Source: Nanobdellota archaeon (GTDB lineage: Archaea > Nanobdellota > Nanobdellia > Pacearchaeales > GW2011-AR1). From it: a stretch of 64,000 nucleotides of DNA. Of the stretch, positions 1 to 64,000 are shown piece after piece. Both the position numbers and the translations under genes were made by a program. The stretch spans positions 4,597-68,596 of the forward strand of contig JAKLDD010000002.1 of assembly GCA_022703705.1 (NCBI GenBank). The letters are read 5' to 3'. Each line of letters begins with the position of its first letter. Position 1 is the first letter of the stretch. The notes beneath the pieces are model-generated. The model was not told where the DNA came from. It made no database searches and saw only the letters and a list, made by a program, of their open reading frames with translations.

Positions 1-2
1 TA

Positions 3-203
3 AAACTAAATCCAAAAGAAGCAAAGGAACTTAGAAAAACATTGATGGATTTAAATCTTGTAAAAATGAATGAAACAAATATTTGCAAATTAATAGATGT
101 TCTTCCTGAAAGGCCAGAGGAGGTGAATAAAATATTCGTTGATGTAAGCCTGGATGAAAATGAAACAAAACAAATATTGGACGCAATTAAAGAGTTTAAA
201 TAA
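3..203 (+). CDS. rpoF: RNA polymerase subunit F / Rpo4, C-terminal part (5' end outside window)
   Basis: Frame is open from the window edge to TAA at 201-203. Translation ..LNPKEAKELRKTLMDLNL..CKLIDVLPERPEEVNKIF..ILDAIKEFK resembles the archaeal RpoF C-terminal domain. It is followed by a DUF655 gene, as in the conserved archaeal rpoF-DUF655 pair. Confidence 0.75.
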   Translation, partial: KLNPKEAKELRKTLMDLNLVKMNETNICKLIDVLPERPEEVNKIFVDVSLDENETKQILDAIKEFK

Positions 204-208
204 TAAAA

Positions 209-751
209 ATGGAAAAAGAAGAAAATGTAATAATCTTAGAATATCTTCCAAATGGATATCCATTGGAGAAAAAAATGATGCCCATAGCGCAGGCTATTGG
301 TGAAAATAATTTAATTCTACTAGAACTTGTTCCTAGAAGAGGTGTTGAATTAAAAATAGGGGAAAAAGTTTATATTGGAGAAGGTAAAAGAGATAAAATA
401 TATTATATTCTTGGGAGATTACACCGAGAAAAACTTACTGAAAGCGCAAAACGACAATTAGAAGAATTTATAAGCAACCTTGTTAAAGAAAGAGAAAATG
501 AATATGTTGAATTTTTCAACAAATCCGATGCAATAAATAAAAGGGTTCACCAAATAGAACTCCTTCCGGGACTTGGAAAAAAACATATGCAAGAAATACT
601 CAAACAAAGACAAGAAAAACCTTTTGAATCTTTTAAGGATATCAAAAGCAGAATACAAAATCTGCCTGATCCTGAAAAAGCAATTAAAAAAAGAATTTTT
701 CAAGAATTAACAAACATGGAAAGATACAATCTTTTCACAGGAAAAAAATAA
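209..751 (+). CDS. DUF655-family protein (OB-like N-terminus plus HhH; putative nucleic-acid binding)
   Basis: 180 aa. Motifs ILEYLPNGYP, LLELVP, FFNKSDAINKRVHQIELLPGLGKK are typical of archaeal DUF655. Synteny with rpoF. Confidence 0.8.
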   Translation: MEKEENVIILEYLPNGYPLEKKMMPIAQAIGENNLILLELVPRRGVELKIGEKVYIGEGKRDKIYYILGRLHREKLTESAKRQLEEFISNLVKERENEYVEFFNKSDAINKRVHQIELLPGLGKKHMQEILKQRQEKPFESFKDIKSRIQNLPDPEKAIKKRIFQELTNMERYNLFTGKK

Positions 752-752
752 A

Positions 753-1256
753 ATGGTAGAACAGAAAATTCAAGAAAAACGAGAAGAAAGATTAGTGAGA
801 ATCTTATCAAAAGATATTGAAGGAAAAATGAAAGTTTATGTTGGATTAACAAAGATAAAAGGAGTTTCTTGGGCATTTTCAAATGCAGTTTGCAAATCTC
901 TTAAAATAGACAAAAACAAAACAATTGGAAGTTTAACTGAAGACGAAATAAAAAAAATCTCTGAGTTCATAAAAAATCCAAAGCTACCTGCATATCTTTT
1001 GAACAGACAAAAAGATATTGAAAGCGGGGAAGAGAGACATCTAATTGGAACAGATTTAGATTTAAGAAAAGATTTTGATATAAAGAGATTAAAGAAAATA
1101 AAGAGTTACAAAGGATTAAGACACACCTCTAAACTTCCTGTAAGAGGTCAAAGAACAAAGGCACATTTTAGAACAAATAGAAAAAAAGGTTCTGGAATTA
1201 AAAAGAAAGGTGGGGAAAGCGCTTCTAAAAAACCTTATGAAGGAGCAAAAAAATAA
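753..1256 (+). CDS. rps13: 30S ribosomal protein S13 (uS13)
   Basis: RILSKDIEGKMKVYVGLTKIKGV..., YKGLRH..LPVRGQRTK; first gene of the S13-S4-S11-RpoD order. Confidence 0.92.
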   Translation: MVEQKIQEKREERLVRILSKDIEGKMKVYVGLTKIKGVSWAFSNAVCKSLKIDKNKTIGSLTEDEIKKISEFIKNPKLPAYLLNRQKDIESGEERHLIGTDLDLRKDFDIKRLKKIKSYKGLRHTSKLPVRGQRTKAHFRTNRKKGSGIKKKGGESASKKPYEGAKK

Positions 1257-1257
1257 A

Positions 1258-1488
1258 ATGAAAAATAAATATGGTTTAATTTTAGGAATTGGTATTTTAG
1301 CTTCTTTTGGACCAATTACATATACTGCATATAAGGAAAAAGAAAATAATCTAACAAATATAGATAAAGGGCTATTTGGAGTAGGATTGTTAAGTTTAGC
1401 TGCAACATATTCTTATGGAATAGATAAAAACCCTAATTTAAATAGCATAAAAAAAAGAAATAAATTAGAGAAAGGGGTAAAAAAATAA
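1258..1488 (+). CDS. small 2-TM membrane protein (76 aa), hypothetical
   Basis: ATG 2 nt after the S13 stop. Two hydrophobic segments (LILGIGILASFGP, LFGVGLLSLAA). The track ORF 1210..1488 has an overlapping N-terminal extension that is unlikely to be real. Confidence 0.5.
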   Translation: MKNKYGLILGIGILASFGPITYTAYKEKENNLTNIDKGLFGVGLLSLAATYSYGIDKNPNLNSIKKRNKLEKGVKK

Positions 1489-1489
1489 A

Positions 1490-1981
1490 ATGAAAAGAAA
1501 GCATAAAAGATATTCAAGACCAAAAAGACCTTTTGAAAAAATTAGAATAGATGAAGAAAAAGAAATTGCTAAGAATTTCGGTTTAAAAAATAAAAAAGAA
1601 ATATGGAAAGCAGAAGCAAAAATTAAATCTATGAGAGAAAAAGCAAAAAAATTAATTTCTGCTAAACCAGAAGAGCAAAAAGCACTTTTTAATAAATTAA
1701 ATAAAATTGGGATAAAGGTGGATTCTATTTCTTCAGTTTTATCTTTAAATAAAGAAGATTATTTAAAAAGAAGATTGCAAACCGTTTTAGTTTCAAAAAA
1801 AATAGCCTCAACCCCAAGAGAGGCGAGACAATTAATTGTTCATAAAAAGGTTCTTGTGAATGAAGAAGTAGTAAACATCCCATCTTATATTGTTCCATTG
1901 GAATTAGAAGATAAAATAAAATTAAAGAGTAAAAAAATTAAAAGTAAAAAAGAAATAGGAGAAGAAAAAAATGGAGAATAA
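1490..1981 (+). CDS. rps4: 30S ribosomal protein S4 (uS4)
   Basis: KRYSRPKRPFEKIRIDEE..., S4 domain RRLQTVLVSKKIASTPREARQLIVHKKVLVN. Confidence 0.92.
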   Translation: MKRKHKRYSRPKRPFEKIRIDEEKEIAKNFGLKNKKEIWKAEAKIKSMREKAKKLISAKPEEQKALFNKLNKIGIKVDSISSVLSLNKEDYLKRRLQTVLVSKKIASTPREARQLIVHKKVLVNEEVVNIPSYIVPLELEDKIKLKSKKIKSKKEIGEEKNGE

Positions 1982-2474
1982 AGAAAAATTAGAAAAAGAA
2001 ATCTCTGAAGATGAAGAAATTGCATCTGAGGAAAATGAAGAAGAAAAATCAGAAGATAAATCTGAAAAAGAAGAAGAGAAAAAAGCCAAAAAAAAGGAAA
2101 AAGAAATAGAGGCTGTCCTTAATATTTATGCTTCATTTAATAACACAATTGCACATGTTACTGATGCTTCGGGAAGAACAATCGCAAAGGTATCTGGAGG
2201 GATGGTGACTAAACACAGTAGGCTTAAAGCAAACCCTACAATTGCGATGTTTATTGCAAAAAGAATTTCAGAAACAATGAAAGATAGGGGAATAAAGTCC
2301 TTATATGTTAAAATCAGAGCACAAACAGGCAACACGAGTCCAGGTTCTGGAGCAAATGCAATAATAAAAAGTTTATCCAGAGACGGGTTCAAAATATTAA
2401 ATATTTTAGACAACACCAGAATTCCTAGAGGAGGTCCAAAAAAGAAAGGGGGACGTAGAGGAAGAAGAGTTTAA
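1971..2474 (+). CDS. rps11: 30S ribosomal protein S11 (uS11) with ~45-aa E/K-rich N-terminal extension
   Basis: Core NIYASFNNTIAHVTDASGRTIAKVSGG..., C-terminus IPRGGPKKKGGRRGRRV. There is no internal start codon, so the acidic extension appears to be translated. Confidence 0.9.
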   Translation: MENKEKLEKEISEDEEIASEENEEEKSEDKSEKEEEKKAKKKEKEIEAVLNIYASFNNTIAHVTDASGRTIAKVSGGMVTKHSRLKANPTIAMFIAKRISETMKDRGIKSLYVKIRAQTGNTSPGSGANAIIKSLSRDGFKILNILDNTRIPRGGPKKKGGRRGRRV

Positions 2475-2498
2475 ATATGGAAAATAAATAATTAAAAA

Positions 2499-3206
2499 AT
2501 GGAAACAATAACAAAAAAAGATAACAAATTTGTATTTAAAGCAAATATAGATGAAAGTCTAGCAAATGCAATAAGAAGATATGTAAATCAAATACAAATT
2601 GTAGCAATTGATGAAATTGAAATAATAAAAAATGATTCTCCATTGTATGATGAAACCATTGCACATAGACTAGGATTAATTCCTCTTAAGCAAAATACAA
2701 AAAAAGAAGGAAAATTAAAATTAGAAACTCAAAAAGAAGGATTTGTTTATTCTGAATCTTTAATGGGAGATTTTGAAGTAGTTTATGGAAAAATACCAAT
2801 TACACTCTTAAATAAAGGGCAAGAAATAGAAATTATTGCATATGCAAAAAGTGGAAAGGGAAAAGACCATGCAAAATTTTCTCCAGGTATAATGAGCTAT
2901 AGAAAAGCATTTGAAATTAGCATTGATAAAGAACTAGCAGAAAAAGTAAGAGCAAGAATCTTAGATATTCACTTAGATATTAAAGGTGAAAAAGCAATAA
3001 TAATAGATAATAAGGAAAATGAAGTTTGTGATATTTGTGAGGGTCTTGCTGAAAAATATGAGAAAAAAATTGATATAAAACCTCTGAAAGAAATTGTTAT
3101 CTCCTTAGAATCTTTTGGACAAATCGATGCAAAAAGCATATTTACTAAATCCATTGAAACCTTAAAAAAAGACTTGGGTGAACTAGATAAGAAAGTAGGC
3201 AAGTAA
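2499..3206 (+). CDS. rpoD: RNA polymerase subunit D / Rpo3
   Basis: LANAIRRYV..VAIDEIEIIKNDSPLYDETIAHRLGLIPLK; position after S11. Confidence 0.9.
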   Translation: METITKKDNKFVFKANIDESLANAIRRYVNQIQIVAIDEIEIIKNDSPLYDETIAHRLGLIPLKQNTKKEGKLKLETQKEGFVYSESLMGDFEVVYGKIPITLLNKGQEIEIIAYAKSGKGKDHAKFSPGIMSYRKAFEISIDKELAEKVRARILDIHLDIKGEKAIIIDNKENEVCDICEGLAEKYEKKIDIKPLKEIVISLESFGQIDAKSIFTKSIETLKKDLGELDKKVGK

Positions 3207-3273
3207 AATTTTTTATTATTTCTATAGGATTAACGGATTATATATGAAATTATTTTCATGTATTATGACAAAA

Positions 3274-3310
3274 AAAAGGACAAAGCTTAATTGATAAGAA
3301 ATGTCCTTTT
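3274..3310. terminator. hairpin (9-bp stem aaaaggaca/tgtcctttt), T8 run on minus strand; likely bidirectional terminator
   Basis: Inverted repeat read directly from the sequence. It lies between convergent rpoD and 3323..3580(-). Confidence 0.5.
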
Positions 3311-3322
3311 GAATATGAATAT

Positions 3323-3580
3323 TTATTTGGGCTTATTTGCAGAATCCTCTTTTGAAAAAATATCCAGTAGATCTTCTTTATACAAATTATATACTATGGA
3401 AATTATGCCCATAATAAATCCGGCAGAAAAGAGAATTCCCAGCAATACGTCATCAAAAACATCTTCAGGGGATTTTTTAGACAAAGAGTAGAGTATCTCA
3501 AAAATAATGGCGATTAGAAAAATTAATGCGGTAGAAACTGTCAAAATTTTCCCAATAATAAGAATGACTTCTTTTTTCAT
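3323..3580 (-). CDS. small membrane protein (85 aa, 2 TM)
   Basis: ORF with two hydrophobic helices, preceded by the conserved AGAGGACAAAAAAATGAAA cassette. Confidence 0.6.
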   Translation of the reverse strand: MKKEVILIIGKILTVSTALIFLIAIIFEILYSLSKKSPEDVFDDVLLGILFSAGFIMGIISIVYNLYKEDLLDIFSKEDSANKPK

Positions 3581-3626
3581 TTTTTTGTCCTCTAAAATTT
3601 AGTTAAAAAGTATTACAATAGAATCA

Positions 3627-4144
3627 TCAATAATTATCATCTAACTCATATAAAATCCACCCCCCTACAATAAGAATAATTCCGAGGATTACCAACCCAA
3701 AGCAATACAAAAGCCAAACAATAGGAAAATTAACCTTAAACCAAATCCCTCTTAGAGTCTTAAGCATTTCATCTGCTCCTCCTTGCTCTTGTTCGGTAAT
3801 TTGCTGTATTGCAGTTTGATATCCAAAAGAAGAGATGTCCATATCTTTTATCTCGTACAACCTTTTTTGAAGAGATTTCAATGCATCAAAGTTTTTATCA
3901 AAACTATTATTAGGAGTTTTGAAGATTAATGCATTGTATTCTCCATAAAGGTTCTCTTTTGAAAGTGCTTCCACAAAGCAATCAATATGAATTGCCTTAC
4001 CTGAAATAGTCGAGGATTTATCTGCTAAATCCCAATAAGAAGAAACATTCTTCTTGTAAGTGTAATCTCCATAGATACCTACGCCAATCAAGGTAAGTAT
4101 TAAAAGTGCTCCGATAACAATTAAAAAAAACTAAATGCTTTCAT
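3627..4144 (-). pseudogene. membrane-anchored protein, frameshifted (or mis-assembled) in an A8/T8 homopolymer
   Basis: ATG at 4144 follows GGAGGACAAAAAAATG and encodes MKAFSFF, then hits TAA. Adding one T in the T8 run (4123-4130) gives MKAFSFFLIVIGALLILTLIGVGIYGDY..., in frame with track ORF 3627..4091. Confidence 0.55.
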
Positions 4145-4174
4145 TTTTTTGTCCTCCTAAATTTAAAGTTAATA

Positions 4175-4345
4175 TTAACGACACAACATACTTTCTCCAA
4201 ATTCAATTTTGGTTATAACTGATTCATACGTAATCCAATTACTAAGAATTGCGCAACAGAGAAACACAAGACCCAAGAAGATTATAATTATCTCCCCATA
4301 ATTCTTTTTAAGGAAAGAACCAATTTTTAACAAAAGTGTTTTCAT
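4175..4345 (-). CDS. small membrane protein (56 aa), below the ORF-track cutoff
   Basis: Hand translation: MKTLLLKIGSFLKKNYGEIIIIFLGLVFLCCAILSNWITYESVITKIEFGESMLCR*. Confidence 0.4.
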   Translation of the reverse strand: MKTLLLKIGSFLKKNYGEIIIIFLGLVFLCCAILSNWITYESVITKIEFGESMLCR

Positions 4346-4451
4346 AATTTAATTTTTAAAAAGTTAATATTATTTGAATGTTTTTTAGTTTTTATATAAA
4401 GAGGAAATATGCTGTTCTGCCTAAATGCAGACTATTGTTTTCAAAAGAAAT

Positions 4452-4512
4452 GAAGGCTCCTGCAAAAGATAAAAAGATTAAGCTACGAAAAAAAGAACGC
4501 ACAGGAGCCTTC
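4452..4512. terminator. 11-bp GC-rich stem (gaaggctcctg/caggagccttc) with 39-nt loop
   Basis: Perfect inverted repeat just downstream (minus sense) of the stop of gene 4544..4819. Confidence 0.4.
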
Positions 4513-4543
4513 AAACAAACATCTTCGGGTGAAGTTTTTTTAA

Positions 4544-4819
4544 TCAAACAGAATTGCCATCTCTTTTATTCTTCTTGTGTTCTTTTCTACAAGAAGATAT
4601 CCATTCCCGGATAGATGTTGCGAGCCAAGATAAACCGGCAAGAGCGCATAATATACTGATTATCAAAAAGAGATACCATCCTGAAGAGGGGGGGCCATTA
4701 CGTGTTTCTCCAAATATTTTGTAAAAGATAAAATCCAAGGAGAGTAAACCCAAGAATAATGCCCGGAAGATTCTGTTCGGGGTCCATTCACTTTTCTTAA
4801 TTTGTGATTCGTCTTTCAT
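4544..4819 (-). CDS. membrane protein (91 aa, 2 TM)
   Basis: ATG at 4819 is preceded by GGAGGACAAAAAA. The track start at 4834 is the TTG inside the SD cassette. Hydrophobic segments LFLGLLSLDFIF and WYLFLIISILCALAGL. Confidence 0.6.
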   Translation of the reverse strand: MKDESQIKKSEWTPNRIFRALFLGLLSLDFIFYKIFGETRNGPPSSGWYLFLIISILCALAGLSWLATSIREWISSCRKEHKKNKRDGNSV

Positions 4820-4842
4820 TTTTTTGTCCTCCAAAATTTAAT

Positions 4843-5271
4843 TTATTTTTTATTACCAAAGTAAATTTCAACTGAAAATTTATCGTACACTTCATAGAAA
4901 AGTTTAGACTCTATGCTGTGAGAGCACATGTGTTCTGCCTTAAACAGAAAACAATTAATTTTGTAATTTAACCCGACAGTATACTCTATTTGGAGAGGAT
5001 CATAAACATCAATCTTCTCGCATTGAAAGTAACTTTTAATCCCTGTATAAAGGGAGAATTTTTTATAATCTGCATTAAGATTAATCTTTGCAAATTCGCT
5101 CTTATTTAACAAGTTCGACTGGATTTCCATTCCTGTAGTTGTACCCTCATTAAGGCGAACTATTCTACTCTCATACCCTAACTCAAGAGAACCCCCTGTT
5201 TCTATCTGAGAAAAAACTAGGCAAATAGGGTAAAGAAGAAAAAGCAAAGAGAAGAAAATTAACTTTTTCAT
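4843..5271 (-). CDS. secreted beta-rich protein with Sec signal peptide (142 aa)
   Basis: MKKLIFFSLLFLLYPICLVFSQ signal. The mature part shows alternating hydrophobic/polar beta-strand periodicity (LELGYESRIV, FSLYTGIKSYF, EYTVGLNYKI, FSVEIYFG). Confidence 0.6.
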   Translation of the reverse strand: MKKLIFFSLLFLLYPICLVFSQIETGGSLELGYESRIVRLNEGTTTGMEIQSNLLNKSEFAKINLNADYKKFSLYTGIKSYFQCEKIDVYDPLQIEYTVGLNYKINCFLFKAEHMCSHSIESKLFYEVYDKFSVEIYFGNKK

Positions 5272-5309
5272 TTCCTTAATATTAAGATTTAATTTTAATG
5301 ATTTGAGGA

Positions 5310-5648
5310 TTACTTTCTCTTGTAAGCAAATATACCCCAGGACAGAGTAGTTATAATATAGTTTGGAAAAAGATACAGGCCCAAGAGAATAAGAACAAAA
5401 AAAACATCAACACTATGGAAGTATCTTGCAAGAGATACAATCTCTAGAGAGTACAAGCCTAAAAACAAAAAGAAATACGGGTAAAAATTATTGAAGTATT
5501 TTTCACCTTTAACTTCCTTATCTATATATGCCACGGTGTGAGCAGCAAAGAACGGAACAAATGTTCCAAGGAAAATCGTGGGGGGTTTAGATTTCAAATG
5601 AAGAACATCTGAAATCGATTGTTTAAATTTTAGAATAAATTTTTTCAT
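5310..5648 (-). CDS. membrane protein (112 aa, ~4 TM)
   Basis: ORF with several hydrophobic helices. Confidence 0.55.
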   Translation of the reverse strand: MKKFILKFKQSISDVLHLKSKPPTIFLGTFVPFFAAHTVAYIDKEVKGEKYFNNFYPYFFLFLGLYSLEIVSLARYFHSVDVFFVLILLGLYLFPNYIITTLSWGIFAYKRK

Positions 5649-5726
5649 TGCTTTAAAATTTAAAGAATTAATATTAATTGATTATATTTTGTTCTGTATA
5701 AAAACAGAGTATTATTTTAAAAATAA

Positions 5727-5761
5727 AAAGGGCAAATCAGCTGAATTCAGAAATGCCCTTT
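5727..5761. terminator. hairpin aaagggca/tgcccttt with inner palindrome ctgaattcag; T-run on minus strand
   Basis: Inverted repeat followed on the minus strand by tttttattttt. It lies just after the stop of gene 5770..5973. Confidence 0.5.
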
Positions 5762-5769
5762 CGTTAGAA

Positions 5770-5973
5770 TTACTTTATTAACTCAATTAATTCTGGTGGT
5801 AAACCTGCAACTTCCCAGATGATAGAAACAATTGAGAAAGTAATTAGGATAAATATAATCAACGCTATGATTATATTCTTACTCCCTCTCTGATAATCAG
5901 AGTTTTTTAATACTCTTCTTATCCAAAATATGGAAAAGATAAGCATAACCAAAATAACAACAATTGCTTTCAT
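5770..5973 (-). CDS. small membrane protein (67 aa, 2 TM)
   Basis: Internal Met MKAIVVILVMLIF.. avoids overlap with the upstream lipoprotein gene. The track ORF extends to 6039. Confidence 0.45.
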   Translation of the reverse strand: MKAIVVILVMLIFSIFWIRRVLKNSDYQRGSKNIIIALIIFILITFSIVSIIWEVAGLPPELIELIK

Positions 5974-5981
5974 AAATAGAA

Positions 5982-6629
5982 TTATTTGGTCTGTCTTGCC
6001 ATAACATATAAACATGAACCGGTGGCTGCCATCCAACAAGATATCCCCTCAAAATCACAAAGGAATTTAATTACATCTATTGACTCGTAATGGTTTCTTA
6101 TAATTCTATAGCATTTAAAGAAACCTATTCTCTTGGCTTGATCTTCAAGATATTTATCTGGCATTGGATAAAAATCATTGGTTTGAATTATATTATCAAC
6201 AACCAAATATTCATCATGTAAGAAGTTTTGATAATTCACCCCGTACATAAGAACATTCCCGGTTCGTGATTCAAAATCAAACCTTGTAAAGTCCACCAAA
6301 TTAATAAAATAAAGATCTCCCTCTGGAAGCATGCCCGGTTCCATTTTGATAATTTGCAACTCTGCCACTTTTACATTTTCATTATCTACATATTTGTAAT
6401 ATGGCAAAAACATCTGCACTGTTTCATTATTTTCACTTATCTGAACAGTTCCGGTGTTGTACGCTCCATAAGAAGCAAATAAGCATTCATACTTTGTCCA
6501 TTCTGGAGAAGTAAGAAATTCCCGAATCTCTTTTGGTTGAAAAATAGGAGATTCTTCTTTTTCTTTCTCACAATTATTTAATAAAAGAGTGAGAGAAAAA
6601 ACTATTAGAATAACAAAAAACTTTTTCAT
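5982..6629 (-). CDS. putative lipoprotein (215 aa)
   Basis: MKKFFVILIVFSLTLLLNNC: signal peptide ending in Cys (lipobox-like), followed by the acidic linker EKEKEES. Confidence 0.6.
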   Translation of the reverse strand: MKKFFVILIVFSLTLLLNNCEKEKEESPIFQPKEIREFLTSPEWTKYECLFASYGAYNTGTVQISENNETVQMFLPYYKYVDNENVKVAELQIIKMEPGMLPEGDLYFINLVDFTRFDFESRTGNVLMYGVNYQNFLHDEYLVVDNIIQTNDFYPMPDKYLEDQAKRIGFFKCYRIIRNHYESIDVIKFLCDFEGISCWMAATGSCLYVMARQTK

Positions 6630-6798
6630 TGATTTAATTTTCTAAAGATTAATTATTTCTATAACTCGCCAGCCAGGAATAGAATTGTTTGACTTTTACC
6701 TCCTTTTTTAAATTGTTAATATTATGTGAATTATTTTTTAAGTTCCTGTGTTATGAATTTGGAAATATGATTGTGAAAGATTATTTTCAAAAGAAAAA

Positions 6799-6849
6799 GG
6801 AAGCCCTCGAGGAAAAATATATTTTAAAGATTATACAGCGAAGGCTTCC
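6799..6849. terminator. 7-bp stem ggaagcc/ggcttcc with 37-nt loop
   Basis: Inverted repeat in the 290-bp gap after the stop of gene 6921..7532. Confidence 0.3.
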
Positions 6850-6920
6850 AAGAAATACAAAAATAACAAGCGCCTCATCTCAACAACCTTGTTCTACTCC
6901 AAGAATAATTTAACTAAGAA

Positions 6921-7532
6921 TTATTTCCTCCAATCTGCTCGCAAAGGCATTTCATTTCCGTTTTTATCAAGAACCCAGACTTCCCAATGTTTAATCTTCT
7001 CGAGAAGCGTCGGCTCATTATCTTCTTCCCCGAAATTCAAAAGAGGCATTTCTTCACTTGTTCGAACCAGGAACGTTGGAGAATATTTGTAAGGCTTGGA
7101 AGGGTCCGGAGAAGTTTTAGAAAATACAAACAAATCGCCTTTTTGCACAATAGTCAGATAATCCTGTAAATCCGCGATAGGCATACCCCAGTCCAATTTA
7201 ACAGATGGAAAAAGATACTTCGTTACGAAAAAGGACGATTCCGGATAGCTCAAAGTGTCCTGGAACAAAGAAAAATAAAACTTCTTTTCCGAGGGATAAA
7301 GATTTCCCTTAAGATCAATAACTCTTTTTTCTCCAGCAGTTATCCCAATAACTTTCCCGGGCTCAATCAAGGGGAAATTTGATACACTCTCTTTCATAAA
7401 ACCATAAACAGTTTGCACCTTTGGAGGGGGCGGGGGTGGCGGAGGGGGTTCTGGAAGTGTAACTTCTTTTTTCTTGCATCCTGCTTCTAAAGCAAGAACA
7501 AAAATCACAATTAAAAATAAAAACTTTTTCAT
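6921..7532 (-). CDS. putative lipoprotein with poly-proline linker (203 aa)
   Basis: MKKFLFLIVIFVLALEAGC lipobox-like signal, then KKKEVTLPE-P9-K. Confidence 0.65.
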   Translation of the reverse strand: MKKFLFLIVIFVLALEAGCKKKEVTLPEPPPPPPPPPKVQTVYGFMKESVSNFPLIEPGKVIGITAGEKRVIDLKGNLYPSEKKFYFSLFQDTLSYPESSFFVTKYLFPSVKLDWGMPIADLQDYLTIVQKGDLFVFSKTSPDPSKPYKYSPTFLVRTSEEMPLLNFGEEDNEPTLLEKIKHWEVWVLDKNGNEMPLRADWRK

Positions 7533-7670
7533 TTTTGTAAAATTTAAAGATTAGACAATAAAGTTTTGGGGGTTCGGCCCAATTTGAACTTAGTTTAGAT
7601 TTACCTCCTTTTTAATTTTTTAATGTGGTTAATAATTAAGAAATTTAAGTTAATATTAAAAATAATTATA

Positions 7671-7716
7671 ATTTCGTGATATTTCGCGCGTATTTTATGA
7701 TATTTCAGGGTATTTC
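7671..7716. repeat. five phased copies of ATTTC/ATTTT at 10-11 bp spacing
   Basis: atttc at 7671, 7681, 7702 and 7712, and atttt at 7692, with an embedded cgcgcg. Located 140-185 bp upstream of the lipoprotein gene start (7532). Confidence 0.55.
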
Positions 7717-8030
7717 AGCGCTGTTCAAGAATGCTTTCTATAAAGAATTTTTGCTATTTTTAATATCGTGTCTAAATCGACGTCGGTATTTTAAAGATTC
7801 ACTTTGTTTGTTTTGTTTTTATTCAACAGAGTGATTTATTTCAGATCAATTAAAAATCTTGCAAGATTAACGAATTGTTATGGGTATAATTTCTATTTAT
7901 TGAAATTATTTGTGTTTGTTTTGTATCTTGTATGTCGATTTTTTGTGATGTTTGAAATTTTTGTGTTTGTTGTTTGTTTTATTGGGTGAATATGATTTGA
8001 TTGTGTGAATATGAATGTGAATTTTAAGTT

Positions 8031-10016
8031 TTAATGTGCATGAACATTTTCTGTTAATCTAATAAATTTTTTCCAGCCTCTTGCATTCTTCTCTTCCTGT
8101 ATTCTAATTAAATCTTTATCCAATAATTTATTTTTTATTATGTTTCCTTTTCTTGTGGATAATTTCATTTTATTATATAGTTCGACTGTGCTATCTTCAT
8201 GAAGAGAATTTTCTATTAAATAAACAATAAAGTCCATTTCTTCTTTATCCAGGGTTTTAAGTATAGGATATTTTTCCATTTTATCTTTTTTTAGATTTAA
8301 CTCAAATTCTTCTTTATTTAATCTTAAATTTATTAAAGAGTTTATTGCTTCCAAAATATCCCTTGAAGTATAACATTTTTCAAATAGCCTTCTCTCAAGA
8401 AGTTCTTCTATTTCCCTTAAACTCCTTCCTTTTTGCAGTTGTTCAGATATAAAAGAACGCAAGATTTCTTGTGTTGGAGTTAAGGTTGATTCAAGTTTAA
8501 CCTCTTCTATTTTCTCTTGCGGTTCCAAGGTTTTTATCTCTAATTTAATTTCTGTAACGGGCACAACTTCTAAGCTTTTTGGATTTGATGGATTAATTAA
8601 AGCTTCTTTGAATTCCGGGTCGTCTTTTTCAACTTCAATACCCTGAACAATACATTCCATTCTCTTTGCAATTATTTTATCATCAATTATTTCATTTCTT
8701 AATTCAGTAAATGGGACCTTTATTGAAAAAGGAAAAGTATACCTTTCTGAAAGTTTAACGACTGCAACCCCCACCGGAAGTTGGGTAAAGAGTTCTTTCT
8801 TTTCAGGAATTTGCATTATTGAACTAATATCATAAACATCTTGAGGTAATTGCTGCTGAAATGCTATATGGCATGCACTGTTTCCTTTTACTGTGTCGCT
8901 CAATTTGGATATATGTTGATCCAAACAGATTAATCCTGTACCATATTCTCTCATTTCTCTATAAACCATGTCTGTCACTGACTCGGATACAAAATAAGTT
9001 TTATTTTTCAAAAATATATTATGTGCTTCATCCACAATAATTGCGTGATTAAAACCTTCTGAGATTTTTAATTGATTTGCTTTTTTTAATTTATACAAAT
9101 AGGTAAGAATAAATTCACAGAAAAATTTCTTTTCAACATTTCCTAAGGAATTTAATTCAAGAATTACTTTTTTGTCGTATAAATCCTCAATTGAAAGACT
9201 TTTCTTACCATCATAATTAATTACTTTCCCAAAATCTCCAAATGTAAGCACTGTTGCTATTCTAAGAGCACTCTCATACCATGTTGCTTCTCTCCCCCTT
9301 GCTTCTCTTGCTTTTATTTCAAGCATTTTTTTTATATGTTGCCAATTAGGGTAATGAGGGGAACCCTTGTAAATGCCCCACCCTTCAAAAACTTCATCTA
9401 ATGTTTCCATTAAAACTTTATGAACTCCAAATGACACGCAAAAACTTTCTGTTAATAAATCGCATAGAACGTTAATCCATTCTCTTGGAGAAATTCCTTT
9501 TGGAGGACGATTGATGTTTGTCCTAAATAGGTTGCTTACTGAATCATTCCCTATTGTAAAACACATTACAGAAGAATCTGCTTTTAAAAGTGGACGGAAA
9601 CTTTTTTTCCAGTCAAATACTAAAAAAGGTTTGTCTTTTTCAACAAATCTTTGAAGAATATTTAAAGCAAGAGTAGTTTTTCCACTTCCACTCATCCCGC
9701 TTATACAAACATGTCTTGGCCAATCATTTTCTCTTAAACAAAAATTATGGAGCTCTTTTCCAGCATAGATCACTCTAGCCAAGTCGTATTCTCCAAGAAC
9801 AAATTTTTCTTCAGGAGGTTCTAACAACAGCTTTTTGTCTAAAAATTTTCCAAGATGTTTTTGATAAAGTGCCCCTAGAACACATAAAATCTGGTTTTTT
9901 TCTTCAAGCGAATCAGAAACAGTATATCTAAAATAAAGTTCATCTATTTTATTTCCTAAAATTGGCTTTAATCTTGAGCTTATTTCCTCTATTGAAAGGG
10001 TTTTTTGAATGGACAT
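8031..10016 (-). CDS. HerA/FtsK/VirB4-superfamily P-loop ATPase (DUF87/AAA_10-like) with C-terminal winged-helix domain (661 aa)
   Basis: Walker A VCISGMSGSGKTTLALN; FLVFDWKKSF; Walker B HAIIVDEAHNIF; GTGLICLDQHISKL. The C-terminal ~90 aa is wHTH-like (EMDFIVYLIEN..STVELYNKMKLSTRKGNIIKNKLLDKDLI). No TM segments. Confidence 0.7.
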   Translation of the reverse strand: MSIQKTLSIEEISSRLKPILGNKIDELYFRYTVSDSLEEKNQILCVLGALYQKHLGKFLDKKLLLEPPEEKFVLGEYDLARVIYAGKELHNFCLRENDWPRHVCISGMSGSGKTTLALNILQRFVEKDKPFLVFDWKKSFRPLLKADSSVMCFTIGNDSVSNLFRTNINRPPKGISPREWINVLCDLLTESFCVSFGVHKVLMETLDEVFEGWGIYKGSPHYPNWQHIKKMLEIKAREARGREATWYESALRIATVLTFGDFGKVINYDGKKSLSIEDLYDKKVILELNSLGNVEKKFFCEFILTYLYKLKKANQLKISEGFNHAIIVDEAHNIFLKNKTYFVSESVTDMVYREMREYGTGLICLDQHISKLSDTVKGNSACHIAFQQQLPQDVYDISSIMQIPEKKELFTQLPVGVAVVKLSERYTFPFSIKVPFTELRNEIIDDKIIAKRMECIVQGIEVEKDDPEFKEALINPSNPKSLEVVPVTEIKLEIKTLEPQEKIEEVKLESTLTPTQEILRSFISEQLQKGRSLREIEELLERRLFEKCYTSRDILEAINSLINLRLNKEEFELNLKKDKMEKYPILKTLDKEEMDFIVYLIENSLHEDSTVELYNKMKLSTRKGNIIKNKLLDKDLIRIQEEKNARGWKKFIRLTENVHAH

Positions 10017-10018
10017 TT

Positions 10019-10513
10019 TTACTTTGTTAAATCCTCCAGATTTTTTGGGTATTCAGAAATATTTGCTCCTAAAATATTTAAAATTCTTAATTGAAAAAAA
10101 TAATATCTTTCTATTTTGGATAGAATTTTTTCTTTAGTTGAATTAAATTTTGAACAAATATACCCTAATTCTCTTTCTTTTTCATCAAGTAAGCAAATTG
10201 CATCATGAAAATTTATACAATCTTGCAAAATTTCTTCGTGCTCCCAAATTTTCTCTTTTTTAAGATTTAACTTTTCTGTATAATCAAAAGGAGCATTCAT
10301 ATCAACAAAACTAAATTTATCCTGAATTTCGGAATTTTTAAGCAAGCTTTTCAATAACTGATGTTTTGACTTATTGTTTGGAGAATCTTCGTAAAAAATT
10401 AAATCATTTACAAAATATTTACAAAAATCCCCTCCAAAAAGAAAATCCTGAGTAGATTCATTATTTAAAAATTTTTCAATTAATATCTCGTGGGGATTTT
10501 TTCCATATTTCAT
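10019..10513 (-). CDS. hypothetical protein (164 aa), operon partner of the ATPase
   Basis: 2-nt gap to the ATPase start and 1-nt gap to the upstream gene. No motif recognised. Confidence 0.6.
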   Translation of the reverse strand: MKYGKNPHEILIEKFLNNESTQDFLFGGDFCKYFVNDLIFYEDSPNNKSKHQLLKSLLKNSEIQDKFSFVDMNAPFDYTEKLNLKKEKIWEHEEILQDCINFHDAICLLDEKERELGYICSKFNSTKEKILSKIERYYFFQLRILNILGANISEYPKNLEDLTK

Positions 10514-10514
10514 T

Positions 10515-10982
10515 TTATTTTCCTTCGTTTAAAATATCATTTAATTCTTTCATCCTGTTTTCTTTTTCACTCAGCTCCTTTTCATATATTCTGAGTTCTT
10601 TTTTCAAGAGCGAAATATCTTTCCAACAATCTATTTTTTCTTTTAATTGTAATTCGGCAATTTCAACCTTTTTATTTCTAAGGGCATTTTTTTCACTTAA
10701 GGCTTCACTCTGTCCGATAGAGGTATTTCTTAAGGTATTTTCATTTGAAAGTATTAAATTTTCAATCTCTAATTTTATTGAATCTCCTTCTTCTATAAAT
10801 TTTTTACTCAATGTTTTTCTATCTTCAATCAGCCTTTTTATCTCAGATATTGCATTTTTCAAAGAACTTATTTTTTCTTGCCCAAGGCTGTTGATTGAAC
10901 TCTCGCTTGAAAAATCGGTTATTTCAGGTTTTTCAAATCCTCTGAGCAATTTTTTGTTGTCCAAAAATCCACTAATTTCCAT
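10515..10982 (-). CDS. coiled-coil protein (155 aa), first gene of the ATPase operon
   Basis: Heptad-rich E/K/L sequence. TATA-like ctttataaag lies ~25-30 nt upstream of the ATG on the minus strand. Confidence 0.6.
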   Translation of the reverse strand: MEISGFLDNKKLLRGFEKPEITDFSSESSINSLGQEKISSLKNAISEIKRLIEDRKTLSKKFIEEGDSIKLEIENLILSNENTLRNTSIGQSEALSEKNALRNKKVEIAELQLKEKIDCWKDISLLKKELRIYEKELSEKENRMKELNDILNEGK

Positions 10983-11073
10983 AATTATTTAGTAGTAACA
11001 TACTTTATAAAGATTACCATTTTATAGCTATTAAATAGTTACATTAGATTAACAATAGAGAAGGTACAAAAGT

Positions 11074-11083
11074 TTTTATAAGA
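11074..11083 (+). promoter_or_regulatory. TATA-like box for tRNA-Leu
   Basis: tttttataag, 27-36 nt upstream of tRNA position 1. Confidence 0.45.
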
Positions 11084-11109
11084 GACTATCAATAAGAATA
11101 ATGGAACAG

Positions 11110-11193
11110 GCGGATGTGCCGGAGTGGTCAAACGGGACAGACTCAAAATCTGTTGGCTTAGTGCCTACGAAGGTTCGAACCCTTTCATCCGCA
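11110..11193 (+). tRNA. tRNA-Leu (anticodon CAA at 11144-11146), long variable arm, no encoded CCA
   Basis: Hand-folded: acceptor GCGGATG/CATCCGC, anticodon stem ACAGA/TCTGT, loop CTCAAAA, variable arm TGGCTTAGTGCCTACG, T-arm GAAGG TTCGAAC CCTTT, discriminator A. Confidence 0.9.
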
Positions 11194-11236
11194 TAGAGAT
11201 GAATTAGAAATTTACAAAATCAAGGGAAAATTTCTT

Positions 11237-11248
11237 TTTCATCCGCAT
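11237..11248 (+). repeat. 12-nt duplicate of the tRNA-Leu 3' end (tttcatccgcat)
   Basis: Identical to 11183-11194, which is the T-stem/acceptor 3' strand plus 1 nt. Confidence 0.7.
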
Positions 11249-11280
11249 CAAAAGGTTTATAAAAGAAATAATTTTTAGCA

Positions 11281-11292
11281 TTTCATCTGCGA
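11281..11292 (+). repeat. degenerate third copy of the tRNA-Leu 3' end (tttcatctgcga)
   Basis: 10/12 match to 11183-11194. Confidence 0.45.
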
Positions 11293-11331
11293 GCGAAAGC
11301 GATAGTAGAGTTAGATTATTCTAAACTTTGC

Positions 11332-11340
11332 TATTTAAAT
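11332..11340 (+). promoter_or_regulatory. TATA-like box for L18e operon (leaderless spacing)
   Basis: tatttaaat, 19-27 nt upstream of the ATG at 11359. Confidence 0.45.
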
Positions 11341-11358
11341 TTCACTTACTTAAATACA

Positions 11359-11727
11359 ATGAAATCAAAAACAAAAATTTCAAAACAATTGGAACGAAAA
11401 GGAAATTCAGAATTAACTAATAGTATACTTGCTGCAAAAAAAAATAATTCTTGGGTGGAGGTAGCAGGATTGCTTTCTAGACCAAGAAGAAAAAGAATAA
11501 ACTTCAACTTGGATGAAATAAATCAAAAATGCAATGAAGGAGAGAGTATAATCATCCCCGGAAAAGTTCTTTCTCAAGGAAAAATAGAAAAAAAAATAAA
11601 AATAATTGCATTTAATTTCTCCGAAAAAGCAAAAGAAAAATTATTAAGTTCAAAATGCCAAATTACATACATCTCAGATGAAATTAAATCAAACCCTTCT
11701 GCAAAAGGATTGAAAATATTAAAATGA
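11359..11727 (+). CDS. rpl18e: 50S ribosomal protein L18e
   Basis: LLSRPRRKRINFNLDEIN..IIIPGKVLSQG; starts the conserved L18e-L13-S9 order. Confidence 0.88.
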   Translation: MKSKTKISKQLERKGNSELTNSILAAKKNNSWVEVAGLLSRPRRKRINFNLDEINQKCNEGESIIIPGKVLSQGKIEKKIKIIAFNFSEKAKEKLLSSKCQITYISDEIKSNPSAKGLKILK

Positions 11728-12113
11728 TAATCGATGGAAAAAACACTGTTCTTGGAAGATTAGCTAGCTATGCAGCTAAAGAAGCTCTTAAAGGAGAAGA
11801 GATAATTATTGTAAATTGCAATCACGTTATAATTAGCGGGAATAGAAAAAATATTATCAATGAGTTTCAACAAAAAAGAAAGAGGGTCGGTTTTTCACAA
11901 AAAGGCCCAAAATATTCTAAGGACAACGAAAAAATAGTTAAAAAAACAATACGAGGAATGCTTCCAGACCATCGAGAAGGTAGAGGAAGAATTGCTTTTA
12001 AAAAAATAAAATGTTATCAAGAAACTCCAGAAAAGTATTTAGATTCAAAAAAAGTTTCTTTAAATACAGGGGATAAAAATAAATTTATTGAAGTTCAGGA
12101 AGTTTTCAAATGA
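11724..12113 (+). CDS. rpl13: 50S ribosomal protein L13 (uL13)
   Basis: IIDGKNTVLGRLASYAAKEALKGEEIIIVNCNHVIISG..; ATGA overlap with L18e. Confidence 0.9.
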   Translation: MIIDGKNTVLGRLASYAAKEALKGEEIIIVNCNHVIISGNRKNIINEFQQKRKRVGFSQKGPKYSKDNEKIVKKTIRGMLPDHREGRGRIAFKKIKCYQETPEKYLDSKKVSLNTGDKNKFIEVQEVFK

Positions 12114-12511
12114 ATAAAATTGTTACATCTGGAAAAAGAAAAACTGCAATTGCGCGAGCAATTTTAACAGAAGGGGATGGAAAAATAAGTATAAATCATA
12201 GAAATTATGAGCATCTTCACGAATTTGATATTTTAAGAATGAAAGAACCTTTGAAAATAGCCGAAAATGTCCTTGGAAAAATGAATTTTAATGTGGATAT
12301 TCTTGTTCATGGGGGCGGTGAAAAAAGCCAGATAGAAGCTGCAAGACTTGCTTTAGCAAGAGCAATTGTAAAATTTACAAATTCAGAAAAACTAGAAAAA
12401 GAATATTTAGATTATGATAGGAACCTTCTTGTTGCGGACGTTAGAAGAAAAGAACCAAATAAGCCCGGAGATTCAAAAGCACGTGCTAAGCGTCAAACTT
12501 CTTTCAGATAA
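12110..12511 (+). CDS. rps9: 30S ribosomal protein S9 (uS9)
   Basis: GKRKTAIARA.., GGGEKSQIEAARLALARA.., C-terminus KARAKRQTSFR; ATGA overlap with L13. Confidence 0.92.
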   Translation: MNKIVTSGKRKTAIARAILTEGDGKISINHRNYEHLHEFDILRMKEPLKIAENVLGKMNFNVDILVHGGGEKSQIEAARLALARAIVKFTNSEKLEKEYLDYDRNLLVADVRRKEPNKPGDSKARAKRQTSFR

Positions 12512-12553
12512 GCAAAAAGCAAGATTTATTAATGGTATTTTCTTAATATTAAA

Positions 12554-12853
12554 ATGGAAAAGAGGCGTAAAAAAAAGAGAAAAATAAAAGCAGAAGAAGT
12601 TTGGATGAGAATTCCTGTTTTTATTATTGCAGGTATAATGTTATATGTTTGGGGATTCTTTGTACTTTGCTTTTCGCTTGCACAATTCATAATTATTTTA
12701 ATCGACGATAAAAAAAATAAAGAATTGGTCCGTTTATGTCGTTTATTTAATATCCAAGCATATGATTTTATGAATTATATCACCTTTGTATCTGAAAGAA
12801 GACCTTTTCCATTTGGACATTTTCAAAAAAGTGTTCCTGATTTAATAGAATAA
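12554..12853 (+). CDS. small membrane protein (99 aa)
   Basis: Basic N-terminus, then IPVFIIAGIMLYVWGFFVLCFSLAQFIIIL. It occupies the position where rpoN/rpoK normally follow S9. Confidence 0.5.
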   Translation: MEKRRKKKRKIKAEEVWMRIPVFIIAGIMLYVWGFFVLCFSLAQFIIILIDDKKNKELVRLCRLFNIQAYDFMNYITFVSERRPFPFGHFQKSVPDLIE

Positions 12854-13279
12854 TTAAAAATTATTTTTCTTTTCTAGTTTATCTAATTTATCTTGAACAT
12901 GATTAAAAAGAGTTGTTGAAATAATTGGGGGGTGTTTTCCTTCAGAAATTTGCCCATCAAACCTAACTTTACCAACATAAACAAAATTTCTTAAAATTTT
13001 TTTTAATCCATTAACTGAAAAATTATGCTTTTCTGCAATTTTAGACAAGTTCATTTCTGGATTCAAAAACTCTTCAAAAATTTCTTCTACTTCTCTGTAG
13101 TTTTGCGCTAAAATCAATGTTTTTTCTTTAAAATCCCATTCATATCCGAAAGGGGATCTCGACATATGTTTTCCTTCAGAAAATTTTTTTAGCATTCCCT
13201 TTTTTTGAGATTTTCCTCGATCTTCCAATTCAGGTTTTAATTCTATTTCAAATTCGTGTCCACATTTAGGGCATTTCAT
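12854..13279 (-). CDS. Zn-ribbon plus serine-recombinase 'Recombinase' (DNA-binding) domain protein, lacking the catalytic resolvase domain
   Basis: N-terminal CPKCGHEF. SPFGYEW..LILAQNYREVEEIFEEFLNPEMNLSKIAEKHNFSVNGLKKILRNFVYVGKV matches the PFGY..EA..V..IF..SL..IA..LN...I..IL.N..Y.G pattern of PF07508. ATGA overlap with the xerA stop. Confidence 0.65.
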   Translation of the reverse strand: MKCPKCGHEFEIELKPELEDRGKSQKKGMLKKFSEGKHMSRSPFGYEWDFKEKTLILAQNYREVEEIFEEFLNPEMNLSKIAEKHNFSVNGLKKILRNFVYVGKVRFDGQISEGKHPPIISTTLFNHVQDKLDKLEKKNNF

Positions 13280-14109
13280 TTCATTAATTCATCTATAGGG
13301 GATTTTATCTTCTTTAATTCTTCTGTTGATATATGAGTATAAATTTGTGTTGTTGAAAGATCTGCATGCCCAAGCAATTCTTGTATTTTTCTTATATCCG
13401 TCCCGTTTTCTAAAAGATGGGTGGCAAAACTATGCCTCAAAGTATGGCAATGAATTTCCTTGTTTATTCCTGCTCTTTTTGCTGCTTTTGAAACAATTTT
13501 TTGCAAATTTCTCTCTGAAAGTTTTCCTTTTATTCCAGTAAATAAATATATTTCTTTTTTTTCTTTCTGCTTTTCTACTTGTTTTTTTAAATCTTCTAAT
13601 AAAAAATCTGGAATGTTAAAAATTCTATCTTTTTTTCCTTTTCCTTGAAGAATTTTTCCTGTTTTTTCATTAAAGTCCAAGTCCCCAATTTTTAAATTGA
13701 TTAATTCGGATACCCTAAACCCACAGGCATACATTAAAGAAACCATAATTTTTGATTTTTTCGTGTCCAATACTTCAAATAATTTTTTTGCTTCTTCTTT
13801 TGTTAAAACCGTGGGCAATCTCTTTTCTCTTTTTGGACGTTTAATTCCCAGGGTAATGTCTTTTTTTAATATACCTAAAAAAGAATATTTTAAAGCTGAA
13901 AGAAAAATAATTATGGATGAGGAAGCTTTATCAGAAAGATTCTCTGAAATATATAATTTTACATCATCTGATTCTATTTTCTCTGGATTTTTTTTTATAA
14001 ATTCAAGAAATTTTTTATTTGAATCCAAATAATTTCTCAGTGTATATAATGAATTTTTTGAAATTTTCAGTTCAACCTCTAATTTTTTTAAAAAATCTTC
14101 TGGAGTCAT
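13276..14109 (-). CDS. xerA: tyrosine recombinase XerA/XerC/XerD family
   Basis: 277 aa. ACGFRVSEL (Arg I), HTLRHSFATHLL (H-x-x-R), LGHADLSTTQIYTH (catalytic Tyr), N-terminal SAM-like core-binding domain. Confidence 0.9.
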   Translation of the reverse strand: MTPEDFLKKLEVELKISKNSLYTLRNYLDSNKKFLEFIKKNPEKIESDDVKLYISENLSDKASSSIIIFLSALKYSFLGILKKDITLGIKRPKREKRLPTVLTKEEAKKLFEVLDTKKSKIMVSLMYACGFRVSELINLKIGDLDFNEKTGKILQGKGKKDRIFNIPDFLLEDLKKQVEKQKEKKEIYLFTGIKGKLSERNLQKIVSKAAKRAGINKEIHCHTLRHSFATHLLENGTDIRKIQELLGHADLSTTQIYTHISTEELKKIKSPIDELMK

Positions 14110-14124
14110 TTTTATCTTAAAAGA

Positions 14125-14135
14125 ATTGTACGAAC
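14125..14135 (-). promoter_or_regulatory. Xer half-site (GTTCGTACAAT) between the xerA TATA-like box and start codon
   Basis: The 11-mer is identical to 17685-17695 and nearly identical to both arms of the dif-like site. A TATA-like tatttaaa (minus strand, 14139-14146) lies upstream, and the ATG is at 14109. Confidence 0.55.
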
Positions 14136-14156
14136 TTCTTTAAATAGTTTTAGACT

Positions 14157-14303
14157 CTATTTTTTAAGGAGTTCTTTTTGATTAATCAAAACCAAAATAA
14201 CTGCTCCAATTAAAAAAAGCCAATTAACTAAGATAGCTAAAACAATAAACCCTATTGCAAGTAAAGAAAACCAAAATACTTTGGGATATTTTAGAAATTT
14301 CAT
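14157..14303 (-). CDS. small membrane protein (48 aa), below the ORF-track cutoff
   Basis: Hand translation: MKFLKYPKVFWFSLLAIGFIVLAILVNWLFLIGAVILVLINQKELLKK*. Confidence 0.35.
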   Translation of the reverse strand: MKFLKYPKVFWFSLLAIGFIVLAILVNWLFLIGAVILVLINQKELLKK

Positions 14304-14383
14304 AGGGAGGAGAGTTCATAGAGATATTTAAACTATCTTCTTGGAACAATAATTTTTAAAAAATAGAAAAAATTGGGATTAAA

Positions 14384-14911
14384 ATGAGAGACTCAAATAA
14401 AAAAATTCTTGTAATTGCTTTAGCTTTACTCTTTATAGCAATTGTTTTAATTTTACTCATTTCAAGTTTAGTCAAACAAAAAGAGAAAGAGGAGAGAGTT
14501 GGGGTGCCAACATCTTTTGCTGTTTCAGAAAATCAAGATTATTCTAGCCACATTCAAGGAAAGAATTATTACTATTATGATTATAATCATCGGCATGAGA
14601 TAAATTATTATAACCTTGATCAACAAAAAACTGAAAAAAGAACTGATTTTTCTTATTATGGGAGAAAAGAACAACAAAAAGACATTTTTGGGAGTTATAT
14701 TACTAAGTATGTTGTTTCTGTCCAAAACAAGGAAAATGTTGGAGATTATTTTACAGTTACATTTAATTTTAAAAATCAAAGGGGATTTGAATATTCTGAA
14801 GCAGTAACTCAGTATTTAAAAGCAGGAGAGAAAAAAGAATTTGTTTATAAAGATGTTCAATTTGAAAGGACAGAAATCTTAAGCTGGAGCTATAGAGTTA
14901 AACAGGTATAA
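14384..14911 (+). CDS. N-terminally anchored extracellular protein (175 aa)
   Basis: Signal-anchor ILVIALALLFIAIVLILLISSL, a Tyr/Asn-rich segment, and a beta-rich C-terminus. Confidence 0.6.
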   Translation: MRDSNKKILVIALALLFIAIVLILLISSLVKQKEKEERVGVPTSFAVSENQDYSSHIQGKNYYYYDYNHRHEINYYNLDQQKTEKRTDFSYYGRKEQQKDIFGSYITKYVVSVQNKENVGDYFTVTFNFKNQRGFEYSEAVTQYLKAGEKKEFVYKDVQFERTEILSWSYRVKQV

Positions 14912-14927
14912 ATAAGCTATTTTTAGT

Positions 14928-14955
14928 GGTTCGTATAATGTATATTGTACGAAGC
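14928..14955. other. dif: dif-like Xer recombination site GGTTCGTATAA-TGTATA-TTGTACGAAGC
   Basis: 11-6-11 architecture with near-palindromic arms. It shares 20/28 identity with E. coli dif (GGTGCGCATAATGTATATTATGTTAAAT, from memory), including the identical TGTATA spacer and 17 of the first 19 nt. Located 0.8 kb from xerA. Confidence 0.75.
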
Positions 14956-14965
14956 TTTACCTATT

Positions 14966-15460
14966 TTAGAAGGATTTTGGAGGTTTTGATAGTATTTCCT
15001 TAGTAATCTTAACAATTTGTTTTAATATTTTCGGATTTGTGGCCTTTTTTAAAAACTGTTCATCTTCTGTTGAAAATTGTCTTGCACTTAGGTTAGCTTT
15101 GTTATTTTTTGTTTGATATTCTTTGAAAGCCGGTGAATCTTTATGAACTAAAAGATACTCAAAAACATCCCCGAGGTTTTTCTGGTAGTCTTTAAACTGT
15201 TCTTCACTAATAAGAGCATATTCATGAAATTCATTTAAAGAGAGATTTCCATGTCTTTTTAAAAGAGGGAACCATACAGAAAGTTTCCCATCTTCTACAT
15301 AGTGAATTCCTAATGAATTTTCTTCAGGAATCTGAAATAATAAATGTGGGGCCATCATGTTTTGAAAATACTTTCCCTTGAAATTTTCAATTAATAAATC
15401 ATAAAGAGTGTGCTCATACGGGATTAGTTTTGGTTCTAAACCTTTTTTCATTTTATTCAT
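14966..15460 (-). CDS. hypothetical protein (164 aa)
   Basis: ORF with no recognised motif. Repeat R1 lies ~100 nt upstream. Confidence 0.55.
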   Translation of the reverse strand: MNKMKKGLEPKLIPYEHTLYDLLIENFKGKYFQNMMAPHLLFQIPEENSLGIHYVEDGKLSVWFPLLKRHGNLSLNEFHEYALISEEQFKDYQKNLGDVFEYLLVHKDSPAFKEYQTKNNKANLSARQFSTEDEQFLKKATNPKILKQIVKITKEILSKPPKSF

Positions 15461-15559
15461 AAGAAAAGATTCCTTTTAACTATTTATATTAAGCAAGATA
15501 TATTTTTTAAAATTTTTACTCTTACACTTTTTACACCTGCAAAAATCTTTTAACTAAGT

Positions 15560-15594
15560 TTCACCTGCCTTTTTGCACTTAGGTTAGGTAAGTT
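15560..15594. repeat. repeat R1 copy a (ttcacctgcc-ttttgcacttaggttaggtaagtt)
   Basis: The 24-nt core is identical to 16074-16097. It lies ~100 nt upstream of the start of gene 14966..15460. Confidence 0.8.
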
Positions 15595-15638
15595 CACTTA
15601 ATTAAATTTATTAAAATAATTTTAAAATTATTTAAAAC

Positions 15639-15959
15639 TTAATAAAAAGGACATCTAATCCCATTTAATTTATGAAGATGCTCTTCTGGAGTATTAACAA
15701 ATCCCCTTTTAAAAAAAGGGGCATAAGGTAGTCCTCTGCTGGAAGTATTTTCAAGGGTGAGGGTTGAACCAAAATAGTACCATTTCTTTTCCAAATCTTT
15801 CTTACTCTTTCCGAATCTTCTAAATTTAATATGATATAGTTCATCAAATTCATTACCTAGTTCTCCGGATGGATTATATATGGCAAGCTCATTTGCATTA
15901 AATAATGGCTTAGGTTTTGATCTATTTTTGGGCATTAAAATTTTAGTAAGCTTAATCAT
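15639..15959 (-). CDS. hypothetical protein (106 aa)
   Basis: ORF with no recognised motif. Repeat R1 lies ~105 nt upstream. Confidence 0.5.
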   Translation of the reverse strand: MIKLTKILMPKNRSKPKPLFNANELAIYNPSGELGNEFDELYHIKFRRFGKSKKDLEKKWYYFGSTLTLENTSSRGLPYAPFFKRGFVNTPEEHLHKLNGIRCPFY

Positions 15960-16063
15960 TCTTCTTAAAGCAATTAATTATTTTTAAAAATTTGGATTAA
16001 GAAGGGTATATGAAGTTTATTTTTTACAACAAATTTTTCAGTAAAATTTTCTTGCTATTTATT

Positions 16064-16097
16064 TTCACCAGCATTTTGCACTTAGGTTAGGTAAGTT
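16064..16097. repeat. repeat R1 copy b
   Basis: ttcaccagca-ttttgcacttaggttaggtaagtt, at the same offset from the start of gene 15639..15959. Confidence 0.8.
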
Positions 16098-16122
16098 ATT
16101 TGTAATTAGTTTAATTTTAATG

Positions 16123-16150
16123 CGTTGGATGTGTTGGATGTGTTGGAATG
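16123..16150. repeat. repeat R2: three tandem 9-mers (gttggatgt gttggatgt gttggaatg)
   Basis: The 20-mer tgtgttggatgtgttggaat (16130-16149) recurs exactly at 17800-17819, inside a CDS. Confidence 0.8.
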
Positions 16151-16179
16151 CCAGTTAAAAATGTATAATTTACCTGTTT

Positions 16180-16311
16180 AAACAGCTGTTTGTTATATTT
16201 TATCGACGGAATAATAAAAATTAAAAAAACAAAAATTAATTAAAATTTAAGGTGTTTAAATGGCTGTTTAAATTTTAAACAGCTGTTTGCCACTGTTTAA
16301 ACAGGCTGTTT
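16180..16311. repeat. iteron cluster: 12-bp palindrome AAACAGCTGTTT (2 perfect + 2 degenerate copies)
   Basis: Perfect copies at 16180-16191 and 16277-16288. Variants aaatggctgttt at 16258-16269 and aaacaggctgttt at 16299-16311. Confidence 0.8.
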
Positions 16312-16470
16312 GTAGTTATTTTTTTACTATAAACATGGTTTTTTAACAATTTTTTAGCTTATTTTTTATTTATTTTTGTACCCTTTTTTTGTTTTTAAAT
16401 CAAAGAAAAATTTCGTTTTTCCCGATGAAAAAAACAAAACATTTTTAAACCGGTTTTTCTAATAGATATT

Positions 16471-17103
16471 ATGTTTAGATGGTTTTCTAAAAAAAAGGAT
16501 AAAAAAGAGCTTGAAGATATAAAAGAAGAAACAAAAAAAGGTTTTGATTTTGTAAAAAAAGATATTGCAACAGTAAGTGGATGGATTAAACACCTAGATT
16601 CTGAAAAAAAAATACAAGAAAAAGATATATTATCCATTAAAGAAGATTTGACGACGGTTAAAGAAGAATTAGAAGGATTAAAAAATGTTTTATCTATTAT
16701 GAATGATCTTAAACCCAAACAGCTGTTTAAAACAAACAAACAGCTGTTTAATAAACAAACAGCTGTTTATGCTGTCCAAACAGGTGTCCAAACAGGTGTC
16801 CAAACACCAAATTTAGGACAATTTTCTGTAACAGAAAGAGCGATTCTATGGGTGTTATTAAACACAGATATGAAACTAGGTTATGATGATCTTTCTACTA
16901 TGCTAGGAAAAGAAAAGAGCACAATAAGAGGTCAAATAAACTCCATAAAAGCAAAAAGTGAGGGTATAATAGAGGAAATTATTGAGACAAATGGCAAAAA
17001 AAGAGTGTTTATACCTGAAGAAATTAAAGAAAAACTACTAAAAAAGTCAAAAGTAAGGGTTGGACAGTCAAAAAACACCAAAAAAGTCAAAAGTGAGGAT
17101 TAG
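16471..17103 (+). CDS. coiled-coil / low-complexity linker / C-terminal wHTH DNA-binding protein (210 aa)
   Basis: N-terminal KKGFDFVKKDI..coiled coil, linker KQLFKTNKQLFNKQTAVYAVQTGVQTGVQT, and wHTH SVTERAILWVLLNTDMKLGYDDLSTMLGKEKSTIRGQINSIK. Paralog of 17328..18032. Confidence 0.65.
   Translation: MFRWFSKKKDKKELEDIKEETKKGFDFVKKDIATVSGWIKHLDSEKKIQEKDILSIKEDLTTVKEELEGLKNVLSIMNDLKPKQLFKTNKQLFNKQTAVYAVQTGVQTGVQTPNLGQFSVTERAILWVLLNTDMKLGYDDLSTMLGKEKSTIRGQINSIKAKSEGIIEEIIETNGKKRVFIPEEIKEKLLKKSKVRVGQSKNTKKVKSED
16717..16806. repeat. three more perfect AAACAGCTGTTT palindromes plus AAACAGGTGTCC x2, inside the CDS
   Basis: Perfect copies at 16717-16728, 16738-16749 and 16757-16768; ccaaacaggtgt x2 at 16776-16800. 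Confidence 0.8.
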
Positions 17104-17166
17104 TAACCCTTAAAATATTAAAAAAATAAGAAAAAATTAGATAAAAAAGTCAAAAGTGAGAGTTAA
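17041..17166. repeat. three copies of aaaaagtcaaaagt[ag]ag[ga]g spanning the CDS 3' end and downstream
   Basis: Copies start at 17041, 17081 and 17144. The second contains the stop codon, and the third repeats the C-terminal coding module after the stop. Confidence 0.7.
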
Positions 17167-17210
17167 TAGATTCAAAAAATAAGAAAATAAAAAGAAAAAA
17201 TCGGGGGGAA

Positions 17211-17246
17211 AGAAAAAAGGGAGATAAAAGAAAAAAGGGAGATAAA
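17211..17246. repeat. 18-bp tandem duplication (gaaaaaagggagataaaa x2) in a ~220-bp almost pure-purine tract
   Basis: Read directly. The tract 17104-17327 is A/G on the plus strand and T/C on the minus strand. Confidence 0.75.
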
Positions 17247-17327
17247 AGAAAAAAATAAAGAGAAAAAAACACATAAGAAACCCAAAAGGGAGGGAAAAAA
17301 GTTATTCGGTAAGCAAGATAACTATAA

Positions 17328-18032
17328 TTAAAGCTCCCTTAACTGTAAAATTGTGCTTAAAGAAGCAATTTTCTTAAAGTTTGATGAAATAATCAATTGA
17401 ATATTTTTATTATTGATTTTAATTTTCTCGACGGGAATTCCTTTTTTAATTAACCTTCCAACATAATCCCTAATAGAGCTTTCAGTTAATTTTAGCTTTT
17501 GAGATAAATTCCTATAATCTGCATATCCTTCTTCTTCACAAGATTGATACAGTGCAGAAAAAACAGTCATTTCTTGATCTGTAAGTCGTTTAAATTTTAA
17601 ACGTATCTCTTTTTTTAGATTATCGAGAGAATCTAAAATTTTTACAGCATCTATTATGGGGCTTTCTTTTTCTTTATTATTGGTATTGTACGAACCTTTA
17701 TCTGTCTGTTGGTTTGTCTGTTGGTTTGTCTGTTTGTCTGTTGGAACCCCTACATTTCCAGTGGAAATACCTAAATTTTCATCCCTAAGGAGCCCAAAAT
17801 GTGTTGGATGTGTTGGAATTTGTGGTGAGGATGTTGAATTTTCTGATTTATGTGTTGGATCTTCTTTAAAATTTTCTTCTTTCTGCTTTATTGAAATTTT
17901 CTTTATTAATTCACATAATTCAATTAAACTTTGCCTATTTTCTTTTAATCCTTCTTTTAAAGAATCAACCTCTTTTCTCAAAATATCCATATCTTGTTTT
18001 ACCTTTGAAAATGCCTCTTTTATTTGTTCCAT
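17328..18032 (-). CDS. coiled-coil / low-complexity linker / C-terminal wHTH DNA-binding protein (234 aa), paralog of 16471..17103
   Basis: IKEAFSKVKQDMDILRKEVDSLKEGLKEN aligns with KKGFDFVKKDI..VKEELEGLKN. wHTH LTDQEMTVFSALYQSCEEEGYADYRNLSQKLKLTESSIRDYVGRLIKKG. The linker carries PTHPTH and TDKQTNQQTNQQTD repeats. Confidence 0.65.
   Translation of the reverse strand: MEQIKEAFSKVKQDMDILRKEVDSLKEGLKENRQSLIELCELIKKISIKQKEENFKEDPTHKSENSTSSPQIPTHPTHFGLLRDENLGISTGNVGVPTDKQTNQQTNQQTDKGSYNTNNKEKESPIIDAVKILDSLDNLKKEIRLKFKRLTDQEMTVFSALYQSCEEEGYADYRNLSQKLKLTESSIRDYVGRLIKKGIPVEKIKINNKNIQLIISSNFKKIASLSTILQLREL
17685..17695 (-). other. isolated Xer half-site GTTCGTACAAT inside the CDS linker
   Basis: 11-mer identical to 14125-14135, in the same orientation as the right arm of the dif-like site. 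The flanking would-be left arm is degenerate (5/11). Confidence 0.5.
17704..17744. repeat. tandem gtctgttggttt repeats (minus strand AAACCAACAGAC), related to the AAACAG half-iteron
   Basis: Two 12-mers plus two shorter units, encoding the QTNQQTNQQTD linker. Confidence 0.7.
17800..17819. repeat. repeat R2 second locus (exact 20-mer)
   Basis: tgtgttggatgtgttggaat is identical to 16130-16149 and encodes PTHPTH on the minus strand. Confidence 0.8.
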
Positions 18033-18096
18033 CTTTTTTTAAATAATATCTCCTATAAAAAGATTGAGATATTTTAAAATAATATTTGAGAAATAT

Positions 18097-18372
18097 TCAG
18101 TTTAAGCTTTGCCTGTTTTTGTACACCTTATAAACTTCATCTGAAAGCCTCCATCGACTTCTTTTAAGGTAGTCTACTCCCTTGGAATTCTTTTTTATTT
18201 CAACAACCAACTTTTCCTTTTTTAGTATTAATAATAAATTTTTTATAAATTCTTCATCTCGAGCGATTTCTTTTGCAATATTTGATGTAAAAACCGATTT
18301 TGGGTTAACAGAATAGAGGTAAGCAAGAATTTGTTCAGAGATTTTCTCTTTTTTTTCTTTTGAAATAAACAT
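18097..18372 (-). CDS. small winged-helix DNA-binding protein (91 aa)
   Basis: ISEQILAYLYSVNPKSVFTSNIAKEIARDEEFIKNLLLILKKEKLVVE has a wHTH pattern. Confidence 0.6.
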   Translation of the reverse strand: MFISKEKKEKISEQILAYLYSVNPKSVFTSNIAKEIARDEEFIKNLLLILKKEKLVVEIKKNSKGVDYLKRSRWRLSDEVYKVYKNRQSLN

Positions 18373-18502
18373 AATTAGATTAAGAAGAAAGTTCTTTTAA
18401 AGTTAATTATCTATTATGTTTTAAAATTACTTCTTAAATTCTAAAAATTATTTGTTTAGTTTTAAAAAAATGTAATTTAAAAAAGCTTCTTTAGGTACTT
18501 CT

Positions 18503-18916
18503 TTAATTTTTTTCTTGAGATTTTATAGAAGGAAGGGGGATATGCAATGGAAGATTAAATTCTTCTTCAAAAGGAATTGCTTTTAGACTTGCCTTTTTTA
18601 AGATTATGTTGAAAATATTTAATTTAAATTCTTCCGGCATTTTTTTATCTTGCCATTGTCTTAAAACTTCTTTAGCTTCTTTAGATTCTACTGAAACAAG
18701 CATATTTCCAGTAAAGTCTAATTTAGCTATTTTTTCCTCATAAGAAATATTGTAATTGAATTTAACTGCAATTAAATCTCCATTTAACTTTAAAAAATCA
18801 GATTTTACTGTTTTTATATCAGAAATATCTACTCCTGTATTAATTTTTAAGTCTTTTAGATTATCTGAAAGCTTTTCTACATTTATTTTTGTAAAATTGA
18901 AACTAACTAACTTCAT
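18503..18916 (-). CDS. hypothetical protein (137 aa)
   Basis: Clean ORF with no confident motif. Confidence 0.55.
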   Translation of the reverse strand: MKLVSFNFTKINVEKLSDNLKDLKINTGVDISDIKTVKSDFLKLNGDLIAVKFNYNISYEEKIAKLDFTGNMLVSVESKEAKEVLRQWQDKKMPEEFKLNIFNIILKKASLKAIPFEEEFNLPLHIPLPSIKSQEKN

Positions 18917-18969
18917 ATTATGATATTAAATTTTATATTTTTAAATATTTAGGTTAAAAAATAATACTT

Positions 18970-19230
18970 TTAAATTAAATCTTCTTCAGAAACAATAACA
19001 AAATCACCTATAGCAATAATTGAACTATACGGTACCAAAAATTCTCCAGAAGAGGTTTTTTCAAGATTTAAATTTCTAGAATAAGGTGTGGGATCTTTTA
19101 AAACAACTCCAATTAACTCTCCGGATTTTGTTTCAAAAGTAATATCTTTAACATAACCTAATCTTTTTCCTTCTTTTGTTACTACCATTTTTCCAATAAT
19201 AACATTAAAGGGAGTCTTTTCTATTTGCAT
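18970..19230 (-). CDS. PRC-barrel domain protein (86 aa)
   Basis: Start at the internal Met MQIEKTPFNVIIGKMVVTKEGKRLGYVKDITFETKSGELIGVVL..IIAIGDFVIVSEEDL. The track N-terminal extension runs into the origin AT tract. Confidence 0.65.
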   Translation of the reverse strand: MQIEKTPFNVIIGKMVVTKEGKRLGYVKDITFETKSGELIGVVLKDPTPYSRNLNLEKTSSGEFLVPYSSIIAIGDFVIVSEEDLI

Positions 19231-19316
19231 ATTGAAAATAAAAGTAATCAATTTATAAACTTTTCTGTAAAAATATATAGAGATTTGAATGTATAAAACA
19301 ATCAAAATTTAAATCC

Positions 19317-19341
19317 CACACCCTTTTGTTTCTTATGGAAA
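19317..19341 (-). promoter_or_regulatory. ORB-like box 1 (inverted): TTCCATAAGAAACAAAAGGGTGTG
   Basis: Dyad TTCCAnnnGAAAC plus a G/T-rich tail, comparable to archaeal ORB/mini-ORB elements (TTCCAGTGGAAAC type). Confidence 0.6.
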
Positions 19342-19394
19342 TATTTATAAATCAAAATGAAAAATTTTATTTTATTTATTTATTTATAAAAATT

Positions 19395-19426
19395 TATATT
19401 ATATATTATATATTATATATTATATT
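19395..19426. repeat. (TATATTA)n heptamer repeat, ~4.5 copies
   Basis: tt doublets recur every 7 nt at 19399, 19406, 19413 and 19420. Confidence 0.8.
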
Positions 19427-19437
19427 TTACTATTTTT

Positions 19438-19461
19438 AATAATAATAATAATAATAATAAT
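19438..19461. repeat. (AAT)8 microsatellite
   Basis: Read directly from the sequence. Confidence 0.9.
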
Positions 19462-19667
19462 AAAAGAATTAAAAGAATCAAAAACACTATAAAAGTAATA
19501 TAACAATAACATAACAAGAAGACATAATTAATAACATTCTATCAAAAACATAAAAATTATAATAATTATAATAAAAGAAATAATTAAAATTTTGGTAATA
19601 AATTAAAAATAACAGCTAAAATCTCAAAAACTTAAAAATAGCACTTAAAATTCAAAAAAACTAATCA

Positions 19668-19690
19668 TTCCATTAGAAACGTAGGTGTTT
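19668..19690 (+). promoter_or_regulatory. ORB-like box 2: TTCCATTAGAAACGTAGGTGTTT
   Basis: Same dyad and G/T tail, in the opposite orientation to box 1 across the AT-rich region. Confidence 0.6.
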
Positions 19691-19764
19691 CTCTTAATTA
19701 GTGGTTATAATTCTTTATATAAGAAATACATTTTTTTCATCGATAATTTAATTAATTTTAAATT

Positions 19765-19788
19765 TTCCACAGGAAATAAACGTGTGAG
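19765..19788 (+). promoter_or_regulatory. ORB-like box 3: TTCCACAGGAAATAAACGTGTGAG
   Basis: Same dyad, 30 nt upstream of the cdc6 ATG. GAGGT SD-like element at 19806-19810. Confidence 0.55.
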
Positions 19789-19817
19789 ATAATGAAATTA
19801 AAACGCGAGGTTAAAAG

Positions 19818-21029
19818 ATGAAAATAGATATTGAAAAAATTTTTGATACTTTTGATAAAAATGGAATTTTTAAAAACAAATCTTTATTACAATCAAATTA
19901 TACTCCAAATGAAATTCCCCATAGAGAAGAAGAAATAAAGCAGATTGCTTCTATCTTGGCTCCAGTATTGAGGGGAGAAAAAACAAGTAATTTATTTCTT
20001 TACGGGAAAACAGGAACAGGAAAAACCCTTTCTGTCCAATTTGTTCAAGAAGAATTAAATAAGCGAGTAAAAAAAGATTCAAATTTTAAATTAAAAATAG
20101 AATATTTAAATTGTAAATTAAAAAAGGTGTCTGATACAGAATATAGAATTTTAGCAGAATTAATTAAAAAAATGGGGGGGGAAGTTCCTCAAACAGGGCT
20201 TCCAACTCAAGCAGTATATAACAAATTTATAGAAACAATTGATTCTGAAAGGCAAGTAATAGTACTTATTTTAGATGAAATTGATCAAACAGTAAGGAAA
20301 ATTTCAAGCGATTTTTTGTATAATTTAATAAGATTAAATTCAGAACTTTCAAAATCCAAGCTTTGTATAGTTGGAATTAGCAATAATTTAACCTTTTTAG
20401 ATGAAATAGACCCCCGAGTAAGAAGTTCCCTTTCAGAAGAGGAAATTGTTTTTCACCCGTATGATGCTCTTCAATTGCAGGATATCTTAAATAAAAGGGC
20501 AAGAATGGCATTTAAAGAGGGAGTTATTCAGGAAGGGGTTGTTTCTAAATGTGCCGCATTTGCTGCAAGAGAGCACGGAGATGCAAGAAGAGCCCTAGAT
20601 TTACTTAGAATAGCTGGAGAGTTAGCAGAAAGAGACAATTCAGGTAAAATTTTAATAAAACATATAGATGAAGCAAATAATAAAATAGAAAAAGATAAGA
20701 TTTTAGATGTAATTCAATCAGAACCCAAACAATTTCAGTTAGTTTTAAAGGCAATTATTTATTTATCTGAAACTCAAAAAAACGAACCCATTTTTACAGG
20801 AGATGTTTATAATGTATATCAGGATTTTTGTTTAAGGCATAAACTAGAAGTATTAACCCAAAGGAGAGTGGGGGATATAATTCAAGAGTTTGATATGCAT
20901 GGAATAATTAATATAAAAGTTATTTCTAAGGGCCGGGGAGGGAGAATGAGAGAAATTAAATTAGCAATTCCAAAAGAGATTACAAAAAAAGCAAATGAAA
21001 TTGTTGAACACTCCTTAAATTATTTATAA
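19818..21029 (+). CDS. cdc6: Orc1/Cdc6 replication initiator
   Basis: IPHREEEIKQI.., Walker A YGKTGTGKT, Walker B LILDEID, sensor GISNN, GDARRALDLLR, and a C-terminal winged helix. Confidence 0.93.
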   Translation: MKIDIEKIFDTFDKNGIFKNKSLLQSNYTPNEIPHREEEIKQIASILAPVLRGEKTSNLFLYGKTGTGKTLSVQFVQEELNKRVKKDSNFKLKIEYLNCKLKKVSDTEYRILAELIKKMGGEVPQTGLPTQAVYNKFIETIDSERQVIVLILDEIDQTVRKISSDFLYNLIRLNSELSKSKLCIVGISNNLTFLDEIDPRVRSSLSEEEIVFHPYDALQLQDILNKRARMAFKEGVIQEGVVSKCAAFAAREHGDARRALDLLRIAGELAERDNSGKILIKHIDEANNKIEKDKILDVIQSEPKQFQLVLKAIIYLSETQKNEPIFTGDVYNVYQDFCLRHKLEVLTQRRVGDIIQEFDMHGIINIKVISKGRGGRMREIKLAIPKEITKKANEIVEHSLNYL

Positions 21030-21041
21030 TCTTTATTTAAA

Positions 21042-22664
21042 ATGGACACCAAAAAAATTTTGAAGTTTTGTTTAGAGAACGGATTATTGCTGGACAAAGA
21101 TGCTCTTGAATTATTTAGTGAAACTTGTAATACAGAATCCGTAAAACTAATCATTGAAAAAATAAAATCTTCAACAAAGCAAAAAATTATAACAAAAAAT
21201 ATTTTTTATGAAAATAAAGGGGAAATAATCAAATTTTTTTCAGATTTGCCAAAAGAAACCCAAAAAGAATTAGAAAGTTTAAAAATAAATCTGGGGCTAA
21301 GCATTGAAATTTCAAAGGAAAAAATCTCTTTAAATGAAAAAAAGCAAAATTACTCAGAGACAAAAAGCGATATAAAAATTCTTTCTCCTTTTCCCCCTGT
21401 TTCTTCTCAGGGGCATAAAATAGATGTGCAAGATTTTGTTAAATTTTTTAGAAATCGTTTTTTTGAAATGAAAAAAATTCTTCAGGGGCATTCTGAATTG
21501 GATAATCTCGTTTCTATAAATAAAATATTTGGAAATAGGCACGGAATTTCTATTATAGGGATGATTTGTAGTAAAAGTATTACAAAAAATAAAAATATGA
21601 TTTTTGAAGTTGAAGATTTTACCGGTAAAATAAAAATAATTGTGAGCAAAGAAAAGAAAGAATTGTATGAAAAGGCAGAAGAAATTTGTTTAGATTCTGT
21701 TTTGGGTTTTAAGGGTGCTGGAAATGGGGAGATTTTTTTTGCAAATGATATAATTTTTCCTGATGCAAACCTTGCAGAAAAGAAAAAGTCCCCGGAAGAA
21801 GAATATGCTTTATTTTTAGGGGATTTACATCTTGGAAGCAAGAGATTTTTCAAGCAGAGCTTTCTAAAATTTATAGATTATTTAAATGGCAATTTTCCAA
21901 ACACCCCCGAAGTTTACAAAATAAAGTACCTTTTTATAGTGGGCGATTTAGTTACTGGAATTGGAAATTATCCGAATCAAGAAGAAGATTTAGAGGTTGT
22001 AAATTTGGAAGAACAGTTTTCCTTGCTTGCCAATTTGCTTGGAAAAATAAGAAAAGATGTTAAAATAATTCTTTCGCCAGGAAATCACGATGGGGTACGA
22101 TTAATGGAACCGCAACCTCTTTTTGATGAAAAATATGCTTGGCCAATTTATAATCTGGAAAATGTAACAATAACTTCAAATCCTTGTTTTCTTAATTTTG
22201 GTTCTAAGGAAAATTTTGATGGGTTTAATGTCTTAACTTATCATGGATTTTCTTTTCAATACTATGCAAATTCTGTTCAAAAATTAATTCAAAAAAAAGC
22301 AATGAATTGTCCTGAAGAAATAATGAAATATGTTTTAAAACATAGGCATCTAGCCCCAACGCATGCCTCAACACAATACTTTCCTACTGAGGAAGATAAT
22401 TTATTAATAAAAGAAGTTCCAGATATTTTTGTATCTGCACACACTCACAAAAGCGGAGTTTCTGTTTATAATAATATTTTAATTATTTCAACTTCTTGCT
22501 GGGAAGCAATGACTCCTTACCAAGAAAAATTTGGAAATGAACCAGATCATTGCAAGGTTCCTATGCTTAATTTAAAAACTCGCGCTATCAAAATCTTAGA
22601 TTTTGAAGAAAATGAAAGAGGAGTAGATAAAAATTTGGAGATAAATTTAAATGAAAATAAATGA
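21042..22664 (+). CDS. DNA polymerase II (PolD) small subunit DP1
   Basis: OB-fold plus calcineurin-like phosphoesterase motifs: LFLGDLHLGS, FIVGDLV, SPGNHD, SAHTH. Confidence 0.9.
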   Translation: MDTKKILKFCLENGLLLDKDALELFSETCNTESVKLIIEKIKSSTKQKIITKNIFYENKGEIIKFFSDLPKETQKELESLKINLGLSIEISKEKISLNEKKQNYSETKSDIKILSPFPPVSSQGHKIDVQDFVKFFRNRFFEMKKILQGHSELDNLVSINKIFGNRHGISIIGMICSKSITKNKNMIFEVEDFTGKIKIIVSKEKKELYEKAEEICLDSVLGFKGAGNGEIFFANDIIFPDANLAEKKKSPEEEYALFLGDLHLGSKRFFKQSFLKFIDYLNGNFPNTPEVYKIKYLFIVGDLVTGIGNYPNQEEDLEVVNLEEQFSLLANLLGKIRKDVKIILSPGNHDGVRLMEPQPLFDEKYAWPIYNLENVTITSNPCFLNFGSKENFDGFNVLTYHGFSFQYYANSVQKLIQKKAMNCPEEIMKYVLKHRHLAPTHASTQYFPTEEDNLLIKEVPDIFVSAHTHKSGVSVYNNILIISTSCWEAMTPYQEKFGNEPDHCKVPMLNLKTRAIKILDFEENERGVDKNLEINLNENK

Positions 22665-23619
22665 TAGAGTTTATGGAAATCAAGAGATAAATGAAGCAAT
22701 TCTTTTGGATTTAATTAATTCTAATTCAATTAAGAGATTAAAAGACATTTCTCAAATAGGGATGCCAGATGAATATCTTTCTTTCTCAGGATTTTCTAGA
22801 TATGAACATTCTTTGGGGGTTATGATTCTTTTAAAAAGATTGAGGGCTAATTTAGAAGAACAAGTTGCCGGGTTATTACATGATATTTCTCATACCCCCT
22901 TTTCCCATGTTATAGATTGGGTTATTGGGGATCCAACTAAAGAAGATTATCAAGATAGTATTTTTAGGGAATTTTTAGAAAAATCAGATTCATTTGATAT
23001 TCTTAAAAAGCATAAATTAAACACAGAACTTATTTCAGATTTAAATAATTTTAAACTTTTGGAAAGAGAATCTCCGAAGTTGTGCGCGGATAGACTTGAC
23101 TATTCTTTGAGGCAAATTAGAATGGAAAAAGGCAAAGAATTGGCTAACAAAATTTTTGGAGATTTATGTGTTTATGAGAATCAAATTGCATTTAATAGTT
23201 TAGAAGTTGCAAGATTGTTCGGAAAAGAGTATATGAATCTTCAAACTCTTAGGTGGGCGGGAGATGAAATGAGAAGTAAATATTATATTTTATCTGAAAC
23301 ATTGAAAGAAGCATTGAATAAAAGTTTAATCGAATTTAATCAATTTTATGGGACAGAAAAACCCATTTTGAAAATTTTAAATAATTCAAACAATGAACTT
23401 ATTTTATCTAACTTAAACTTACTGAAAAAAGGTTTCTCTGTCATCGAAGATGAAAATGGAATAGAATTAAAAAAGAAGTTTAGATATGTTGATCCAGAAA
23501 TTAGAATGAATGGGGGGATTGTTTGTTTAAGCGATATTTGTGAGGATTATAAAAAACTTATTAATTATGAAAAAGAAAAAAATTTGGAGGTTAAGAAAAT
23601 AAAGATAATTCCTAATTAA
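22651..23619 (+). CDS. HD-domain phosphohydrolase (COG1078/SAMHD1-like family, short form)
   Basis: INDRVYGNQEI...IKRLKDISQIG, SRYEHSLGVMIL, LLHDISHTPFSH, CADRLDYSLR. 14-nt overlap with DP1 and a 1-nt gap to DP2. Confidence 0.75.
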   Translation: MKINDRVYGNQEINEAILLDLINSNSIKRLKDISQIGMPDEYLSFSGFSRYEHSLGVMILLKRLRANLEEQVAGLLHDISHTPFSHVIDWVIGDPTKEDYQDSIFREFLEKSDSFDILKKHKLNTELISDLNNFKLLERESPKLCADRLDYSLRQIRMEKGKELANKIFGDLCVYENQIAFNSLEVARLFGKEYMNLQTLRWAGDEMRSKYYILSETLKEALNKSLIEFNQFYGTEKPILKILNNSNNELILSNLNLLKKGFSVIEDENGIELKKKFRYVDPEIRMNGGIVCLSDICEDYKKLINYEKEKNLEVKKIKIIPN

Positions 23620-23620
23620 A

Positions 23621-26600
23621 ATGAACACCCAAGAATATTTTGAAAATCTTAAGAAGGAAATCGATAAAATATATTTAATTGCAGAAAAAGCTAGAGCAAA
23701 AGGATATGACCCTGCAAATGAGGTGGAAATTCCCTTAGCAATGAGTATGGCAGAAAAGGTTGTTGGTTTAATTTCTACAATATATCCTCAAATGAAAAAT
23801 TCTGGAATTGCAGAAAGGATTCTTGAGCTTGAAAAAGAATATGGGAAATTGGATACAACAATTGTATTTAAGATTGCAGAAGAAGTTGCAAAACAAAAAT
23901 TTTGCAAATTTAAGGATCTTCTCGAATCAATGGATGCTGGAATAAGAGTTGGCTTTGCTTATGCTACCTTGGGGGTAGTTTCAAGCCCAATAGAAGGATT
24001 CACTGGATTAAAAATAAGAAAAACGAGAAACAATCAAGAATATATTGAAGCAAGTTTTTCAGGCCCAATTAGAAGTGCAGGAACAACTGCAAGTTGTATT
24101 GTTTTAATTTTAATTGACTATCTAAGGGAGATATTTGGATTTGCTAAATATGATCCCACAGAAGAAGAAATCAAAAGAATGTATTCTGAAATGGAACATT
24201 TTCATGAAAGGGTTGCAAATTTGCAGTATATGCCTACAGAAAAAGAGGCAAATTTTTTAGCAAAAAATCTTCCAATTCAAATTGCAGGAGATGCTTCTGA
24301 AAAAATTGAAGTTCCAAATTATAAAAATTTGGAAAGAGTGGATACAAATTATTTGAGGAGTGGTTTTTGTTTAATTATCGGGGAAGGGCTTGCCCAAAAA
24401 GCAGCAAAAGGATTTAGGTTGTTAAATATTTCAAAGAAAAATGGGATAAAATCAACGGGGTTTGATTTTTTAGAAGAATATATAAAAATTCATGAAAAAA
24501 GGGCAAAAGGAAAAAAAGATGAAACTCCTGTTTATATGAAAGATTTGGTTGCCGGAAGACCTGTTTTTGGGCATCCTGCAAAATCTGGGGGTTTTAGGTT
24601 TAGATATGGAAGAGGAAGGGTTTCAGGATTTAGTGCAACTTCTTTGCATCCTGCAACAATGGCTATAACTGACGACTTTATTGCAATTGGAACACAATTA
24701 AAACTTGAAAAACCAACTAAAGGTTGTGTAGCTACTGTTTGTGATTCAATAGAAGGACCGATAGTCAAATTGTTTAATGGGAGTGTAAAAAAGTTAAATT
24801 CTTTAGAAGAAGCTAAATTAATTTATCCAGATGTAGATGAAATTATTTATTTAGGAGACATTTTGTTTCCATTTAGTGATGTTTTAAACAGAAATGCGCA
24901 GCTTATAAAACCGGGGTATGTTGAAGAGTGGTGGAAATTGGATTTGATGGAAAAAAACAATCTGGAAAAAATAGATTGTTTTAATATTTCTCTAGACAAA
25001 GCAATTGAATTAAGTGAGAATTATTCTATTCCATTACACCCAAAATATATTTTTTATTGGACAGAATTATCTAAAGAATATTTCTTGGATTTAATTGATT
25101 GGTTAATTGTTTCAAAATATGACAAAAAAATAATTTTTCCATATAATAAAACTGAAAGAGAAAAATTTAAGCTGGGAAAACGTGCCTTGGAGTTGCTGGG
25201 CATAGAACATCAAGTAACTTTAGAAAATGTTGTTTTGAACGAAATTACCAGCAAGGCTCTTCTTCTTAATCTTGGTATTAATATTCCCCATGAAGAATTT
25301 TTATTTAAAGAGCTAATTTTTAAGGAAAAGTATTTGTTAGACAAAAATGTTTTAGAAATTATTAATTCTGTTTCTAATTTTAAAATAAAAGATAAGGCGG
25401 GAGAGTTTATTGGAGCTAGAATGGGCAGGCCAGAAAAAGCAAAATTAAGAAAATTAATTGGGGGTCCAAATGTTTTATTTCCTGTTGGAAAAGAGGGGGG
25501 AAGATTGAGGAGTTTTCAAGCAGCTTGTGGAGAAGGAGAAGTTTTTGGAAGCTTTCCTATTTATTATTGTGAAAAGTGCAACCAGGAAACAATCTATCCT
25601 ATTTGTGAATCTTGTGAAAATAAATGTAAAAAAATGTATTATTTTCCTGAATTAAAAGAAAAAGCATTTGTTAAAATAAAAGAGGGGATTGAGAAAGGAG
25701 GAGTTCCTTACATGAATAAGAGGATAAATATTCAGCATTATTTTGAAAGTGCAATAAAAAAATTAGGTTATTCTAAAGAGCAAATACCCCCATTAATTAA
25801 AGGAGTTAGAGGAACTTCTTCAGAAAATCATTCCATAGAAAATTTTGCAAAAGGGATGATAAGAGCAAAATATAATTTACAAGTAAATAAAGATGGAACA
25901 ATAAGATTTGATGCAACAGAACTTCCCATAACATCTTTTAAGCCAAAAGAAATTTTTGTGGGTGTTGAAAAATTGAGGGAATTGGGTTACGATAAAGATA
26001 TTTTTGGTAATGAATTAATAAATGAAGACCAAATCCTAGAGCTTTTACCCCATGATGTTTTGCTTCCAATTTCTTCAGACTCTCTTGATGAAAAAGCAGA
26101 TGATATCTTTTTTAAGGTTTCAAAATTTGTTGATGAAGAATTAGAAAAATTTTATGGATTAGGAAAGTTTTATGATTTAAAAGAAAAACAAGATTTGGTT
26201 GGGCAAATTGGGGTTTGCATGGCCCCCCATAATTGTGCAGGGGTAGTTTGTAGATTTATTGGATTCTCAAACACTCAAGGCCTTTTTGCAAGTCCGTATA
26301 TGCACGCAGCAATAAGGAGGGATTGTGATGGGGATGAAGCAGCAGTTATGTTGCTGGGTGATGTATTAATTAATTTTTCAAGAGAATTTTTACCAAGTCA
26401 CCGGGGGGGAACCCAAGATGCCCCGCTTGTTTTAAATGCAAAAATAGATGCTGGTGAAGTTGATGATCAAATTTTAGATTTTGAATTTTTAAACGAATAC
26501 CCTATTGAATTGTACAGGTTTTCAGAGGAAAAAAGGCATTCCTCAGAAGTAAAATTAAATACTGTAAAAGAAATTCTAAAAAAAGGGGAAGATCCTTTTA

Positions 26601-27073
26601 AAGGAGTTGGATTTACTCACTCTACTAACAATTTTAATGAGGGGGTTTTGTGTTCTTCATATAAAAGACTTTTAACTATGCAAGATAAAGTAGGGCATCA
26701 AATGGAATTAGTAGAAAAACTTCGTTCTGTTGACACTGCAGATACTGCACGCCTTATTATTGATAGACATTTTATCAGGGATATTAGAGGTAATCTTAGA
26801 AAATTTTCAATGCAAGAATTTAGGTGTGTTGCTTGTAATGAAATTGTAAGAAGGCCCCCTCTTGAAGGGGTTTGCCCGAAGTGTCGCGGAAAATTAATTT
26901 TTACAATTCATGAAGGGGGAATAAAAAAATATCTTGATTCGGCATTGGACTTGGCAAAAAAATATAATCTTTCTTCTTATTTGCAGCAAAATCTTGAACT
27001 TGTTAAAAGATACATAGATGCTGTTTTTGGTAAAGAATTGGAAAAGCAAAAAGCTTTAGCAGATTATTTTTAA
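23621..27073 (+). CDS. DNA polymerase II (PolD) large subunit DP2
   Basis: 1150 aa. Motifs GRPVFGHPAKSGGFRFRYGR, ARMGRPEKA, IRRDCDGDEAA, and Zn fingers CEKCN..CESC and CVACN..CPKC. Confidence 0.93.
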   Translation: MNTQEYFENLKKEIDKIYLIAEKARAKGYDPANEVEIPLAMSMAEKVVGLISTIYPQMKNSGIAERILELEKEYGKLDTTIVFKIAEEVAKQKFCKFKDLLESMDAGIRVGFAYATLGVVSSPIEGFTGLKIRKTRNNQEYIEASFSGPIRSAGTTASCIVLILIDYLREIFGFAKYDPTEEEIKRMYSEMEHFHERVANLQYMPTEKEANFLAKNLPIQIAGDASEKIEVPNYKNLERVDTNYLRSGFCLIIGEGLAQKAAKGFRLLNISKKNGIKSTGFDFLEEYIKIHEKRAKGKKDETPVYMKDLVAGRPVFGHPAKSGGFRFRYGRGRVSGFSATSLHPATMAITDDFIAIGTQLKLEKPTKGCVATVCDSIEGPIVKLFNGSVKKLNSLEEAKLIYPDVDEIIYLGDILFPFSDVLNRNAQLIKPGYVEEWWKLDLMEKNNLEKIDCFNISLDKAIELSENYSIPLHPKYIFYWTELSKEYFLDLIDWLIVSKYDKKIIFPYNKTEREKFKLGKRALELLGIEHQVTLENVVLNEITSKALLLNLGINIPHEEFLFKELIFKEKYLLDKNVLEIINSVSNFKIKDKAGEFIGARMGRPEKAKLRKLIGGPNVLFPVGKEGGRLRSFQAACGEGEVFGSFPIYYCEKCNQETIYPICESCENKCKKMYYFPELKEKAFVKIKEGIEKGGVPYMNKRINIQHYFESAIKKLGYSKEQIPPLIKGVRGTSSENHSIENFAKGMIRAKYNLQVNKDGTIRFDATELPITSFKPKEIFVGVEKLRELGYDKDIFGNELINEDQILELLPHDVLLPISSDSLDEKADDIFFKVSKFVDEELEKFYGLGKFYDLKEKQDLVGQIGVCMAPHNCAGVVCRFIGFSNTQGLFASPYMHAAIRRDCDGDEAAVMLLGDVLINFSREFLPSHRGGTQDAPLVLNAKIDAGEVDDQILDFEFLNEYPIELYRFSEEKRHSSEVKLNTVKEILKKGEDPFKGVGFTHSTNNFNEGVLCSSYKRLLTMQDKVGHQMELVEKLRSVDTADTARLIIDRHFIRDIRGNLRKFSMQEFRCVACNEIVRRPPLEGVCPKCRGKLIFTIHEGGIKKYLDSALDLAKKYNLSSYLQQNLELVKRYIDAVFGKELEKQKALADYF

Positions 27074-28269
27074 AACAAATATAATATTATTGTTGGGATT
27101 AACAAACATCCCATCATTTGGGTTCTTTTTACATTTAGTGAAATGCAATAAATTCCTGTTGCTGTTGAAACAATAAAAACAAAAAAACCCAAAATCCCGG
27201 AAATCATGCAAATAATTATTGATAAAAAGATTAAAATTCCTATTGAAAGCTTTTTGTAATTCACTTTTTCTATTATTTTTAAAAATTTTAAAGATAAAAA
27301 TTTGGTTAGAAAAAAAGAGAGTACTCCTGAAAATAAGCAGATGATAATTATAAGTATTAATAAGTTTAAATTTAGAGTTCCAATTAAAGATTGGATTGCC
27401 GCAGAAGCACCTGTTCTTGTTTTTGAAATAGAATATAATGAGATGAATGAAATTCCCATTACTAAAATATTTACTGCTCCAAGAAGGATAAGGAAATCTT
27501 TTTTGTCAGATCTTGAAATCTGGTTTCCTATTACTGCTGCTTGTCCTCCTCCAAGCCCGGGAAGAAAACCACAAAGGGGGGAAGCAATTAATGCTGCTAA
27601 AATGGGTTTGTAAACTTTTTTTAGATTTAATTTTTCAGAGAGGGTTTTTTGTTTTGGTATTTTGGTATTTTGATTTATGCTCATTAACATCATGGAACTT
27701 CCAAATAAACCAGAAAGAAGAGGTAGAAGGGGTTCCTTCAAATTTAAATTTAAGACACAGACTCCAAAAAAACCAGTTAAAATAAGGACGACTGCGGCTG
27801 AAAATTTTTTCTTTTCAGAAAAAATCATTAAAAAGCATACAAAAATTAAAATAAACGGAATTAATTTTCTTATGATTGGATAAATCCAAGAAATTAAATG
27901 AACAAGAGGTAATGTCAAGAGCACTAAAATAAAAATAGAAATCAATCCTCCATAAGCGGTTCGCATTATTGCAGAATGCCCTTCTCCTTGTTTTAATAAT
28001 TCATGCCCTGGTAAAACAGATAATTCTGTATCTGAATCCGGACACCCCAAAAAAATGCTCGGTATAAAATCAATAAACGTATGTGCAATTGCAAGAGATG
28101 CAATAAATACAATTAAATAAATGGGGGAAATTCCAGCTAAAAAAGTTGAAGAAAGAGTAACCAAAAAAGCCCCAACAAGATTTATATGTATTCCAGGAAA
28201 TAAGCCTGTGAATACCCCAACTAAAATGCCCAACAACAAAGCAACTATTATTTGTATAAGCATACTCAA
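27070..28269 (-). CDS. polytopic membrane protein, TctA/DUF112-like
   Basis: ~10 TM. GLFPGIHINL and GFLPGLGGGQAA motifs resemble the two PG-loop repeats of the DUF112/TctA family. Confidence 0.55.
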   Translation of the reverse strand: MSMLIQIIVALLLGILVGVFTGLFPGIHINLVGAFLVTLSSTFLAGISPIYLIVFIASLAIAHTFIDFIPSIFLGCPDSDTELSVLPGHELLKQGEGHSAIMRTAYGGLISIFILVLLTLPLVHLISWIYPIIRKLIPFILIFVCFLMIFSEKKKFSAAVVLILTGFFGVCVLNLNLKEPLLPLLSGLFGSSMMLMSINQNTKIPKQKTLSEKLNLKKVYKPILAALIASPLCGFLPGLGGGQAAVIGNQISRSDKKDFLILLGAVNILVMGISFISLYSISKTRTGASAAIQSLIGTLNLNLLILIIIICLFSGVLSFFLTKFLSLKFLKIIEKVNYKKLSIGILIFLSIIICMISGILGFFVFIVSTATGIYCISLNVKRTQMMGCLLIPTIILYLF

Positions 28270-28304
28270 AAAAAGTATTTAAATTAGTATTTATATACAG
28301 ATGT

Positions 28305-29090
28305 ATGAAAAAGAGAAACCCCATTATTGCTCTTGCTCAAATAAGGTATTTTGATAGTTATGAAAAGAATAATGTAGAAAAAATAAAAAAATATATCAGA
28401 CTAGCCAAGAAAAAAAATGCAGATATAATTTGTTTTCCAGAATCATGCATCCATAAGTTAGATTTTTTACCATTTGACCATAAATTAATAGAAGAAATTA
28501 AAAAGGAATGTAAAAAAAATTCAATTTGGTGTATAATTTCAGATGATATGGCCATTGGAAGGAAAATTTACAATGCTGCAATTCTAATAAATCGAGAAGG
28601 AAAAATTGAGGGGTCTTACAAAAAAATTCACCTTTATGGGGACAACAAGGGGGTTCGAGCAGGAAGAAAAATTAAAGTTTTTAAAACAGATTTCGCAAAA
28701 ATAGGGATTGCAATTTGCTGGGATTTAGCATATCCAAAATTATTCAAAAAAATGAAATTAAAAGGTGCTGAAATTGTTTTTTGTCCTACTTATTGGAAAT
28801 ATGAGCTTCAAGCACACCATGCTAGAAAATATGAAGAAAAACATAAGAACCGGGAAAAAGGAACTCTAAAATCTTTATTAATGGCAAGAGCATTTGAAAA
28901 TCTTTTTTTTGTTGCATTGTGCAATCCTGCTAATGGTGAAAAAGATTTGATTTCTTATTCTGCAATATGTTCCCCACATAAAATTTTATCTGATATAAAT
29001 AGTAAAGAAGGATTAATTTATTCTCATGTTGATTTATCTGAAATAGAAAAATTGCAAAAACTTTATGACCCCTCAAGAATAATCAATTAA
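28305..29090 (+). CDS. carbon-nitrogen hydrolase (nitrilase superfamily)
   Basis: E-K-C triad context: ICFPES, YKKIHLY, IGIAICWDLAYP. Confidence 0.8.
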   Translation: MKKRNPIIALAQIRYFDSYEKNNVEKIKKYIRLAKKKNADIICFPESCIHKLDFLPFDHKLIEEIKKECKKNSIWCIISDDMAIGRKIYNAAILINREGKIEGSYKKIHLYGDNKGVRAGRKIKVFKTDFAKIGIAICWDLAYPKLFKKMKLKGAEIVFCPTYWKYELQAHHARKYEEKHKNREKGTLKSLLMARAFENLFFVALCNPANGEKDLISYSAICSPHKILSDINSKEGLIYSHVDLSEIEKLQKLYDPSRIIN

Positions 29091-29091
29091 A

Positions 29092-29952
29092 TTAATTTTT
29101 ATATTTAATTAAATAATCTAAAACACATTCAAGAAGTTTTTTTCTTTCATTTAAAAAGAAATCAAATCCTGGAGCTGCATTTATTTCCAAAACAAACCAG
29201 GAATCCCCTTTCTTTAATAAATCAATCCCGCATATTCCTATTCCCGAAAATTTTACAACTTTTTTAATTATCCTTTCTAATTTTGAATTTACCTCAAATT
29301 TTTTAAATCTTTTAAATTTCCCCTTATGTAATCCTGTTGCTTTCCATCCAATATTTTCTTTTATTGCAGTTTGAACTATCTTGTTATCTATAACTGTTAT
29401 TCTATAACTAGGAGACCGTATAAATTCTTGTGCTATTATTGGATGTCTTTCTAAACTTTTTTTCCAAAATTTTTTTATTATTTTCTCTGCCTCTTCCAAA
29501 TTATTTGCTTTTTCAACAAATTCTCCCCAAGTTCCATGAATTCTTTTTAAAATTACTGGCCATCTTTTAAATTTTTTTAATTCAGATTTTGCGAGAATTA
29601 TATTATCAGATAAAAGAATTGTTTCCGGTGTGGGTACCCCGTTTTCCTTGCACTTTAAAAAAAACATCCATTTATCTTCTATAAAATAATATGTTTCTGG
29701 GGGTTCTATAATTGTTTTTCCCAGGGCTTCTACTGTTTTTGCTATTTCAATTCCAGCACCCTCCCCAATATTATTATACACTATATCACATTTTTTTATT
29801 TTATCTTCAATTTTTTTATCGTCTGTTTCCTTTGAAGTATTTATTAGAACTAAGTCTATCTTCTTTCTTTTTGCAAGGCGAACAAAAATTTTTTCTTCCC
29901 TCCCTAATTCTTTTTGTTCTCCATAAAGAATTCCTATGGTTTTATTTGGCAT
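29092..29952 (-). CDS. ATP-grasp ligase (RimK/LysX-like)
   Basis: WPVILKRIHGTWGEFV, IAQEFI, FVLEINAAPGF. Confidence 0.75.
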   Translation of the reverse strand: MPNKTIGILYGEQKELGREEKIFVRLAKRKKIDLVLINTSKETDDKKIEDKIKKCDIVYNNIGEGAGIEIAKTVEALGKTIIEPPETYYFIEDKWMFFLKCKENGVPTPETILLSDNIILAKSELKKFKRWPVILKRIHGTWGEFVEKANNLEEAEKIIKKFWKKSLERHPIIAQEFIRSPSYRITVIDNKIVQTAIKENIGWKATGLHKGKFKRFKKFEVNSKLERIIKKVVKFSGIGICGIDLLKKGDSWFVLEINAAPGFDFFLNERKKLLECVLDYLIKYKN

Positions 29953-30073
29953 TCTCTTTTAATCACCTTTTACTTTTATACTATTTAGCAAAAAACATAT
30001 TTAAATTCTATGTTTTGGGGTAAATATGAAAAGAACATATTAAATTTATAAATGTCTATTGCTTTATTTTTCA

Positions 30074-31045
30074 ATGCCAAAAAAAATGGATGCTGATAAA
30101 AAATTAAAATTAATTAAAGAAAATTTAGTTGAGGTCGTTACCGAACAAGAAATATTAGAATTATTAAAGAAAAAAAATAATCCAGTGGTATATTGTGGTT
30201 ATGAGCCTAATGGTCCGCTTCATTTAGGGCACTTTGTTACAGTCACCAAATTAATGGAATTATCCAAGTTAGGTTTCAAGGTAATTATTCTTCTTGCAGA
30301 TATTCATGCTCTTCTTAATAGGAAAGGTTCAATTGATGAAATAAAAAAAGAAGTTCAAAACTGGAGAAAAACAATACGGGCAATGGGCCTTGAAGCAGAA
30401 ATTATTCTAGGAAGCGATTTTCAGTTTAAAAAAGATTATCAAATTGATATTATGAACCTTGCGCAAAATTCAACAATTTCAAGAGGATTAAGGAGCATGC
30501 AGGAAATTGCAAGAGATATTGAAAACGCAACAATCTCTCAATTATGGTACCCATTAATGCAAATTGCGGATATAAAGCATTTAAATGTTGATGTTGCTTT
30601 AGGAGGATTAGAACAGAGAAAAGTGCATATGTTTGGAAGAGATATGTCTGGAATTTTAAAGTATAATTTTATTGCTTTGCACACTCCTTTGATAACTTCT
30701 TTAAAGGGGCCCGGACAAAAAATGTCTAAATCAATTCCCGGTTCAGGAATAAGTGTTATAGATAGCAAAGAGGAGATTAAAAAAACTTTAAAGGGAGCAT
30801 ATTGCCCAGAAGGAATTGTTCAAGATAACCCCATTCTTCAAATAATGCAATTAATAATCTTTCCAAGATACAAAAAAATTGAAATAAAACGTCCAGAAAA
30901 ATATGGGGGTAATTTGTTTTTTAATGATTATAAAGAATTAGAAAAAGTATATATTGAAAAAAAGTTACATCCTTCTGATTTGAAATCTGCAACAGAAGAA
31001 TATCTAGAAAAAATAATTGACCCAATAAGAAAAAATTACAAATAA
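30074..31045 (+). CDS. tyrS: tyrosyl-tRNA synthetase (archaeal type)
   Basis: YCGYEPNGPLHLGH (HIGH) and KMSKS. TATA tttataaa at 30045-30052 fits a leaderless start at 30074. The track start at 30059 is TTG. Confidence 0.9.
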   Translation: MPKKMDADKKLKLIKENLVEVVTEQEILELLKKKNNPVVYCGYEPNGPLHLGHFVTVTKLMELSKLGFKVIILLADIHALLNRKGSIDEIKKEVQNWRKTIRAMGLEAEIILGSDFQFKKDYQIDIMNLAQNSTISRGLRSMQEIARDIENATISQLWYPLMQIADIKHLNVDVALGGLEQRKVHMFGRDMSGILKYNFIALHTPLITSLKGPGQKMSKSIPGSGISVIDSKEEIKKTLKGAYCPEGIVQDNPILQIMQLIIFPRYKKIEIKRPEKYGGNLFFNDYKELEKVYIEKKLHPSDLKSATEEYLEKIIDPIRKNYK

Positions 31046-31047
31046 AA

Positions 31048-31953
31048 TTAACTTGTTTTAAATTCAACAATGTCTAAATCTTTTAGTTTATGAGAAAGTC
31101 CAACTTTTTGCCCCGAAAATTTGCTTGAAGGACCCCAAATTTTTGTTTCTTTAACTTTTTTTGAAAAACCTTTTAAAATTTTTTCAGCAACATCTTTTGT
31201 AGTCGAATCTGGTTCCATAATAATTGGGCGGGAACTTTTTTCTTTTCCTGGTTCTTTAGTATAAATTCTTATTTTTTTAAAACTTTGAAATAACCCTTCT
31301 TTTAACTCTTCAATCCCTTCAAGAGTTTTTGCGGAAATCATTACAAAATCATATTTTTTTGATTGAAGGGTTGCCTTTATTTTTCTTTTTTCATTTTCAT
31401 TAAGCAAATCAATTTTATTAAACACAATTATTTTCTTTCCCTCTGTTTTTAATTCATTCAATATATATTCTATATCTTTTAATGAATCAATTATTATTAA
31501 TACAGTGTCTGCTGTATGGACAATTCCTCTAGTATAAAATTCAGAACCAATTGCAGGGATTTCTATTAACTGGATATTCGTATTTTCATAATGCACTGTC
31601 CCTAATATTGGCTTTTTTGTAGTAAATTCATAATCTGCTATTTGGGGTTCGGAATTAGTTAAAATCTTTAATAAAGAAGATTTCCCAGAATTTGTTTTCC
31701 CAATTATAACCGCTTGCATATCTTCTTTTTTTATTCCAGCTATGGAAGATTTTCCGGAATGTTTAGATTTTATTAATTGTTCTTGTAGTTTTTTTAATCG
31801 CGTTTTTAATTGAGCCCTTAAATTCTCTCCCCCCTTGTGTGCTGGAGCATAAGAAATCATTTTTTTTAATTTTTCAATTTTTTCTTCCAAAGTTTTTGCT
31901 TTTAGGTATTCTCCTTCTGCCGCAATATATTCTGGATGCGCATTAATTGGCAT
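31048..31953 (-). CDS. OBG/DRG-family GTP-binding protein with C-terminal TGS domain
   Basis: G1 IIGKTNSGKSSL, G3 IEIPA, G4 FNKIDL, and a TGS-like C-terminus. Confidence 0.8.
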   Translation of the reverse strand: MPINAHPEYIAAEGEYLKAKTLEEKIEKLKKMISYAPAHKGGENLRAQLKTRLKKLQEQLIKSKHSGKSSIAGIKKEDMQAVIIGKTNSGKSSLLKILTNSEPQIADYEFTTKKPILGTVHYENTNIQLIEIPAIGSEFYTRGIVHTADTVLIIIDSLKDIEYILNELKTEGKKIIVFNKIDLLNENEKRKIKATLQSKKYDFVMISAKTLEGIEELKEGLFQSFKKIRIYTKEPGKEKSSRPIIMEPDSTTKDVAEKILKGFSKKVKETKIWGPSSKFSGQKVGLSHKLKDLDIVEFKTS

Positions 31954-31986
31954 AATTTATTAAGTTCATCTATATTTAATAAAATT

Positions 31987-32766
31987 ATGGATAAAACAGA
32001 GATTATGCGTAAAATTATTAGTAAAAGAGATTTTTCTCAGCTTCCTGCAAAAGATGTTGGGCTCGCATTCGGGAAATTTGAAAAACGACAATGTTCAGAA
32101 GAAGAAAAAATAGATTTAACTAGAGATTTGCTGAGAAAAGTTTTTTCTGCATTTACGAGCCATAAAATACTTTCACTTAAAAATAAAGATGAAGAATGGA
32201 TTTTAAGAAAACATTTATCTACAAGAGAAAGATTGCCTTATTATAATCAAATTTATCATAGAATTTTGAAAGATATTAAAGATAAAATAACTATTTTGGA
32301 TTTAGGTGCAGGAATTAATGGATTTAGTTACAAATATTTTTCAAAAAATATTAATTATGTTGGAATTGAATCTATGGGCCAGTTAGTCGATTTAATGAAT
32401 TTTTATTTCAAAAATAAAAATATCAATGCAAAGGCAAAAGCAATACATGAAAGTTTGTTTAATATAGATAAAATAAAAAAAACAATTTTGGAAAACAAAG
32501 GAAAAAAAATTTTGTTTTTATTCAAAGTGATTGATTCTCTAGAAATGCTTCAAAGAGATTATTCAAAGAAATTATTATTTGAAATTAGCCCTATTGCAGA
32601 TAAAGTTGTGGTGAGTTTTGCAACACAAAGTATGATTAAACGAGAAAAATTTAAGGTTAATAGGGGTTGGATAATTGAATTCATCAAACAAAATTTTAAT
32701 GTTTTGGATGAATTTGAATTTGGAGGAGAGAGATATCTGGTTTTTAGAAGCAAACAATTTAAATAA
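31987..32766 (+). CDS. FmrO/ArmA/RmtB-family 16S rRNA (guanine-N7) methyltransferase homolog
   Basis: IISKRDFSQL, KHLSTRERL (cf. HASTKERL/HSSTNERV), ILDLGAGINGFSY (cf. VLDIACGLNPLAL), ILFLFKVIDSLE, VVVSFATQS (cf. MAVSFPTRS). The ArmA/RmtB comparison sequences are from memory. Start moved to the ATG at 31987 to avoid overlapping the GTPase gene. Confidence 0.6.
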   Translation: MDKTEIMRKIISKRDFSQLPAKDVGLAFGKFEKRQCSEEEKIDLTRDLLRKVFSAFTSHKILSLKNKDEEWILRKHLSTRERLPYYNQIYHRILKDIKDKITILDLGAGINGFSYKYFSKNINYVGIESMGQLVDLMNFYFKNKNINAKAKAIHESLFNIDKIKKTILENKGKKILFLFKVIDSLEMLQRDYSKKLLFEISPIADKVVVSFATQSMIKREKFKVNRGWIIEFIKQNFNVLDEFEFGGERYLVFRSKQFK

Positions 32767-32786
32767 CTAATTTTCTTTTTTATCTT

Positions 32787-33992
32787 ATGAAAAGTAATTT
32801 TTACAGGAAAGTTTTGAAAAATGGAATGACTATTATTCTTGAAAAGAGAAATTTGCCTGTTGTAAGCATAGCATTCGCAGTCAGAAACGGGGGGGTAAAT
32901 GAAAAAGAGGAAGAGAAAGGGATATCTCATTTTATTGAGCATTTACTTTACAAAGGAACCCCTACAAGAAATCCAAAGAAAATTGCAGATGAAATTGAAA
33001 AACGGGGGGGAGAATTAAATGGTTTCACTTCAGAAGAAATTACTGCTTATTGGTGTAAAATTCCTTCTAAGCATATAAAATCTGCATTAGATGTTTTAAG
33101 TGATATGATTAAAAATCCTCTTTTTGATGAAAAAGAAATAGAAAAAGAAAGATTAGTTATTTTTGAAGAAATTAAAATGTATCATGACACCCCAAGATTG
33201 CATGTTTTTGACGAAATACAAAAGTCTCTTTATGATAAAACCATGTCAATTAATCTCGCTGGGACTTTTGAAACAATGAATTCTATCAACCGAGAAAAGA
33301 TAATTAAGAAATTTAAACAAGTTTACACCCCGAACAATCTCATTCTTTGTGTTGTGGGAGATGCTGATTTTAATTCTTTAGTTGATTTTGCAGAAAAAAA
33401 TTTTGATAATAAAAAAGGAAATGTTCCATTTAATAAATTTAACATGAAAAATGATTCTAAAATAGAATTTCGTTCGGGAATAGACCAAGCAAATTTGGTT
33501 TTCGCATATCACTCTCCTCTTGCTGGAAATGATAAATCTTATGCTTCTTTGGTTTTGAATACTCTAATGGCAGGAGGGATGTCTTCAAGATTATTTTCAG
33601 AGATAAGGGAAAAAAGAAATTTGGCTTATGCTGTAAAGGGAGAGCGTTCAATAAATAAAACTTTTTCTTATAGTTTAATTTATGTTGGGACAATGAAAGA
33701 GAATATTAACAAGGTTAAAGAATTAATTTTACAAGAATTTGAAAAGGTTTCAACGACTCTTAATGAAAAAGAATTAGATGAAATTAAAGAACAATTGATT
33801 GGAAATCATTACATTTCAATGGAAGATTCTCAAACTCAAATGGTCAGCTTATTAATAGATGAAATACATGGGAATGCAAAAAGTTTTTATGATTTTGAAA
33901 AAAAGATTTCGGGGGTTACATTAAATGATGTTAAAAAATTGGCTTCCAATGTAAAAAATGATTATAGTTTTTTTGCTTTGGTTCCAAAATAA
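32787..33992 (+). CDS. M16-family zinc peptidase (pitrilysin/insulinase-like)
   Basis: Inverted zinc motif HFIEHLLYKGT and a downstream E-rich segment. Confidence 0.85.
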   Translation: MKSNFYRKVLKNGMTIILEKRNLPVVSIAFAVRNGGVNEKEEEKGISHFIEHLLYKGTPTRNPKKIADEIEKRGGELNGFTSEEITAYWCKIPSKHIKSALDVLSDMIKNPLFDEKEIEKERLVIFEEIKMYHDTPRLHVFDEIQKSLYDKTMSINLAGTFETMNSINREKIIKKFKQVYTPNNLILCVVGDADFNSLVDFAEKNFDNKKGNVPFNKFNMKNDSKIEFRSGIDQANLVFAYHSPLAGNDKSYASLVLNTLMAGGMSSRLFSEIREKRNLAYAVKGERSINKTFSYSLIYVGTMKENINKVKELILQEFEKVSTTLNEKELDEIKEQLIGNHYISMEDSQTQMVSLLIDEIHGNAKSFYDFEKKISGVTLNDVKKLASNVKNDYSFFALVPK

Positions 33993-34067
33993 ATTTTTTA
34001 AGAGTTTTTTAGAATATATAATTTAATTAAAGAATAATATTAAAAAGCCAATTTATTGTGTAAAAGT

Positions 34068-34871
34068 ATGTTTGTAGTAAAGATACCTGGGATAAATGGG
34101 CTTGGTAAAACAGCAGGATGTGAGAAAGCAGGAAATGCAATTATAAATTCTTTAAGAGAGATATATTCAAGCGAGGTTGGAAATCCTATTAATGTGGACA
34201 ATCTGGATTTTGAAGAAATTCATCTTGATAATAAAAATTTAAAACTTACTAATAAATTAATTTATAAAAATTCTTTTGAAATTTATGAAACAAAACCAAA
34301 AGTCGTTTTTCTTGGGGGAGATCATTCAGTTAGCTATTCCACTACGCGTGCATTTTTAGATTATTGTGATAATTTTGGAAAAAAACCTTGCTTAATTGTA
34401 TTTGATATGCATCCAAATTGTATGAAATCTCCTGAAGAACCAAATAATATCACCTGGCTCAGAAAATTAATTGAAGATGGATTTCCTTCAGAAAATATTC
34501 TTTTAGTCGGAATTAGAAATTCTCATGAATCAGAACTGGAATTTTTAAAAGTAAAAAAAATAAAGACTATCTCTCTTAACTCAATATTACTGGATATAGA
34601 GGGAAACTGTGATTCAATTATGGAATTTTCAAATGGAAAAGAACTTTATGTTTCAATTGACATGGGGGTAATTGATCCTGTTTTTGCTCCTGCAGCAGGA
34701 TATGAAAGCGAAGTGGGGGGATTAACTTCCCGTGAATTTATTTATTTGATTCAAAGAATAAATAAAATAAAAAATTTAAGAGCAGTAGATATTGTAGAAA
34801 TAAATCCAAATAAAGATAAAGATAGTCAGACAATTAAACTTGGTGCTAAAATCTTAGGAGAGATTGTATAA
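34068..34871 (+). CDS. arginase/agmatinase-family (ureohydrolase) protein
   Basis: GGDHSVSY and SIDMGVIDPVFAPAAG. The second metal motif reads FDMHPN instead of the usual DAHxD. The track start at 34056 is TTG. Confidence 0.7.
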   Translation: MFVVKIPGINGLGKTAGCEKAGNAIINSLREIYSSEVGNPINVDNLDFEEIHLDNKNLKLTNKLIYKNSFEIYETKPKVVFLGGDHSVSYSTTRAFLDYCDNFGKKPCLIVFDMHPNCMKSPEEPNNITWLRKLIEDGFPSENILLVGIRNSHESELEFLKVKKIKTISLNSILLDIEGNCDSIMEFSNGKELYVSIDMGVIDPVFAPAAGYESEVGGLTSREFIYLIQRINKIKNLRAVDIVEINPNKDKDSQTIKLGAKILGEIV

Positions 34872-34873
34872 AA

Positions 34874-35395
34874 ATGAGGGTTTTTATTTCAATAAAACTT
34901 CCAACAAAAATTTTAATGAAAGTCAAAGAAATTCAGGAAAAGCTCCCGGAATTTACTGGAAAGAAAACAGAAATTAAAAATTTACATTTAACATTAAAAT
35001 TTTTCGGGGAAATTTCTTTTGAAAAAATGGAAGAAATAAAAGAAAAATTAAAGGAGATTAATTTTGAAAAGTTTGAGGCAAGAATTGGAAAGATAGGCTT
35101 TTTTGATAAACCTAAATCAGGGATTGTTTGGTTGGAAATAAACAATTGCACGCTTTTGCAAAAGGAAGTAGACAAAATCTTAAAAGATACTTTTGATGAA
35201 GAAAAAAGGTTTATGGGACATTTGACAATTGCAAGAGTTAAAAAAATCAAGGATAAAAAAATATTTTTTGATAAACTTAACCAAATTAATAGCCCCCATA
35301 TATTTTTTATTGTTGATAGATTTTATTTAATGCAATCTAAACTTAAAAAAGAAGGTCCAGAATACCTTGCTTTAAACGAATATATTCTGAAATAA
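34874..35395 (+). CDS. 2'-5' RNA ligase / 2H phosphoesterase (LigT/ThpR)
   Basis: Two H-x-T-x motifs: HLTLKF and HLTIAR. Confidence 0.85.
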   Translation: MRVFISIKLPTKILMKVKEIQEKLPEFTGKKTEIKNLHLTLKFFGEISFEKMEEIKEKLKEINFEKFEARIGKIGFFDKPKSGIVWLEINNCTLLQKEVDKILKDTFDEEKRFMGHLTIARVKKIKDKKIFFDKLNQINSPHIFFIVDRFYLMQSKLKKEGPEYLALNEYILK

Positions 35396-35396
35396 G

Positions 35397-36110
35397 TTAA
35401 TATTTTTCTTCAATTATTTTTCTTATTTGTTTTGCTTTTTCCCCAAGTATTTTTTTTAATTCTTCTGTAGGTGCAAGAATAATATTCTGTATCGATCCGA
35501 ATTTTTCCAGAAGTTTTTTAGATTTTTTTGGGCCAATTCCTGGAAAACTTTCTATTATAAATTGCAATTGTTCTTTTTTACTGAGAGTTTTCTTTTTTGC
35601 GTTAAGATTAATTTCTTTTTCCTTTTTTTTAAAAAGAATATTCATAAATTTTGCAGTGTCTTCTGAATTTTTTGTAAATAAAACCGGAATTTTATGTTTA
35701 AGAAGAATTGAAAGCAAAAACCCCCTTATTGCATTTGGATTCATCCCCCCTTCTTTCTCTGAACTACTGTAAAGTTCTTTTTCTGAAATTCCTTCAACAA
35801 TTAATAATTTATTAGGATATTGTTTTAATTCTTCAATTTGTTTTAATAATCTTTTATTTATCATTGAAGAAATAAAATCCGAAACTGTTTTTCTTTCAAT
35901 AACGATGTTTCTCACAATGTAATCCCCAATTTTTAATTCTTTAAATTCTACTTCTATCCCTAATTTTATTAAATGAGAAGCAATCAAAGAATTTTTTTCC
36001 CTATAATCAATTATAATTTTTTCTATTGTTTCTGTTTTTTTAACTTCCTTATCCTTTTTTTTATTTTGGGAAAAGATGTCTAATAATTTTGGAGAGTTTA
36101 TTGTTTTCAT
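35397..36110 (-). CDS. XPF/ERCC4-type nuclease with C-terminal (HhH)2 (short form; nuclease half of Hef)
   Basis: IIDYREK.., GDYIV..VIERKTVSDF (GDxnERKxxxD), C-terminal FPGIGPKKSKKLLEKFGS. Confidence 0.85.
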   Translation of the reverse strand: MKTINSPKLLDIFSQNKKKDKEVKKTETIEKIIIDYREKNSLIASHLIKLGIEVEFKELKIGDYIVRNIVIERKTVSDFISSMINKRLLKQIEELKQYPNKLLIVEGISEKELYSSSEKEGGMNPNAIRGFLLSILLKHKIPVLFTKNSEDTAKFMNILFKKKEKEINLNAKKKTLSKKEQLQFIIESFPGIGPKKSKKLLEKFGSIQNIILAPTEELKKILGEKAKQIRKIIEEKY

Positions 36111-36163
36111 TTTAGCATAAGAGAAATAGTTATATTTATAAATTTGTTTTTATTTACCCTAAT

Positions 36164-36679
36164 ATGCATCATTTACATAAAGGAGCAAAGTGGCTTTTTA
36201 GAGTTCAAATTTATTCTGTATTAATTTTTTTATTTGTTTTTTTTGGAATTTTTTTAATGCCCCTTTGGTTAGAGGGTGTCTTTACAATTTCGCCTACATT
36301 CATAATTTTACCAATTGCCGGTTTATTTTTATTCATTTTATTGGGAGAATTATTTGTTAATTGGGCCTATAAGAATTGGAAATATGAATTTACAGAAGAT
36401 TCTCTTAAGATAGAAAAGGGAATTATAGTAAAAAGATATAAATCAATACCCTATCAAAGAATTCAAAATGTGGATATTACTAGGGGAATTTTAGCAAGGA
36501 TTATTGGATTTTCTACAATAGATATTCAAACAGCAGGATATTCTATGTATGCAGGTTCTGGAAGAGGGGGGATGTTTTCAGAAGGACATATACCTGCCAT
36601 TTCAATTCAACACGCAGAGGAGATTCGTGATTTTTTAATAGAAAAAATTTCTCACAGAAACAACAATCAAGGATTATAA
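36164..36679 (+). CDS. membrane protein with bacterial-type PH (bPH_2/YdbS-like) domain
   Basis: 2 TM, then YEFTEDSLKIEKGIIVKRYKSIPYQRIQNVDITRGILARIIGFSTIDIQTAG. Confidence 0.75.
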   Translation: MHHLHKGAKWLFRVQIYSVLIFLFVFFGIFLMPLWLEGVFTISPTFIILPIAGLFLFILLGELFVNWAYKNWKYEFTEDSLKIEKGIIVKRYKSIPYQRIQNVDITRGILARIIGFSTIDIQTAGYSMYAGSGRGGMFSEGHIPAISIQHAEEIRDFLIEKISHRNNNQGL

Positions 36680-36696
36680 TACTTTTAAAAATACAG

Positions 36697-36927
36697 ATGA
36701 TTGACGAATTAAAAAAAATACAATTAGAACAAAAGAAATTTAAAAATACTTTCTGGTTTGTAGTTGGAATTTTAATTCTTCTTGCAGGCACGTTTTTATT
36801 ATTTAGGGGTTTTATTAGCTCTAATGAGAATTTTATTTTATTTGGGATAATTGCATTTGTTTTTGGAAGTCTCTTAGCTGTTTTGAATAAAATTGGATTA
36901 AATAAACTTAAAGAGCAGGCAATATAA
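36697..36927 (+). CDS. small 2-TM membrane protein
   Basis: Hydrophobic segments FWFVVGILILLAGTFLLF and ILFGIIAFVFGSLLAVL. Confidence 0.5.
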   Translation: MIDELKKIQLEQKKFKNTFWFVVGILILLAGTFLLFRGFISSNENFILFGIIAFVFGSLLAVLNKIGLNKLKEQAI

Positions 36928-36930
36928 TTT

Positions 36931-38487
36931 TTATTCTAATTTTTTTTGAATTTCTATTTTATTTTTGTTTCCATTTTCAAAATCGCTTTTTATGCTCTCA
37001 ATTGCAATTTTCATTTTTTTCTCACGGGATTTAGAAACATAGAAAAATGCTTCATCACGGGTTTTTTTTGTTATGAGCATTATTATTTTCCCTTTCTTTA
37101 ATCGGGCAGTTCTTCCTGAACGCTGTATTGTTCTTATTGCAGAAGGAATTGGTTCATAAAAAATTACAATATTTACTTCCGGGATATCCAAGCCCTCTTC
37201 TGCTATGCAAGTTGCGCACAAAACATTTATCTTTCCTTCTGAAAATTCTTCAATTATTTTTTTTTGTTGTTTTTGATTTAATCCGCCCGTAGAATCTTTC
37301 TTGGCTTGTCCTATAAAGAGTTTGGATTTTATATCCTTAAGTTCATTTATCCTTTTTGAAATATTAGAAGCAGTTTCCCTAAATTGAGTAAATATAATTA
37401 TTTTTATATTTGGATTTTCAATTTTTTCTTTTTCAATTAATTTTATCAATTCATGCAATTTTGGGTGCTCTCTTTTTTTAGAAAGTAATTCACTAGAACG
37501 TGTAAAAACAAAATTAAATTCTGGTTTTGCAACAAGTTTAACAACTCCCTTGCTCTGTTTTTTTGAAGCTTGTTCAAATAATCCTTTTAAATATTTATTA
37601 AATCCTTCTAATGTTTGAGTTTCAAGCAATTCAAGTGCATGCTGAATTTTAACTGCTTGAGCGCAAGCACTTGCCCCCATCATATAATTAAAATTTCCGG
37701 GGTTTCTCATCAATAAGCCGGAGATTTTCCCTTGGAGAGCAATTAGTTCTGTTTTTGAAGCAGAACCAAATAAGATTTTTCTACTTCTTAATTCTTCTAC
37801 ATATTCTCCAAAAATTTTTAATAGAACTTGCCTTATTTCTTCAAATTCCTGGGGAAAATCTACGAGTATTTTTTCAAATTTTAATTCTTGTAAGTATTCT
37901 TTTACATCTGAGCTTTCTCTTGTACGCAATTCAACTTCTTCAATAAAAAGGTTTTTACATATTTCTTTTATTTTTGATTTTTCACTTCCGGGAGAGGCAG
38001 TTAAACCGAGTATTCTTGGGCAGGAAGATTGTGCAATATATTCTTGAGCTATGTAATTATAATCATAATTTTTTATACATCTGTGAGCTTCATCTTCTAT
38101 AAGAAGGCAAACATCTTTCAGATTATACATTCTATTTTTTAAATCGTTTGCAATACATTGGGGGGTAGAAAATATTATGTCTCCTGTTTGCCAAATTTTT
38201 TTTCTATTTTGTGCGTTTATACTTCCTGTAAAAAGCTGCATTTCTCCAAATAATTCTGGAAGATTTTTTTTAAAATAATTTAAATGTTGCTCTGCAAGAG
38301 GTTTGGTTGGAGCAAGAAAGAGCACTTTTTTTCCAGGAAAATTTTTCATTCTGTCAATTGTGAGCATTAATGCAATAAGAGTCTTTCCTAAACCAGTAGG
38401 AAGAACAACCAAACAGTTTTTCTCTTTGCATGTTTCAAATATTTTTTTTTGATATTCTCTCGGAGAAATATTTTTTAAAAATTCCAT
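36931..38487 (-). CDS. Hef/FANCM-type SF2 helicase (helicase half only)
   Basis: PREYQ, LPTGLGKT, IEDEAHR, LGLTASPG, TCIAEEGLDIP, QRSGRTAR. It ends without a nuclease domain. Start moved to Met33 (MEFLKNISPREYQ) to avoid overlap with the upstream gene. Confidence 0.85.
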   Translation of the reverse strand: MEFLKNISPREYQKKIFETCKEKNCLVVLPTGLGKTLIALMLTIDRMKNFPGKKVLFLAPTKPLAEQHLNYFKKNLPELFGEMQLFTGSINAQNRKKIWQTGDIIFSTPQCIANDLKNRMYNLKDVCLLIEDEAHRCIKNYDYNYIAQEYIAQSSCPRILGLTASPGSEKSKIKEICKNLFIEEVELRTRESSDVKEYLQELKFEKILVDFPQEFEEIRQVLLKIFGEYVEELRSRKILFGSASKTELIALQGKISGLLMRNPGNFNYMMGASACAQAVKIQHALELLETQTLEGFNKYLKGLFEQASKKQSKGVVKLVAKPEFNFVFTRSSELLSKKREHPKLHELIKLIEKEKIENPNIKIIIFTQFRETASNISKRINELKDIKSKLFIGQAKKDSTGGLNQKQQKKIIEEFSEGKINVLCATCIAEEGLDIPEVNIVIFYEPIPSAIRTIQRSGRTARLKKGKIIMLITKKTRDEAFFYVSKSREKKMKIAIESIKSDFENGNKNKIEIQKKLE

Positions 38488-38522
38488 GAGTCCTTTAAAT
38501 TCTATTAATTTTATAAACTCTT

Positions 38523-39170
38523 TTAAACCAAGAAAAAAGTATATGCTAATCCAATCAAGGTTATTATTGCCAAGAAGCTCCAAAGCACGTAATTTCCGAA
38601 AAATACCTTATTTCCATCTAAATTGGATATTGGAATCATATTAAAGAATGCAAACCAAATATTAAATTTTGCAAAAATCATCCCAAATTCTCCCCCTACA
38701 AAATAGAATATTACAGCAAGAACTAAATTTACAAAAATTCCTGAAGCAGCTATAATTCCTACTTGCCATTCTGTCATCTCTGAAAAAGAATACATCCCAT
38801 GCCTTTTAGCTGCATGATAAACTTTTGCTTTAACCTCAAACACAAGAGAAGCCATCCAAACAAAACCTGCCAGTGGAAAAAGTATTATTTTAGACAATAA
38901 TGGAAAAAATGCTCCTGCAGGAAATCCTTTTTTAAAAGATTGCCCTCTTTTATATCCCCATTTTTTAAAAGACCAAATATCTATTTCAATTTCAGATTCA
39001 AAAAAATACGCAACAATTTTTTTAACTAATGAATTGATTAAGATTATTATGAAGATTGCTAAAAGGGCATACAAAAAAAGATTTATCTCAAAAGATTTTG
39101 AAAGCACACTTGAAAAAGCTATTATTATTGAACAAATCGTGATAATAATTATTTCTTTTAAGTTTATCAT
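38523..39170 (-). CDS. M50 (site-2 protease)-like membrane protein with degenerate active site
   Basis: The C-terminal FNMIPISNLDGNKVF matches the M50 NxxPxxPLDG motif. INSLVKKIVA sits where HExxH is expected. Confidence 0.5.
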   Translation of the reverse strand: MINLKEIIIITICSIIIAFSSVLSKSFEINLFLYALLAIFIIILINSLVKKIVAYFFESEIEIDIWSFKKWGYKRGQSFKKGFPAGAFFPLLSKIILFPLAGFVWMASLVFEVKAKVYHAAKRHGMYSFSEMTEWQVGIIAASGIFVNLVLAVIFYFVGGEFGMIFAKFNIWFAFFNMIPISNLDGNKVFFGNYVLWSFLAIITLIGLAYTFFLV

Positions 39171-39277
39171 GCTTTTTTTAGGAAATATTTTTTTATAAAC
39201 CTTATTATATTCTGACTTATATAAAATATCTTATACATTATGGAAAAGTATTTAAATGGAATATTATAAAAGTTAAT

Positions 39278-39550
39278 ATGCAAATAAAAAGAATCTCAGA
39301 GGTTTTAGGAAAAAGAGTCTTTACTGATTTAGGAGATTTTTTTGGAGAGGTTGAAGAAGCAAATCTTAGAGAAAATAAGGTGGATGGTTGGAGGATTAGG
39401 GTAGGTGGAAGTGTTCTTTCTTTGGTTGGGGGTGCTCGAGGCGTTATAATCCCACATCAGTTTGTTAAATCAATAAGCGATGTATTCATAATATCTAAAT
39501 CCGCTTTGCCAAGCCAAGAATCTGGTTTTGAAGAAGTGCCTATAGATTAA
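39278..39550 (+). CDS. PRC-barrel domain protein (90 aa)
   Basis: ISEVLGKRVFTDLGDFFGEVEEANL..VDGWRIRVGG..IIPHQFVKSISDVFIISK. Confidence 0.7.
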   Translation: MQIKRISEVLGKRVFTDLGDFFGEVEEANLRENKVDGWRIRVGGSVLSLVGGARGVIIPHQFVKSISDVFIISKSALPSQESGFEEVPID

Positions 39551-39576
39551 ATAAAAAAGGAGAAAAAAGAGGATAG

Positions 39577-40086
39577 ATGGGAATGTTTATTTTTGAAAGT
39601 CCGATTTTAGTAAATTTTGTATATCCTTTTTTCTTGATTTTTTTTGTTTTGTTTGCTGTTCTTGATAGGACTAAAATTTTTGGGGAGGAAAAAAAGCAAA
39701 TTAATGCTCTTGTGGCATTTATTGTAGCATTTATTTTTGTAAGTGCTGTTTTTCCGAAAGTAATTGTCAGTAATTTAATTTTATTTTTGGCAATCGCTTT
39801 AATTGTGGTTTTTATTGTTCTTTTACTTTGGGGATTTGTTATGGGGGGAACTAGTCTTAATATATTTGAAAATTCTAAACCGGGATTTAAAATTTTTGTA
39901 GGGGTTTTAATTTTGGTGGGAGTCACAATTGCTGTTCTTTGGGCAGCGGGAGTTGATACTGGTGGACTTCTAGGAAAATTATTCAATTCTGATTGGAGTG
40001 AATCATTTTGGACAAATGTTTTATTTTTTGTTTTAGTTGCAATTGCTTTGGCAGTTATGTTAAGAACAAGTGGAACTAAGAAATAA
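39577..40086 (+). CDS. polytopic membrane protein, family member 1 of 4
   Basis: 5 TM. Motif FFVLFAVLDRTKIFGEEKKQINALVAFIVAFIF is shared with 40169.., 50459.. and 51103... Confidence 0.6.
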   Translation: MGMFIFESPILVNFVYPFFLIFFVLFAVLDRTKIFGEEKKQINALVAFIVAFIFVSAVFPKVIVSNLILFLAIALIVVFIVLLLWGFVMGGTSLNIFENSKPGFKIFVGVLILVGVTIAVLWAAGVDTGGLLGKLFNSDWSESFWTNVLFFVLVAIALAVMLRTSGTKK

Positions 40087-40168
40087 TTTGATTATCCTAA
40101 TTTAAATCGCTTTATGCCCCAATTAAATAATACGAAACATATTTAAATAATATTTAATAAAATATAAT

Positions 40169-40789
40169 ATGATAGAGGGGTTGATTACACTTGCATCTTT
40201 TGGTTCTTTTGGGGGGGGTGCAATTGGAGAATTATTTGCTCAGTGGGAGGCACAAGGAATTTTTGAATATCTGCTTCCATTTCTTCTTATATTTGCATTA
40301 GTGTTTGGGCTTTTAATGAGGTTAAATATTTTTGCAACTAGTCATGGAAATGAAGTTAATCAAAATAAAGGTATAAATGCAATAATAGCCTTGGCTGTTT
40401 CTTTACTGGCTTTACAGTTCAATGTTGTTTCTTTATTTTTTGCAGAGATTTTTCCAAGAATGGGTATTGCTTTAGCAATAATTTTAATTCTTTTAATTTT
40501 AGGTGGCTTATTCATACCAACGAATAAAAAAAATAACTGGTTTATGGTTGTTCTTGTAATTCTTGTTTTTGGAATTGTAATAACAGTAGTATATTCTTCT
40601 ATGAATGCAATGGGCTGGGGATTTTTTAGTAGCGGAGGATTTTCTTTCTTTTGGAGACAATATGGAGCTCTAATAATCTTCCTTGCAATTGTCATTGCAG
40701 TTGTGGCAACAACAAGCATTAAACCAAATAAGGATAGGCCAGAAGTGGAAAATGTTCTTTCAAGAATTCTCGGCGGGTCTTCTTCTTAA
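40169..40789 (+). CDS. polytopic membrane protein, family member 2 of 4
   Basis: LIFALVFGLLMRLNIF...INAIIALAVSLLAL; ~6 TM. Confidence 0.6.
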   Translation: MIEGLITLASFGSFGGGAIGELFAQWEAQGIFEYLLPFLLIFALVFGLLMRLNIFATSHGNEVNQNKGINAIIALAVSLLALQFNVVSLFFAEIFPRMGIALAIILILLILGGLFIPTNKKNNWFMVVLVILVFGIVITVVYSSMNAMGWGFFSSGGFSFFWRQYGALIIFLAIVIAVVATTSIKPNKDRPEVENVLSRILGGSSS

Positions 40790-40812
40790 TTACTTTTTTA
40801 ATTTTTAAAAAA

Positions 40813-41514
40813 TTATTTTGAAGCACGTCTTTTCTTTGAATTTGCTTCGTGCAATCTTGGAACTATTTTTTCAAAAGAATCTTGCATCATTTCCATTTCA
40901 CTTTTTATTGATTCCAAATTTTTTCCATATGAACCTATTTTTTCAAGAATAGCTATCTGTAATTTGTCAATTATTATCTCTATTCTTTTTATTCTTTCAT
41001 GATTATTGCTTATTTTTGTTTCAGCAAGAGTTGCAAATTCATTTAAAGCTTCAATTTGCTTTTGCTCTTTTTTAATTTTCTCAGAAAAAACTTGCTCTGC
41101 AATTTCTATAAATGTGTCAGAATTATATCCTGTTTCTTGAGATTCTACATATCCTTCTTGGGGGTAATATTCTTCGCTAGAATTCTGTGGAGAATATTCC
41201 TCGCTAGGGTATTCCTCGTATGCGGGTGGATTTTCTATTATTGGGGCAGAATATACTTCTTCTGGAGAATTTACCATCTCTTTACTTTTTGGAGTATAAA
41301 AACTTTGGAAGGTTTCTTCATTTTTTTTATTTGGCAATGGTGAAGGAACGTCCATCTCTTCATTTTCAGGGACAATAGCATTTTTTATACTTAGTCTATT
41401 AAAAGCATCATCAATTGTTTTTGGAGTAAGTCCTTTTTCTTGCAGAACTCCCGAAATTTCCCTGTCTCCCATTCCCTGATTACGCATATTTATTATCTCC
41501 TCTAAAATCCTCAT
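40813..41514 (-). CDS. HTH-like N-domain / acidic Tyr-Pro-Glu linker / coiled-coil protein (233 aa)
   Basis: N-terminus MRNQGMGDREISGVLQEKGLTPKTIDDAFNRL, linker EEYPSEEYSPQNSSEEYYPQEGY, C-terminal coiled coil. Confidence 0.6.
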   Translation of the reverse strand: MRILEEIINMRNQGMGDREISGVLQEKGLTPKTIDDAFNRLSIKNAIVPENEEMDVPSPLPNKKNEETFQSFYTPKSKEMVNSPEEVYSAPIIENPPAYEEYPSEEYSPQNSSEEYYPQEGYVESQETGYNSDTFIEIAEQVFSEKIKKEQKQIEALNEFATLAETKISNNHERIKRIEIIIDKLQIAILEKIGSYGKNLESIKSEMEMMQDSFEKIVPRLHEANSKKRRASK

Positions 41515-41540
41515 GGTTATTATATGTTTTTATTTGTTTT

Positions 41541-41900
41541 TTAATTTTTCTGCCCCTTTGAAAATCTTATATTTTCTAAATCTTTTCTTGTTAAGAAGTC
41601 CAATGGTTGGAACATTTTTGCTTGCTTTGAAAGAATTTCCAAATCTTCTTTTCTGGCAAATTTTGAAACTTCCCCAGAAATACTTTCCAGAAAGCTTTTC
41701 ATTCTTTCCAAATCCCTTTTTATTATTTCTATTTCTTTTTTTATTTCCAAAAATGATTGGGAGAATTCTTCTTTAAACTCAATCATATTCTGCCCAATTA
41801 AAAGAACTCTATCTTTGAGGATTCTTTGTTTTTCTTCTAAATCCCTAACCTTTGTGCTTGTTTCAGTAAAAAAAGAATTTTCATACTCTTGCCCTTCCAT
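41541..41900 (-). CDS. coiled-coil protein (119 aa)
   Basis: Start at MEGQEYE (ATG 41900), ~25 nt downstream of a TATA-like ttttatattt on the minus strand. Divergent from the pilus ATPase gene. Confidence 0.55.
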   Translation of the reverse strand: MEGQEYENSFFTETSTKVRDLEEKQRILKDRVLLIGQNMIEFKEEFSQSFLEIKKEIEIIKRDLERMKSFLESISGEVSKFARKEDLEILSKQAKMFQPLDFLTRKDLENIRFSKGQKN

Positions 41901-41977
41901 AATATATAAATATAAAAAGAGTTTAAATTTGTTTGGATTATACAAAATAATTTAAAGTCCAAATGGTTTTTTTCTGA

Positions 41978-44266
41978 ATGGAATTTGAAAGTGAAGAGGG
42001 GATTTATTCTTATGAAATAAAAAGAGAAGGTGGAGAAGATATAATCTACATTAATTATATTGGGGCGCCTTATGTTCCAAGCATTTCAGAGTATCCAGAA
42101 GTTATGGAAAGAACAATTGACGTTTTAATAGAAAATCCAAATGTTTCTAGAATTGTTTTTGTTCAGCAAAAAAATTACAATTATGATTTTAATGAAACAA
42201 GTTATCTTTTAGAAATTGCCCAGTTGTATGTTTCTTTATTAAAGCAGGAAAAAATTCTTTCCCAAGAAAAACTTGTAACAATAAAACCCGAGTTTTTTTC
42301 TAAAAGATATAATCAAATATTTTCTTTTTTATATCTCCTTAAAAAAGATCCTCTTGCAGCATATTCTCAACTCAAAAAAATAATTATTGAAGAAAAAATC
42401 CTTTTAGAAAAAATTGAAGATTCTATTAAACCAGATCAAAAAAACTATCTTTCTCTTCTTGAAAAAATTTCTAATCTTGTTGTTAAAACAAAAATTTTCC
42501 AAGAGGCAGCACCATATCTTGAGAATTATCATAAGGGGGAGAGAGAAATTTATTTTAAAATTTTTAAACCAGATGTTATTGCAAATTTTACTTTTACTAG
42601 AATGGTTTCTGATTTGCCTTCAGATGCAGAGATTATAGATCAGTATGAAATTTCAAATGGGGAATATGACAAATCCCTAGTAACTATTTTGAAGAGAAAA
42701 GATGAATCAAAACTTCTGTATCACTTGGTTCCTCCAGAAAATGTTTTAAGTGAAGACCATAATATTTTGCTTAATTTAGCAAGAAGTGTTTTAATTGAAC
42801 ATCAGCCAAAAGCAGAAGAGTTTACAGACACAGAGAGAATTAGGCAAGTTTTTTTGAATATCTCTAAAGATTTACTTAGGGATTTAGCTCAAAGCAAGGG
42901 AATTAAATTGGATTATTCTTCATTAAATATGCTTTCTTCCATATTAGTTCGACATACAATTGGTTTTGGAATTATAGAAATTCTCCTACAAGATAAAAAG
43001 CTTCAAGATATTTTTTTAAACTCCCCTATTCCCCAGACGAATATATTTGTTATTCACCAAGAATATGATGAATGTTTTACAAATATTCTTCCAAGCCAGG
43101 AAGATGCAGATTCTTGGGCTGCAAAATTTAGGATGCTTTCGGGAAGGCCCCTGGATGAATCCAATCCCATTTTAGATACTCAACTTGAAGTCGGAAATCT
43201 TCGTTCAAGAATTTCAGTAATTCAGCAACCCCTTTCTTCTGATGGATTAGCATATGCTATTAGAAGACATAGAGAAAATCCATGGACTCTTCCACTTTTT
43301 ATTCAAAATAAGATGATAAATCCCTTTGCAGCAGGATTAATGAGTTTTTTAATTGATGGTTCAAGAACTCTTTTAGTTGCAGGAACAAGAAGCTCAGGTA
43401 AAACTTCTTTACTTGGAAGTTTAATGCTAGAAATTGTTCCCAAGCATAGGATTATAATAATAGAAGATTCTCTTGAACTCCCTGCCGAATCTCTTAGAAA
43501 ATTAAATTATAATGTGCTCAGAATGAAAGTTCGTTCTGCATTGCTTAAAACAACCACAGAAGTTTCTGCTGATGATGGTATAAGAACAAGTTTAAGATTA
43601 GGGGATAGTTGTTTAATTATTGGAGAAGTTAGAAGTGTTGAGGCAAAAGCTCTTTATGAAGCAATGAGAGTTGGGGCTTTAGCTAATGTTGTTGCAGGAA
43701 CAATACATGGGGCTTCTCCTTATGGGGTTTTTGACAGAGTTGTAAATGATTTAGAAGTTCCAGCGACCAGTTTTAAGGCAACAGATTCTATTATAATCTG
43801 CAATCCAATAAAATCTCCGGATGGATTACATTCTTGGAAAAGAATGCTTCAGCTTACAGAAATTAGAAAACATTGGAAAAAAGATCCTATGCTTGAAAAT
43901 GGATTTGTAGATTTGCTTAAGTATAATGTAGAAAAAGATGAACTTGAACCAACAGAAGATTTAATCAATGGAGATAGTGAAATAATCAAGGATGTGGCTG
44001 CAAATGTAAGGGGGTGGGCAGGAAATTGGGATGCAGTTTATGATAATATTTTGCTTAGAGCCAAAATAAAAAAAGAACTTTTTGAAACAGCTAAAAAAAT
44101 AGGAGATTTTAATATTTTGGAATCAAAATTTAATACGCTTTCTAATCATACTTTTCATAGAATCTCTGATGAAATAACCCAAGAAGTGGGATTGCCTTCT
44201 AGTGAAAGAGTATTTCCAGTTTGGCAGGAATGGTTAAATAAAGAGATTAAAAAAAGAAAAATTTAG
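41978..44266 (+). CDS. type II/IV secretion-family ATPase (FlaI/PilB/GspE-like) with ~400-aa N-terminal extension (762 aa)
   Basis: Walker A LVAGTRSSGKTSLLGS, Walker B/Asp box RIIIIEDSLELP, IIGEVRSVEAKALYEAM, His box AGTIHGAS. Confidence 0.88.
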   Translation: MEFESEEGIYSYEIKREGGEDIIYINYIGAPYVPSISEYPEVMERTIDVLIENPNVSRIVFVQQKNYNYDFNETSYLLEIAQLYVSLLKQEKILSQEKLVTIKPEFFSKRYNQIFSFLYLLKKDPLAAYSQLKKIIIEEKILLEKIEDSIKPDQKNYLSLLEKISNLVVKTKIFQEAAPYLENYHKGEREIYFKIFKPDVIANFTFTRMVSDLPSDAEIIDQYEISNGEYDKSLVTILKRKDESKLLYHLVPPENVLSEDHNILLNLARSVLIEHQPKAEEFTDTERIRQVFLNISKDLLRDLAQSKGIKLDYSSLNMLSSILVRHTIGFGIIEILLQDKKLQDIFLNSPIPQTNIFVIHQEYDECFTNILPSQEDADSWAAKFRMLSGRPLDESNPILDTQLEVGNLRSRISVIQQPLSSDGLAYAIRRHRENPWTLPLFIQNKMINPFAAGLMSFLIDGSRTLLVAGTRSSGKTSLLGSLMLEIVPKHRIIIIEDSLELPAESLRKLNYNVLRMKVRSALLKTTTEVSADDGIRTSLRLGDSCLIIGEVRSVEAKALYEAMRVGALANVVAGTIHGASPYGVFDRVVNDLEVPATSFKATDSIIICNPIKSPDGLHSWKRMLQLTEIRKHWKKDPMLENGFVDLLKYNVEKDELEPTEDLINGDSEIIKDVAANVRGWAGNWDAVYDNILLRAKIKKELFETAKKIGDFNILESKFNTLSNHTFHRISDEITQEVGLPSSERVFPVWQEWLNKEIKKRKI

Positions 44267-44280
44267 ATTTTTTGAAATTT

Positions 44281-44540
44281 ATAATTCTCCAAAGATTTAT
44301 TAATTATGGGGTTCTTTTAAGAAAAGAACCTACAATGGTAGAAAATGGGTTTCTTTTTAGAAAAAAGAAACTACAATAGTAGAAAAACTAAAATAGAAAA
44401 GAACTTACAATGATAGAAAACGGGGATTTAGAAAATCCTACGATGGCAAAAGAAAAAAACTACAAAACTAAAAATCTACAAGGGTAGAAAAAACTAAAAT
44501 AGAAAAGAACTTACAATGATAGAAAATAAAGAGGAGAAAA
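44281..44540. repeat. intergenic repeat/hairpin array: six CTACAATGGTAG-like motif sites (four as full ~24-nt units AAAAGAAMYTACAATRRTAGAAAA, two divergent) and three short perfect hairpins
   Basis: Hairpins at 44310-44330, 44349-44371 and 44424-44438, each with a 3-nt loop. A ~42-nt direct repeat occurs at 44379-44420 and 44484-44525. Read directly from the sequence. Confidence 0.8.
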
Positions 44541-46745
44541 ATGTCTGATTATACAAAACCCAGTGTTGATGAAATTCTTAGAAAATATGGAAAAAAGATA
44601 GAAGGTCAAATTAAAACTACTGAATTTGGAAAAATTAATGACAGCAAATCTTATTTGAAGTTTAAAGAAGAACGTTCTAGAAATTTAATAAATTATGAAC
44701 GATGGTGCAAAACCCTCGGCAACATAATAAAACTTAAGGCTTCTAAAAAAGATGAAGAAAATATAAACAAATACATAAAAATTGCTCATTTGGATATTGA
44801 ACCCGGTCAAGCAATAACTTTAAGTGTTATGTCTTTTATTTCAGTTTTCTTTTTAGGGCTGATAATTTCAATAGCAATTTCTCTTATAAATTCTGGCGAG
44901 ACAGGAGGATTTGGCTCTTTTCCAGTTTTATTTTTCTTTTTAACAACAATTCTTTCTTTTTTTCTTTTTTATTATATTAATGGTTATCCTGAAAGATTAG
45001 CAAACAAATGGAGATTGAAAGCTTCAAGTCAGATGGTGCCTGCAATTTTGTATGTTGTTATTTACATGAGGCATACTTCTAATCTTGAAAAGGCAATTGA
45101 ATTTGCTTCTGAACATTTGCAATATCCTCTTGCATTGGATTTTAAAAAAATATTTTATGATGTTGCAATTGGAAAATTTTCAACAATTAAAGAAAGCTTA
45201 GACAATTATCTTGAAAATTGGAAAGATTATTCAATTGAATTTATAGAATCCTTTCATCTTATTGAAAGCAGTTTATTTGAGCCAAGTAAATCCAGAAGAA
45301 TTGCAAGTCTGGAAAAATCTTTACAAATTATTCTTGATGGAGTTTATGAAAAAATGCTTAAATTTACCCACGATGTTAAAGCTCCACTTACAAATATTTA
45401 CATGCTTGTAATTATGCTCCCAATACTGGGAATTGCATTAATCCCTCTTGCATCTGCTATGCTTCAAGGAATGATAAAATGGACACATATTTTTATTCTT
45501 TATAATTTGATTCTTCCTTTTCTTGCATTTTTTATGATGGACAAAATTCTTCTTTTAAGACCAGGAGGATATGGGGAAACATCTTTCCTTGAAAAAAATC
45601 CGCTTTATCCTCAGTATAAATCCAAAAAACCCTATCTTTGGGCATTTTTTATTTGCTTTCCTTTATTAATAATTGGATTAATTCCTTTAATCTTTCAATT
45701 TACTCCTATTCCTGGAATTTTAGGTGTTCCTTCTGATCCCACTTTTGGAGATTTAGGATTATCAAATCTTGGAATAGATTTTTTGGATGCACTTTCAAAT
45801 ATTAAAATTTTTGATTTTACAAAAATAGATTCTAAAATTGTTGGACCATTTGGACCTATGGCATTATTTTTAAGTTTATTTTTTCCTCTGGGAATTGCAT
45901 TGTTTTTTTCTATTGGAGCAAAAGATAGAACAATTAATTTAATAGAAGAGAGAAAAAAAACAAAACAATTGGAATTGGAATTTAACAGTTCCTTATTTCA
46001 ATTAGGAAATCGTTTGGGCAACAATGTTCCTTCTGAACTTGTTTTTGGTAAAATTGCAGAATCTTCAAAGGGATTAGCATCTGGAGATTTTTTTAAGAGA
46101 GTAAATTATAATATTCAACAGATGGGTATGAGTGTTGAAAAAGCAATTTTTGATTCAAGACGAGGAATTCTTCTTTATTATCCTTCAGATTTGATTTCAA
46201 CAAGCATGAGGGTTTTAATTGAATCTTCTAAAAAAGGATTAAAAATTGCAGCAGTTAGTTTAATGAGCATTTCAGAATATGTCAAGAATATTGAAAAAAT
46301 AACTTCAAGATTAAAAGATATGTTAGCAGAAGTAATTTCTGAAATGAAAAGCAATATGACTTTTCTTGCACCATTGCTTTCCGGAATTGTTGTTTCTCTT
46401 GCATTAATGATTACTTCTATTTTAAGTTATTTAAGTTTTGAAGGAATCGGTGGAATTGATTTTGGTGGAATTGATGCAGATATGATAAATGGGTTATTTG
46501 ATAAACTTTCTATGATTCCCCCATATTATCTTCAGATTATAATTGGAGTATATTTAATACAAATTATTTTTATTTTAACAGGAACTTTGGTTACAATAGA
46601 TTCTGGAGAAGATGGGCTGGAAAAAACAAGTAGAATCGGGCAAAATCTTAAGAAAGGAATCACATTTTATTTTATAACTGCACTTATTGCTTCTTTAGCT
46701 TTGTTTGTATTAACAACAGTAGTTTTAGGAAGCTTGGGCACTTAA
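44541..46745 (+). CDS. PilC/FlaJ/TadC-like polytopic platform protein (734 aa)
   Basis: Position after the ATPase. Two cytoplasmic helical modules resemble T2SSF repeats (AIEFASEHLQYPLALDFKKIFYDVAIGKFSTIKESL and LGNNVPSELVFGKIAESSKGLASGDFFKRVNYNIQQMGMSVEKAI), each followed by TM clusters. Confidence 0.6.
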   Translation: MSDYTKPSVDEILRKYGKKIEGQIKTTEFGKINDSKSYLKFKEERSRNLINYERWCKTLGNIIKLKASKKDEENINKYIKIAHLDIEPGQAITLSVMSFISVFFLGLIISIAISLINSGETGGFGSFPVLFFFLTTILSFFLFYYINGYPERLANKWRLKASSQMVPAILYVVIYMRHTSNLEKAIEFASEHLQYPLALDFKKIFYDVAIGKFSTIKESLDNYLENWKDYSIEFIESFHLIESSLFEPSKSRRIASLEKSLQIILDGVYEKMLKFTHDVKAPLTNIYMLVIMLPILGIALIPLASAMLQGMIKWTHIFILYNLILPFLAFFMMDKILLLRPGGYGETSFLEKNPLYPQYKSKKPYLWAFFICFPLLIIGLIPLIFQFTPIPGILGVPSDPTFGDLGLSNLGIDFLDALSNIKIFDFTKIDSKIVGPFGPMALFLSLFFPLGIALFFSIGAKDRTINLIEERKKTKQLELEFNSSLFQLGNRLGNNVPSELVFGKIAESSKGLASGDFFKRVNYNIQQMGMSVEKAIFDSRRGILLYYPSDLISTSMRVLIESSKKGLKIAAVSLMSISEYVKNIEKITSRLKDMLAEVISEMKSNMTFLAPLLSGIVVSLALMITSILSYLSFEGIGGIDFGGIDADMINGLFDKLSMIPPYYLQIIIGVYLIQIIFILTGTLVTIDSGEDGLEKTSRIGQNLKKGITFYFITALIASLALFVLTTVVLGSLGT

Positions 46746-46784
46746 TTTAGTAAATTTTATTAAGGGAGATTTATATATTAAAAT

Positions 46785-46943
46785 ATGAAAAATATGAGAA
46801 AAAAAGGGGTTATAATGGATTATCTTCCTTGGATAATTCTTGCTGTTTTGGTTTTAGTAATTTTATTCATATCAATTTTTGTAATTAAAGATACTGGGAT
46901 AGGTTTTTTGGATAAAATAAAATCTCTATTTAGGGAGAATTAA
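46785..46943 (+). CDS. micro-protein (52 aa) with possible class III signal peptide (RKKG|VIMDYLPWIILAVLVLVILFI)
   Basis: Hand-translated. The stop overlaps the next ATG (TAATG). Confidence 0.4.
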   Translation: MKNMRKKGVIMDYLPWIILAVLVLVILFISIFVIKDTGIGFLDKIKSLFREN

Positions 46944-47107
46944 TGGAAATAACAATTGGAAATATAATAAAGATAATTTTAGCAGTTTTAGTTGTAGTGG
47001 CTGTCGCATATGGATTGTATCGTTTTTTTAGTAATTCAGTTATAAGTCATTTTAAAAATATTGGAATTGGAAATACTTCCATTGAACTCTGGATGAGTTT
47101 GTTATAA
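46943..47107 (+). CDS. micro-protein (54 aa), single TM
   Basis: MEITIGNIIKIILAVLVVVAVAYGLYRFF..; tightly packed between neighbouring genes. Confidence 0.35.
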   Translation: MEITIGNIIKIILAVLVVVAVAYGLYRFFSNSVISHFKNIGIGNTSIELWMSLL

Positions 47108-47108
47108 G

Positions 47109-47567
47109 ATGAATAAAAAAGGTTTTTTGCTTGCAGAAGAAACTTTGAAAGTTTTAATTGCTGCAATTTGCATTGTTTTTTTGATTTTCTTGATAATTAC
47201 AGTTTATAATTTTATTACTGGGGAAAAGAAAACTAAACAAGCAGAAGAAAATCTGAATAGAATCGATGAGATTATTGCTTCTCTTGAAAATGAAGAAAGT
47301 GAAAATCAAGATGTTTCAAATCCAGAAGGGTGGCACTTAATGAGTTTTGTTAATGAAGAAACTCCAAAATCATGTGCAGGCATTAATTGTTTATGCATTT
47401 GTAGTAAAGCAGTTATTAAATCGCAGGTTGAAAAATGTGATAAAAAAGGAAGTTGCATAATTTTCCCAAATTTGGCGGGTGGAAAAGTTAACATAAAAAT
47501 TAAACAGCCTACAGTTTTGACTATTCTGAAGCATGAAGGAAATATTTTCATAGGAGAAGCTTTCTAA
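47109..47567 (+). CDS. pilin-like protein with class III signal peptide (MNKKG|FLLAEETLKVLIAAICIVFL), Cys-rich
   Basis: K/R-G cleavage motif, Glu at +5, hydrophobic helix, and 7 Cys in the C-terminal domain. Confidence 0.7.
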   Translation: MNKKGFLLAEETLKVLIAAICIVFLIFLIITVYNFITGEKKTKQAEENLNRIDEIIASLENEESENQDVSNPEGWHLMSFVNEETPKSCAGINCLCICSKAVIKSQVEKCDKKGSCIIFPNLAGGKVNIKIKQPTVLTILKHEGNIFIGEAF

Positions 47568-47568
47568 A

Positions 47569-47670
47569 ATGAATTTAGATGAATTTTTAAAATACGCTGT
47601 TTGGATTGTTTTTTTTGGAATTGCTTTAGTTGGAATTTATTTTTTATTGAGGAGGTTGGGAATTGTTTAA
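47569..47670 (+). CDS. micro-protein (33 aa), single TM
   Basis: MNLDEFLKYAVWIVFFGIALVGIYFLLRRLGIV*. It contains the GGAGG SD for the next gene. Confidence 0.3.
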   Translation: MNLDEFLKYAVWIVFFGIALVGIYFLLRRLGIV

Positions 47671-47671
47671 T

Positions 47672-48682
47672 ATGAGAAAATTATTTAATAGAAAAAAAAA
47701 TAAAAAAGGAGAACTGACAACAGAACAGATTGTTGGTTTAACAATCCTTATAGCTAGTTTTGTTATTTTAATTATATACATAGCATACATGCAGTTTAAT
47801 AAACAAACGAATGATGAAGCTTGCCGTGCTTCTGTTGTTTTAAGGGGGGGAATTGGAGAAACAACTCCTTTAAGTTGTCAGAGAGAGTTTGTTTGTATTA
47901 CTCAAGATGGAAGCTGTGAGGGAATGTCTAAACCTGAGATAAAAAAAGTTAAAACAGAGTATGAAGTTTATGATGTTTTGGCTGAAGAAATGAGAGATTG
48001 CTGGTTGATGTTTGGAGAAGGAAATATTAATTATGTTAAAGATAGATTGACAAGACAAAATTTATGCTCAATTTGCGACCAGATTTTTTTTGATAATAGT
48101 GTTAAAAATGTTAAAGGTTTTTCCGGAACATCTGAAATTTATCCTTTTGCTAATGGAAAAATAAACAAAGATGAATTTTATAAATATCTTTCAGCAAATA
48201 AAATGCCTGATAGTGATAAAGATTTGACTTATTCCCAATATATTTTTAATGTAGATAATTTTGATGATTTAAAAAGCGGGCTTTCAAGTAATGCAGGAAA
48301 ACAAGTTACATTTGGAACAATTGAAATTGAAAAAAATTATCTTATTGTTATGGGTATTACAACTGAAGTTAATGATATCACTTGGGCATTGGGGGGAGCA
48401 GTTATTGTTGGAGCAGGAGTGCTTACAGCAGGATTTATTTATGTTCCTCTTTCAGTTTTAGCTATCCCTGGCGTGGTTTTTTCAGGAGTTCTTGTGGGAG
48501 AAGCTGCAGGGGGTGCAATTGGGTTGGGGGCAAAAGAGATTTCTGAATTATTTTCCCCCGAGATAAATGCAATATTAGTGGAAGGTGGTGAAGTTGAAAA
48601 TAAATTCATGGCCCCTACAATAGTAGAAGCAGATTCAAATAAATTTAAGTTTCTTGAATGCAAAGAAATTATTTCTGGTTAA
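47672..48682 (+). CDS. pilin-like N-terminus (KKNKKG|ELTTEQIVGLTILIASFVILII) + Cys-rich domain + C-terminal Gly-rich TM pair (336 aa)
   Basis: ATG at 47672 follows a GGAGG; the track start at 47663 is TTG. C-terminus WALGGAVIVGAGVLTAGFIYVPLSVLAIPGVVFSGVLVGEAAGGAIGLGA. Confidence 0.65.
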   Translation: MRKLFNRKKNKKGELTTEQIVGLTILIASFVILIIYIAYMQFNKQTNDEACRASVVLRGGIGETTPLSCQREFVCITQDGSCEGMSKPEIKKVKTEYEVYDVLAEEMRDCWLMFGEGNINYVKDRLTRQNLCSICDQIFFDNSVKNVKGFSGTSEIYPFANGKINKDEFYKYLSANKMPDSDKDLTYSQYIFNVDNFDDLKSGLSSNAGKQVTFGTIEIEKNYLIVMGITTEVNDITWALGGAVIVGAGVLTAGFIYVPLSVLAIPGVVFSGVLVGEAAGGAIGLGAKEISELFSPEINAILVEGGEVENKFMAPTIVEADSNKFKFLECKEIISG

Positions 48683-48731
48683 ATTATTCTTTAAAAGATA
48701 ATTTTATTAACAATCTTTCTTTCTTGTTATT

Positions 48732-49181
48732 ATGAAAAAAAAACAAAAAAAGAGGAATTTTTTTAATTTCAATTTTTTTAAAAAAAATAGAAAGGGGACA
48801 TTATTGATTGAGAATGTTATTTATATTATTTTAAATGGGGTGTTTCTTTTTGCTCTTGCTTTATTTTTAATTAAGCAAGGTTCTGGCGCAATTGTTTTAG
48901 AGCAAGCATATTCAAAAGAAATTGCTTTAATTGTTGATTCTGCACAACCATTAATGTTAATAAAAATAGATCTGGATAAAGGAAAAAAAATTGCAGAAGA
49001 AAATGGGATTAATTTTAAAGAAATTGTAAAAATAGATGAAAATATTGTTAGTGTAAAATTAAGTAACAATGGCGGATATAGTTATTCTTTTTTTAATGAC
49101 ATGGATGTTAAGGCATATCCTGAAGTAAATGAACAAAATGAATATACTGGAATGTATATTATTACTATAAACGAAAAATAA
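48732..49181 (+). CDS. pilin-like protein (NRKG|TLLIENVIYIILNGVFLFALALFLI)
   Basis: Class III signal pattern with Glu at +5. Confidence 0.65.
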   Translation: MKKKQKKRNFFNFNFFKKNRKGTLLIENVIYIILNGVFLFALALFLIKQGSGAIVLEQAYSKEIALIVDSAQPLMLIKIDLDKGKKIAEENGINFKEIVKIDENIVSVKLSNNGGYSYSFFNDMDVKAYPEVNEQNEYTGMYIITINEK

Positions 49182-49189
49182 TAATTAAA

Positions 49190-49756
49190 ATGAGAAATAA
49201 AATAAAACACATAATAAAAGAAAAAAGAGGGGCAGAAAAATATTTGTCTCTTTACTGGTTTTTTATTTTAATGTTAATTGCTTTGGGGGTTTTTATAATG
49301 ACTTATAATTATTATGGTGCCCCTTATGATATAAGAAAAGTAGAATCAGAAATATTGGCAAATAAAATTGCAGATTGCATTTCAAATCAAGGAAGAATAA
49401 ATCCTGATTTTTTTATTGAAAAAAATTTGAATTCGGCAATTTCAGATACTTTTCTTGAAAAGTGTAAAATTAATTTAGATGTTGAAGAAGGATACCCCGA
49501 GGATTCTCTTCCCCCTTACTTTTTTGAAGTTGAATTTTATAGAATAGAGGATGTATCTAAGTCTGCTCTTACAATATTTGAAGGTAATTTAAATTTGAAA
49601 GCAGATTGTCTTATTAATGAAGAAAATAATAAAAATTTTAGAGTGCTTTCAAAATGCACAGAGAGAAGGTTTTATGCTGTGGATGATTCTTCAAATCAAT
49701 ATTTAATTAAAATATTATCATCTGTAAAGAAAAATGAAAAAAATATTAAGATATAA
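49190..49756 (+). CDS. pilin-like protein (KEKRG|AEKYLSLYWFFILMLIALGVFIM)
   Basis: Class III-like signal; 5 Cys. Confidence 0.6.
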   Translation: MRNKIKHIIKEKRGAEKYLSLYWFFILMLIALGVFIMTYNYYGAPYDIRKVESEILANKIADCISNQGRINPDFFIEKNLNSAISDTFLEKCKINLDVEEGYPEDSLPPYFFEVEFYRIEDVSKSALTIFEGNLNLKADCLINEENNKNFRVLSKCTERRFYAVDDSSNQYLIKILSSVKKNEKNIKI

Positions 49757-50087
49757 TAAAAATTGTAAGGCTCAAATAGGAGAAACTTTAACTTGGGTAA
49801 TTGCAACCTTAATTATTGCTTTGATTTTGGTTGCATTCATTATTGCTTCTGCTACTTTGGGCAAAGCCAAGAATTTGACATCAAGCAGGAAAGTGGAAAT
49901 TGGAGATTCAAAAATAGATTTAATAAAAACAAAAACAGAAATTGCGTATACTATTAATAATGAAAATAAAAGTAAAATTGAGGGGTGGATTGCTTTGGAA
50001 AATTTCTTTGAGAAGGAAAATTCGGTTGATTTTGAAGGTTATGGAGGAGGAGATGCTGGCGGTGGAGGAGCAGGAAATGAATGGTAA
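49734..50087 (+). CDS. pilin-like protein (NCKAQ|IGETLTWVIATLIIALILVAFII) with Gly-rich C-terminus
   Basis: KAQ-type cleavage motif. C-terminus GYGGGDAGGGGAGNEW. Overlaps both neighbouring genes. Confidence 0.55.
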   Translation: MKKILRYNKNCKAQIGETLTWVIATLIIALILVAFIIASATLGKAKNLTSSRKVEIGDSKIDLIKTKTEIAYTINNENKSKIEGWIALENFFEKENSVDFEGYGGGDAGGGGAGNEW

Positions 50088-50382
50088 AATAATAAACAAA
50101 AGAATGAATAAAAGAGGAGATTTGCCTGTAACTATACTTGTTATTGGTGTTCTTGTTGTTTGCACACTTGCATTTGTTAGTTTTTTGCATTCTTCTTCCA
50201 AAGTTGGAAAAGTTTTTCAGGGAATTGATTTAATAGAAGAAGCAAATGCAAAAATAGAAGCAGGAAATTTAGACACTTTTTATATTGAAAAAAAAGTAAA
50301 TAAATTTTCCCCCAGTTTTGAAGGGGAAGATTTTTCTTGGAAAAAAGAAAAAATTATTCTTTCAGTAGAATATAACCCTTAA
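50077..50382 (+). CDS. pilin-like protein (MNKRG|DLPVTILVIGVLVVCTLAFVSFL)
   Basis: Start at MNGK (50077) or MNKRG (50101). The track ORF 49942.. has a spurious N-terminal extension. Confidence 0.6.
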   Translation: MNGKIINKRMNKRGDLPVTILVIGVLVVCTLAFVSFLHSSSKVGKVFQGIDLIEEANAKIEAGNLDTFYIEKKVNKFSPSFEGEDFSWKKEKIILSVEYNP

Positions 50383-50458
50383 TTTATTTTTTGGATTTAA
50401 TTTTAATGGAATATTAAAAACCAATAAAGTTTATAAATGCTTTAATCTTTTTGAATAA

Positions 50459-51061
50459 ATGAAGTTTGAAGTAAAGAGGTTTATGCTTGCATTGTTTTTT
50501 GCATTGTTCATATTTAGTTTATTTGGAAGTTTAAATTTGATTTCTGCTGCAGAACCATCTAATTCTGGAGGAGATACAACATATAATTTTTATAATGATA
50601 GAATTGTTAATACAGACGAAGGGGCAGGGAAAATTCTTGGGTTTTTGAATTTAACAGGAACTTGGAGAGAAATACTTTTAGGATTTCTTATTTTATTAAT
50701 AATATTTGCAGCAATGTATGATATTTTGCAACTTATTTCTATTTTTCAAAGTAAGTGGGTTATTCTATTAATTGCTTTTGCAATTGCTCTTGCAGCAGCT
50801 TTGACTAATTTTGTTCATAAAATGGCAGTATTGCTTACACAGATTTTAGCTGGATTAGGAGCAGCAGCAATCTTTGTTGAAATCGCAATATGCATAGTTA
50901 TTTTTGTTGGATTATCCTTTGGAAGTACCTGGATTGGAAAATGGGCTGCAAAAAGAAAAGGGAATGTAGAAGAGATTAAAGCAATAAAGAGTGCTGGACA
51001 AGCTAAAGCAGCTATAAGAGGAATGAGAGAGATACAGGAAGAATTTAGAAGAAAAAGTTAA
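50459..51061 (+). CDS. Sec-signal polytopic membrane protein, family member 3 of 4
   Basis: Signal ..SLNLISA|AEP. Motif FAAMYDILQLISIFQSKWVILLIAFAIALAAAL. Basic cytoplasmic tail. Confidence 0.65.
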   Translation: MKFEVKRFMLALFFALFIFSLFGSLNLISAAEPSNSGGDTTYNFYNDRIVNTDEGAGKILGFLNLTGTWREILLGFLILLIIFAAMYDILQLISIFQSKWVILLIAFAIALAAALTNFVHKMAVLLTQILAGLGAAAIFVEIAICIVIFVGLSFGSTWIGKWAAKRKGNVEEIKAIKSAGQAKAAIRGMREIQEEFRRKS

Positions 51062-51102
51062 ATCTCTATAAAATTTAAAAAGTCTTTTTAATTGTTTATT
51101 GC

Positions 51103-51762
51103 ATGGTGTTAAAAAAGAGAAATTTTTTTAAATTATTTTTTGTAGTATTTTTTATCTGGATTTTTTTAGCGCAGATTTCAATTTTATCTGCAGATTTAAC
51201 AACAGATATTGCAAATGGAGATGCTGATTATCTTACAGATTCAAGCAAATGGAGTAATTTAACTCAGAATTGGAAGCAGGGTATTCTAAGCACAGGAGTT
51301 TTTTCTGGAATTGATTCTTTTTTTAAAAAATTAAATCCTTTTTTTTCAGTTATTTTTGGAGACCCTTATAGTTTATCGTTTTTTTTCTTTTTTGTGCTTG
51401 TGCTTTGGTTTTGGTTTTTTGCTCAATTTAGAAAATTATTAGGAATGACTCTTTTTTCAAAATGGGTTGTATTGCTTATTGGATTTGCTCTTACAATTAT
51501 GGTTGCCCAACTGGGATTATTTAGGGGGCTTTCAAGTCTTTTTGTTAGAATAATATTTATTCCAAATAAGCCTTGGTTAGGAATTGTATTTTTCTTTTTG
51601 ATAATTTTTATTTTATCATTTATATCAAGATTAGGTAAAATGATTGAAAAAAAGTTGAAAAAGAGCAGGGAAGATTTGGAAAAAGAAAAAGAGAAAATAA
51701 ACAGAAAAACGTTGAGCACAATTACAGACTCTGCCAGCAAGATGTTTTTGAGAGATAAATAA
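51103..51762 (+). CDS. Sec-signal polytopic membrane protein, family member 4 of 4
   Basis: Signal ..ISILSA|DLT. Motif FFAQFRKLLGMTLFSKWVVLLIGFALTIMVAQL. Charged coiled tail. Confidence 0.65.
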   Translation: MVLKKRNFFKLFFVVFFIWIFLAQISILSADLTTDIANGDADYLTDSSKWSNLTQNWKQGILSTGVFSGIDSFFKKLNPFFSVIFGDPYSLSFFFFFVLVLWFWFFAQFRKLLGMTLFSKWVVLLIGFALTIMVAQLGLFRGLSSLFVRIIFIPNKPWLGIVFFFLIIFILSFISRLGKMIEKKLKKSREDLEKEKEKINRKTLSTITDSASKMFLRDK

Positions 51763-51821
51763 GAAATATTTATAAACGCAACTTTGCTTTATAATTTATA
51801 AATAGCAGAAAAATAAAAGAG

Positions 51822-52154
51822 ATGACAATGAAAAACAAAAAAGCACAGGAGATGAGCACAGGGGCAATTGCATTAATAATTCTTGCAGTAATAGTATTGG
51901 TTGTTTTAGTTTTGGGATTTAGCATGGGGTGGGATAAAATTATTCCTTGGTTAAAATCAAATAATATAGAATCAGTAAGAACTGCTTGTTCTATTGCATG
52001 CACTACTGGGGGAACTTATGATTTTTGCAGTGCTCAAAGAGATATTAAAGACGGGACTCTTGATAAATATAAATCAACTTGCAATCAATTAGTCACAAGT
52101 CATCCTGAATATGGAATAGAGCTTTGCCCTTCTATAACTTGTCCTTCTTCTTAA
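51822..52154 (+). CDS. candidate major pilin (KNKKAQ|EMSTGAIALIILAVIVLVVLVLGF), 6 Cys, own promoter
   Basis: TATA-like tttataaa at 51795-51802 fits a leaderless start at the second ATG (51828). Small (108-110 aa), with a Cys-rich globular part. Confidence 0.65.
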   Translation: MTMKNKKAQEMSTGAIALIILAVIVLVVLVLGFSMGWDKIIPWLKSNNIESVRTACSIACTTGGTYDFCSAQRDIKDGTLDKYKSTCNQLVTSHPEYGIELCPSITCPSS

Positions 52155-52163
52155 TAATTTAAA

Positions 52164-52286
52164 ATGTCCTCTGATTATTCTTCTGGTTGCGAAAAGAGAA
52201 ATAAAGGCAAGAGCAAACGCAAGGAAAAGAAAAAACACCCGTATTCTAAGGGTGGAAAGCATAGAAGTGCTAATATAAAGAAGTGA
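52164..52286 (+). CDS. highly basic 40-aa peptide (hypothetical)
   Basis: Hand translation: MSSDYSSGCEKRNKGKSKRKEKKKHPYSKGGKHRSANIKK*. Locally less AT-rich than the flanks. Confidence 0.3.
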   Translation: MSSDYSSGCEKRNKGKSKRKEKKKHPYSKGGKHRSANIKK

Positions 52287-52320
52287 TTAGTTTTATAAAA
52301 TATCTTTTCTTTTTATTTGA

Positions 52321-53148
52321 ATGATAGAGGTGATTTTTTTAATTGCTCTTGGATTAATATGGATTATTTTTGCAGTTTTGCAAGACTTAAAAAAAAGGGA
52401 GATTGCTAATTGGCTTAATTTTTCACTTATAATTTTTGCGCTTGGATTTCGTTTTTTTTATTGTTTATTTTCTGGAACTGATTTTAATTTTTTCTATTAT
52501 GGATTAATGGGATTTGCAATTTTTTTTATTTTAGGGAATGTATTTTATTATAGTAAAATCTTTGCAGGGGGAGATGCAAAATTAATGATTGCTCTTGGGG
52601 GGGTTCTTCCTTTAACCGGAACTATTAATGGAAATCTTAATCTATTTCTTATCTTTATACTTCTTTTTTTAATTGTGGGAGCAATTTATGGATTTTTATT
52701 TAGTGTTATTCTTGTAATAAAGAATTTTAAAAAGTTTAAAAAAGAATTTTTAAAGAATTTTTCAAAAAATAAAAAACTCTTTTATTTGGCACTTGTAATA
52801 TGTGCGATATTAATTTTTGTTTCTTTTTTCTTAGAATTAGTAATTTATCTTGCAGTTATTGCTTTTATTTTCCCTTATCTTTATTTTTCAGCAAAATCCT
52901 TAGATGAGACGTGTATGATTAAAGAAATTTCTACTAAAAAACTAACCGAAGGGGATTGGCTTTATCGCGGAGTAAGAGTAAAAAATAGGTTCATAAAATA
53001 TACATGGGATGGATTGACTAAAGAAGAAATACAAATCCTAAAAAAAACAGACAAAAAAGTTTTGATAAGGCAAGGAATTCCATTCAGTCCAGTATTCCTT
53101 ATAGCATACCTTGTTTGGTTTTATTTTTTTATTAGAACTTTTTATTAA
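52321..53148 (+). CDS. prepilin/preflagellin peptidase (A24 family, PibD/FlaK-like)
   Basis: First Asp context AVLQDLKKREI, second Asp motif FAGGDAKLMIALGG; polytopic. Confidence 0.85.
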   Translation: MIEVIFLIALGLIWIIFAVLQDLKKREIANWLNFSLIIFALGFRFFYCLFSGTDFNFFYYGLMGFAIFFILGNVFYYSKIFAGGDAKLMIALGGVLPLTGTINGNLNLFLIFILLFLIVGAIYGFLFSVILVIKNFKKFKKEFLKNFSKNKKLFYLALVICAILIFVSFFLELVIYLAVIAFIFPYLYFSAKSLDETCMIKEISTKKLTEGDWLYRGVRVKNRFIKYTWDGLTKEEIQILKKTDKKVLIRQGIPFSPVFLIAYLVWFYFFIRTFY

Positions 53149-53151
53149 AAA

Positions 53152-53799
53152 TTAAGGAATTCTTTTTGGAATCAAAATTTTTTGTTCTTTTATTTTGCTT
53201 ATTTTCGCTTTTTTTATTTTTTTTGGTTTTGATTTCTTCTCAATAATTTTCTGCAATTCTTCAAGCTCTTCTTTTGAAGCAGGATTTCTTTTTGAAGTTA
53301 AAGATTCTTTATCATAAACAGGCAAAACTTGAACTATTGTTTCTCCTAAGATAACTGAAGAAGAAATGATTGTTTCTTTTGGCTTGAAATAAGAAGTTAT
53401 TCTCTTAGATACTTTTTTTGCAAGAGTAAATAAAGAAGAGGGTATTTTTTCTGAATCTTTTATTGGTTTTTTTGGAATTATTATTGTGTGAGCCTTGGAT
53501 ATTGGATTTATTTCAAGGACTGCAATAGAATCCTTGTTTTCTTCTATGAGGTAGGACGGAATTTTTTTTTCAATAATTAGCCTGAAAGGATTTTCATTTT
53601 GAATATTTGGTTGGGATTCATTTGTTTCATCTGAAGAATCTATCAATTTATTCTTTTTTAAAAATTCAAGAAATTGCTCATCATTCATTTCTTCAACTTG
53701 CTTTATTGCAGAAATTTTTTTGTCTTCAGGAAAAGTAGATTCAATTTGTGAAATTATCTGTTTTTTTAGACTTTTAATTTGTTCATTATTTATGTCCAT
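53152..53799 (-). CDS. HIT-fold protein lacking the histidine triad, with N- and C-terminal extensions
   Basis: FRLIIEKKIPSYLIEENKDSIAVLEINPISKAHTIIIPKKP matches the HIT N-terminal half. GETIVQVLPVY sits where HxHxHxx is expected. Confidence 0.5.
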   Translation of the reverse strand: MDINNEQIKSLKKQIISQIESTFPEDKKISAIKQVEEMNDEQFLEFLKKNKLIDSSDETNESQPNIQNENPFRLIIEKKIPSYLIEENKDSIAVLEINPISKAHTIIIPKKPIKDSEKIPSSLFTLAKKVSKRITSYFKPKETIISSSVILGETIVQVLPVYDKESLTSKRNPASKEELEELQKIIEKKSKPKKIKKAKISKIKEQKILIPKRIP

Positions 53800-53830
53800 T
53801 CTATCAATAAAGAAAAAGGATTAATAAGTT

Positions 53831-54103
53831 TTATGCAATTTTACGCATATCAATTGTTTGAACTGACTGAACATTTTCAATATTTCCCAATTTTTCTTCT
53901 AAATATTCTATTTCTTTTTCTTCTGGCCATTCAAAAAAAGCAATAATTGCTTTAAGCCCAAATGCTATTGGTTCTATTTCATATTGTCTGTTAAATCCCC
54001 CTTCACCGCCCACAATTTCTTTTGCTTTATCTTCTATTTCTTTTAAATTTACTTCTGGTGAAGTTGGCATAATTTTTATTTTTATCCCGGCAATTCCAGT
54101 CAT
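53831..54103 (-). CDS. translation elongation factor aEF-1 beta
   Basis: IKIKIMPTSPEVNL..IEPIAFGLKAI..VQSVQTIDMRKI. Confidence 0.88.
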   Translation of the reverse strand: MTGIAGIKIKIMPTSPEVNLKEIEDKAKEIVGGEGGFNRQYEIEPIAFGLKAIIAFFEWPEEKEIEYLEEKLGNIENVQSVQTIDMRKIA

Positions 54104-54210
54104 AAGTTAAAATAATTTAAGGGGTTTATAAAGTTTGAGATTTTAACCTGCTTTTTTGTATTGATTTTTAGTATCACAATACTTATAAAATAGGGTTATT
54201 TTTTTTGGTA

Positions 54211-55137
54211 ATGGTGATTGGAAATTATGAAAAATTGGTGGAGAAAATTGCAAAATCTTCGGGGTTAAGTAAAGAGGAGATAAATAGAAAAATTGAGGCT
54301 AAAAGGGCAAAACTTTCTGGTTTAATTAGTTCTGATGGTGCTGCACAAATAGTTGCTGCAGAGTTGGGGGTAAATTTTGAGAATGAAAAATTAAAGATTG
54401 ATGAATTGCTGCCTGGGATGAGAAAGATTAACACTTGTGGAAAAATAATAACTCTTTCTCCTATAAGAACATTTAAAACACAAAAAGGAGATGAGGGGAG
54501 AGTTTTGAATTGCATTATTGCTGATGATACTTCTAATATAAAAGTTGTTTTTTGGGATACAAATCATATTTCTTTAATTGAAAATGGGGAAATCAAACAA
54601 AATGATGTAATTGAAATCACTAATGCCTCTATGAGAGATAGCGAGTTACATCTTGGAAGTTTTTCAGAAGTAAAAAAAAGCAATAAAGATATTGAAAATG
54701 TAAAATCAGAAAAAGTTGTTAAAGAAAAGAAAATAAAAAACTTTAAGGTTGGAGATTCGGTGCTTTTAAGAGCATTTATTGTTCAGGTTTTTCAACCCAA
54801 ATTTTTTGAGGTTAGCAAAGAGACAGGAAAAAAATTAACTGAAGAAGAAAAAGCGCAGGGAATTTCTGCAGATAAACGCGCTTTAATCAATCTTGTTTTA
54901 GATGATGGGACAGAAACTATTAGGGCTGTTTTATTTAATGAAAATATTTCTGCATTGGGATTGAGTAACTTAGAAGATAAAGAAAAATTATCCTTTCAGA
55001 TTGAAGATTTATTAGGCAAAGAGTTATTATTTTCAGGAAATGTAAGAAAAAATAATTTCTTCAATAATGAGGAATTTATAGTTGATTCTGTAAAAGAAGT
55101 TAATTTAGATGAATTAGTTGCCCAATTGGAAGCTTAA
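54211..55137 (+). CDS. RPA/SSB-like OB-fold single-stranded DNA-binding protein
   Basis: N-terminal helical domain (KIAKSSGLSKEEINRKIEAKRAKLSGLISSDGAAQIVAAELGV), then two OB-like modules (INTCGKIITLSPIRTF..VLNCIIADDTSNIKVVFWD). TATA at 54183-54190 fits a leaderless ATG at 54211. Confidence 0.7.
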   Translation: MVIGNYEKLVEKIAKSSGLSKEEINRKIEAKRAKLSGLISSDGAAQIVAAELGVNFENEKLKIDELLPGMRKINTCGKIITLSPIRTFKTQKGDEGRVLNCIIADDTSNIKVVFWDTNHISLIENGEIKQNDVIEITNASMRDSELHLGSFSEVKKSNKDIENVKSEKVVKEKKIKNFKVGDSVLLRAFIVQVFQPKFFEVSKETGKKLTEEEKAQGISADKRALINLVLDDGTETIRAVLFNENISALGLSNLEDKEKLSFQIEDLLGKELLFSGNVRKNNFFNNEEFIVDSVKEVNLDELVAQLEA

Positions 55138-55191
55138 TATATCTTTTAAAGAACAGATTTCTTTTTAAAAGAAGAGTAGTTGCTGTTTATT

Positions 55192-55533
55192 ATGAGAAAA
55201 GAGCATTATAAAGAATTTAATAAGGAAGTCGATTTTGATACCCCTCAAGTTAATTCCCAGTATGGTAAAATTTTAAGACTTATGCAAAGATATTCTGGAG
55301 ACAATTCTTCTGTGGATTCAGGACTAATGTTAACTGGAGCATTTTATATACCAAAAAAAGAAGAAATTATTCCTTGCCTATTTGGGACACTATATAATGG
55401 AAAAATATTTAGCGAAATAGAATACTCTAAATCACAGATTCAAGAAAATGCAAATTTGAGAGTTAAATCTTGGTGTAAAAATAAGAGAACTCTTGATAAA
55501 TTTGTTTTAGATTTAGGAAAAGCATTTTCTTGA
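55192..55533 (+). CDS. hypothetical protein (113 aa)
   Basis: ORF with no recognised motif. The track start at 55180 is TTG. Confidence 0.5.
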   Translation: MRKEHYKEFNKEVDFDTPQVNSQYGKILRLMQRYSGDNSSVDSGLMLTGAFYIPKKEEIIPCLFGTLYNGKIFSEIEYSKSQIQENANLRVKSWCKNKRTLDKFVLDLGKAFS

Positions 55534-55570
55534 GCAGTTTTTTTAATATATATTTATTACACAAATAATC

Positions 55571-55578
55571 TTTATAAA
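55571..55578 (+). promoter_or_regulatory. TATA box (tttataaa) for radA, leaderless spacing
   Basis: 22-29 nt upstream of the ATG at 55600. Confidence 0.5.
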
Positions 55579-55599
55579 GAGGGGGTATTTTGGAGAGAG

Positions 55600-56631
55600 A
55601 TGGTAGTTAAAAAAGAAGATATAGAAGAAGAAAAAGAGGTTGAAGGAAAAGAAGAAAAGAAATCCAAAAAGAAAGGGGACAAAGAATTAACTTTGATTGA
55701 TTTGCCTGGAATAGGGCCAGCTGTTGCTGCTAAGCTTGAAGGAGCAGGAATTTTTGATTTAATGTCTTTAGCTGTTGCAAGTCCTGCTGTAATATCTGAT
55801 ATTTCTGGTGTAAGCCCTGCTGTTGCACGAAAGGCTATACAGGCTGCACGTGAGATGCTTGATTTAGGATTTCAGGATGGGGTGGAATATGCTCAAAGAA
55901 GATCTAATGTTTCATACATAACTACAGGAAGTAAAAATTTTGATGAACTTTTGGGTGGGAGAGGAATTGAAAGCAGAGCTATTACAGAAGCTTTTGGGGC
56001 ATATGGTTCTGGTAAGACTCAGCTGGGGTTGACCTTAAGTGTAAGAGTTCAGTTACCAGTTGAGCAGGGAGGTGCAAATGGGAAAGCAGTGTTTATAGAT
56101 ACAGAAGGAACATTTAGACCTGCTAGAATAAAACAAATTTCAGATGCATTAGGAGCAAATTCTGAAAAGGTTCTTAAAAATATTTTTGTTGCAAGAGCCT
56201 TTAACTCAGATCATCAAATGTTGCTTTTGGAGAAAGTTACTGAGATGGTTAAATCTGGAGAACCAATTAAACTTCTTATTGTAGATTCTTTAACAGCTCA
56301 TTTTAGGGCAGAATTTGCAGGAAGAGGGCAGTTAGCAGACAGGCAACAGAAATTGAATAGATATATGCACGATTTAATGAAATTAGCTGAAACTTATAAT
56401 TTAGCAGTTTATGTTACAAATCAAGTTATGGCAAATCCTGCACAGATGTTTGGAGATCCAACAACCGCTATTGGAGGAAATATTGTTGGACACGCATCTA
56501 CTTACAGATTATATTTGAGAAGAGGAAAACAAGGTTCTAGGGTTGCTAAATTAATTGACTCGCCAAATCTACCCGATAATGAGACAGTGTATTATGTTAC
56601 CGCTGGTGGTGTTAGTGATAAGGAGGAGTGA
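55600..56631 (+). CDS. radA: DNA repair and recombination protein RadA
   Basis: N-terminal HhH LPGIGPAVAAKLEGAG, Walker A GAYGSGKTQ, Walker B LLIVDS; typical length. Confidence 0.95.
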   Translation: MVVKKEDIEEEKEVEGKEEKKSKKKGDKELTLIDLPGIGPAVAAKLEGAGIFDLMSLAVASPAVISDISGVSPAVARKAIQAAREMLDLGFQDGVEYAQRRSNVSYITTGSKNFDELLGGRGIESRAITEAFGAYGSGKTQLGLTLSVRVQLPVEQGGANGKAVFIDTEGTFRPARIKQISDALGANSEKVLKNIFVARAFNSDHQMLLLEKVTEMVKSGEPIKLLIVDSLTAHFRAEFAGRGQLADRQQKLNRYMHDLMKLAETYNLAVYVTNQVMANPAQMFGDPTTAIGGNIVGHASTYRLYLRRGKQGSRVAKLIDSPNLPDNETVYYVTAGGVSDKEE

Positions 56632-56639
56632 AAAATAAA

Positions 56640-56933
56640 ATGGGAAGACTTGAAATACCATTAATTAATACTTATCTTAGAATAGATTTAAGCATTAAAC
56701 AAGTTCCTAAAGGAAAAAGCTTGGTCAAAGAATTAACTGATTTTTTTGATAAGCATAAAATTGCTGGAATAAAAATTAAATCATTTGAAATTGATGATCA
56801 TTGCAACGTTCATCCAGATTTGCAAGGAAGAAAATTGTCTGCAGAAGATAATTATGAAGAAGAAATAAGATCGATCGGAAGAAAATACTGTATTGATAAT
56901 TTACAATTTTATATTGGATGTTATGGGAAATAA
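56640..56933 (+). CDS. hypothetical protein (97 aa)
   Basis: ORF. The ATG at 56640 is preferred over the GTG at 56628. Confidence 0.5.
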   Translation: MGRLEIPLINTYLRIDLSIKQVPKGKSLVKELTDFFDKHKIAGIKIKSFEIDDHCNVHPDLQGRKLSAEDNYEEEIRSIGRKYCIDNLQFYIGCYGK

Positions 56934-56946
56934 TCTTTTTAGTATT

Positions 56947-57399
56947 TTATTCAACCAATTCGTCCTTGTCAAACCAGATAGATATTTCTTTTTCTCCGTT
57001 TTCAGGTGAGTCTGATGCATGAATTACATTATCAATGTTCTTTGTCTTTGAGTTTACTTTACCATATCTTCCCCTTAAGCTTATTGGATCTGCTTCATCA
57101 GGATACTTAAGACCTATGTACTCTCTTAGTTTTTGTACTGCGTTTTCCCCGTTATAAGCAATCGCAATAATTGAATGAACATTATGATATTCTCCCATAA
57201 TATATTTTAATAAATCAGGATAAAATGGTTTTTCTTTATGCACTTCATAATGTTTTTCTGCCAAATGTTTTTGAACACTAACTAACTTTAATCCAATCAT
57301 TTTAAGTTTTAGTTGGGATAAATCATGAATAATTATTCCTGAAAGGTTCCTTGCCATAGCGTCGGGTTTTATTAAAACCAAAACTTTTTCTTCTGTCAT
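56947..57399 (-). CDS. ndk: nucleoside diphosphate kinase
   Basis: LVLIKPDAMARNL.., NVIHASDSPENGEKEI. Confidence 0.9.
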   Translation of the reverse strand: MTEEKVLVLIKPDAMARNLSGIIIHDLSQLKLKMIGLKLVSVQKHLAEKHYEVHKEKPFYPDLLKYIMGEYHNVHSIIAIAYNGENAVQKLREYIGLKYPDEADPISLRGRYGKVNSKTKNIDNVIHASDSPENGEKEISIWFDKDELVE

Positions 57400-57452
57400 T
57401 GTAAGTATATTTTTATAATATAGTTTAAAAAGTTTTGTTTATACTCTTGAAG

Positions 57453-58676
57453 ATGGTAGAAATAATCAAAGGGGTGTTTGCAGATCTACATATTCATTCG
57501 AGATTTTCAAGAGCGTGTAGCAAAGATATTACAATAGAAAATCTAGAAAAATGGGGTAAAATAAAAGGATTAGGGTTAATTGGAACAGGAGATTTTACTC
57601 ATCCCTTATGGCTTAAGGAATTAAAAGAAAATTTAGAAGAAAAAAATGGGATTTTATATTCAAAAAATGGATTTAAATTTATCTTAACAGGTGAAATAAG
57701 CTTAATGTATACTCAAGGAAGAGGAAGAAGAGTGCATTTGGTATTATTAGTTCCTAATTTTGAAATTGCAGATAAAATAAATTCATATTTGGATACAAAA
57801 GGAAGAAGAGATTATGATGGGAGACCAATATTCAAAATTTCATGTGAACAATTTGCAAGGGATTTAAGGGAAATTTCAGATAAAATAGAGATAATTCCCG
57901 CACATGTTTGGACTCCATGGTTTGGAATTTTTGGAAGTTCAACAGGTTTTGATAGTTTAAAAGAAGCATTTGGAAATGAGGAAAAAAATATACATGCAAT
58001 TGAGACTGGAATGTCCAGTAATCCAGAAATGAATTGGCATCTTTCTGAATTAAATAATAAAGCAATTGTTTCTTTTTCAGATTCTCATAGCTTTTGGCCC
58101 TGGAGAATGGGGAGAGAGGCAACTATTTTTGAAAAAATTGAAAGTTTTCAAGATATAATTAATGCAATAAGAGAAAATAAAATTCTTGGAACAATTGAAA
58201 CAGAGCCGGCATATGGAAAATATCATTGGGATGGGCATATTGATTGTAATTTTTCAAGCCCCCCAGAAGAAACAAAAAAAATAAATGGGATTTGCCCTAT
58301 TTGTGGAAAACCACTTGTTATAGGTGTTGCAAACAGAGTTAATGAAATTGGTAATCAGGATATAACTAAAAATATTAATAAAAAAAAATATTACACTTTG
58401 CTGCCTTTACATGAGCTGATTGCATTTGCTATTTCTTCAAAATTAGAAAATAAAAAGACTTGGGAGATTTACAATAATCTTATTGAAAAATTTGAAAATG
58501 AATTTAATATTTTGCTTAATGTCTCTAAAGAAAATTTAATCAATGAATTAAAAGATAACGAAAAGCTGGTTAAGCTTATTCTAGAGAATAGGGAAGGGAA
58601 GATTAAAGTTAAGCCAGGGTATGATGGAAAATATGGGGAGATGATTGGGGGTGAAAAACAAGTGAAGTTGTTTTAG
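57453..58676 (+). CDS. endonuclease Q-like PHP-domain nuclease (TIGR00375 family)
   Basis: FADLHIHSRFSRA, LIGTGDFTHPLW, IPAHVWTPWF, FSDSHS, GKYHWDGH, Zn motif CPICGKPL, C-terminal PGYDGKYGE. Confidence 0.8.
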   Translation: MVEIIKGVFADLHIHSRFSRACSKDITIENLEKWGKIKGLGLIGTGDFTHPLWLKELKENLEEKNGILYSKNGFKFILTGEISLMYTQGRGRRVHLVLLVPNFEIADKINSYLDTKGRRDYDGRPIFKISCEQFARDLREISDKIEIIPAHVWTPWFGIFGSSTGFDSLKEAFGNEEKNIHAIETGMSSNPEMNWHLSELNNKAIVSFSDSHSFWPWRMGREATIFEKIESFQDIINAIRENKILGTIETEPAYGKYHWDGHIDCNFSSPPEETKKINGICPICGKPLVIGVANRVNEIGNQDITKNINKKKYYTLLPLHELIAFAISSKLENKKTWEIYNNLIEKFENEFNILLNVSKENLINELKDNEKLVKLILENREGKIKVKPGYDGKYGEMIGGEKQVKLF

Positions 58677-58718
58677 AGTATAATAATCCTTAAAAGTAGA
58701 TTCTTATTTTGTTTTTTT

Positions 58719-59066
58719 ATGAAAACATTCAAACCATTTGAAGATTTACATTTTGCAAAGATGAAAGTTAATGATAAATATGTTTTAATTCATACTGCTT
58801 TTAGTGATAAATTATTATCTCCTTCAACATCACAATTTTTTTTCAATTTAGATTATAATAGTTTTAGCAAGTATTTGCAAGGAGCATGTTTTGGAAAAGA
58901 TGATAAAAAAATTCATTTATATAATGGGATACCAGAAAACATTAAACAAAGTGATTTTTTTCCAGATAAAAGATTTTCTTGTTTAGAAAAAGGAAATTTA
59001 ATAAAACTTCTTTTAGATACCGGATTAAATGAAGATTTTGGCAATTCTATAAAAACAATAAAATAA
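58719..59066 (+). CDS. hypothetical protein (115 aa)
   Basis: ORF with no recognised motif. Confidence 0.5.
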   Translation: MKTFKPFEDLHFAKMKVNDKYVLIHTAFSDKLLSPSTSQFFFNLDYNSFSKYLQGACFGKDDKKIHLYNGIPENIKQSDFFPDKRFSCLEKGNLIKLLLDTGLNEDFGNSIKTIK

Positions 59067-59219
59067 TTATCTTCTTCTTACAATATTTGAATTGCTAGGA
59101 GGAGCATCTCTGATTTTTATAAATTTATAATGGGCATCTTTTGTTTTTATCCTATTTATTTCTTCTTTTAATGTGTAAATTTTTTTTCCTTCAGAATCAA
59201 TGTAGAATTTAAGTTTCAT
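59067..59219 (-). CDS. nop10: Nop10-like H/ACA RNP protein (50 aa), Cys-less; not in the ORF track
   Basis: Hand translation: MKLKFYIDSEGKKIYTLKEEINRIKTKDAHYKFIKIRDAPPSNSNIVRRR*. LKFYIDSEGKKIYTLK resembles eukaryotic Nop10 LQYYLNEQGDRVYTLK (from memory). ATGA overlap with the upstream gene. Conserved aIF2alpha-Nop10 neighbourhood. Confidence 0.6.
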   Translation of the reverse strand: MKLKFYIDSEGKKIYTLKEEINRIKTKDAHYKFIKIRDAPPSNSNIVRRR

Positions 59220-59605
59220 CCTAGTCCAAAGATATATCCTTTTAATCTTGGTGGGAGTTTCTTTCTTAAATGTTTTTCAATTTCTTTTGGATTTATCCAC
59301 CTTAATTCTGTAACATTTTTACCTGGTTTTTCTTCTCCTTCTGTAGCTTCACATAAAAAATAAATACGAAGGGCTTGCTTATCTTTTAATCTATTTTCTG
59401 CATAAACTGCTCCAAGATTATGGACAATGTATCCTGTTTTTTCTTTTGCAACCCTTTTTAGTCCAATATCCAGCTCCTCATCATATTTTAAATCCCCTTC
59501 CAAGAAACTTAAATATCTGTCTCCCTGATTTTTTCCAACTAAAATCTTTCTTGCTGCTGGATTGAACATTATTCCAATGATTTTTACTCTAAATTTGTCT
59601 TCCAT
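59216..59605 (-). CDS. Nudix-fold protein with degenerate Nudix box
   Basis: GDLKYDEELDIGLKRVAKEKTGY versus the consensus Gx5Ex7REUxEExGU. Two of the three box Glu residues are replaced (REU to RVA, EE to EK). Confidence 0.55.
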   Translation of the reverse strand: MEDKFRVKIIGIMFNPAARKILVGKNQGDRYLSFLEGDLKYDEELDIGLKRVAKEKTGYIVHNLGAVYAENRLKDKQALRIYFLCEATEGEEKPGKNVTELRWINPKEIEKHLRKKLPPRLKGYIFGLG

Positions 59606-59619
59606 TTTTATATTTTTAC

Positions 59620-60327
59620 TTATTTTTCCTTTAATTCAAAATATGCCCCTAATTCTTTTGTTTTTTGCTCTATTTTTTCAATAAAGTTTTTTAGTTCTTG
59701 GTCTCCTTTTTTAGCATCTTCACTTTCTATCTTAAGGGAGTATTTTCCTGCTGCTAAGTACTTAATTTCAATGTTCTCTGGTTTTTTAAGTATTTCCTTT
59801 ATCAATTCAACCCCCCTTGGTTCTGTTGTTCTTAGCAATATTATTTTCTTTATTATTGTCTTTTTTTTCTTTTGTTCTTTAAGAATATTTAATATTTTTT
59901 TAGAATCTTCTTTTCCAACAAGATTTTCCAGTTCTTTTGGATTTTCTTTTGCCTCTTGTAGAAAAGTGGATAATCTCTCTTTTTTTAAAATTTCTTCAAG
60001 CACCTTATCAGTTTTTTCTTTTAAAATACTTTTTAAAATACTATTGTAACTTTTTTCTTGATTATGAATTTCCAATACTTCTTTTTTTTCTTTCTGAGTT
60101 ACTCTTCTTAATGAAAGAGAAATTGTTTCTCCACTTGTTCTTAATACTTTGCAAACTATTCTTTTTTTTGGTATTACATACTCCCTTAAATTTCTTATTC
60201 TACCAGGAGCAATTTCACTCAAAATTATGCTCCCCCTTTTTTCTTCATTGTCTATTACTACAAAAACAACTGTTCCAACTATTTTTTCTACAGTGCACAA
60301 TACTATTTCTCCTTCTTCTAATGCCAT
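59620..60327 (-). CDS. translation initiation factor aIF-2 alpha
   Basis: S1 domain EEGEIVLCTVEKIVGTVVFV..GSIILSEIAPGRIRNLREYV..IVCKVLR..ISLSLRRV. Confidence 0.75.
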   Translation of the reverse strand: MALEEGEIVLCTVEKIVGTVVFVVIDNEEKRGSIILSEIAPGRIRNLREYVIPKKRIVCKVLRTSGETISLSLRRVTQKEKKEVLEIHNQEKSYNSILKSILKEKTDKVLEEILKKERLSTFLQEAKENPKELENLVGKEDSKKILNILKEQKKKKTIIKKIILLRTTEPRGVELIKEILKKPENIEIKYLAAGKYSLKIESEDAKKGDQELKNFIEKIEQKTKELGAYFELKEK

Positions 60328-60367
60328 AATTTAACAAGAAATAATCTGGTTTTAAAGGTTATCTTTT

Positions 60368-61708
60368 TTAAATTTTCACCAATTCAACTTCTAAATTTTT
60401 TTTAAGCAAATCAATAAATTCATTTTCTTTTTCTTGGTCAATTATACACCCTGCAGCATGTTCATGCCCCCCAATTTCTCCCCCAATAACATCGATGGTT
60501 TTGCTAAGAAGTTCTCGGATATTTCTTCCTTCTTTTCCAGCTGTTCTTGCAGAGACTTTTATTTTATTTTCAAAATATGCCATTGTTGTTATAATTGTGC
60601 CTTCTTCATATATTGCAGAATTTGAGATTATGCTGGCAATTGTGCCTATCATAGTATCTTTTACCCTATCTCTAGCATTTATTATTACAAATCCTTTTCC
60701 GGATATTTTTTCTGTTTCTGTTATATAATTTAATCCTGTTATAAGATTTTGTTTGTATTTTATATGGGTAAGTTCAGCATTCTTTTTTGCAGCAGATATC
60801 TCCAAGCAGTATTGGACTGCAAGTTCTGGTTTTCCAGAACGGGAGCAAGCATTTATTACTGCACTTAAATCTCTTGCATCTTCCAATTTATTAAACATTT
60901 TTATAAGAAAAATATCCCCCACCAACTCCTTGCTCTTTATTTTTGCATTCCTAAGAAGAATAGCAGTGGTTAGTTTTTCCATTTCTTTTTCATTGAGTTC
61001 AATTAGACTCTTATATTTTCCATTTTCAGGAGTTATTCCCACTTCCCTAAGCAATTCAAGCACTCCTTTAATATTTCCTGTTACTTCTGGAATATAGGGG
61101 TTTGAAGAATATTCAAGAACACGATTTATCGGACGAGTTGAAGGATAGATTAAAAGTCCTCTTTTTCTCTGAACTCCGCTTTCTTCAAGAATTCCATGGT
61201 TTAAGAAATCTATTTCTTTTTCCAAGCAATCTCCAATCATTCCTAAAACAGCAAGTTTTGCAAGTTCTTTATATTCCTTATTTTTTTCTTTGCAAAACAA
61301 GTATGCAAGTCCAGAGGCGCTTATTTTTTGTTTACCCTCCAAGTGAGGATTTATTATTTTTACATTTTCAGGAAGGATTTTTGAAGTTAATTCATGATGG
61401 TCAATTATAAAAACTTCTTTTAATTTTGCTTTTTCAATATGTCTAAGACTCCCAGAAGCTAAATCTAAAAACAGAATTATTTTGTCTTTAGGAAGTTCTT
61501 CTATAAATTGCTCATTTAAACTTTTTACAATTTTAAGAGAAAATCTTTTATCTAATTTTTTTAATGTAGAGACAACTATGCTGGCAGAGGTAATACCATC
61601 TGTATCAAAATGGCTCACTATGCAAACTTCTTGATTATTTATCTTTTCGAAGAATTCTTCTGAAATCGCGTTAATTTCTTTTTCAAATTTCTCTTCTCCT
61701 CTTTTCAT
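60368..61708 (-). CDS. DHH-family phosphoesterase (archaeal RecJ/GAN/Cdc45-like)
   Basis: VSHFDTDGITSA, LDLASG, FIIDHH, GGHEHAAG (DHHA1). Confidence 0.8.
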   Translation of the reverse strand: MKRGEEKFEKEINAISEEFFEKINNQEVCIVSHFDTDGITSASIVVSTLKKLDKRFSLKIVKSLNEQFIEELPKDKIILFLDLASGSLRHIEKAKLKEVFIIDHHELTSKILPENVKIINPHLEGKQKISASGLAYLFCKEKNKEYKELAKLAVLGMIGDCLEKEIDFLNHGILEESGVQRKRGLLIYPSTRPINRVLEYSSNPYIPEVTGNIKGVLELLREVGITPENGKYKSLIELNEKEMEKLTTAILLRNAKIKSKELVGDIFLIKMFNKLEDARDLSAVINACSRSGKPELAVQYCLEISAAKKNAELTHIKYKQNLITGLNYITETEKISGKGFVIINARDRVKDTMIGTIASIISNSAIYEEGTIITTMAYFENKIKVSARTAGKEGRNIRELLSKTIDVIGGEIGGHEHAAGCIIDQEKENEFIDLLKKNLEVELVKI

Positions 61709-61727
61709 TTTTAGTTTAAGAATTTAT

Positions 61728-62075
61728 TTACTCTTTTTTTAGATATTTTTTTATTTTTCTAATCTGAGAGAATACTCTACTTCTTTCCCTCATAGCTCTT
61801 TTATCTTGTTTATTCTTTTTAGAATGTTGTTCTATTCTGGTTAATTTTCTTTCAGTATTTTTTAATTCAGGATCAACATATTTTTTGCCCAAAATTTTAG
61901 ATATTTTTTTATTATATTCTTTTGGATGAATTCCCTGCTTTTTTAGTTCTTCCCCTATTTTTTCAGCAGTTAATCCTTTATCAGACAATTCTATTATTTT
62001 TTTTTCATATTCTTCTAGGCTTAATTTTTTCTGTTTTTCTTCTGATTCTTCATTTTTTTCCATTTTTTTTGGCAT
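61728..62075 (-). CDS. rps15: 30S ribosomal protein S15 (uS15/S13e type)
   Basis: LTRIEQHSKKNKQDKRAMRERSRVFSQIRKIKKYL. The S15/RecJ-like gene pair is conserved in archaea. Confidence 0.75.
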   Translation of the reverse strand: MPKKMEKNEESEEKQKKLSLEEYEKKIIELSDKGLTAEKIGEELKKQGIHPKEYNKKISKILGKKYVDPELKNTERKLTRIEQHSKKNKQDKRAMRERSRVFSQIRKIKKYLKKE

Positions 62076-62209
62076 CTTAGTATTTCGTAAAGGGGTTTTT
62101 TAAAGCTTGTTGTTTTCTTTGGAGTGATTATATAATCTATTATTTTTAATCATCATTTTTAATTTCAAAAGCCTTTTAAATTCCTTAAAGTTGCTTTTAT
62201 AGTGCAAAA

Positions 62210-62302
62210 AGCCCCATAGTACAGTGGTCAAGTATACGGCCCTTTGGTGTTATTAAGTAATGGAGAAAGGCCGGGACCTCGGTTCGAATCCGAGTGGGGC
62301 TA
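62210..62302 (+). tRNA. tRNA-Gln (anticodon TTG at 62244-62246) with a 20-nt intron at the canonical 37/38 position (62248-62267)
   Basis: Hand-folded: acceptor AGCCCCA/TGGGGCT (A1-U72, typical of archaeal tRNA-Gln), D-arm GTAC AGTGGTCAA GTAT, anticodon stem CGGCC/GGCCG interrupted by tgttattaagtaatggagaa, T-arm CTCGG TTCGAAT CCGAG. Confidence 0.85.
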
Positions 62303-62312
62303 TTTGAAATAA

Positions 62313-63269
62313 TCAATCCTTTAATTTTATGTTCAATTTTCTAAATAAAAAGAACATAAACATGGAGATCACAATCATAAAAACAATCGCCCAAACCCAG
62401 ATATTCATATCATTTTGAAAAGGCAATTTTATGTTCATTCCATAAAAACCGGTTATAAGGGTAAGCGGCATCATAATCGCCATGATTACAGTTAAATTTC
62501 TCATTGTTTCATTTAATCTATTTGATGTTATTGATTGATATGCATTCCTCATACCATTTATTCTTCCAAGCATGCTTTTTAGTGATTCTGTTGTTTTAAA
62601 AGAGTGGTCATATACATCGCGAAAATATGGAAGTAGATTTTCTGAAATGTAATTGTCAGTAGGTTTTGTTAAGTATAAACAAAGGTCAGTAACAGATTCC
62701 ATTAATTGCCTTGTTTCTAAAATCATCAATTCTTTTTTAAACAATTCTTTTAAACTTTCTTTTTCAGAATTATTTATAAAATTTCTTTCTAATTGTTTAA
62801 ATCCTTCAAAAATCTCAGATTTTATTCTTACAGCTTTATCAACTTCTTTATCTAAAATATAGTGGAGAACATAATCTTTCCCTTTTTTTATAAGATGCTC
62901 TAACTTTTTTGGATTATTTATTAAATAGTCTATATTTCCATTTTTCTCAAAATGAGAGGTTATTAAATAATTTTCCCCGAATATAAAAGAAAGATTATAG
63001 GTTATTATGTTTAAAGCTTCAAATTTATCTATTCCCTGAAATATTATCGCAGTATTCTCTTCGAATTCTTCATATTTTATTCTTGTTTGATTTGACAAAA
63101 TATCCTCTTCTGCTGTTGGATGAATATCAAAAAAATCTTTTATCACATCAACCTCTTTTGAATTGGAGCAGTCTAAATCCACCCAATAAGTTATTTTTTG
63201 GCTTTTTTTTAATTTATCTGGCTGGATTTCTTCTAATTTATTTTTTTGAAATGAAAAAATTCTAATCAT
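62313..63269 (-). CDS. corA: CorA-family magnesium/cobalt transporter
   Basis: C-terminal two TM with GFYGMNIKLPF (GMN motif). Confidence 0.9.
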   Translation of the reverse strand: MIRIFSFQKNKLEEIQPDKLKKSQKITYWVDLDCSNSKEVDVIKDFFDIHPTAEEDILSNQTRIKYEEFEENTAIIFQGIDKFEALNIITYNLSFIFGENYLITSHFEKNGNIDYLINNPKKLEHLIKKGKDYVLHYILDKEVDKAVRIKSEIFEGFKQLERNFINNSEKESLKELFKKELMILETRQLMESVTDLCLYLTKPTDNYISENLLPYFRDVYDHSFKTTESLKSMLGRINGMRNAYQSITSNRLNETMRNLTVIMAIMMPLTLITGFYGMNIKLPFQNDMNIWVWAIVFMIVISMFMFFLFRKLNIKLKD

Positions 63270-63313
63270 CTTAAAATCATTTAAAAGGGGTATTTAAATT
63301 TTTTTGAGAAAAA

Positions 63314-64000
63314 TTATTCTAAATTTAATGAATCATAGATGTAATTTCCCAAATCAATTGTTATTGCTTTTTTACTTTTAGAAATATCAACCCCAATATA
63401 ATCCATATTAAATTCTCCTTTTTTTAAAGAGGTAATTATAAACTCATTTATTAAATTTGAAATTTTTAAACTTTCTTCTATAACATACTCATCTGTGGAG
63501 CTGGGTCCTGCAAATTTACTTTCATTATACTTGCTAGAATGCAAATGGAAATATCCAATTTTCTTTGAGCAATATGCTTCCAGAGAAACAGAATACCCTT
63601 CATTATTGGAAGTGTCCTTAGCTGCTTTTTTTTCTTCATTACCTGCACTTTCTATGCTCCTTAAATTTATTTTGTTATTTTCTTTAAATTCCACTATTCC
63701 CCCTTTTTCTGAATAATTGTCTATTAAATCTTCCTGGATTATATTTCTAATATTATTTACAAAAGAAGAATCTTTAAGCGCATCTAACATTAGATAAATT
63801 GCCTTTTTTTGTTTTAAGGAGAGATTATTTATTTGATTATAATGCTCATTAACTGGATTATCTTTTCTATAGGTATGATCTCTTTTTTTTAAAGTAGATA
63901 TTATGGAATCTTCCAAATTTTTTTCATTATTAAATATTTTAATAGATTTAGTGTGCTCATAGAGATATTCTTCCTCTTTTTTATTTATATCTGCTATTAC
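63314..64000 (-). CDS. hypothetical protein with JAB/MPN-like metalloprotease motif (5' end outside window)
   Basis: The frame stays open upstream of the track TTG start to the window edge (..VIADINKKEEEYLYEHTKSIKIFNNEKNLEDSII..). Motif FHLHSSKYNESKFAGPSSTD resembles JAMM HxH..S-x2-D. Confidence 0.4.
   Translation of the reverse strand, partial: VIADINKKEEEYLYEHTKSIKIFNNEKNLEDSIISTLKKRDHTYRKDNPVNEHYNQINNLSLKQKKAIYLMLDALKDSSFVNNIRNIIQEDLIDNYSEKGGIVEFKENNKINLRSIESAGNEEKKAAKDTSNNEGYSVSLEAYCSKKIGYFHLHSSKYNESKFAGPSSTDEYVIEESLKISNLINEFIITSLKKGEFNMDYIGVDISKSKKAITIDLGNYIYDSLNLE

Follow-up and report, generated by a model that had tools for sequence, protein, structure and literature searches.

A conserved repeat-rich region beside the chromosomal origin of DPANN archaea: a putative operator field and a variable cassette array

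Winged-helix regulators of the MarR/Lrs14 type bind palindromes as dimers. The iterons of plasmid or viral origins are regularly spaced tandem direct repeats of 17-22 bp beside an AT-rich unwinding element. In Bacillus subtilis, parS is located within spo0J/parB, and the parC/ParR repeats of plasmids flank the par promoter. Integrons encode an IntI integrase that has an extra domain, and their attC sites are hairpin-forming, imperfect inverted repeats with a length of 57-141 nt. A dif site is present once per chromosome and is recombined by XerA. To our knowledge, no genetic system exists for DPANN archaea, and their replication, segregation and gene control are almost uncharted. The dif site consists of two 11-nt inverted arms with a 6-nt spacer (PMC2958812, PMC8371274), and integrons have been described in archaea (Ghaly et al. 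2022, PMC9668308). A 2026 preprint on Nanobdellota lists a conserved wHTH marker, the locus itself being undescribed there. Our literature search on the palindrome and on descriptions of DPANN origins found nothing relevant.

The locus presented here brings together well-delimited motifs, candidates for the proteins that bind them and a constant place next to oriC. It lies in a window of 64,000 nt (the whole stretch of DNA analysed) from the chromosome of a member of the Pacearchaeota (DPANN). An earlier note, made from the letters of the window, had singled out 15560-16470 for its three repeat families, here termed R1, R2 and P (palindrome), and had likened it to replication, partition or operator regions of plasmids and viruses. 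The reading preferred here, with a probability of roughly 0.55, is that of a conserved chromosomal control region in a DPANN-specific, origin-proximal gene cluster, composed of an operator field and a cassette array.

Genomic context and the neighbouring origin

The repeat architecture is conserved upstream of a gene for a 210-aa protein with a coiled coil and a winged helix (wHTH210) in ~145 related loci with the same neighbours, of which 80 are from GTDB species and 65 from metagenomes. The order ribosomal proteins, XerA, wHTH210, wHTH234, wHTH91, p137, PRC, oriC, Orc1, PolD is kept in ~80 species-level genomes, and the cluster adjoins oriC/Orc1 wherever the loci extend far enough. The canonical oriC, given here as context outside the finding itself, spans 19306-19817 and contains ORB-like elements at 19329 (-), 19668 (+) and 19765 (+) around a DUE of ~300 bp with >85% AT; the Orc1 gene starts at 19818. 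The repeat-rich region is 3.3 kb from this origin, in agreement with the 3-4 kb to a predicted oriC given in the earlier note. All three repeat families are real, occur far above chance and are confined to the locus. A search for them in genomes and metagenomes, proposed in that note together with the provision that unconserved or dispersed repeats would speak against it, found the repeats conserved at the locus and not as a dispersed family, so the region passes these tests.

A plasmid- or virus-derived replicon, or a second chromosomal origin, with the wHTH proteins acting in initiation or partition, would account for the density of the repeats, the T-rich stretch and the adjacent genes for DNA-binding proteins. 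The variable orphan genes and the HNH-like gene found in some arrays would fit as well, as would a tyrosine recombinase gene ~2 kb from the region (product 277 aa) and a mini-ORB in the upstream field of a few other species. Such a replicon is nevertheless very improbable. Gene order and architecture are vertically conserved in the ~145 chromosomal loci. The recombinase scores as a chromosomal XerA (241.9 bits with the archaeal XerA profile, cutoff 220) and remains below the cutoff of the integron integrase profile (221.9 bits, cutoff 265); its gene is co-transcribed with one for a 141-aa protein with a Recombinase domain. Searches of Pfam and NCBIfam found no Rep/initiator, Orc or primase domain in wHTH210, wHTH234 or the orphan genes, and the composition of the region shows no shift relative to its surroundings. 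An exact scan of the window for the mini-ORB TTCCANNGGAAA found it at 17755 and 19765 only and hence no copy in 15560-16470, and the origin with its complete ORB-DUE-ORB layout is a separate gap, 19306-19817. The comparison with viruses suggested in the earlier note yielded eight R1 matches in viral contigs, about the chance expectation, the one inspected being located in a tail-fibre gene of a contig with 39% GC; a viral nature of R1 was therefore rejected. The plasmid or viral origin of the earlier note and its replication-origin iterons are thus not supported, given the chromosomal gene order and a region with neither an adjacent initiator gene nor an ORB, and its operator-type region beside genes for DNA-binding proteins is supported by conservation, with binding itself predicted.

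Putative binding sites upstream of and within the wHTH genes

The upstream palindrome follows the pattern AAACA-SS-TGTT(T). Exact copies of AAACAGCTGTTT at 16180 and 16277 and close variants at 16258 (AAATGGCTGTTT) and 16299 (AAACAGGCTGTTT), all recognised before, are joined by tail-to-tail dyads CTGTTTAAACAG at 16174 and 16293. From left to right, the field comprises P1 with three alternating half-sites (CCTGTTTAAACAGCTGTTTG, 16173-16192), a distal 'TTTTATCGACGG' box on the + strand that forms a fourth conserved motif with near-invariant columns (16198-16209), the P2-P4 cluster (GGTGTTTAAATGGCTGTTT, AAACAGCTGTTT and CTGTTTAAACAGGCTGTTT in that order, 16251-16311), a T7 run followed by a lone half-site on the + strand (16319-16339; TATAAACATGG in the window, GACAAACAG in the consensus of the relatives), and an invariant + strand block of a proximal CGATG box and a BRE/TATA-like CAAAACATTTTTAAAC (16416-16450) that probably serves as promoter. 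An A-rich, TATA-like sequence is found 3' of the distal 'TTTTATCGACGG' box. The T-rich stretch reaches the ATG at 16471, as had been noted. With the ATG 21 nt past the TATA, the wHTH210 mRNA is presumably leaderless.

Three further exact copies of AAACAGCTGTTT, overlooked in the earlier note, are located at 16717, 16738 and 16757 inside the wHTH210 coding sequence (CDS; 16471-17103), so that five exact copies fall into a stretch of 600 bp, where 0.4 would be expected in the window. Similarly, 17 of the 88 AAACAG/CTGTTT half-sites in the 64 kb fall within 16174-16795. Across the related loci, the P motif has 326 occurrences at -400..-100 and 413 at +200..+400 relative to wHTH210, and the remaining sequence up to 6 kb to each side is essentially devoid of it; the upstream half-site density is ~11 per kb, compared to ~1 per kb elsewhere in each locus. 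The sites are inverted half-sites, not direct iterons, with a T-rich tract 3' of them. The distances between dyads cluster around multiples of 10.5 bp, and the blocks retain their position, order and phasing even between genomes in which protein identity is no higher than 65%.

The product of the wHTH210 gene (+ strand) belongs to a DPANN-specific family and has a long helix at its N-terminus and a winged helix at its C-terminus, joined by a linker predicted to be disordered. In the predicted structure, the C-terminal domain is a MarR/Lrs14-like winged helix with Foldseek matches to MepR (3eco, E = 9.6e-4) and AbfR2 (6cmv, E = 1.6e-3); Sta1/Lrs14 profiles match weakly. The amino-acid sequence of the linker hardly varies, yet its pLDDT is below 50 at residues 85-112. 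Its coding DNA carries a P array of three AAACAGCTGTTT, two CAAACAGGTGTC and one CAAACAC (16715-16806). The extension of the palindrome and R2 families into the coding sequences of both wHTH genes had not been seen in the earlier note. A further motif, AAAGT(G/A)AG(G/A)(G/A)TT, occurs three times on the + strand at 17045-17165, twice in different frames at the end of the CDS and once downstream of it; among the 145 loci it has 170 instances at +400..+700, on the + strand only.

The intragenic P motif is encoded either as K-Q-x-F (12-mer, 37 CDS) or as T-N-x-x-F (13-mer, 20 CDS). In the QTxV repeats, 96% of the Gln codons are CAA (66% elsewhere) and 95% of the Thr codons are ACA (62% elsewhere); position x is taken by Gly, Ala or Pro, always with the codons GGT, GCT or CCT, and GTA is never used for Val. 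Among the Leu codons, CTG accounts for 23.5% in the linker and 5% elsewhere. Since synonymous codons are fixed and the motif is kept in two alternative frames, the intragenic sites are under selection at the DNA level; their origin as a by-product of a conserved peptide was rejected for the same reasons. The arrays are an unusually clean overlap of a protein code and a DNA-site code, in which an invariant-looking linker is disordered and apparently conserved owing to the underlying DNA. This is relevant for the reading of conserved linkers and for the annotation of conserved hypothetical proteins in reduced genomes.

In the preferred reading, the right half of the region (16120-16470) would be a binding-site field, with the palindromes as operators for the dimeric coiled-coil/winged-helix protein wHTH210 encoded immediately downstream, and with a second P array (+230..+330) written into the DNA for the disordered linker of the same protein. 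As the two P clusters bracket a putative leaderless promoter, a cooperative autoregulation of the loop or roadblock type is possible. The upstream array is separated from the promoter by 135-300 nt instead of covering it, which would be unusual for simple repression, and the half-site centres are ~6 bp apart, which would call for a tethered pair of winged helices. The palindromes could also be bound by another protein, such as wHTH234, wHTH91 or Orc1.

The upstream P variant of a locus matches the variant in its own CDS. Shared 12-mers number on average 4.24 within the same locus and 2.97 between loci, a same-locus value reached in 0/5000 permutations of a test that ignores phylogeny. Gene conversion could contribute to this match. 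If it were the whole explanation, the intergenic repeats would be slippage or conversion relics copied from the linker-coding DNA of the two genes and devoid of a local function. The locus-specific sharing of variants would fit, as would exact identities of 21 nt and of 12-17 nt between intergenic and coding copies. Block position, order and phasing are conserved despite proteins of only 65% identity, however, and the constraints on synonymous sites in the CDS amount to selection on a nucleotide motif, so that this is the explanation to which we give the least credence.

The sites also differ between wHTH210 family members. QT.V/AAACAG arrays are found in members whose recognition helix is ST.RGQIN. 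A distant subfamily with the helix VT.RRHI.D has CGTTC/GAACG palindromes instead, located at the same position within the CDS in each of three independent contigs. This modestly suggests that the site sequence covaries with the DNA-reading residues, although a single deep split may underlie the pattern. In this distant subfamily, the 120-nt upstream gap contains no palindromes and these are internal to the CDS only; the upstream array is thus not universal to the family. Distant members occur in unrelated contexts that are not near Orc1 and retain intragenic palindromes, so the embedding is independent of the origin.

R2 belongs to the family ATGTG(T/C)(T/C)G(G/A) and occupies 16124-16150 on the + strand. 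Of the three tandem 9-mers claimed for it, two are exact copies of GTTGGATGT (16124 and 16133); the third unit, GTTGGAATG (16142-16150), matches in 7/9 positions, and the 9-mer alone is non-significant in the window. The 21-mer ATGTGTTGGATGTGTTGGAAT (16129-16149), in turn, recurs exactly at 17799-17819 inside the gene of the second coiled-coil and wHTH protein, wHTH234 (17328-18032, - strand), which is convergent with wHTH210 and present in 80/80 loci. A close paralogy of the two proteins was dismissed, as their local similarity is weak. The R2 copies in the wHTH234 CDS (17799-17862) are on the + strand, antisense to the gene, whose coding strand reads PTHPTH and a third PTH. Codons of these copies are again biased, with TCG for Ser in 91% (8% elsewhere), CCA for Pro in 96% and CAT for His in 96%. 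Upstream R2 units (-500..-300) are found in approximately one third of the related loci, and R2 is confined to the + strand both there and at +1100..+1500. R2 would be the counterpart motif for wHTH234, the linker-coding DNA of which holds R2 copies as well as an ORB-like site.

The strand bias could alternatively reflect a function at the RNA level, with the upstream field transcribed as a small RNA or long leader, for which one candidate would start at the distal CGACGG/TATA-like box and end with the conserved T7 run. Its R2 would pair with the wHTH234 mRNA (21 nt perfect) and its self-complementary palindromes with the wHTH210 mRNA, in a post-transcriptional control of the antisense type. 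The intragenic motifs could also be mRNA structures. Both upstream R2 and the R2 of wHTH234 are always on the + strand, i.e. antisense to the wHTH234 mRNA, and their match is locus-specific on that strand (1.26 vs 0.59 shared 12-mers, 0/5000 permutations; the reverse-complement control was non-significant). The strict strand specificity of R1, R2 and the 3' motif, the conserved T-run after the palindromes and the second upstream box resembling the promoter-proximal one point in the same direction. On the other hand, strand constancy can be inherited along with the conserved synteny, the distal promoter is not clearly conserved beyond close relatives, and loopless perfect 12-bp palindromes are poor RNA hairpins and typical double-stranded DNA dyads. 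Non-palindromic P variants occur upstream in both orientations, which together with the location of the sites upstream of the TATA favours double-stranded DNA sites over RNA. Among the Rfam 15 covariance models, two tRNAs alone exceeded the gathering score in the whole window, and nothing meaningful was found in 14900-16500 at E <= 10. An RNA-level function is therefore considered improbable.

The wHTH234 CDS also contains a perfect mini-ORB, ATTTCCAGTGGAAAT (17753-17767), which encodes ISTGN and is followed on the coding strand by GTAGGGGT. This element is present in 93/102 wHTH234 genes and otherwise occurs in the window only in oriC. It is one of the arguments for regarding the motif clusters spread over ~2 kb (the upstream field, the linker DNA of wHTH210, the linker DNA of wHTH234 with its ORB, and the 3' repeats) as a centromere-like or origin-organising hub beside oriC, a nucleoprotein complex for chromosome segregation or the regulation of the origin, in which the wHTH proteins would act as site-binding adaptors and gene regulation would be secondary. 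The constant position by oriC/Orc1, the dense and phased arrays, the DNA-level selection on intragenic sites, the PRC-barrel gene in the conserved cluster and the long coiled-coil helices of the proteins are consistent with such a hub. We still regard it as rather unlikely: the wHTH fold is that of ordinary transcription regulators, and distant members away from Orc1 still have intragenic palindromes. In addition, no match to an NTPase family (ParA/SegA/ParM/TubZ) was found among the five conserved cluster genes or the flanking ORFs of 12854-19305, so that the conserved cluster has no such partner.

R1 elements and the cassette array

The 24-nt core of R1, TTTTGCACTTAGGTTAGGTAAGTT, is repeated exactly at 15571-15594 and 16074-16097, compared to 0 expected. 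The extended units R1a (TTCACCTGCCTTTTTGCACTTAGGTTAGGTAAGTT, 15560-15594) and R1b (16064-16097), both on the + strand, precede the start codons of the two minus-strand genes (ATG at 15460 and at 15959) by 111 and 115 nt, in line with the offset of ~100 nt reported for both orphan genes. R1a is an exact-core repeat; R1b, the terminal R1, has an orthologous copy upstream of wHTH210 in nearly all relatives. A third copy, overlooked before, is R1c (TCTTGCACTTAGGTTAGCTTTGTT, 15080-15103, + strand), which is of the internal type, 83% identical and placed in the 3' part of a 164-aa ORF, where the minus strand reads N-K-A-N-L-S-A. The window thus holds three copies, and the 80 GTDB loci hold 157, with 1-5 per locus, nearly all on the + strand and <=1.7 kb upstream of the wHTH210 gene. 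Of 120 R1 matches in metagenomes, 65 have the wHTH210 gene downstream and most others reach the contig edge with the same synteny; with almost all of these at the locus and three copies in 64 kb, a dispersed genome-wide repeat was rejected.

The role of R1 as junction element of a variable gene-cassette array had also escaped the earlier note. The left half (15080-16097) contains the module between R1c and R1a with the gene p164 (14966-15460, - strand), which encodes a rare, lineage-restricted protein with 35 homologues among 5.8 billion clusters and no match in Pfam, and the orphan gene p106 (15639-15959, - strand), with 3 homologues in the whole database. The homologues of p164 are conserved as far as the R1-encoded NKANLSA and unrelated past it. 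p106 is missing from the closest relative, where one R1 replaces two; the window has one additional module of R1 and p106, and the breakpoints coincide with the edges of R1. A single complete cassette distinguishes two near-identical strains (99.9% identity to the right of R1), and the order and combination of the modules between R1 copies vary among loci. R1 thus sits at the boundaries between the modules of a reshuffled array of small orphan genes.

R1 is conserved over ~26 nt only. Its identity as dif or attC was rejected, as the best 11-6-11 dyad among 259 R1 instances averages 5.90/11 matches and 5.94 in shuffled sequence. A conserved peptide motif was also dismissed, with R1 in an ORF in 22% of the internal and 2/117 of the terminal copies. 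BLASTP revealed no similarity between the orphan genes that would make them tandem paralogues; their common part is R1 and some upstream sequence. TTGTACGAA at the left edge of the array was considered as a further shared motif and discarded because its localisation was too weak.

In the preferred reading, the left half would be a short, fast-changing gene-cassette array with R1 at the junctions, the cassette genes being small orphans transcribed away from wHTH210. R1 would be the point of module exchange and may double as a common upstream site of the cassette genes, each of which seems to have its own promoter. Sharp breaks of homology at the edges of R1 are expected both under site-specific and under plain homologous recombination, and the typical distance of R1 to minus-strand ATGs (70-125 nt) fits a purely regulatory role equally well. 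Either way, the array is a compact hotspot of gene turnover that may explain assembly breaks at this position, and its study could uncover a new mechanism of exchange or, failing that, provide a strain-typing marker in these lineages.

A more far-reaching interpretation, which we put forward tentatively, joins the linker arrays, the upstream field and the intragenic ORB into an origin-adjacent, centromere-like hub with the linker peptide as largely a by-product, plus a new R1-based exchange system. If true, the linkers would be a case of dual coding with a peptide shaped mainly by constraint on a DNA motif.

Comparison with known systems

Compared to integrons and dif modules, the R1 array similarly consists of short modules with one small, often orphan gene each, separated by copies of a conserved site that keeps the same orientation throughout. 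Close relatives differ in the order, gain and loss of modules, some ORFs extend into the site, and a tyrosine recombinase gene is nearby. In contrast to attC and dif, R1 is asymmetric, measures 26 nt and shows neither the attC hairpin nor the 11-6-11 dif dyad; the extent of its conservation and its lack of dyad symmetry speak against an attC identity. The array also differs from integrons in being short (1-5 sites) and restricted to one chromosomal locus, and its XerA-like recombinase has no IntI signature and is encoded non-adjacent to the array in many genomes.

The region shares with archaeal oriC (ORB/mini-ORB, Orc1/Cdc6) its neighbourhood, being 3.3 kb from the origin, as well as the mini-ORB in wHTH234 and the T-rich tract. 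It differs in having no ORB of its own and no adjacent initiator gene, and its motifs AAACASSTGTTT, R1 and R2 are unrelated to ORB. The parS and parC systems resemble it in that palindromic or repeat sites lie near the origin and partly inside their own gene or around the promoter, an arrangement in which one set of sites may serve both autoregulation and complex assembly. Here, the setting is an archaeal (DPANN) chromosome, without an NTPase of the ParA/ParM/TubZ type and with a fold other than that of ParB or RHH proteins.

The autoregulated regulators of the MarR/Lrs14 type share the winged-helix fold and the clustering of palindromes beside their own gene, and, as for an operator array, the palindromes accompany the wHTH210 regulator gene and are conserved with it. 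wHTH210 differs in its dimerising element, an N-terminal helix of ~80 residues with a disordered tether of ~35 residues. Its P array comprises 8-10 half-sites instead of one or two, well upstream of the TATA, and is complemented by a second array inside its own CDS under frame-independent selection on synonymous sites.

Genomic context and the replication origin

A Candidatus Pacearchaeota MAG contains a protein identical to the 210-aa product of the gene at 16471-17103, and several metagenomes yielded the same contig. The window is therefore part of a Pacearchaeota (DPANN) chromosome; its GC content is ~29% throughout. The ribosomal proteins L13 and S9 are encoded on the flank of the region. 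The minus-strand segment 12854-14109 encodes an archaeal XerA (241.9 bits versus a cutoff of 220) and a 141-aa protein with a Recombinase domain. Both genes overlap by 4 nt and apparently form one transcript. The 141-aa protein combines a zinc ribbon with the serine-recombinase 'Recombinase' domain, without the catalytic domain; it might assist XerA as an accessory factor. Many relatives also carry the pair upstream of their arrays, and the small protein is present in 46 of 80 loci.

Two genes for coiled-coil/winged-helix proteins of 210 and 234 aa, wHTH210 (16471-17103, plus strand) and wHTH234 (17328-18032, minus strand), are encoded next to the repeats. wHTH234 lies convergently downstream of wHTH210 in 80/80 species-level genomes. 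Between these genes and oriC, the cluster at 18097-19305 encodes a 91-aa wHTH protein, a 137-aa protein without a family match and a PRC-barrel protein, which are present in 73-75 of 80 genomes; as a whole, it may be linked to the cell cycle. The PRC-barrel gene and the origin are followed by Orc1/Cdc6, that is reached in 59/80 genomes, and then by PolD. The two orphan genes, encoding proteins of 164 aa (14966-15460) and 106 aa (15639-15959) on the minus strand, are rare (4/80 and 1/80 genomes). At 62210-62302, a 93-nt tRNA is found (Rfam tRNA score 53 bits), for which ARAGORN gives an odd 4-base anticodon; it is probably an intron-containing archaeal tRNA.

The gap that precedes Orc1 (19306-19817) is a textbook origin: the ORB-like elements TTTCCATAAGAAA (inverted), TTCCATTAGAAAC and TTCCACAGGAAAT bracket ~300 bp with >85% AT. 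The region at 15560-16470, separated from this gap by 3.3 kb and five conserved genes, is for this reason ruled out as the origin. The earlier note had placed the region close to oriC and interpreted it as a plasmid or viral replication, partition or operator region. Its operator-type and origin-proximal character is retained. The plasmid/viral and iteron-origin readings are not, as the chromosomal architecture is conserved across related genomes and an initiator is absent.

Palindromes upstream of and within wHTH210

All three repeat families named in the earlier note are real and are contained in the sequence 15000-17400. The palindrome AAACAGCTGTTT occurs in five exact copies in 64 kb versus 0.4 expected. 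Two of these are intergenic (16180 and 16277); the other three, inside wHTH210 (16717, 16738 and 16757), had been overlooked. Of the AAACAG/CTGTTT half-sites in the window, 17/88 are located in 16174-16795. In nearly all loci of the 80 genomes, the 600 bp preceding wHTH210 contain 6-7 half-sites, with a peak at -300 to -125, versus ~1 per kb elsewhere. The R2 repeat at 16124-16150 consists of two exact GTTGGATGT units and one 7/9 unit. The 9-mer by itself is not unusually frequent in the window; the 21-mer at 16129-16149 has an exact second copy at 17799-17819.

In an alignment of 11 loci, the order of blocks is fixed: R1 (the 34-nt element with a 24-nt core), the R2 zone and palindrome 1; a TTTTATCGACGG box and an A-rich stretch that varies; a cluster of palindromes with CTGTTTAAACAG(G/C)CTGTTT at its end; a T-run accompanied by a single half-site; a second CGAYG box; and finally CAAAACATTTTTAAAC. 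The latter is located 21 nt before the wHTH210 ATG and is the putative BRE/TATA of a leaderless gene. Conserved block order, half-site density and gene order together argue that the three repeat families belong to a single conserved chromosomal architecture. A fourth conserved motif, TTTTATCG(A/T)CGG, is found at 16198-16209 in the distal upstream field and at 16416-16432 just upstream of the BRE/TATA. In related loci it also occurs in the convergent intergenic region (+700..+1000) and, in ~100 of 145 loci, in the wHTH210 coding sequence (~+165), where it is absent in this window.

The wHTH210 family is narrow: at 50% identity it comprises 182 clusters among 1.84 billion representatives; the database contains 2400 relatives of the product, the best 120 of which share ≥70% identity. 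Among 145 loci (80 from GTDB species and 65 metagenomic), AAACA(SS or SSS)TGTT has 326 occurrences at -400..-100 and 413 at +200..+400, and is essentially absent from the remaining sequence up to 6 kb to each side. The intragenic array encodes the almost invariant peptide KPKQLFKTNKQ.FNKQT.VYAVQTGVQTGVQTP. AlphaFold predicts one long helix (residues 3-80) and a confident winged helix (120-190), and residues 85-112, exactly this near-invariant segment, are predicted to be disordered (pLDDT <50).

The paradox of a linker that is invariant yet disordered is explained at the DNA level, by the use of two frames and fixed synonymous codons. The first intragenic site is read as AAA CAG CTG TTT (K-Q-L-F) in 37 coding sequences and, with one additional base, in another frame as ACA AAC AGG CTG TTT (T-N-R-L-F and similar) in 20. 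In the QTxV repeats, Gln is encoded by CAA in 96% (66% elsewhere) and Thr by ACA in 95% (62% elsewhere). For Val, only GTT and GTC are used; GTA, at 24% elsewhere, does not occur. Residue x is Gly, Ala or Pro, always encoded by GGT, GCT or CCT, exactly the codons that yield the SS centre of the motif. Leu is encoded by CTG in 23.5% of cases in the linker versus 5% in the remainder of the same genes. Selection thus acts on the nucleotide motif, and the peptide sequence is a consequence. Such putative binding-site arrays, written in the coding sequence of a disordered linker, are the most unusual finding, and a solid one with respect to the sequence statistics.

A further motif, AAAGTGAG(A/G)GTT, occurs in the terminal part of the wHTH210 coding sequence, in two reading frames, and again beyond it (17045-17327), inside a 220-nt tract with almost only purines on the plus strand. 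The 145 loci contain 170 copies at +400..+700, all on the plus strand. Five to six copies, ~93 nt apart, are also found downstream of a 23%-identical homologue in an unrelated genomic context (L215 4590-5110; L217 638-722).

Candidate binding proteins and the motifs within wHTH234

The C-terminal domain of wHTH210 resembles MarR-family and Lrs14-family regulators in fold, with weak Sta1/Lrs14 profile matches. Members of these families bind dyads as dimers. The tolerance for dyads of 12 and 13 bp, and for head-to-head as well as tail-to-tail pairs of half-sites, would be explained if a long helix served for dimerisation and carried two flexibly tethered winged helices. Upstream dyad spacings peak at 22-23, 30-32, 42, 52-58 and 62-64 bp, which suggests binding on one helix face. 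Upstream region and coding sequence of one locus tend to share the same variant (CAGCTG, CAGGTG, CAGGCTG, CAGGGTG and others). Shared upstream/coding 12-mers average 4.24 for self versus 2.97 for non-self comparisons (0/5000 permutations as high), a statistic that ignores phylogeny.

Distant wHTH210 members carry the recognition helix VT.RRHI.D in place of ST.RGQIN, together with FMNV-type linkers. On three independent contigs, the linker DNA of these RRHI-type members forms a CGTTC/GAACG palindrome array at the same gene position, e.g. TGTTCGAACGTTCATGAACGTTCGAACA. The embedded palindrome thus covaries with the DNA-reading helix, the best available support for self-recognition; the protein-to-motif assignments are inferred. 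The RRHI-type arrays (L215 4233-4353, L217 354-480, L218 378-439) include four copies of GTTCATGAAC and a 28-bp perfect palindrome; the L215 locus is not near Orc1. An action of the palindromes as double-stranded DNA rather than RNA is favoured, since the upstream sites lie 5' of the putative TATA box and non-palindromic variants are found there in both orientations.

The R2 family, ATGTG(T/C)(T/C)G(G/A), is restricted to the plus strand. About one third of the loci have it at -500..-300, and most have it at +1100..+1500. The latter copies fall within wHTH234, antisense to the gene, where they are often 42 nt apart and encode [PS][TA]H repeats with strongly biased codons (Ser TCG 91% versus 8% elsewhere, Pro CCA 96%, Thr ACA 99%, His CAT 96%). 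In addition, 93/102 unique wHTH234 sequences contain one perfect mini-ORB, TTTCCA(C/T)(A/T)GGAAAT, that encodes (I/F)S(T/I)GN with fixed TCC, GGA and AAT codons. In the window it is ATTTCCAGTGGAAAT (17753-17767, within the minus-strand coding sequence 17328-18032), encoding ISTGN and followed by GTAGGGGT on the coding strand. An exact TTCCANNGGAAA is found elsewhere in the window in one place only, oriC. wHTH234 may thus harbour an Orc1 site, 1.6 kb from the DUE. Taken together with the palindromes in wHTH210, both wHTH genes therefore host DNA motifs in their low-complexity middles, copies of which are carried by the wHTH210 upstream field.

The R1 cassette array and known systems

The 24-nt core of R1 occurs exactly at 15571-15594 and 16074-16097, with none expected. 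The offset of ~100 nt upstream of both orphan genes described previously corresponds to 111 and 115 nt from the minus-strand starts of the 164-aa and 106-aa ORFs; a third copy (83% identical, 15080-15103), within the 164-aa ORF, had been missed. Related loci contain 1-5 cores (CACTTAGGTTA, ≤1 mismatch), almost always on the plus strand, all ≤1.7 kb upstream of wHTH210, spaced 300-600 bp and usually 70-125 nt upstream of a minus-strand ATG; the window has three in total. The consensus tTTGTGCACTTAGGTTAgCTTaGTTA spans ~26 nt and its flanks are not conserved. A metagenome scan returned 120 matches (L095-L214), of which 65 have wHTH210 downstream on the same strand and 41 are on contigs ending within 1.2 kb downstream, mostly with XerA, p175 or S9 synteny. 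The remaining 14 have no gene nearby, and most of them lack the conserved left flank. The matches with wHTH210 downstream, or with the same synteny up to a contig edge, indicate that R1 is specific to the wHTH210 locus. The R1 array tends to interrupt assemblies, consistent with cassettes that differ between strains.

The segments between R1 copies are modules in varied orders and combinations (29 clusters and 119 singletons among 145 loci). Their products are small and mostly uncharacterised; a DUF5654-like membrane protein, an HNH-like protein and zinc ribbons are recognisable. Compared with L007 (96% protein identity), the window has an extra R1 and the module of the 106-aa ORF, and homology breaks at the R1 edges. 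Two near-identical strains, represented by the loci L016 and L182, share 99.9% identity right of R1 and 97.5% in the left block, and differ by one whole cassette whose right breakpoint lies exactly at GCACTTAGG. The 35 members of the 164-aa protein family are conserved as far as NKANLSA, the minus-strand reading of R1, and unrelated beyond. The 3' part of R1 varies with the right-hand neighbour. We conclude that R1 marks the junctions within a cassette array; the modules may be exchanged by site-specific or by homologous recombination, and R1 may double as an operator. A GTAT(A)TTGTACGAA-containing stretch is located at the left edge of the array, just downstream of the p175 gene (14934-14962), and recurs at 79% identity in the wHTH234 coding sequence (17675-17703). 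Its core is found at the left breakpoint of the L016/L182 swap, near -1110; its localisation across loci is weak.

No published description of the R1/palindrome locus was found in the literature searched. The left half of the region is similar to integron and dif-module arrays, but lacks their defining site and integrase features: dif-like or attC-like symmetry was not found in R1, and the nearby recombinase is XerA-like, not IntI-like. The region does not belong to oriC, as it is without ORBs, nor to the iteron origins, given its chromosomal context without an initiator, nor to the partition systems, for which an NTPase partner, missing here, is expected. Mechanistically, the right half is similar to an operator field for autoregulation, and its intragenic sites find a parallel in parS within spo0J or in the parC repeat clusters.

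Follow-up and report, generated by a model that had tools for sequence, protein, structure and literature searches.

The DNA that encodes the linkers of two convergent genes beside the chromosomal origin of a DPANN archaeon appears to be code and protein-binding site at once, a reading that is strongly supported by the sequences of both genes and of their relatives. Codon choice in the linkers tracks the DNA motif rather than the codon bias of the genome, and the DNA encoding each linker appears to be selected as DNA. The QT-repeat peptides of the linkers would be largely a by-product of DNA motifs, and one that unstructured linkers can tolerate. The best model, to which we assign a probability of about 0.6, has Orc1/Cdc6 and the two encoded MarR-like winged helix-turn-helix (wHTH) proteins as candidate binders of these sites.

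The window, i.e. the whole 64-kb stretch of DNA that was analysed, stems from a DPANN archaeon with a GC content of ~28%, listed at NCBI as Candidatus Pacearchaeota. Gene 1 points rightward and is followed by gene 2, a wHTH gene, an unknown gene and a PRC-barrel gene, all pointing leftward, then by oriC and the rightward cdc6 and DP1 genes (Table 1). The comparison set comprises 80 orthologous loci from Woese-, Pace- and Nanoarchaeota, in all of which the two genes converge and lie in synteny with cdc6 as they do here; the pair is ~2-3 kb off oriC/cdc6 in 80 of the 80 genomes. The spacer between the two genes varies across loci from ~90 nt (L002) to 225 nt. No description of this arrangement was found in the literature on ORBs in DPANN or Woesearchaeota.

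Table 1. Features of the origin-proximal region, in coordinates of the window
Feature	Position	Strand	Details
R2 array, non-coding	16120..16148	.	ATGCGTTGG ATGTGTTGG ATGTGTTGG AA, three 9-bp units
AAACAG/CTGTTT half-site array, non-coding	16172..16312	.	encloses TTTTATCGACGGAAT at 16198-16212
Degenerate ORB-like dyad TTTTTCCCGATGAAAAAAAC, then TATA-like CATTTTTAAAC	16415..16450	+	~30 nt before gene 1 ATG
Gene 1, 210 aa	16471..17103	+	intact ORF, convergent with gene 2
Gene 1 linker DNA	16717..16809	+	five AAACAG[C/G]TGT(T/C) copies: 16717, 16738, 16757, 16778, 16790
Gene 2, 234 aa	17328..18032	-	intact ORF
TTTCTCGACGGGAATT, resembles upstream TTTTATCGACGGAAT	17424..17439	-	codons of GIPVEK, wHTH wing
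Gene 2 linker-coding DNA, apparently constrained at DNA level	17673..17870	-	third-position top-base frequency, codon choice
CCAACAGAC / (GACA)n-like repeat, GTCTGTTGGTTT units	17704..17743	-	3' of gene 2 ORB; encodes DKQTNQQTNQQTD
ORB-like element in gene 2	17740..17768	-	coding strand ATTTCCACTGGAAAT GTA GGGG TTCCAAC; encodes ISTGNVGVPT
TCCAACACA units (PTH codons)	17800..17860	-	exact 20-mer 17800-17819 and third unit 17850-17860
Canonical oriC	19306..19817		three ORBs flanking very AT-rich stretch
oriC ORBs	19315-19342 (-), 19664-19690 (+), 19763-19788 (+)		
orc1/cdc6 initiator gene	19818..21029	+	NCBIfam NF001625/TIGR02928, Pfam Cdc6_C
PolD DP1, HD protein, PolD DP2	downstream of orc1/cdc6, in that order		DP1/DP2 models

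The two proteins have one common architecture. AlphaFold predicts for the gene 1 product a long N-terminal helix (aa 3-80), a disordered linker (aa 85-113) and a C-terminal MarR/Lrs14-like wHTH domain (aa 120-190). The gene 2 product is predicted to consist of an N-terminal helix (aa 2-53), a disordered linker (aa 55-120) and then a helix and a MarR-like wHTH domain (aa 125-233). In both cases the disordered linker coincides with the constrained segment. Foldseek finds the winged helix-turn-helix fold in both C-terminal domains, with MepR, MarR and AbfR2 matches for gene 1 and MarR-family matches for gene 2; the best of them (MarR, MepR, YusO and AbfR2) have E-values of 2e-4 to 7e-4 and TM scores (target) of 0.45-0.5, and no curated MarR-family profile reaches its cut-off. 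No Pfam, PHROGs or NCBIfam model scores above cut-off for either protein, and profile searches of the PDB return only marginal HTH matches. Below the Pfam cut-offs, gene 2 resembles HTH_24, HTH_36 (18.9 bits, cut-off 25) and DnaD_N (18.9, cut-off 27), and it has a weak match to a phage replication-initiation PHROG (phrog_1032, E 0.0095). Such sub-threshold matches are the only ones of gene 2 to O/G38P/DnaD-type replisome organisers, and gene 1 has none whatsoever. Homologues are numerous, >2400 in DPANN for gene 1 and >2390 for gene 2.

The first-pass annotation had taken the two genes for paralogs whose products align at both ends. The common architecture bears this out in part, as does the N-terminal match, which is real and covers residues of the K.[GA]F..VK.D motif that do not vary in either family. 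When the profiles of the N-terminal helices are compared by hhalign, the probability is 94% and the E-value 1.7e-7, although coiled coils inflate such scores. The match between the wHTH domains, on the other hand, is weak (hhalign E 6e-5 over 26 columns; for the trimmed C-termini, E 0.002 and a probability of 13%), so these domains are barely alignable. BLASTP of the whole proteins gives an E-value of 0.37.

The palindrome AAACAGCTGTTT, with no more than one mismatch, occurs five times in the 64-kb window: at 16180 and 16277 in non-coding DNA and at 16717, 16738 and 16757 in gene 1. Shuffled sequences contain 0.4 on average, and five were reached in none of 100 shuffles. The linker of gene 1 contains two further copies, of the form AAACAGGTGTCC, at 16778 and 16790, and a sixth, degenerate one, CAAACACC. 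All five copies had been noticed at first pass, with correct translations. The repeats are phased and iteron-like, with a spacing of 19-21 bp, and across loci they keep constant offsets (~237/258/277/298/310). The reading frame is not the same for all of them. Copies 1 and 2 are in frame 0 (AAA CAG CTG TTT, translated KQLF), whereas copies 3 to 5 are one base off, in frame +1 (C AAA CAG CTG TT, translated QTAV or QTGV). The first copy is encoded via KPKQLF in 27 loci (frame 0) and via KTN[RS][VL]F in 23 loci (frame 2). In VQT[G/A]VQT a single residue varies, and its position is that of the degenerate base at the center of the palindrome.

Over 77 loci the density of AAACAG[CG]TGTTT is 2.71 per kb in the 450 nt upstream of gene 1 and 1.77 per kb in gene 1, compared to 0.02 elsewhere, an enrichment of about 100-fold in both places. 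This enrichment and the shuffles exclude chance or low complexity as the source of the repeats. The codons of gene 1 residues 83-113 depart strongly from those outside: Thr is ACA in 93% vs 54%, Gly is GGT in 88% vs 34%, Ala is GCT in 94% vs 36% and Leu is CTG in 65% vs 5%. Third positions in the linker are conserved at 0.87-0.93. Gln is encoded by CAG at Q84 in 29 of 30 and at Q91 in 45 of 46 sequences, and by CAA in ~100% at Q103, Q107 and Q111.

The first-pass annotation had offered, as an alternative to dual use, that repeat expansions drive rapid evolution of the linkers. This does not hold. No segment of the gene 1 protein is better conserved than its linker, KQ.FKT..Q.F.KQT.VY.VQTGVQTGVQTP, and the synonymous sites of both linkers are nearly frozen; thus the linkers are not fast-evolving. 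Copy number is near-constant, with one QT unit fewer in only three loci. The repeat block is likewise among the best-conserved parts of gene 2, where the sequence ISTGN.GVPTD[KR]QT..QT..QT is nearly invariant among homologues and only the stretch of about aa 50-70 is rich in indels.

In gene 2 the third-codon-position top-base frequency is 0.83-0.99 in the linker-coding DNA vs 0.55-0.70 in the remainder of gene 2. Rare codons of the linker are fixed in 70-77 of 77 sequences: TCC in 77 of 77, GGG in 74 of 76, GAC in 74 of 74 and CAG in 73 of 76. Within this stretch lies a complete ORB-like sequence, TTTCCAnnGGAAAT-n3-GGGG, which agrees with the three ORBs of the neighboring oriC and is a new observation. 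Its dyad is a perfect 7-1-7 palindrome at 17754-17768, ATTTCCA(G/C)TGGAAAT, which fits the ORB core TTCCA-n-GGAAA(T/C) with 0 mismatches. The G-rich string, which in an ORB follows the dyad on its 3' side after a few bases and makes the element polar, is present as well, GGAAAT-n3-GGGG compared to GAAAT-n3/4-GG(T/G)G in the oriC ORBs of the same genomes. The consensus is TTTCCAta.GAAAT.aagGtGTg in oriC and TTTCCAcaGGAAAT.aaGGGGTT in gene 2, and Pyrococcus ORB oligonucleotides share the core ATTTCCACTGGA with the ORBs described here (PMC1904270). The element is found in gene 2 of ~60 of 60 loci, with 62 matches of which 59 are on the coding strand. In the same 60 loci the oriC intergenic regions contain 139 matches and the regions upstream of gene 1 contain 7, as do the remaining 618 kb; ORBs thus cluster near the origin and cdc6 and are not scattered. 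The synonymous sites of the gene 2 element are fixed. The dyad is the sole clear palindrome of gene 2, and no 'Xer half-site', which had been proposed there, was identified.

The DNA around the ORB-like element is also repetitive. The QT-repeat block recognized at first pass consists of the GTCTGTTGGTTT units that follow the element, and in most relatives it reads GACAGACAGACAGACAGAC, translated DRQTDRQTD. The TCCAACA(G/C)A / (GACA)n units of this block recur upstream of gene 1, where a TCCAACA-type unit is found in only ~40% of loci. The 20-mer TGTGTTGGATGTGTTGGAAT, which had likewise been seen both in the PTH codons and upstream, occurs exactly at 16130 and 17800 and nowhere else in the window, with 0 occurrences expected by chance. 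The similarity around it reaches 52 nt at 73% identity (16129-16180 vs 17799-17850). Across loci, the TCCAACACA-type motif class is enriched 30-300-fold in gene 2 and 15-120-fold upstream of gene 1, and the unit exists in genome-specific variants (TCCAACACA / TCCAGCACA / TTCGACACA) common to both regions. This co-occurrence of variants is confounded by phylogeny, and gene conversion between the copies could be behind it instead of one protein that binds both regions.

The array upstream of gene 1 contains half-sites at 16174, 16180, 16186, 16264, 16277, 16283, 16293, 16299 and 16306, and further degenerate ones. The upstream regions of 78 related loci contain CTGTTTAAA in 70, AAACAGCCT/AGGCTGTTT in 63, AAACAGCTG in 44 and TTATCGACG in 33. 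The exact 12-mer is missing upstream in 22 of 77 loci, and at least two half-sites are present in all 77 (median 6 per region). The sharing of repeats between the coding linkers and the non-coding array persists in the 80 orthologous loci and is not lost in the orthologs. Together with the near-frozen synonymous sites, the motif-led codons in two frames and the embedded ORB matching the neighboring origin, it bears out the proposal of dual-use DNA made at first pass. That annotation had recorded neither the ORB nor its setting beside the origin, nor the use of two reading frames.

The conservation of the linkers might also be sought in the protein. The QT repeats would then be short linear motifs on which purifying selection is strong; their codons would have been unified by concerted evolution, through recent slippage or gene conversion from unit to unit, and the upstream copies would be relics of duplicated gene fragments. 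The peptides are indeed nearly invariant, period-4 xQTx repeats are found in both proteins, and the 52-nt similarity suggests a duplication in this lineage. Nevertheless, this explanation is distinctly improbable, given that Gln codons are opposite by position (CAG at Q84 and Q91, CAA at Q103-111) and that the motif is retained in two frames and via different peptides. Furthermore, the gene 2 ORB, which is not repeated, is also frozen synonymously and matches non-coding oriC ORBs, and the upstream arrays are kept in 55-77 of 77 loci while their surroundings are not conserved. The peptide motifs could have a function at the protein level too; selection on DNA and on protein is mutually compatible.

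Another candidate for the source of the constraint is an overlapping RNA-level feature: a structured mRNA, a transcript from the opposite strand, or the antisense ORF at 17656..18042, which runs for 128 aa across the gene 2 linker. In the window, RNA of the gene 1 linker is predicted to fold well (-30.3 kcal/mol, z = -4.3), but RNAalifold of 38 orthologs gives only -3.3 kcal/mol and zero compensatory pairs, RNA of the gene 2 linker has less structure than its shuffles (z = +2.0), and no Rfam family is matched. A conserved RNA structure was rejected on these results. The same motifs are present in both orientations in the non-coding upstream DNA and in oriC, which suggests that selection acts on the DNA duplex and leaves an RNA-level origin of the constraint highly improbable.

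In the preferred model, Orc1/Cdc6 would bind the ORB inside gene 2 and, in genomes having one, the ORB-like element that adjoins the promoter of gene 1. Dimeric wHTH proteins would bind the AAACAG/CTGTTT and TCCAACA arrays, both upstream of the genes and within them. The most economical candidates for this role are the gene 1 and gene 2 proteins themselves, possibly paired via their homologous N-terminal helices. The resulting origin-proximal nucleoprotein complex might make the expression of both genes depend on whether the initiator is bound, through autoregulation or a roadblock, or else might serve as an accessory origin or organizing site. Which protein binds which motif we infer purely from the sequence. 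The 6+6 bp palindrome is shorter than usual MarR operators, which counts against the model, as do the loci that have no TCCAACA-type unit or no exact 12-mer upstream of gene 1. A bolder version, which is possible though doubtful, regards the two proteins as lineage-specific origin-associated factors of Nanobdellota-type DPANN archaea that pair via their homologous N-terminal helices and, along with Orc1/Cdc6, bind sites in their own coding sequences and in the upstream array. The complex would then extend over 4 kb, beginning with the array ahead of gene 1 and reaching cdc6, and would act in origin, segregation or cell-cycle control, and the invariant QT-repeat peptides would be passengers dictated by the needs of the binding sites and not by protein function.

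The array and the embedded repeats could instead be iterons that belong to a second origin or to a site resembling a centromere, with genes 1 and 2 encoding its dedicated binding proteins, much like WhiP at Sulfolobus oriC3 or like λ O and SPP1 G38P. The phased, iteron-like spacing of 19-21 bp, the strict linkage to oriC and the ORBs in gene 2 and, oppositely oriented in some genomes, upstream of gene 1 are consistent with such a site, as are the weak matches of gene 2 to HTH_36, DnaD_N and the phage PHROG. There are precedents in oriL, which lies inside gene 38 of SPP1 (PMC5737612), and, according to the accessible text of the paper, in Sulfolobus, where distinct origins have distinct initiators (PMC3607249). 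However, the canonical oriC with its three ORBs and AT-rich core is just ~1.5-2 kb off, and the genomes of the group are small (medians 739-1409 kbp, from a preprint). The family matches are sub-threshold. Moreover, no conserved AT-rich block is seen inside the two genes, and no conserved unwinding element is evident inside or between them, the spacer shrinking to ~90 nt in L002. A separate replicator is therefore unlikely. An inverted ORB pair around an AT-rich unwinding element is present at the cdc6-upstream oriC and not at the gene 2 element. The latter is single and unpaired, has no conserved AT-rich core next to it and thus gives no indication of a direct part in initiation.

MarR/Lrs14-type winged-helix regulators autoregulate via palindromic operators that precede their genes. 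In agreement with this scheme, both C-terminal domains have the corresponding fold, and palindromic repeats precede gene 1. The present proteins differ in failing the Pfam thresholds and in two additions, a long helix at the N-terminus and a linker that is predicted to be disordered; their operator-like sites are also in coding sequence, in two frames, and are accompanied by an ORB and a strict linkage to the origin. The λ O gene contains ori-λ. Both this gene and SPP1 gene 38 encode sequence-specific DNA-binding proteins and have arrays of short binding-site repeats translated between the domains, as do gene 1 with its five copies and gene 2 with its ORB and repeats, the sites here being putative. 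However, there is no detectable homology to O or G38P beyond the sub-threshold HTH_36 and DnaD_N matches, the domains come in the opposite order, with DNA binding assigned to the C-terminal one, no conserved AT-rich unwinding element is evident beside the repeats, and the locus is a cellular, chromosomal one beside a canonical Orc1-dependent origin.

Together with these phage origins, the closest precedent is the dp1 gene of Pyrococcus and Thermococcus, which contains an intragenic cluster of ORBs and mini-ORBs in a region bound by Cdc6/Orc1 in vivo (Matsunaga et al. 2007, PMC1904270). In both cases ORB-type elements are located within an origin-proximal coding gene, are conserved across an order and belong to the same oriC-cdc6-DP1-DP2 neighborhood. 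Here, in contrast, the host is a wHTH gene on the opposite side of oriC, and DP1 has no conserved ORB. The element, a candidate binding site, is part of a linker that is predicted to be disordered and is frozen at its synonymous sites, and a second gene carries another, palindromic motif common to its own upstream region. WhiP, the winged-helix initiator that specifies Sulfolobus oriC3 in the accessible text of Samson et al. (2013, PMC3607249), is similarly a non-Orc1 winged-helix protein encoded beside its presumed DNA element in an origin context. It is a relative of Cdt1 without the coiled-coil-linker architecture, and that text reports no embedded sites.

The two genes provide a clean natural example of dual use in thousands of genomes, in which the linker motifs are probably imposed by selection on DNA, and they caution against reading conserved linear motifs as protein function. 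To our knowledge, replication and cell-cycle control in DPANN are essentially unstudied, because almost no DPANN have been cultured; the locus gives a first concrete lead on their origin-proximal DNA-protein architecture. It also bears on whether the archaeal initiator acts at an intragenic, origin-adjacent site, as the Pyrococcus dp1 cluster hinted in 2007.

Several smaller features complete the description. The TATA-like CATTTTTAAAC is a putative promoter of gene 1; a scan for bacterial promoters and terminators is uninformative for archaeal DNA. Clearer ORB-like elements, with a GGGG(C/T)TTCGACA tail, are found at -50 to -138 in L004, L017, L024, L037, L063, L065 and L070. Rare codons are preferred at the GIPVEK site of gene 2 (CCC in 54 of 72, GTC in 47 of 52 and GAG in 37 of 49 sequences), and in several loci 11-mers of this site are common to the upstream region. 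A generic test for shared 11-mers proved too noisy, because control regions share AT-rich words too, and was dropped in favor of motif-specific censuses. Extra matches to the 12-mer occur at -2000 to -3200 in some loci; in L046 they are in or beside a serine-recombinase gene.

Conserved dual-use DNA motifs sit in sequence coding for the disordered linkers of two convergent genes. Each gene encodes an N-terminal helix, a linker and a MarR-like wHTH domain, and the pair lies as the first-pass annotation had given it, in a window with a G+C content of ~28%. That annotation had described linkers built from the same DNA repeats as the non-coding DNA upstream of gene 1. The observation is confirmed overall and is extended here by a reading in two frames, an origin recognition box (ORB) and conservation across loci, that is, the versions of the gene pair in related DPANN genomes.

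Features of the gene pair, its upstream region and the neighboring origin (window positions)
Feature	Position	Strand	Description
TTTTGCACTTAGGTTAGGTAAGTT copies	15084-15095, 15571-15594, 16074-16097	+	
AAACAGCTGTTT copies, non-coding	16180, 16277		upstream of gene 1
gene 1	16471..17103	+	ORF, 210 aa
AAACAGCTGTTT copies, coding	16717, 16738, 16757		within gene 1
gene 2	17328..18032	-	ORF, 234 aa; convergent with gene 1
ORB-like element in gene 2	17740-17768	- (gene 2 coding strand)	perfect 7-1-7 dyad, then G-string
91-aa wHTH gene, then 137-aa unknown, then PRC-barrel gene	downstream of gene 2	-	
oriC intergenic region	19306-19817		512 nt, very AT-rich, three ORB-like elements
oriC ORB 1	19315-19342	-	
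oriC ORB 2	19664-19690	+	
oriC ORB 3	19763-19788	+	
orc1/cdc6 - PolD small subunit (DP1) - HD-domain protein - PolD large subunit (DP2)	19818-27073		

NCBI assigns the identical proteins to a Candidatus Pacearchaeota MAG. The relatives of each protein number >2390 at E <= 0.001, and those with a source name are labelled DPANN-type archaea; for the two proteins, many of the top-scoring relatives lie on contigs of the same length. Scanning one genome per GTDB species gave 254 loci, 80 of which were retained. In essentially all 80 loci gene 2 follows gene 1 in convergent orientation, the small wHTH gene is next in 76/80, the unknown gene and the PRC-barrel gene are each in order in 74/80, and cdc6 is in order in 59/80, many of the other loci stopping at a contig end. 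The oriC intergenic region is a canonical archaeal replication origin upstream of orc1/cdc6. The AT-rich core between its ORBs includes (TATAT)n and (AAT)n runs, and the layout of ORBs around such a core recurs in ~60 related loci. The downstream gene order and the ORB-bearing AT-rich region thus place the gene pair 1.3-3.3 kb from a canonical origin, and the linkage of the pair to the origin is strict. The order oriC-cdc6-DP1-DP2, the same in the window, was already known in Thermococcales (PMC1904270).

The palindrome AAACAGCTGTTT has five matches in the 64-kb window when one mismatch is allowed, and 5/5 are exact. Shuffled sequences predict 0.4, and 0/100 shuffles attain five; gene 1 has three of the copies and the upstream non-coding DNA two. 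The AAACAGGTGTCC pair claimed in gene 1 is also present. Copies 1-2 in gene 1 are in frame (AAA CAG CTG TTT, KQLF), and copies 3-5 are shifted by one base (CAA ACA G(C/G)T GT(T/C), QTAV/QTGV). This two-frame reading was overlooked in the first-pass annotation. Counted by region in 77 loci, the motif AAACAG[CG]TGTTT occurs 94 times in the 450 nt upstream of gene 1 (2.71/kb, 55 loci) and 85 times in gene 1 (1.77/kb, 62 loci), compared with one copy in gene 2 (0.02/kb, 1 locus) and 15 in the remaining ~700 kb (0.02/kb, 12 loci). The similarity between coding and non-coding copies, the loss of which in orthologues had been named as evidence against the proposal, persists in these loci because the motif is enriched both upstream of and inside gene 1. 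Within gene 1 the copies have fixed offsets across loci, at about 237, 258, 277, 298 and 310. The upstream arrays consist of AAACAG/CTGTTT half-sites arranged head-to-head (spacing 0 or 1) and tail-to-tail, with a median of 6 half-sites per region (range 2-12).

Gene 1 was aligned by codon across 81 orthologues to compare aa 83-113 with the rest of the gene. Codons in this segment track the DNA motif rather than genomic bias: Thr is ACA in 93% of cases within and 54% outside, Gly is GGT in 88% and 34%, Ala is GCT in 94% and 36%, Leu is CTG in 65% and 5%, and Val is GTA in 0% and 29%. Glutamine is encoded by CAG at Q84 (29/30 sequences) and Q91 (45/46), and by CAA at Q103 (80/81), Q107 (81/81) and Q111 (78/78); these opposite choices are set by the frame of the motif. 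The first copy is read as KPKQLF (frame 0) in 27 loci and as KTN[RS][VL]F in 23, where the motif, a 13-bp variant, starts one base earlier. The DNA motif therefore outlasts a change of peptide. In VQT[G/A]VQT[G/A]VQTP the sole variable residue is the one whose codon includes the palindrome's degenerate central base. Among 77 gene 2 orthologues, the block ISTGN.GVPTD[RK]QTD[RQ]QTD has fixed rare codons, namely TCC (77/77), GGA (72/72), GGG (74/76), GAC (74/74) and CAG (73/76). At third codon positions, conservation reaches peaks of 0.87-0.93 over the linker of gene 1 and 0.83-0.99 over that of gene 2, compared with about 0.55-0.79 in the two structured wHTH domains; the comparison stays within a single alignment and a single tree, and differs from a formal rate test. 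Conserved motif sharing and motif-driven codon choice in both linkers support dual-use DNA, which had been proposed beside repeat-driven linker evolution.

RNA structure is not supported as the cause of the constraint. The gene 1 linker of the window folds well (z = -4.3), but the alignment of 38 orthologues gives -3.3 kcal/mol with zero compensatory pairs, and the linker of gene 2 has less structure than its shuffles. Nor can an antisense ORF over the gene 2 linker explain identical motifs in non-coding DNA. Such an ORF of 128 aa is found at 17656-18042 (+), opposite the linker and N-terminus, and is probably a by-product of composition.

Gene 2 shares other words with the non-coding DNA. Exact copies of the 20-mer TGTGTTGGATGTGTTGGAAT lie at 16130 in non-coding DNA and at 17800 in gene 2, where chance predicts zero, as the first reading of the sequence had it; the GTCTGTTGGTTT repeats claimed in gene 2 are likewise present. 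The unit of R2, the non-coding repeat array upstream of gene 1, is TCCAACACA when read along the coding strand of gene 2 (codons PTH) and is of one kind with the unit that follows the ORB G-string (TTCCAACAGAC). Across loci, gene 2 has R2-unit variants at 0.3-2.2 per kb, the gene 1 upstream region, where only ~40% of loci have an R2-type unit, at up to 0.7 per kb, and other sequence at 0.004-0.04 per kb. The variant tends to match between gene 2 and the gene 1 upstream region of each genome (CCAACACA, CCAGCACA, TCGACACA), a tendency confounded by phylogeny that could stem from gene conversion. A fourth shared word, TTTTATCGACGGAAT upstream (16198-16212), is similar to the gene 2 codons for GIPVEK (17424-17439), at which the rare codons CCC, GTC and GAG are preferred.

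Judging from its sequence, one of the dual-use motifs of gene 2 is an ORB-type element. The fixed DNA of the coding strand is ATTTCCA(C)TGGAAAT-GTA-GGGG-TTCCAACAGAC..., a dyad and G-string in the format of the three neighboring oriC ORBs. The T/I variation at residue 91 maps to the degenerate center of the dyad. In 60 loci that include cdc6, elements with a dyad of <=1 mismatch and a G-rich tail number 139 in the oriC intergenic region (4.6/kb), 62 in gene 2, 59 of them on the coding strand (1.4/kb), 7 in the 300 nt upstream of gene 1 (0.39/kb) and 7 in the remaining 618 kb (0.01/kb). The consensus is TTTCCAta.GAAAT.aagGtGTg in oriC and TTTCCAcaGGAAAT.aaGGGGTTcCaACA in gene 2, and the Pyrococcus ORB oligonucleotides of Matsunaga et al. 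include the same ATTTCCACTGGA core (PMC1904270). In several genomes another ORB-like element, its tail reading GGGG(C/T)TTCGACA, is found 50-138 nt upstream of gene 1; the version in the window, at about 16415-16434, is degenerate only. Purely protein-level selection with repeat homogenization does not explain these features, as it leaves unaccounted for the frame independence of the motif, the position-specific codons and the gene 2 ORB.

AlphaFold models based on family alignments predict that the DNA-constrained segments code for disordered protein. In gene 1 a helix (aa 3-80) is followed by a region of pLDDT <50 (aa 85-113) and the wHTH, and in gene 2 a helix (aa 2-53) by a region of pLDDT <50 (aa 55-120), a further helix and the wHTH. 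The predicted C-terminal domains match MarR/MepR/Lrs14-type regulators in Foldseek, suggesting a DNA-binding fold for both proteins; in curated profile searches no model attains its threshold for either. The proposed paralogy is supported in part. Whole-protein similarity is not significant (BLASTP E 0.37) and comparison of the full-alignment profiles found just 26 HTH columns, but the N-terminal helix profiles match with 94% probability (E 1.7e-7), and the K.[GA]F..VK.DI pairing is exact as proposed, its residues being invariant in both families. Distant paralogy is plausible.

Orc1/Cdc6 would bind the intragenic ORB of gene 2, and wHTH proteins, most simply the gene 1 and gene 2 products themselves, would occupy the half-site arrays that lie upstream of the genes and within them. 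Such binding might serve autoregulation, act as a roadblock or build an accessory complex near the origin. Alternatively, the locus may be a second replicator with the two products as its binding proteins, although a canonical origin lies <2 kb away and the embedded sites have no conserved unwinding element. A literature search found no published account of this arrangement in DPANN archaea. The nearest precedents among initiator genes with embedded DNA sites are SPP1 gene 38 and lambda O, the latter a phage initiator gene holding its own origin. SPP1 gene 38 likewise holds oriL (PMC5737612). For an ORB inside coding sequence near an origin, the nearest precedent is the Pyrococcus dp1 gene, with its Cdc6-bound ORB cluster (PMC1904270); in gene 2 such binding is predicted. 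Unlike that of Pyrococcus, DP1 of the window's group has no conserved ORB.

Across the 80 loci the element TTTTGCACTTAGGTTAGGTAAGTT (core GCACTTAGGTTA) is found 141 times, 141/141 on the + strand, always at -200 to -1750 relative to the start of gene 1 and nowhere else in the loci. The median spacing of the copies is 418 nt, and in 96/141 cases a minus-strand ORF starts <=300 nt to the left (middle half of distances 68-130 nt). Small genes lie between the window's copies, and two of them recur rarely, h164 in 4/80 loci and h106 in 1/80. The element resembles a conserved upstream element, or a cassette boundary, for an array of variable small genes that is bounded by gene 1 and a XerA-like recombinase. 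The stretch 12854-14109 has two recombinase-type genes: a 141-aa ORF, of which the only large-serine-recombinase part is the 'Recombinase' domain, without the catalytic domain, overlaps the start of a XerA-like tyrosine recombinase gene by 4 nt; upstream of the locus the former recurs in 43/80 and the latter in 28/80 loci. Three copies of a AAAAAAGTCAAAAGT(G/A)AGG unit span the gene 1 stop codon (17018-17164), two coding for KKSKVRV / KKVKSED and the third falling in the purine-rich DNA that separates the convergent pair. A 93-nt tRNA at 62210-62302 (53 bits in Rfam), for which ARAGORN gives a four-base 'anticodon', is probably an intron-containing archaeal tRNA.
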